Source: Catajapyx aquilonaris (lineage: Eukaryota). From it: a stretch of 20,000 bases of DNA. Position 1 is the stretch's first letter. Each line of letters begins with the position of its first letter. Shown here in pieces: positions 1 to 20,000 of the stretch. The notes under the pieces were generated by a model. The model was given only the letters and a program-made list of their open reading frames with translations. It did not search any database and was not told the DNA's origin. The DNA lies in assembly GCA_000934665.2 (NCBI GenBank), contig JYFJ02001448.1:60058-80057 (forward strand), written 5' to 3'. The translations under genes and the position numbers were made by a program.

Positions 1-92
1 GGAACTGTTACAACTTCAAGTTCCCAAATTCAAAGTAGTTCATAATAGTCGTTGTGAAACTTTATTTATTAGTTGGAGGAAAACTAAATTAA

Positions 93-374
93 CCCTGGAA
101 CCGTGACGTGCCTGAAAGTTACGGCGACCGTGACGTGGGGTTTTTTAGGACCCCATCCATATTTTAATTTTTATAAATTTTTATACAATACTTTTCAATG
201 TATTGACTATATGCAATCACTCTTTGAACAATGCCTAAAATGATTGCTAATTCAAAATAAACATGCACTTCCTGTATATACTTTTTTTAAATGGCAGAAG
301 TTCATTGTAATTTTAATTTTAATGCATTTTAATTCCTTTGGGGTCCTAAAAGACCCCACCTCATGGTTCCAGGG
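93..374. mobile_element. Non-autonomous piggyBac-superfamily MITE, 282 bp, TTAA target-site duplication
   Basis: TTAA (89-92) CCCTGGAACCGTGACGTG ... CACCTCATGGTTCCAGGG TTAA (375-378): 16/18 terminal inverted repeat with CCC/GGG termini. A subterminal 29-bp inverted repeat (127-155 vs 339-367) matches 26/29. The interior is AT-rich and non-coding. Confidence 0.88.
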
Positions 375-681
375 TTAAGGTGTGTTAACATGCCTCTAAA
401 TTGGTGCTCCCTAGTGTAGTCCATATGCTTTTCAACACCAATTTTGTGTAGCACACCCCCAAATATTCATCCGCCTGGGTATTTTTCCACCCACACTCCC
501 CTCAGCAAAAATGACAATCATGATAACTGATTTGAGCTGGCCTATTCAACATACCCACTTGGCCTTCCACTGTTAGATACAGTTGATCACTTGTGACTGA
601 TACAATTAATGTTTAACCAATTCCTCAAGAAGTTGAGTGACTTGTCCTAATAAACATTTGAATATGAATTCTGTTCTCAAG

Positions 682-1212
682 TCATTCGTATGGGACCCTG
701 CTTGTCCAACCGCATTGCAGCACATGACAAGGTACATACGTACAGGTGGTATCGTGCGCATCATCCTGCTCCAGCTGTGATGTCTCCCAGTGTGTGAGCA
801 GGCTGGAGGAGAGGTCACAGGTGAAGGTGTCCAGCAAGTTCATGGCTGAGTGCTGACCCTTCCTACTTGGATCCACTGCTTCTGTAACGGTGCAGCTAAA
901 GGAAGGCTAAAGTAAGGACCATCACCTCATCTGCTGTTGTCTGCATCTAGAGTACGTGCCTGAGAAGGTGCTTAGTGGGCCAGAAAGCAGCAGCTGGGCT
1001 TGATGGTTGCTGCAGCGTTTGTTGTCCAAACCCAGCCTCACTTGGTCCTTCCTTGTTCCTTCCTGCATGAACTGGATGAGTCGATTATGGAGCGTTCTGA
1101 CTCTGTGGTTGGCGGACTGGTCCACAGGTGGCAGCACCACACACTCACGGCCCAATCAGGGGGGTTGGCGGCGGGTGCTGCTCTTTTGAATGGACGGTTC
1201 CTCTTGCCTCAT
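682..1212 (-). other. Unassigned coding-like GC-rich island (exon fragments of a neighbouring gene or a decayed ORF)
   Basis: ORFs 922-1155 and 682-876 and ATG 1212 share one minus-strand frame with 3 internal stops. GC3-rich codon runs (CTG GAC ACC TTC ACC TGT GAC CTC TCC TCC AGC CTG CTC) sit in AT-rich flanks. No recognisable domain. Confidence 0.3.
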
Positions 1213-4138
1213 AATGTAGAAGAAAAGAAAAAATTCATGCATATTTCTACGGGGCAGGAAAAGGCTCTATAGCTGAAAACTGACTTACATGCTCACATAG
1301 TTGTACGTACGGTACAATAGCATTAGATTACAAGATGCTTAATCCAACTTCGGCGAAAGTGTGATCGATCGTTCCGCATTTTATGCCATCAGATCCATGT
1401 TATCCTACTTCTATATGAAACAGCTGCTATGAAAATGTGACTATTCTGACGCATGATCGACAGACACATTTTTCCCAAACTTTTTTCACAGTCCATTGCT
1501 TTAATGCTGCCATACGGATTCGGTTCACTCGAAAGAATATCATAAAGGCCTATCTATGCTTGTTACGGACAATTTTAGAATTTAGCTCCGTCAGAAAAGG
1601 GGATGTGCAGAAATTAATGCACCACTACTGTTATTAAAGAGCATCTGGTGTTACACAATCATCACATAATGAAAATTCCGGGTGCCATAATTTTAAATTA
1701 AAATAAATACTACGTACAGTATTTGCCTGTAGCTCCAGGTATTCTTTACTCCAAAAACATGAAAATGAGTTGTCTGACAGGATTCCGCGAAGGCATCAAT
1801 ATATAGCATTATAACCAGTACATCCACGTATTTCCTTACTTCGCTGAGCAATATTTAATTGTATCTAGAATGAAAACAGGTATTAAAAAATTGGGAACGT
1901 AAAAGAATTATTTTATTATGTAGACGATGTTCGAAAAGCTGTTTTTGTTACAGATTTGAGACCAACTTTTTATACTCTGTTTTGATGACAGATACAACTG
2001 TATACATCGTAAACACTACTGTACGGGTACGTTAGAATAAGGGAGCACAAGAGTACAATGCCCATACGATGGACGTCTTGTGCGCCTGTACTTTGGAAGA
2101 ACCATAGAACCTGCAGGCAACGCTCTAGTGCCTATGACATAGCTAGAAATCACTTCTGCAAACACTCCACTCATCTTTCTTTTTTTTTTACGTCATTATA
2201 TATTTTTTGATCGATCACATTCTAGAGTCTTGGGAAAATTGCGTGTAACTTCCACTCCACACTCTGATCCCTCAAACTGTACTTAGGTTACCCTTGCTTT
2301 CTCCGCAAGGTAAGAAAGGAAACGCACAGTTATATTTTCATAAGTATACCACTGTGGTGATTTGTCATGCTCTAAAAGTAAAAATCCCCAATTCTGTGGG
2401 GCACGTTGAGGACACACATCTCTCCGAATGTGGGTTGAACCGTACAAGTTTGGCTCTGCCGACTATTGGCAAAAGCAGCAATTTGCATATGAGAAATAAG
2501 TACACTGACAGTGAGTACAATCAAAGAAACAAATGCCGTTTAAGAAACATACGTACATGTACAAATTCCAACTTATCGTTTTGGAAGACAATTCCGTGTG
2601 TGCATAGTTGCAGTTTAGATCATGCACAGTCAGCCGCAGATTTGTCTCTTACAGTGTCACTTATGTAACTGCACAAGTGTATGAAGGATTCAGAGTCAAA
2701 AAATATCTGCCAAAAATCATGGAAAAGGTTTCCCACATCATGCATAAGTTTTCAGGCTGATTGTAAGTCACTTACATTGGCTTCGATCAATGAAAATCAA
2801 CATTACAGTTCAGCAGGTTAAATTTTCTTCTATAACAGGAAAGTAGTACAGTTGGTCAAATTGGAGATAATTTTTGCCAAGGAAATCCTTCAAAATTAAT
2901 AAATTTTCATGCATTATTGTCGGTGGATAGTGCGTGAAAGACATGGTTCCAGCATTATTTCGTTGTCTTGATGAACCAATCGCTACCAATATTTCTCTGT
3001 ATCTGCAATACTGTTTCACAGGCATGTCCCGTTATTGTCACTCTTAATAACTATACATCTTCACAACACATGTCAACATGGCTTGAGTGCAATCAGACTG
3101 GCGAGTAGAGGTACAATCTGCAAAAGCTCAAATATCAGGCGTAAGCTAACAAATATGTTTTAAAAGCATGCAAGGTTTAGATTCACTAGTCAGATTCAAA
3201 GACCTACACCTAAAAATTCACACTACATGCACACTAATCAGTTATGCTGCGGAGTACGCCCAAATTGGCTTGTGCCCTTTGTGAGCAAAAATGGGTTGAA
3301 ATGTGGATCTATCATTGATATGACGTGAAAGTCTTTACTTCTCAAAGAAGTTGAAGGGGTCAGCAAAATGAAAGCAAATATTGATTTAAAAACTAGTTCA
3401 ATCATGTCAATATCCAGTCTAATTGCACTCCACTTCTGAAAACCAACAATAGACTCCGCATTTTTAACATCAGCCTCAGGTAATAACATCAACTTCTTAC
3501 CAAACAAACCAACTGAGGATAGACTAATATTATAAAAATCCAACGACAGACAATCACGTAATAATAATATTTCCACCAGTCAACAATGGTGAATGTGTTT
3601 TCTTACTGTACATGCTTTATGATTGTGCGTGTTAGTCCGTATCTGTCACGACCATTGTTGAAAAGGAGAGGAATCACATAATATGATACAACTTGCTGCA
3701 TACTGTAAAGTGTGATGCGTCCAACCTGTGCCTCCGGTGTCTGTCTGAAGGTGCCCTTCATAACCTTTGTTATTTTTTTGAGGGAGGAGCTTGGGTTTGA
3801 GCATGTCCAAGCAGCGAAAGAGGAAGGAATTCTTCTGTCCTACCACCTACCTACACGACTGAATACCTAGCGAAAACTGAGATCTACCACGAGAAAGCCT
3901 TCCCTCTTCGTTGCGCCTACACGTGACTCTAAGCAGCCCCAGTCGACGTCGTCAACGTGTGTACGCAGTTGGCAGATAAAAGAAAGAAGTGGACCCATAA
4001 AGTATAAGGACGCAACAGGACTGGTCTTTGTTTCCCACCACCTGGAGGCACTGGACCCAAGGACCGTCTGGTTCAACCCACATCCAAATATAGTGGGGGG
4101 CATGCGCACCTCACCCCCCAAAAGAGAGACATGGACTC

Positions 4139-4195
4139 TTAGACCGTGGTGACGCGGTCAATCTCAACGTGCTCCACAGAATTGGGCTCATGTCA
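4139..4195 (-). other. Putative stop-codon readthrough extension (UGA-C, then HEPNSVEHVEIDRVTTV-UAA) adding a class I PDZ-binding C-terminus
   Basis: Minus strand reads TGC TGA CAT GAG CCC AAT TCT GTG GAG CAC GTT GAG ATT GAC CGC GTC ACC ACG GTC TAA. 12 of 17 codons end in G/C and the peptide ends T-T-V. Confidence 0.55.
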
Positions 4196-4761
4196 GCAGT
4201 ACACCTCTGGGCTGCCCAGAAACTCCTCGTCAGTGGCTGAGCGTCGGACCCCTCTGCCGCCCCTCCTGCCGCCCCTGGCCAGGACCCCTGCCGAGACGGA
4301 GGAGGAGGACGAGGAGGAGGTCCCCACCAGAGGACTGGCTTTGCTTCTCCGTCGCATTTTCTGCTTGTGGCCCATCCAGGCGGCCACCACCGCAGCCACG
4401 GCCAGGAGCAGCAGCACGGCCGCAGCCCCAGTGTACACGTATGGCATGGGGTACCTCAGGAAGAAGAAGGTAGAGCACTGCTCGTGGGATTCGTCGTATG
4501 CCGATGGGCAGTGGGACCTGCCGTCGCACCACAGGGACGAGCTGATGCAGGCCTCCAGCTCTGGGCAGCGGTGGCTACAACGGGCTGGGGGCTCCCACTC
4601 GTCGTCCGATGGCATCTCTGGAGCCTCCAGGGTCGTCGGGGGGTACTCCTTTCTGTGGCGGTGCAGCCACCACGCCCGCATCTCCTGCTGCTCTATGGCC
4701 TCACCCACCTGCCCTTCCGCTTCTCGAAGGCTGTCCCAGTCGGTGCCTACTACTGACCAAT
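4193..4761 (-). CDS. Coding exon 10: LDLa-like repeat, transmembrane helix, cytoplasmic tail
   Basis: cttcag|(D)WSVV...CSHRCPELEACISSSLWCDGRSHCPSAYDESHEQC, TM VYTGAAAVLLLLAVAAVVAAWMG, basic stop-transfer HKQKMRRRSK, tail ending FLGSPEVYC-TGA. Confidence 0.9.
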
Positions 4762-7700
4762 CTGAAGAATGGAGAGGGACCATTTCAAGTTAAAAGCACT
4801 CGTTTATCGGCATTATTGCTGTTATTGAGTCACTTCGCCCCTCTGCATAAAGAGCTAGCTTTGTAGTACATTCACGTGACTTACCACGTGCCAACTCCAA
4901 CCAGCGTATTGTGTATGCTCCGGGCTCCTTAGCTACGAAGTCCACTATTACAGCTCTCTCTCGCAGATCCGGACGATGCAGAGGCGGAAATCCTCGACGG
5001 CCCATTTTTTCCACGGCAACTTTCCATCCCAGCGAGAACACTTCGACGTAGGACGGCGCTCGAGGGTCGGGACAAAACACGGAGAGCAGTTCCGTTTCAG
5101 GTCCACCAGAGTACACTGCCACCCTGTTTCGAGTTGGACAGGAGCGACTGGTGCTTCCTAAAAGTACATGAGAGATGAGACGTTATATTATGGGATCGAG
5201 CTGTTGCCTTAGAAACCTGAATCACTGTGCTGGACACCGTACCTCCGGGTGTGATGGGATATCCTCTAGCAGACAAGTATATGTATCTGGCTGGTCTCGG
5301 TAAAACTAGCCAGGGTTGGCTCTCGCAGTGAACTTCCTCAGGAGACCGACTGGGCCTGCGGAGCCGGAGTTCCCCGCTAGATCCGGACATCCTCTGATTC
5401 CGTCGACACGGAGGTGACGGCAAAAATTCATAGGCTCCTTCCACTCTGAAAGTAGAGCCGTCGTCGGCAGGGGTCATACCCAAGAGGTCCCAGGTCAGCT
5501 CCACCACTGGCGCGGTGGATGCAAAGCTGAGTGGTGCCGCTGAAGAGTTGCAAAAGCACTCTCTTGGTACCCTGGTGTCGTTCCAAGGCAGCTCCCACAC
5601 CCTCAGGCGGGACACGAGCTGGGCCTCTGTCGGCGTGCATCGATGCCTGCTGAGGTGAGGGTCCCACTCGTTGACGCAGGGTTGCTCTCCAAGGCGAATC
5701 ACAGTTAAGGCTAGCTTCACCCTCTCCGCGGGCAAGGCTTCAAAGCGGAAAACGCAGGTCAAGTTGACCCTTCCTCCTCTGCCGAACAGAAACACGTTGG
5801 TTGGCGACTGGAAATTCCCGCCATCCACTGCTTTTCCTTGGCTGCGGTACAGTCGAAAACACGACACATCTGCAAGACAAATGTCAGTAGAGCATGACCA
5901 CTTCGATAAAAAGTTGTACGTACTTTTCTGTGGTGGTACTTCAACCCCATCTTGCTGCCGGAGCTCCACAAATTCGTACAGGAATCTGAAGCTGAGAGGC
6001 CGGAGAGCTGTGCTCTCCCGCGTCCTTAGGGTAATGACCATGTCGGATCCACTCGAAATGAAGCTCTCGGAGGGCAACTGGCATGATCGAGGAAGGCCGT
6101 CTAAAAGAGCGTGGTCGCACGATCTTGGAGGCCCGTCTCTGCATATCTTGGTCAGCAACTTGGAGGCCGAGGAGGACGAATTACTGGCCTCTCGTCCGTC
6201 CCACACCTCCACCTGAGCTGCGCACTTTTCCTCCTCGGCCAGTCCTTCCACAGCCGACCATACGTGAAACTTGAGCGGAGCCAGCCATATCACCTGAAAA
6301 TAATACCGACGCTGGACTTGGCTGTATCGAATTTAATTGAGGGCACTCTCACCTGTTGCGGTAGTCCTCTGAGAGTGTACCTGCAAGAGGCGTTCTTGGG
6401 CAAGCTCTGAGGGGGGTTGAGCAGCACTCCCCTGCGACCTCCTTGCTTCGAAGACACCAAGAACTCGCATGTTGAGGCTGATTGTGAGGTGGTGGTAGCA
6501 GCGGAAGTGACTGTGGTGACCCCTGGAGAGGTGCTTACAGGTGGTGAGGAGCCCACCCCGGAGGAGGAAGGTGGCGACGACAGTGACGCCCTCTCCTCAT
6601 CCACCAGCTCTACCTCTACGTCCAACTGGAATCCTGATACCAAATGCGTTGGGGTAGGAGGCGGAAAAGTATCCACTGACGACGATACAAACTCCACCAA
6701 GATCTCGTTTCGGCTCGAGGTCACCGGCGGGATCACTCCAGAACCGCAGAAGCGAAGCAGGACAGGATCCCTTACCTGAATAATGGCATAAGTCGGGGAA
6801 ACTGAGTTACTTTCAGGGCATCGTCCCGTTGGAGACCATAAGTGTGATCAATTGGCCACCATGGCGACATTCGGAAAAGAGCAACATACCGTGTATCCGT
6901 CGTAAATGGTAACGTGATCCTTTCCGTCCGGACACTTGTCTCCCACTTTAATGGTGGACAAGAGTGGAGATCCGGTGGCAGTGGTTGAGGAAGAGGTAGC
7001 AGCCCCCGAAGCAACCGAGCCCCTTCCCGAGGGTGCTACTGTCGTCGCAGCGGTGTCTCCGTGGTTCTTTATATAGATCAAGTGCGCTTGTGCCTGCGAG
7101 ACTCGAATCAAAGCATGCAGCCCTGTCGGAACCAGATGTTGCCTGATGGCGTAGTAGCATGTAGTGTTGCGTGGGTACAGCCCAGGGAAATTCGGAGACT
7201 GCAATCGGCACCATCTGCAAGATAATGCCTTTCATGAAGCATTATTCTTCATTAATTTACGATATAATTATTGCTAGCGGAACCTGGAAATGTGCGCTTT
7301 TTATCTGGGTCGAGGACTTGTGGTTACCAAGCAACGAGAATAAATGGGTGCGTATTGGAATGCCTGTCACTTGGTCTGGTGACCCAGATGGTCACGTGAT
7401 CCAAACCAAGCATTCCTAATGGCTCCCGCCACGACTTGTTGCCTGGCACAGGCTGATATAAATCAGGATTGCTGCACTAACACGCCAAGTAACAGGCCTC
7501 CAACTCTATTTGGCATACAGGATGGCACCCAACTTCCCAGTTTAAAAGTTAGGTAACGCGGAGAAACCTCCAGGAATCACATTTCACTGCTCGAAAAAAA
7601 CACTCCATAACTTCTTCACAAACGATTCTCTTGAACTGGAGGCTTGTGTATACTGCACTGTACCACCACACATTATTCATCGCATTTGGCATAAATAAAA

Positions 7701-10700
7701 GCAATGCGCACAATCATGCGAGGTTGACGCATAATCAACACACCTATGACGGCAGTTGTCAAATATGAGGCTGCAGTATGTTCCGGGCAGGAGCGTCCCT
7801 CTGAAGTAAGGCCTGTCAGGACGGCCATACCGCACGAGGGCATCTCGATGGTTGAGAAATTTGTAGGCCAATCGATACTCAAAGTTGTATCCAGTCTGTT
7901 GCACACCAAAAAGACAAAAGAAACCAGTTAACAAGCAAGATCTGAAGAAAAAGAATGGTTCTTTTTGCTGACCTGAACCGGAGGCAAGTGAAGAACATGC
8001 AGCGTGAGGGTAACTCCGTTTCCCTCGCTGAAATACACCGACCTACCCCAGGCCGATCCACACCAGATCCCACCAGCATCCGGTCGATCCACTTCTGCAA
8101 TATGCACATATCCATCCGGGCAGCTCGGAGGCGGCCCCGGAGACATCCGCCCCACCGCGAAGCCCTCAAACGTCACCTGCATCGGAAAGGACGCTTATTC
8201 ATGCACACCCTATTTGCATGGACCCCAGGCTTAACGTAACGTATTCCAAAAAGTACCTGGACAATGTCTCCAAACTCGTTCCCTGCCGCCTGAAAAGTGA
8301 TGCGGCACACAAACGGGAGTCGATCGTCTCTGGGGCGATGTAACTCCAAGAGGTAGGTCCGCTCCGTTTCTCCATAATAGGTCCGGTTGCAACCTGCACC
8401 AGAATGAAGTCATCGGTATTCATCTCACACACCACACTCTACTTCCACACCCAGCTTGTTAGAAGAAGACCGGGTTGAAACTACTCCTAGGTAATTCAAG
8501 CCTTTGGTGGAATTTTCGTCCGCAAAAAATTTTGTCCGGACGAAAATTCGACCCCTTTTTTGTTGTTGAGGTCTTTAAGACGGCTGTGTTATGATCAATA
8601 AATCGATGCTATTACCCTAAGGCGGGTGTTGTTGGAAGAACTGAGAGCAACCTGCCAAAATTTTGCTGAATAGACGAGTGTTATGAAAGCGAGGGCAGAT
8701 CGCGTTCATCCAGACGAGTATGGGAGAAAAGGGTGGAATATCCGTCGGGTGGGTGGATTGGATAGGGCATCAGAATAGGACGGGTGGTGCACGGGGGCAA
8801 AACAGAAGCCTGGGGGGCTTGCGGCTGACGTGAGTGACAAATTACGTCCCTTTCACGCAGGTTTGCAGTCCATTCAGCTCGAGGTGATTGGCAAAATGGA
8901 ACCAGCTCCCATCACTGTTTGTTTTCCCCTCTTTTACCAATCAAGCCAATCATCCATACTGCGGGAGCCACTTCCTTTCTACCACCCACCATTGTGCGAC
9001 TGTTTTGCCATAACGAGACAAAATCTATTTGTGCAATCCACTTTTGTTCATTCGTTAGCCTCTTCCTGCCCATTCGGAATATCATTTCAACCAGTGGAAA
9101 TCCTAGACACTAAATGAAAAAAAAATCTGGTTGGAGAACTAAGGCAGAATCGTTTTGGAGAAGCGCACTCTATTCTAAGGCTGTCATCCTGAATTCAGGC
9201 GATAAGAAACTCCGGAGTGGCTGGAAGCTTCAATTATTCGTTGCGAGGAAAAGCAAGGCGCCCTCGTCCCCCCTTGGAAAGCGCTGCATGCTGCTAGAAA
9301 AGCCTAGAGAAAGAACGTGTAGAGGTTTAGCATGCGGTTTGCACTCTGCTTCCTGCTTGATATGCCGCCTGAGATTCGTCCCGAGAAGCAATTTGTCTAC
9401 TCCCTTTCTCGGTTTTTGTGTTTCCGCTGAAAAATCTTTCCCAGGAGACCTCGATGGTGAAAAATATCTTCATTCGCTTCGGACTCGGGTTAAGTACCGG
9501 GATGTTCCCCACAGTGTCTTTTCTTGGGCTGATGGACTGCCTTCTTGTCCTTGGCCTCTCAAAGCGGTTTTAATTAAAAAGAGATTCAACTTCCTTGAGC
9601 TGTATGTAAATATTTGTTGGCAGCCTTTGTGCGTTTGACGTTGGTTGCACGGCTGCAGAAGCCCCCGAGGGCGTATACACCAACCGGCAGGGTATCCAGA
9701 ATCCGGTTTCCATGAGAAACTTATGAGTTTCCATGCCAAATTTGCATTCCAAACTGCATTCTATTTGGGACTGGCGTCCCAGAAGGAATATATACATGCG
9801 CTACTAAAGCTACCAGTCGTGTCGCGTTTCATGTGCCGGTGAGTTGCATAATATTTAGTTAATTTCTTTCAAATAGGAATCGTCTCTTTGAAGTTGGAGT
9901 CTGTGTAGGGGCATATAGGTTGCAGCCTTTGGAGTTTCTAGTTTGAGGAGAAGAATAACTAGATGATATGGATACTCCTTTCAAAATGTTGCTCTTGGAA
10001 GTAGGCCTACCGACTTTAACTGAGCTTAGCATAGCTTTACACTTCGTGTAACATATTCTATTTGAGGTGCGGTACACTGTGAAGCTTTCTGGGATGTAGA
10101 GTATCAGTACTTTCTTGTTATAATGTTTCAAAGGTGAGCAGTGCACTGTTTAATTTTGCAAAGCTACCTGCAACGATTAGGTACTGGTTACTGCAATCAC
10201 TGAAGACTTGTAGTATAATCTAAATTCCCTCTAGGTACTGTACAGTACATGAGATATCTAAAAGTTAGCACAGACTGAGAAATATTACTGGAGGTGAATT
10301 AATATAAAACTAGTAAAATTCTCATCGCAACATTATGGTAAAAAGTATAAGCAGTCATAAAATGTCAGATGTGCACGTCACAGGTGAACTATAGTATTTT
10401 CTGTATATATTTTGTTAACAAGCAGGTACAACAAGTTTATTACGTCGCCATTATCAGTGTGCAGCCATTAGTTTTTGTCAAAATAACATTTGAACACTGA
10501 AAATACTGAAAAGTACTTTTCCCCAAATGCTTCCCCCATAATCAGCATTAGGCAGCCCCATGTCAACCTGCATGACAGAGCCCTACTATGTATGATGCAA
10601 AAACTATTATATTCAGCTTGCAACCTATGTTCCTCCTCGCTCGCGTTCCAAATTACTGCGTCCGCATATCCATTATTCAATACATCTGCAGGAGAGCCCC

Positions 10701-11305
10701 CATTTCAACATTCTATGCCAGGCCAAGTCAGGCAGTAAGCATTCTCTCCACAATCTTGCTGCGTCAAAATTTGTTGGCGTTGTGCAAAGCACAAGCAAGG
10801 GTTTCAAGCGTGGTAATGATTTCCCAGCAGGTTAGGCATCACACAATCCGCAGCTTTAAAAATGGAAGGTCGCTCATGCAAGTTTGAGGTGCAGGCTCTG
10901 ATGACGTATGGATATGTCACAGTTCCAGCACCTGGGGCCTGGGAAGACAGGACTGACGAGAATCGCTCAATTGTCACTGATAACACCGCACCCGCCGCAT
11001 AATATATTTTCAAACGAGTCAGAAAGAGACTTTTCCACAGGTCATATCAGTCTGAACTAGAGTAATTCTGGTTTCATAATAAGTAAGTGTCGTGTGCGAC
11101 ATGACTCACGAGAGCAGTGTCTGGGCTCGTCTGATGCATCGCCGCAGTGATCCACGCCATCGCAGAACCGGTCCCAGGACAGGCAGCGGTTGTTGTTGCA
11201 GAGGAACTCGGAGCGCTTGCAGCCGGAAGCTTCAACCTGTGCCCAGGGCAGGGTCCGGGGCAGGGCCAGCACCACAGCCAGCAGCCAGTGGCCCCAACCG
11301 ACCAT
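4193..11305 (-). CDS. Spliced gene, 10 coding exons, 1091 aa type I transmembrane LDLa + multi-CUB domain protein (arthropod CUB/LDLa receptor-like family). join complement(11110-11305, 8257-8393, 7973-8176, 7744-7895, 6890-7214, 6353-6775, 5924-6293, 5243-5869, 4885-5157, 4193-4761)
   Basis: All nine introns are GT-AG with matching phases (1,0,0,2,0,0,1,1,1). Exon lengths sum to 3276 nt, one open frame from ATG 11305 to TGA 4193-4195. The translation gives signal peptide, LDLa, CUB motifs (LQSPNFPGLYPRNTTCYY; DHVTIYDG...RFCG...EILVEF), a second LDLa-like repeat and a hydrophobic TM helix. Confidence 0.9.
4885..5157 (-). CDS. Coding exon 9: end of CUB-like domain 5
   Basis: ttttag|(G)STSRSCPTRNRVAVYSGG...VFCP...VEVFSLGW...AVIVDFVAKEPGAYTIRWLELAR, then G|gtaagt. 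273 nt. Confidence 0.88.
5243..5869 (-). CDS. Coding exon 8: CUB-like domain 4 and start of domain 5
   Basis: ttgcag|(N)VSCFRLYRS...GNFQSPTNVFLFGRGGRVNLTCVFRFEA...VEGAYEF...CESQPWLV...PG, then G|gtacgg. This is the only nearby phase-1 donor compatible with the next exon. 627 nt. Confidence 0.85.
5924..6293 (-). CDS. Coding exon 7: CUB-like domain 3
   Basis: tttcag|VIWLAPLKF...CAAQVEVWDG...KICRD...ESFISSGSDMVITL...FRFLYEFVE...PQK, then A|gtacgt. 370 nt. Confidence 0.85.
6353..6775 (-). CDS. Coding exon 6: C-terminal half of CUB2, Ser/Thr/Pro linker, start of CUB3
   Basis: attcag|VRDPVLLRFCGSGVIPPVTSSRNEILVEFVSS...GFQLDVEV...CEFLVSS...LPKNASCRYTLRGLPQQ|gtgaga. 423 nt, phase 0/0. Confidence 0.9.
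6890..7214 (-). CDS. Coding exon 5: N-terminal half of CUB domain 2 with Ser/Thr/Ala-rich insert
   Basis: ttgcag|(R)WCRLQSPNFPGLYPRNTTCYYAIRQ...KCPDGKDHVTIYDGYT|gtatgt. 325 nt. Confidence 0.92.
7744..7895 (-). CDS. Coding exon 4: end of CUB1 and linker
   Basis: caacag|TGYNFEYRLAYKFL...RGTLLPGTYCSLIFDNCRH, then AG|gtgtgt. 152 nt, phase 2 out. Confidence 0.88.
7973..8176 (-). CDS. Coding exon 3: CUB-like domain 1 core
   Basis: VTFEGFAVG...SCPDGYVHIAE...GIWCGS...VYFSEGNGVTLTL. Acceptor atgcag|, donor CAG|gtcagc, 204 nt. Confidence 0.9.
8257..8393 (-). CDS. Coding exon 2: start of CUB-like domain 1 (not in the ORF track)
   Basis: gtgcag|GT TGC AAC... reads (R)CNRTYYGETERTYLLELHRPRDDRLPFVCRITFQAAGNEFGDIVQ, then |gtactt. 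137 nt, phase 1 in and phase 0 out. Confidence 0.88.
11110..11305 (-). CDS. Coding exon 1: signal peptide + LDLa repeat
   Basis: MVGWGHWLLAVVLALPRTLPWAQVEA followed by CKRSEFLCNNNRCLSWDRFCDGVDHCGDASDEPRHC (6 Cys, DxSDE). Donor C|gtgagt at 11109. An upstream acceptor ttgcag| at 11322-11323 leaves 16 nt before the ATG, so a 5' exon probably lies further upstream. Confidence 0.92.
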
Positions 11306-14300
11306 TGCCGACCCCCGACACCTGCAAATGCGTCAAATATAATTGGGTCATTCATTCGCTGTCCTAGTTACGCGACTCCTGAAATGTTTGCTTAGAAATG
11401 GGACCAGGGGTTATTAATGGGCCTTCAACTGTGACTGGCAGGGTTCTTCGTCACCTTGGATGCACAAGAGTTTCTCATTTGCGTGGAAGGTGGGGGGAAA
11501 TGTGAAAATTGCTTTTAGACACCTGTTACATACGATATTCTCTCTGTAAAAAATCTCATGCCTATCTCTGACGTTATCGGGCGTATGTCAATAGACAGCG
11601 CAGCGTATAAAATATTTACAGGTTGGCATTTATAGCCCAGGCTTCTCTAAAATGAAAAGGGGAGAATTTAAACTATTCAGCTATGTCAAACCTGCCTGTG
11701 GGTCGACAGTGTGCGAAATAAATAATTCAGCCGATCGGATAGCAGCACAGGTTGAATTCCCGCACCGGTGACTCATAACCTCCTTACCAAATTCGCGGGT
11801 ATTTTCGACCCAAACTCTCACCAACAGCGTTTAGGGTTGCCCTTGGCATATGTTTAGAAGCCATCCTCACAGAATCCTCAATGAACATTGACCGAGCCCA
11901 GCGTTTATGTATAATGACGTCAAAGAGTTTCTCACCTTATGCATATCTGAAAAGTTGCCTAAGCACGGCCTTGGACCCCTGGCGTAATAAATTTAATAAA
12001 GCTCCGGATCGTGCAAGAAGATTACGTCAGTACGTTATTAACCGCCATCCTCCCCTTTTCATACAGTAGCACAAAGACTGTGCGCACCACCAGAGCTGAT
12101 TAGTTTCAGCATGCTATCAAATAGTTTTGAATCCATTCTCATCCTTGAGAGTGGCGATAGAAGAGAAACTGAAGTGGAATGTTGCCTATACAGTTTCGTG
12201 AGTGCCGGTAGAGTGTCATGAGCGTAGAGTTCCGTGTCCGCAAATCTGTCTGTCGGCTATTTCCGCAAGAGAAACCGCGTGAAAGCAAACACGCAGCAGG
12301 CAGCCATGGCAAGGGCGTTGGGGGTGGCCTTCATTGCCTTCTATATAATACTCGATATAGCACAGTGTGTACCCGACCTGGTGGAAACAAAACTGGCCGC
12401 ATAATCCGAGCTTCTGTAACAGTGGAGTGGGAGGGAGAATGGGCCGATTTATGAAGAGGCTGATAGTTAGTGGAGGAGTCGGGTTGATAAGGTTAACGAG
12501 GGTCTGTGGAGGTATAAAGACCATCCAGGCCACACCCTATTCAAAGGCGAGCTTTTGGGGAGGACCACGCCAGCCAGATCCCGCAAAACCGATTAGCCAA
12601 TAGCAGTCAGCAACGATTCCTTTCATGCCCTTTGACCGTCCGCGGGTGTATATACAGGCTCATCTCACTAGGCTAATGGAAACCTATTGCGCGACGTGTT
12701 CTGCAAAGCTAGCTTTTAAGGCAGCGGGGCGCCCGGAATTCAGTCATGTTGATCCGGAGCAGAATTTCATTTCATTAGATAAATTTCTGCCCGGACGACT
12801 ACGGTTTCCCACTATCCGGAATCTACTGTACCGCACTGTCTGCGGTAAGAGATTACTGCTTCGTTAGAACAAACCTGGATGTGACCTGTGTGGCATGTGT
12901 CCTGTAATTATGGTGAAGGATATGAATGGAGAGGCTTGTAATGAGCACGTCACCGAGGATTTATGACTAATTGGAAGCATTTTAAGTGGCAAATAATGTT
13001 GGGAAATGAAACCAAGTAGTGGTATTACAATGCACACTGTTTTTACTCGCAACATATAGTACAAGTTTTAGGAAGAGCACATAAACTTGTGTCAAAATGA
13101 ATTTACAATGAAGCGCTCTAGAGCTAATTCAGGAATTGACAAGGTGATGACTCTTTCCCTGGTGTCTTGTTCAGGTAGAAAAGGCAGATGATCTCGATTC
13201 CTATCGTGTGAACAGCTGTGTGCTAGACGAAAAGCTCCGTGGCGCAATATTTTTTTATAGTATGATATGGACTCCTTAAAGGGTCTCTGAAGACTCGACA
13301 CGAACATTTCAAGAGAAGCAGTTCTCAAAATGTGTCCATTCTCTATACCGTCTACCCTCATTAGAAAAGTGATGTACAGTTATAGCCAGAATAATGCTTC
13401 CGGCATAAACCTAGCTTCAAAAGAGGTATCTGTCCTCTCCCTCCCCCCCCCCTCTATCCCTCATTCCCGTCTGGTTATTGGCACCGCAGCAGGAAAATAA
13501 TTAGCAGTCTGGGAGACAGATGAGCTGCCAATGACCTTGTCAGTCAGGGCCGGGAATAATTAAAAAATACGAGTTTGGAAATTAGTAACACCTGTTCCGC
13601 TATTTTGCCACTATTAAACATCAGATGGGACACGCTTTCATTCCTGCTGTAGAATTTCGCAAATGTTACTAGATCCATACGTGATCCGTTCAGATTTTAT
13701 ACTTTCATTCTTACGACAATGTACAAATTTTCTGACATATAATAAAGAATATGTCAAAAGTGGAGCGGCATGATGCAGTAAGTTTTTTGAATGCATGAAT
13801 GCTACACCAGAAAGAGAACCTGATCCAGGAGGTACCTCCTGTAGATTTCAGAGGATCTGGTTGCACAATGTGACACTGGAAGGAAATTGTAGAGCGACGT
13901 TCTCAGGGGGAGTAAAAATCCTCCCAGGACTTTTTCAGAGCTCTGCCTATATATACTGTCGGTCGATTGTATAGTATGCTCCGTCGCATATTTTTGTTCC
14001 TCTTGAGAATACGTCCTCAGAGATCCAACCATACATGCCTGATAGAAAGTTTCTATAGTATTGTTGAGGCATCTGCCAGTTTTGGTTAAGTCCTAACAGT
14101 ATTGTTGTAGTACAGAATAACTAACATAACATAATTCAGCAATGCACAATAGGTCCCACATTGTCAGTTTGAATTCCCTAGCTGTAGGTATGCCACACAC
14201 CATTTCAATTGCCTTCTCTTCATACCCCACGCTCACTTGCATTGCATCATATGTCAGCAAAGGAATCCAGACTCCACGATAAAATGAGACACAACTGTAG

Positions 14301-17264
14301 CCGTGGTGAGCACAGTAGGTTGAGAGGTTAGCAACAATGAAATAAAGGCTCTCCACGGGGAAGCGGCGGGTACGTTGATGGAATTTATTCACTCCGGTCC
14401 TCACCAGAGTAAAGTCGGTCAAAGGCCCGGGCTATAGAGATTGTATATAATAGGGTAGGCGACTGGGGGAGGAGAAGGTGGGGAGGAAGAGGAGGCAAGA
14501 TCAAAGGGATAGAGTTTGGAGCTTACGTCGCTGGCGGTGTGAATGTAACCAAGCGAGCAGGCAGGCAGGCAGCAAGACAAATCGTCCAGGGTAGACGATG
14601 ACGCTTGGTTGCATCTCTACACAACTTTTGGGGAGAAGAATTTATTGGGGGGTGTGGCTCGGAGGTCGGAGGGCTTTGGGATGATGGTGGTGGGTGGGTG
14701 GTTCAAGGGGTTGGAGAGGCAGTAGGAGGGAAAGTGGGGGTGTTCGCTGCAGGGTAGCCACTCCAAAATTTTCTTGCAGCTAAGCCCTTTCCACTGCACT
14801 CAGCCGGATTCCCAGGCAAGTTGGGAAATTATTTCCTGGGCGAACAGTGCTGCTGCCTGTTGGAAACTGCCGACGCGTTGCTGGAATAATATTATTATTC
14901 TTCCTGGGTGTACGGTCGGCTTTTCACTGGAGGCTCCCCCCCTGTTGGGACAAACTCTCTACCTCTGTTAACCTCGTTACATTGCAGCAGGTCTCCCTGT
15001 GACGCATCAAAGGACCTCCCAAAAAAATTTGAGTTGTAAACCTCTGCACAATGGTGTTGGGGTCAGTGAAATGGATGAGTATTCATGCAAACAAGCGCGC
15101 TTTTCAATCCGAAAATTGCCACCGATGATTAGTTATGCGGCTCCAATTATGGAATCGATCGCCAACTATTTTTAATCAGTATTATATTCATTCCAAATTA
15201 AAATTCCATTTCAAGCCATGCACGTGAAATTCATTAGCCTGGATTGTATTGGGGTAATATGTTGATTCCCACATTTGGCAGTAAGTTAAAACATAAACTA
15301 TGAGAGAATCCCTACTCAGTATTATTTGGGTTCATCCCTGCCTCATAGTGGAATTTTTGTTCGCTTTTCATTTTGTCCATATTCACCGCATGTGTTTCCC
15401 AATAACAAGTGGTTATCACATGCATGATACCCGGCTCTTTTGATACTCGTTCATTCCGTTGGTGGCAGTCCAGTTTGTGGCCGCTGACAGTTTGTGGGCC
15501 TCTGGGGGACTGTGAGGGACATGGGGGCGGGAGATGGGTATATATAGGGATGAGGAGGGAGGATAGTTGTGGGATTTGCCAGCAAAAGAGCACGCAAAAT
15601 GGCGTAACTCAGAGCTCGTACACCCACACACGCGCATGAACACAACACATGCTCTTTGTCTGGCGCTCATTCACCCCCAAGCCAGGACTAGAACAGAAGC
15701 ATTCCTTTCGCCTTTTGTCTCATGTTGGCTGCATCGGAAATTGGATGCTGCTGGAAACTCCCTCAACCAACCCATCCTCCACCCACCCACCCAACTTCCA
15801 CCCCTCCCAGCACACCCAACCTACCATCGCTTGTTTCATTTCGGGCCTTCTGGACCGACTACGATTCGCAGTGCTAATGCTTCACTTATGAATTCACTCG
15901 GCCGTGTTGCCACATTCGACCGGCTCGCTCCCGTTAATTAATGTTGTATGAATTCCGTTACAAGTCACTCACTCGTGAACAAATCGGGACTCAATTACAA
16001 ATTTCACGTCATCCTGAAAATGTCTTTGATGCAGGGCCTCTGTTTTTGGTGGCAAAGTCAGCAGAGCCGTCACAAGCCAGAGAAATTCTATTACGAAAAT
16101 GAATTAGGCTAATCTGCTAGGCGCTGACGCGAGAATTCAGAAACAATGTCAGCCCATAATCAGATGTTGGAGAGTTGAATTTTTCAAAATGGCATATGTG
16201 ATTGTTCAAGTCCCAAGTGGTCCTACCGTTGTTGTCACAATAACAAAGGCAACAAATGTCATTTGAAAATGGTAAAATATTGCACTGTATGCATGTGCCA
16301 TTGGAGGTAGAGATACTCTGTGTGTAACTTCATAATGCTATTTAATTTGTATTTAATAAACAACAATCTAAAAATTCGATTGTTAGACGGAATATAGCAC
16401 GCCCCTTTAAACTTGGGGCCCTTGAAATGTATCACATTTTGAACAAAAAATTTCCCGTACAGTATATGTTTCGAGAGATACCCGTATTCAGTTTCAGAGC
16501 CCAGAGTGAACATGAGGCTACACAAAGTGAAGTGGGATAGATTCAAGTTGTTGAGTTGGAAACTTTCCATGACAAAAAAGGCGAAAAGAGAGTAAAACCC
16601 GCAGGAAAACCGCAGAAATGTATAGGCATTGCTGAAGTCGTCGTTTTTGGTTAGTTTGCCTCCATATAGGAAAAGGAGAAAAAAGGAAGCTTATTTTTAG
16701 CCCTCTCCGAGGTGGGATTTGCTGCCTGCCATTGATTCTTAAAGAGGTGCATTGTGGGTAAAAGGGCGCATTCGGTTCGATAAAACCGGGTTTTGTGGGG
16801 GCCAAGTGCCAAGGAGGGCAGTGAATCTTGCCCACAGGAGCCAAGTCCCGACAGGTTAATTTATTCCTCCATTCCACCCTACCCGCCCACACATCTCCTG
16901 GCTCCAGAATAATTATTTCTTGCACAAGTTTCTTGACGCAGCTTCACAGAAAACTTGCTTTTGAGGCACTTATAAACGCAGGCTTCACCCAAGAAAACTT
17001 TTCCCATCACAAGTGTCTTTTTAATTACCCTCCAATTAATGTACCATAATCTGTGTCAAGCAAGGCAAGACGATAATTAATATATCATAACTTAAATAAG
17101 TTTCAATATTCTGGTACGGAGGTGCTACCTACTCGACACAGAGTGTTCATCCTAACTGTGAAGAGCTTCCCATGTGCCTTCTCTGTTCGTCGGAAAGCCT
17201 ATATGGCAGGATGACTTTCCTTACAGGGTGTACTGTGTGTACAGTACTGTCTACTGGACGGTAC

Positions 17265-17286
17265 ATTATTATTATTATTATTATTA

Positions 17287-17344
<58 letters not shown>

Positions 17345-17346
17345 TA
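17265..17346. repeat. (ATT)n microsatellite, about 27 units with two interruptions
   Basis: Directly visible; it produces the poly-I/Y/N ORFs in the track. Confidence 0.97.
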
Positions 17347-17724
17347 CAAAATTTTGAACAGTTAAACTTACATTGCTGGTGACACAAGTAAAAGCAGACT
17401 GATTAAACTGTGTCCCCATTCTCTACCCAGGGTGAGTGAACCCTACCACAAAACGTCCCATCTGCGACTGTACCGCACCCGGGCCAAGCAGAGGGAAAGC
17501 GGAGCTGGAGTTGACGTAAACCCCCGGTTTCTGAGATAGATTGAGTGGCAGTTTGAATTCGCCAATTTTCCTAACCATTCTCGCCACTGCCTGTGGGGGC
17601 CTCTCTTGGTAGTACAGAGCACACAACTACAGTGTACTTTGCCCATCACGTGAAGCCCAAATGTGGTTTTATTGGTTCTCCAGCCCTTGGAGCTTATTTT
17701 TGCCGCCGGCTGGTTTGGATTGGA

Positions 17725-17893
17725 GGGGGACCAACGGGGGTGGGGGTATAGGGTGGGTAGGGGGAGCGAATGGTGTTGGTAGATACTACACTATGCAATC
17801 TGAGCCCTCATCCAGTGGGGATTCCATCCGAGAGCTGTGCATTGATCTGCAAGCCAGGGGAGTCGGGGGTTTGGGTGGGGGGTGATGGGAGGG
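17725..17893 (+). other. Two G-quadruplex-forming-type G-run clusters (17725-17764 and 17857-17893)
   Basis: GGGGG-accaac-GGGGG-t-GGGGG-tata-GGG-t-GGG-ta-GGGGG and GGGG-agtc-GGGGG-ttt-GGG-t-GGGGGG-tgat-GGG-a-GGG both match the G3+N1-7 pattern. Confidence 0.5.
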
Positions 17894-19746
17894 CAGGAAA
17901 AATTCTTCTGCGTGGCCAAAATGCGGGTCCTGCCAAGTGGGTTTAATTGGGCTGAATTTTTCCCGACGTTTGTATAAATCAGGATGGAAGGTTGTAAGGG
18001 GCTTTTGAGCCTCTGTCGGTGAATTTTATTGCTCGCAAGGCTCCACTAGAGTCAGCTAAAAGCCGCAAGCCGGTATACGTGACATGCATTTTTGAGGCCA
18101 CACGTATCCTGCAGTTTCCTCTGCAAAAGAACTAGGTCGCGAGATGTCACAGGCTCCATTTTTATGAAGAAAATCATCGTCGCTGATCAATGTAGGGGGA
18201 AATAATCAATTCCTGCACCGGGCCTACCCTTTAATTCGACAGTTGCCAGACTCCCCTGCGGTTTACCCCAGTGATGACTTTCAGCGTTTGGGGCAACTTG
18301 TTTGATTGCCTCCTCACGTCCCATAATTCACTCCTTGCGGCAAGTTGTTTGAGGCGAATCTGTGAGCGAGAATCTTCATGATCCTATAGTGATATATAAC
18401 CCCCAATCCGTCCATCCAGCAAGGAGGTTCATACAAACTGAAATCTTGCAAAGTTTCCTTGTTTCCAATGGGCCCTAGTGTTGGAAGATGGCTGCCGGCA
18501 GTATTATACATAGAGCGGTATAGTCCCTACGAGGCCTAATCTACTGGAACGGGGCAAGTTGCACCAACCAGTCAGGATACTAATTAGCTTAGGGCCGTTT
18601 GGCTCACGTCCCCAGAGGCTCTTTGTTCTTGCTCGGGTTCAATTGTCGCTCTCCAAGGCCTTTTGGTGGTAAAACCAAGCATCACGTGCTTTGCCATCCA
18701 GCTCCGTTTTCTCTCGCTGCAATCACCGACCATTTTGCATTACAAGTCAAGATTACCGCGCACACGGAGAAGTGACCTTATAGAATGGGAGGCTCTTGCT
18801 GCTTGGTAGCTGGTTGGTTGGCCGAAATCAAAGGACGACCGTAGCGCCACTTGCTGCGGCGAACAGCGGAAAGAAATCAATTATTAGAAAAAGGAGGCTG
18901 ACAACGGACATCATTCTATCTCCTGGGAGATACCGTTCAAGTACTCGAGCTAGCCTGCTTTTTATTGCCGGCATTTCCATTGGATTCTGTTCGGCCGTTG
19001 GCGGCAGCAGAGTGCGCTGGGACTGGGACAAGGCATAAAAACAGCGGCGGGGAGCGAGGGAGTCCCAGATGAAATTGGTTGGGAACGCGGTCCCTGCGGA
19101 GCCTAACACCTGACAGTGCAAAAATTATCCCATTATGGAAAATGCTTTTAATCCATATATACCGGTTGAATTAGGATATGGCCCACCTAGAAAAGTCACG
19201 GAATGATGAATGCGACTTTCCGCTAAGTACTGTACGGCACGAACTTTTTACGGGCTGGTGCTCCAAGCATACCAATACCATAATTGTGGCTCTCTTTATA
19301 GCAGGTGAAAACGGTTACGTACCGTACGCAATTATACTGCCGGAAATATATTGTGCAGTACGTCTAACGGAATAATTTGTTTTGCCATTATGGTAACGGT
19401 GTACACTGTAGTTGACATGAAACCTGGTTTGTAAAGCAACAGTGATACCCTGTCGCAATGCTCGGGTGATTTTCAGTATTCCGGAACTTTCACAATTTTG
19501 GTACGCTGCAAGATCAAACAGTTACACATTTTAAATGTTGCATAAAGTGCATGAAAAAAGGTAATTTCATAGAGTGGTTTAAACTCTGCATTTAATCACA
19601 GACCCACGAGTATGGAGTATTATACAGCAAGTTATGCAGCCTATTTAAAAACCCTCTCTTCTCTGTAAGCTGAAATATGTGTAATTTTGCAAAATACTAC
19701 TGTTAAATCGCTGGTAACCCCATCTTGGGAATATGCCGCGAGTGTA

Positions 19747-19764
19747 ATGAATGAATGAATGAAT
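19747..19764. repeat. Short (AATG)4 tandem repeat
   Basis: aatgaatgaatgaatgaa. Confidence 0.75.
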
Positions 19765-19902
19765 TAAAGTTTCATAAACACTTCTAATGATATTTACAGC
19801 AGTGCTCAAATTCTGACACCAGAGATAAACAATATTATTTTATCAGCAGCATGGTCAAATCAAGGTGAATATTGCTTCTCCATAATTATACCTGTACATT
19901 GT

Positions 19903-19929
19903 ACAACAACAACAACAACAACAACAACA
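19903..19929. repeat. (ACA)9 microsatellite
   Basis: acaacaacaacaacaacaacaacaaca. Confidence 0.9.
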
Positions 19930-20000
19930 TCACGACATTTCCCTATGAGGGGTAGTCAGCGATGAAGGGAGATGCAAGCTAACCCAACATATGAACTAAT

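Follow-up and report, generated by a model that had tools for sequence, protein, structure and literature searches.

The window, that is the whole stretch of 20,000 nucleotides of the Catajapyx aquilonaris contig JYFJ02001448.1 that was analysed, carries on its minus strand a gene for a receptor that ends in a TGA followed by C, as found by direct reading, reading frames, splice sites and Pfam matches. The upstream part of the gene (4885..11305, minus strand) begins with an ATG at 11305 and consists of an exon for a signal peptide and an LDLa module, CUB-like exons and DUF7805 exons, placed by an ORF map, Pfam and orthologue alignments; the exon bounds in this part are approximate, with the exception of the last donor. 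Pfam searches with the exon translations matched Ldl_recept_a (1.1e-07) and, in two exons, DUF7805 (1.2e-13 and 1.1e-20), and the CUB matches were weak, falling under the Pfam cut-off when exons were scored singly. The last intron (4762..4884, minus strand) is 123 nt long, of the GT..AG type and in phase 1, with the donor G|GTAAGT. It was located by splice-site reading and by a contig of run X5, which joins 4885 to 4761 and skips the 123 nt, and run X5 was taken to be RNA-like because of this spliced joint; its contigs leave 4136-4419 uncovered. On the X5 joint the gene is expressed and spliced as modelled. No obvious gene was found among the ORFs of at least 110 aa in 11400-20000 of the window.

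The last coding exon (4193..4761, minus strand; acceptor AG at 4763-4762) encodes an LDLa-like module, a transmembrane segment, a cytoplasmic tail and the stop. The membrane-proximal module at 4475-4579 gives a weak Pfam Ldl_recept_a match. It is followed by the transmembrane segment at ~4370-4435 (Kyte-Doolittle 19-residue maximum of 2.47 at 4373-4429) and a tail of ~60 residues. The order of signal peptide, LDLa, CUB-like modules, DUF7805, LDLa and transmembrane segment, established from Pfam and hydropathy, is the make-up of the group that contains Drosophila CG32432 and Anopheles AGAP006444. Since the tail sits beyond the only strongly hydrophobic segment after the N-terminal signal peptide, the predicted topology would place it, with the T-T-V end described below, in the cytoplasm.

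The canonical C-terminus, ...P-E-V-Y-C (4196..4207, minus strand; ...GSPEVYC, with TGC at 4198-4196), is the end of the short isoform and is followed by the proposed leaky first stop, a TGA at 4193..4195 with C as the next base at 4192. Direct reading then gives a 17-codon extension, HEPNSVEHVEIDRVTTV, at 4142..4192, which ends in T-T-V and is conserved in relatives, and a second stop, TAA, at 4139..4141, at which the extended isoform would end. If the TGA is decoded, the junction peptide to be expected is EVYC-x-HEPNSVEHVEIDR, in which x would be Trp, Arg or Cys. The first-pass annotation of this DNA had described the same layout of EVYC, UGA, C, 17 sense codons and UAA, and reading of the minus strand bears it out exactly. 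It had also pointed out that 12 of the 17 extension codons end in G or C. That count is right, but it does not discriminate coding from non-coding sequence, as codon position 1 is also G or C in 12/17 codons and the binomial probability of at least 12/17 is 0.07-0.26 if GC in the background is 0.50-0.60 (it is 0.53-0.56 in the sequence just downstream). Among 20000 simulated 3' flanks of local dinucleotide content, 51.5% were open for at least 17 codons, 3.4% ended in [ST]-x-[VIL] and 2.0% combined such an open frame with that end. Judged from the window only, the extension is barely above chance and is not statistically unusual. The TGA and the entire extension are identical in contigs of three DNA-type runs (X1, X2 and X4), in which the nearest differences lie at 4109 and 4064. 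All three derive from a single sample, possibly the one that was assembled, and, lacking independence, speak only against a consensus error.

Searches for protein relatives were made in several ways. With the large exon as query, a word-index search brought up arthropod relatives of full length, among which Anabrus simplex ranked first at 39% identity, with the end ...GGKEVIC; a word-index search of longer proteins with the read-through last exon gave no match, probably because low-complexity words displaced relatives. The last exon, with the TGA read as X, was then scored with HMMER against 1.84 billion representatives, which yielded 173 matches at E <= 0.001, of which the best 150 were examined. 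Twelve representatives among these 150 read ...K[ED]VIC-W-[HQ]SDNSVRY[VE]E[VI]DRVTTV-W and diverge completely thereafter. Members of the same 90% clusters (P0158 and P0172) end ...EVIC, which indicates that the W is a TGA read as Trp by the gene caller; this was later confirmed from DNA. In other branches of the family, at least eight more representatives have C or S at the end of the tail, then W and a short segment that runs to ETTV and a second W. Decapod proteins (Penaeus, Macrobrachium, Scylla and Portunus) have ...VDYVTTL or ...DFETTV as their ordinary C-terminus, without an intervening stop. The short form ends K-E-V-I-C in Anabrus, Halyomorpha, mosquitoes and other flies, and K-D-S-[IL]-C in paralogues.

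Cluster names identified the dipteran members as CG32432 in Drosophila and AGAP006444 in Anopheles gambiae. In a maximum-likelihood tree built from 32 rows and 346 columns of the large exon, the window fell into a clade of nine rows, supported at 96/98, with proteins of the CG32432 group from Anabrus, Halyomorpha, Anopheles, Chironomus, Phlebotomus and Drosophila. Neither the TTV/TTL proteins of decapods nor those with KDS[IL]C belong to this clade. The window's branch is long (1.03) and its place within the clade is not fixed. On the evidence of this tree the gene is the orthologue of Drosophila CG32432 and Anopheles AGAP006444, a single-pass CUB/LDLa/DUF7805 receptor. Annotation gives the end ...[DE]K[ED]VIC to the proteins of mosquitoes, calyptrate flies and tephritids. 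The splice at KE|V in most Drosophila models leads to an exon with the end ...VVETKI or ...ETKA, and D. mojavensis has one isoform ending ...EVIC.

Metagenome contigs were scanned with the tail alignment, which produced 166 pattern matches, 26 of them encoding a relative and representing 25 loci; 12 of these loci span the site of the stop. The first stop is TGA followed by C in all 12 (in 13/13 sequences with the window, nine of them distinct), and a genomic TGG or other sense codon at this place was found in 0/13. An in-frame extension follows in every spanning locus, of 17 codons in 11 and of 20 in the remaining one (L017), and it ends DRVTTV before a second stop in 12/12, which is TGA in 11 and TAA in L017. 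No frameshifting indels were seen among the 13 sequences, the sole length change being the three additional codons of L017.

The codon test was carried out with eight distinct sequences of 17 codons, L004, L005, L008 and L009 being left out as duplicates and L017 for its length; as five of the eight are close relatives they amount to about four independent lineages. Counted by codon position, the variable sites of this set were 5/5/14 for the extension; the flanks, aligned without gaps, gave 14/14/16 over the 17 codons that lead up to the stop and 17/16/17 over the 51 nt beyond the second stop. Pairwise pN/pS in the extension was 0.14-0.22 between the lineages other than the window and 0.31-0.53 against the window, and 0.77-1.09 in the ungapped comparison of the flank beyond the second stop. 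Nucleotide identity within the extension was 0.67-0.88, and amino-acid identity was 11-15/17 as against 3-8/17 for the 17 codons before the stop (ungapped). Conservation of the peptide begins at the first codon past the TGA and collapses past the second stop. Judged from these substitutions, the comparison shows purifying selection on the extension as protein, and by the same measures no other part of the cytoplasmic tail is as well conserved. An alignment of orthologous 3' ends had been set beforehand as the test of the readthrough proposal, and it returned a retained UGA-C, synonymous-biased change and a second stop after T-x-V; neither frameshifts nor a loss of peptide conservation after the UGA, the outcomes named as contrary to the proposal, were seen among the relatives.

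The same arrangement recurs in paralogues, of which five groups have TGA-C, 11-65 further codons ending ETTV, and a stop. In L014/15 the protein reads KDSIC before TGA-C and continues for 11 codons to ...IETTV and TGA; in L016 it reads KDSLC, with 20 codons to ...FETTV and TAA. The remaining three groups have Ser before TGA-C: ...PPSS and 29 codons to ...LETTV and TAA in L018, ...LAVS and 16 codons to ...LETTV and TGA in L020-22, and ...AEAS and 65 codons to ...LETTV and TGA in L023. C follows the TGA in 5/5 of these extension-bearing groups. A further paralogue, L019, has TGA-G with just three codons to the next stop and thus no extension. Position -3 is V in the orthologue group as against E in the paralogues.

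A candidate conserved RNA hairpin enclosing the TGA was obtained at 4149..4204 (minus strand) with RNAalifold from eight sequences, in which the V-[IY]-C-stop-C segment pairs with the codons for (I/V)-D-R-V-T. The cells of the hairpin are paired in 93.8%, compared with 88.8 +/- 1.0% in shuffled alignments (0/500 reach the observed value) and 20-40% when the partner is slid, although the hairpin was derived from the same eight sequences on which it was tested, which are few and related. Compensatory changes occur in three of its pairs, a count reached by 22/500 shuffles. The window forms only ~8/11 and 4/7 pairs of the two helices, and 126 nt of the window folded alone did no better than shuffles (z = -0.46). 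The hairpin takes in the stop codon itself, whereas classical readthrough stimulators lie downstream. How often readthrough occurs may be adjusted by such a conserved hairpin; the folding model is only suggestive of this. It agrees with an RNAz flag on the Anopheles entry in the catalogue of Jungreis et al. (2016).

The observations are probably best explained by conserved stop-codon readthrough of a CUB/LDLa/DUF7805 receptor, giving a second isoform ending ...DRVTTV, a reading held with good confidence on comparative grounds in which the event in this organism and the PDZ role are the inferred parts. The locus combines an open second ORF, a coding pattern that ends at the second stop, a conserved stop and TGA-C, the features by which readthrough genes are recognised. 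Most ribosomes would terminate at the UGA and release the protein ending ...EVYC, and some would decode the UGA, in its leaky UGA-C context, by a near-cognate tRNA. These would translate a further 17 codons to the UAA and produce a minor isoform ending ...DRVTTV. Class I PDZ ligands have a free C-terminus of the form [S/T]-x-hydrophobic. T-T-V followed by a stop fits this pattern in the window and in 12/12 loci, as does ETTV in the paralogues, and T-T-V-COOH is thus a putative class I ligand. In the cytoplasm it could act as such, so that the share of receptor able to dock to PDZ proteins would be set by readthrough. As the hydrophobic-Cys end of the short form (K-E-V-I-C or K-D-S-L-C) is also conserved, one may speculate that the switch is between two C-terminal ligands and not between on and off.

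The alternatives weighed (ALTERNATIVES) were selenocysteine, splicing, editing and a non-coding role. A-to-I editing, with the hairpin as ADAR substrate, could turn the UGA of some mRNAs into UGG (Trp), and the extension would then be translated with no failure to terminate. The A of the UGA does lie in an A-U pair of the hairpin in 8/8 sequences, and the coding signature of the extension would fit editing as well as it fits readthrough. However, a genomic TGG is absent, all 13 sequences having TGA, and the C after the stop is strict (13/13 and 5/5 paralogue groups), which is a known readthrough context and no requirement of editing. The invariant C and the absence of genomic TGG favour readthrough. 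The helix of the hairpin is moreover short and interrupted, and the edited A would have a 5' G neighbour, which ADAR disfavours. Editing is regarded as quite unlikely.

A role of the conserved nucleotides as RNA structure or as a regulatory site in the 3' UTR, with no extended protein made, is very unlikely. It would account for the overlap of the conserved hairpin with the extension and for the high nucleotide identity of the latter (0.67-0.88), but not for variation that falls mostly at third positions (5/5/14) with pN/pS well under 1, nor for a sole length change in whole codons (+3 in L017) and a TTV that is always followed by a stop. The extensions of the paralogues differ in sequence and in length (11-65 codons) and still end ETTV, and TTV or TTL is the ordinary C-terminus of some decapod members.

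Alternative splicing from an upstream donor into the extension, or to just before it, could create the TTV tail without decoding of the TGA. In favour of this, the NCBI gene model P0122 of Schistocerca cancellata, with the end ...LSAG-YVEVDRVTTV, is predicted to enter the extension by a splice; the KE|V junction of Drosophila models leads to a different exon, whose end is ...VVETKI; and GAG|GTGTAC and GTGGAG|CAC occur in the window itself. As the first-pass annotation had stated, though, the sole in-frame GT..AG that would excise the TGA from the window is just 33 nt long (4204-4172), with a weak donor. The extension has no conserved AG, and the first 50 nt of L013 lack this dinucleotide altogether. 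A splice in the middle of the extension leaves its conservation from the first codon after the TGA unexplained, and the RNA-like run X5 shows just the expected 123-nt intron, within a coverage that excludes the stop. Splicing also acts on this tail, as P0122 and the Drosophila KE|V models indicate, but it does not explain the pattern and is a highly improbable source of it.

That the UGA encodes selenocysteine, in a C-U pair (...EVYC-U-H...) with the second stop as terminator, is extremely improbable. A conserved in-frame TGA with conserved coding sequence behind it is the signature of a selenoprotein too, and in the orthologue group Cys directly precedes the TGA. Against this, Rfam searches found no SECIS or other Rfam family in 2000-5000 of the window (E <= 10) or in 16 related loci totalling 42.7 kb (gathering score). 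Ser, not Cys, stands before the TGA in several paralogue groups, the second stop is itself TGA in 11/12 loci, and the site lies in a disordered cytoplasmic tail with no redox fold. No Sec machinery is known from several insect orders. Next to no probability is given to the reading that the frame is open by accident, or that the TGA is a misread or polymorphic sense codon, with EVYC or VTTV as the single C-terminus. From the window alone, roughly every second flank would stay open as far as this, but the extension is conserved, annotated orthologues from named species stop at ...EVIC, and the TGA in 12/12 related loci and in the contigs of three runs refutes both variants and disposes of the concern in the first-pass annotation that the TGA might be such an error or polymorphism.

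Conserved readthrough thus remains the preferred reading, and the kind of event is a known one. The Anopheles gambiae orthologue is already in the catalogue of Jungreis et al. (2016, Mol Biol Evol 33:3108), in which row 186 of Supplemental Data S1 gives AGAP006444-RA as a readthrough candidate with TGA-C, 18 codons and RNAz structure. The mosquito orthologue is thereby a published PhyloCSF candidate for readthrough. It names CG32432-RA as the orthologue, marks the stop as not orthologous and assigns the class 'Comparison', that is not ancient, on the basis of 21 Anopheles genomes (Jungreis et al. 2016). The class follows from the annotated Drosophila stop not being orthologous. The age of the event appears to have been missed in that catalogue because the annotated dipteran tails differ, ending EVIC as against the Drosophila splice at KE|V. 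The mosquito entry and the window gene are alike in belonging to the same clade, in their TGA-C, in length (18 codons fits 17 and a stop) and in structure, flagged in the one and found as a hairpin in the other. They differ in that the extension is found here far beyond mosquitoes, in several paralogue groups and in the more divergent window. Judged from the conservation found here, the event in AGAP006444, classed as not ancient, is in fact old. Its catalogue row has no column for peptide motifs, and PDZ is absent from the available main text of Jungreis et al. (2016). Neither CG32432 nor FBgn0052432 was found as a readthrough gene in the available parts of Jungreis et al. (2016), of Dunn et al. 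(2013), here a small part of the supplement, or of a 2026 preprint on Drosophila stop-codon readthrough.

Hundreds of insect genes bear signs of stop-codon readthrough. Further gene names looked for were dsol-1, Neto, CG34402 and CG42255. These names are absent from the table of Jungreis et al. (2016) in its available part. The window gene resembles the readthrough genes described from insects and crustaceans (Jungreis et al. 2011, 2016; Dunn et al. 2013) in being of a neuronal or receptor type, in its leaky TGA-C and in the purifying selection on its short, in-frame second ORF. Readthrough regions are reported there to be on average less conserved than first ORFs (Jungreis et al. 2016); here, unlike the average, the extension is the best-conserved part of the tail, a trait common to the paralogues. 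In general terms, motifs of PDZ type have been predicted from single sequences of readthrough extensions in earlier work (Pancsa et al. 2016, Sci Rep 6:32142), with stress on the lack of conservation of extensions between orthologues, whereas the extension here is conserved. The CUB/LDLa/DUF7805 family is not mentioned in the available text of that study (Pancsa et al. 2016).

The closest functional analogues would be CUB/LDLa auxiliary subunits with constitutive PDZ ligands. The vertebrate glutamate-receptor auxiliary subunits Neto1 and Neto2, of CUB-CUB-LDLa-TM make-up, resemble the window gene as single-pass CUB/LDLa proteins with a PDZ ligand at the end of the cytoplasmic tail. Neto1 ends TRV-COOH, a class I ligand on which its binding to PSD-95 depends (PMC2652390), and NETO2 binds GRIP with a motif of class II (PMC9083331). 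Both ligands are constitutive with no preceding stop, and the order and number of domains differ from those of the window gene; the likeness is one of shared domains and is known here by domains alone. C. elegans SOL-1 and Drosophila dSol-1, auxiliary subunits of AMPA-type receptors, are likewise type I CUB proteins, and no literature report of readthrough was found for either. According to a preprint (10.1101/2025.03.17.643622), SOL-1 is the worm counterpart of CG32432, and CG32432 is enriched in hygrosensory neurons, where a role with ionotropic receptors is proposed. The suggested link to ion-channel auxiliary CUB proteins draws its outside support from that statement only. CG32432 is described as GPI-anchored in the same preprint (10.1101/2025.03.17.643622); the sequences analysed here instead carry a transmembrane segment, with a cytoplasmic tail behind it.

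What is added is thus a further member to a known kind of readthrough gene with a catalogued mosquito orthologue, and a pattern of PDZ-type tails across the family that, on the sequences compared, is possibly new. No account of how deeply the extension is conserved, of its recurrence in paralogues or of its link to the constitutive crustacean TTV was found in the literature searched, which took in parts of the supplements of Jungreis et al. (2016) and Dunn et al. (2013). For annotation this means that the longer isoform is missing from the protein set of this genome and of many others, since on the comparative evidence a longer protein with an end of the scaffold-binding type is very likely also made. 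The abstract of a 2026 preprint calls the biological significance of readthrough poorly understood. Here a clear and testable function is offered by a short extension whose last six residues are invariant in very distant relatives and fit a textbook scaffold-binding pattern, on the tail of a receptor family tied in the literature to auxiliary subunits of ionotropic receptors.

A wider reading can be put forward tentatively, and is judged somewhat more doubtful than likely. Arthropod SOL-1-like CUB/LDLa/DUF7805 receptors may, as a family and from early on, have been built to reach a PDZ ligand by readthrough, an ancestral constitutive ...ETTV-COOH having been placed behind a leaky UGA-C in several paralogues. 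A constitutive ...ETTV-COOH tail, ancestral on this reading, persists in some decapod members. The same arrangement in several paralogues together with the constitutive crustacean TTV suggests selection for making both forms, a short form and a rarer scaffold-docking form, the ratio of which could be set by the hairpin and in this way differ between cell types. If this is true, readthrough in these receptors would be a translational rheostat for the anchoring of receptor auxiliary subunits.

Across the stop codon and the extension that follows it, no single-base differences were found between the window and the contigs assembled from the DNA-type runs X1, X2 and X4. Such differences do occur elsewhere in the window, examples being C>T changes at 4109 and 5559 in the contigs of all three runs and at 4064 in the X4 contig, with further cases present, and they are probably allelic variants. 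The window also carries a long trinucleotide microsatellite on the minus strand at about 17150-17420, whose conceptual translation is poly-Asn in one reading frame and poly-Ile in a second.

When the related metagenome loci L001-L013 were compared, the second stop was again TGA-C in six of the seven distinct insect-like loci with a 17-codon extension, the remaining one (L010) having TGA-T, and TAA was found in the window and in locus L017. Double readthrough, in which ribosomes would also pass the second stop, is unlikely because the sequence beyond it is not conserved among L001-L013. Further downstream, contigs at 3000-3204, 3358-3584 and 3627-3861 come from run X5, the run with the spliced joint of the last intron, and their presence within 3000-3861 suggests either that the 3' UTR is longer than 1 kb or that a different transcript lies downstream of the gene.

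The Drosophila orthologue, CG32432, is labelled GPI-anchored in a hygrosensation preprint (10.1101/2025.03.17.643622). In contrast to that label, the hydrophobic segment of the orthologues examined here leads into a basic stretch and then a tail of 40-60 residues, an arrangement typical of a single-pass membrane protein. The NCBI gene model from the locust Schistocerca cancellata (P0122, XP_049770968.1) has its transmembrane region fused directly to the final 10 residues of the post-stop extension, giving the C-terminus ...LSAG-YVEVDRVTTV. Either this junction is genuinely spliced, or it is an artefact of gene prediction that avoids the stop.

The ordinary C-terminus of the short form (window 4196-4207) is conserved too, with K-[ED]-V-I-C in orthologues and K-D-S-[ILF]-C in one paralogue group, and may be a separate motif, for example a site of lipidation or a PDZ ligand outside class I. 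Drosophila CG32432 models (P0208-P0277) mostly lack the ...EVIC end, which is found in one D. mojavensis isoform, and instead splice at KE|V to an additional exon ending ...VVETKI or ...ETKA, another T-x-I/A end. A weak donor, GAG|GTGTAC, lies on the minus strand of the window at 4204-4199. Since this is where the Drosophila models splice, the Catajapyx aquilonaris gene may conceivably have a third tail, produced by splicing at this donor.
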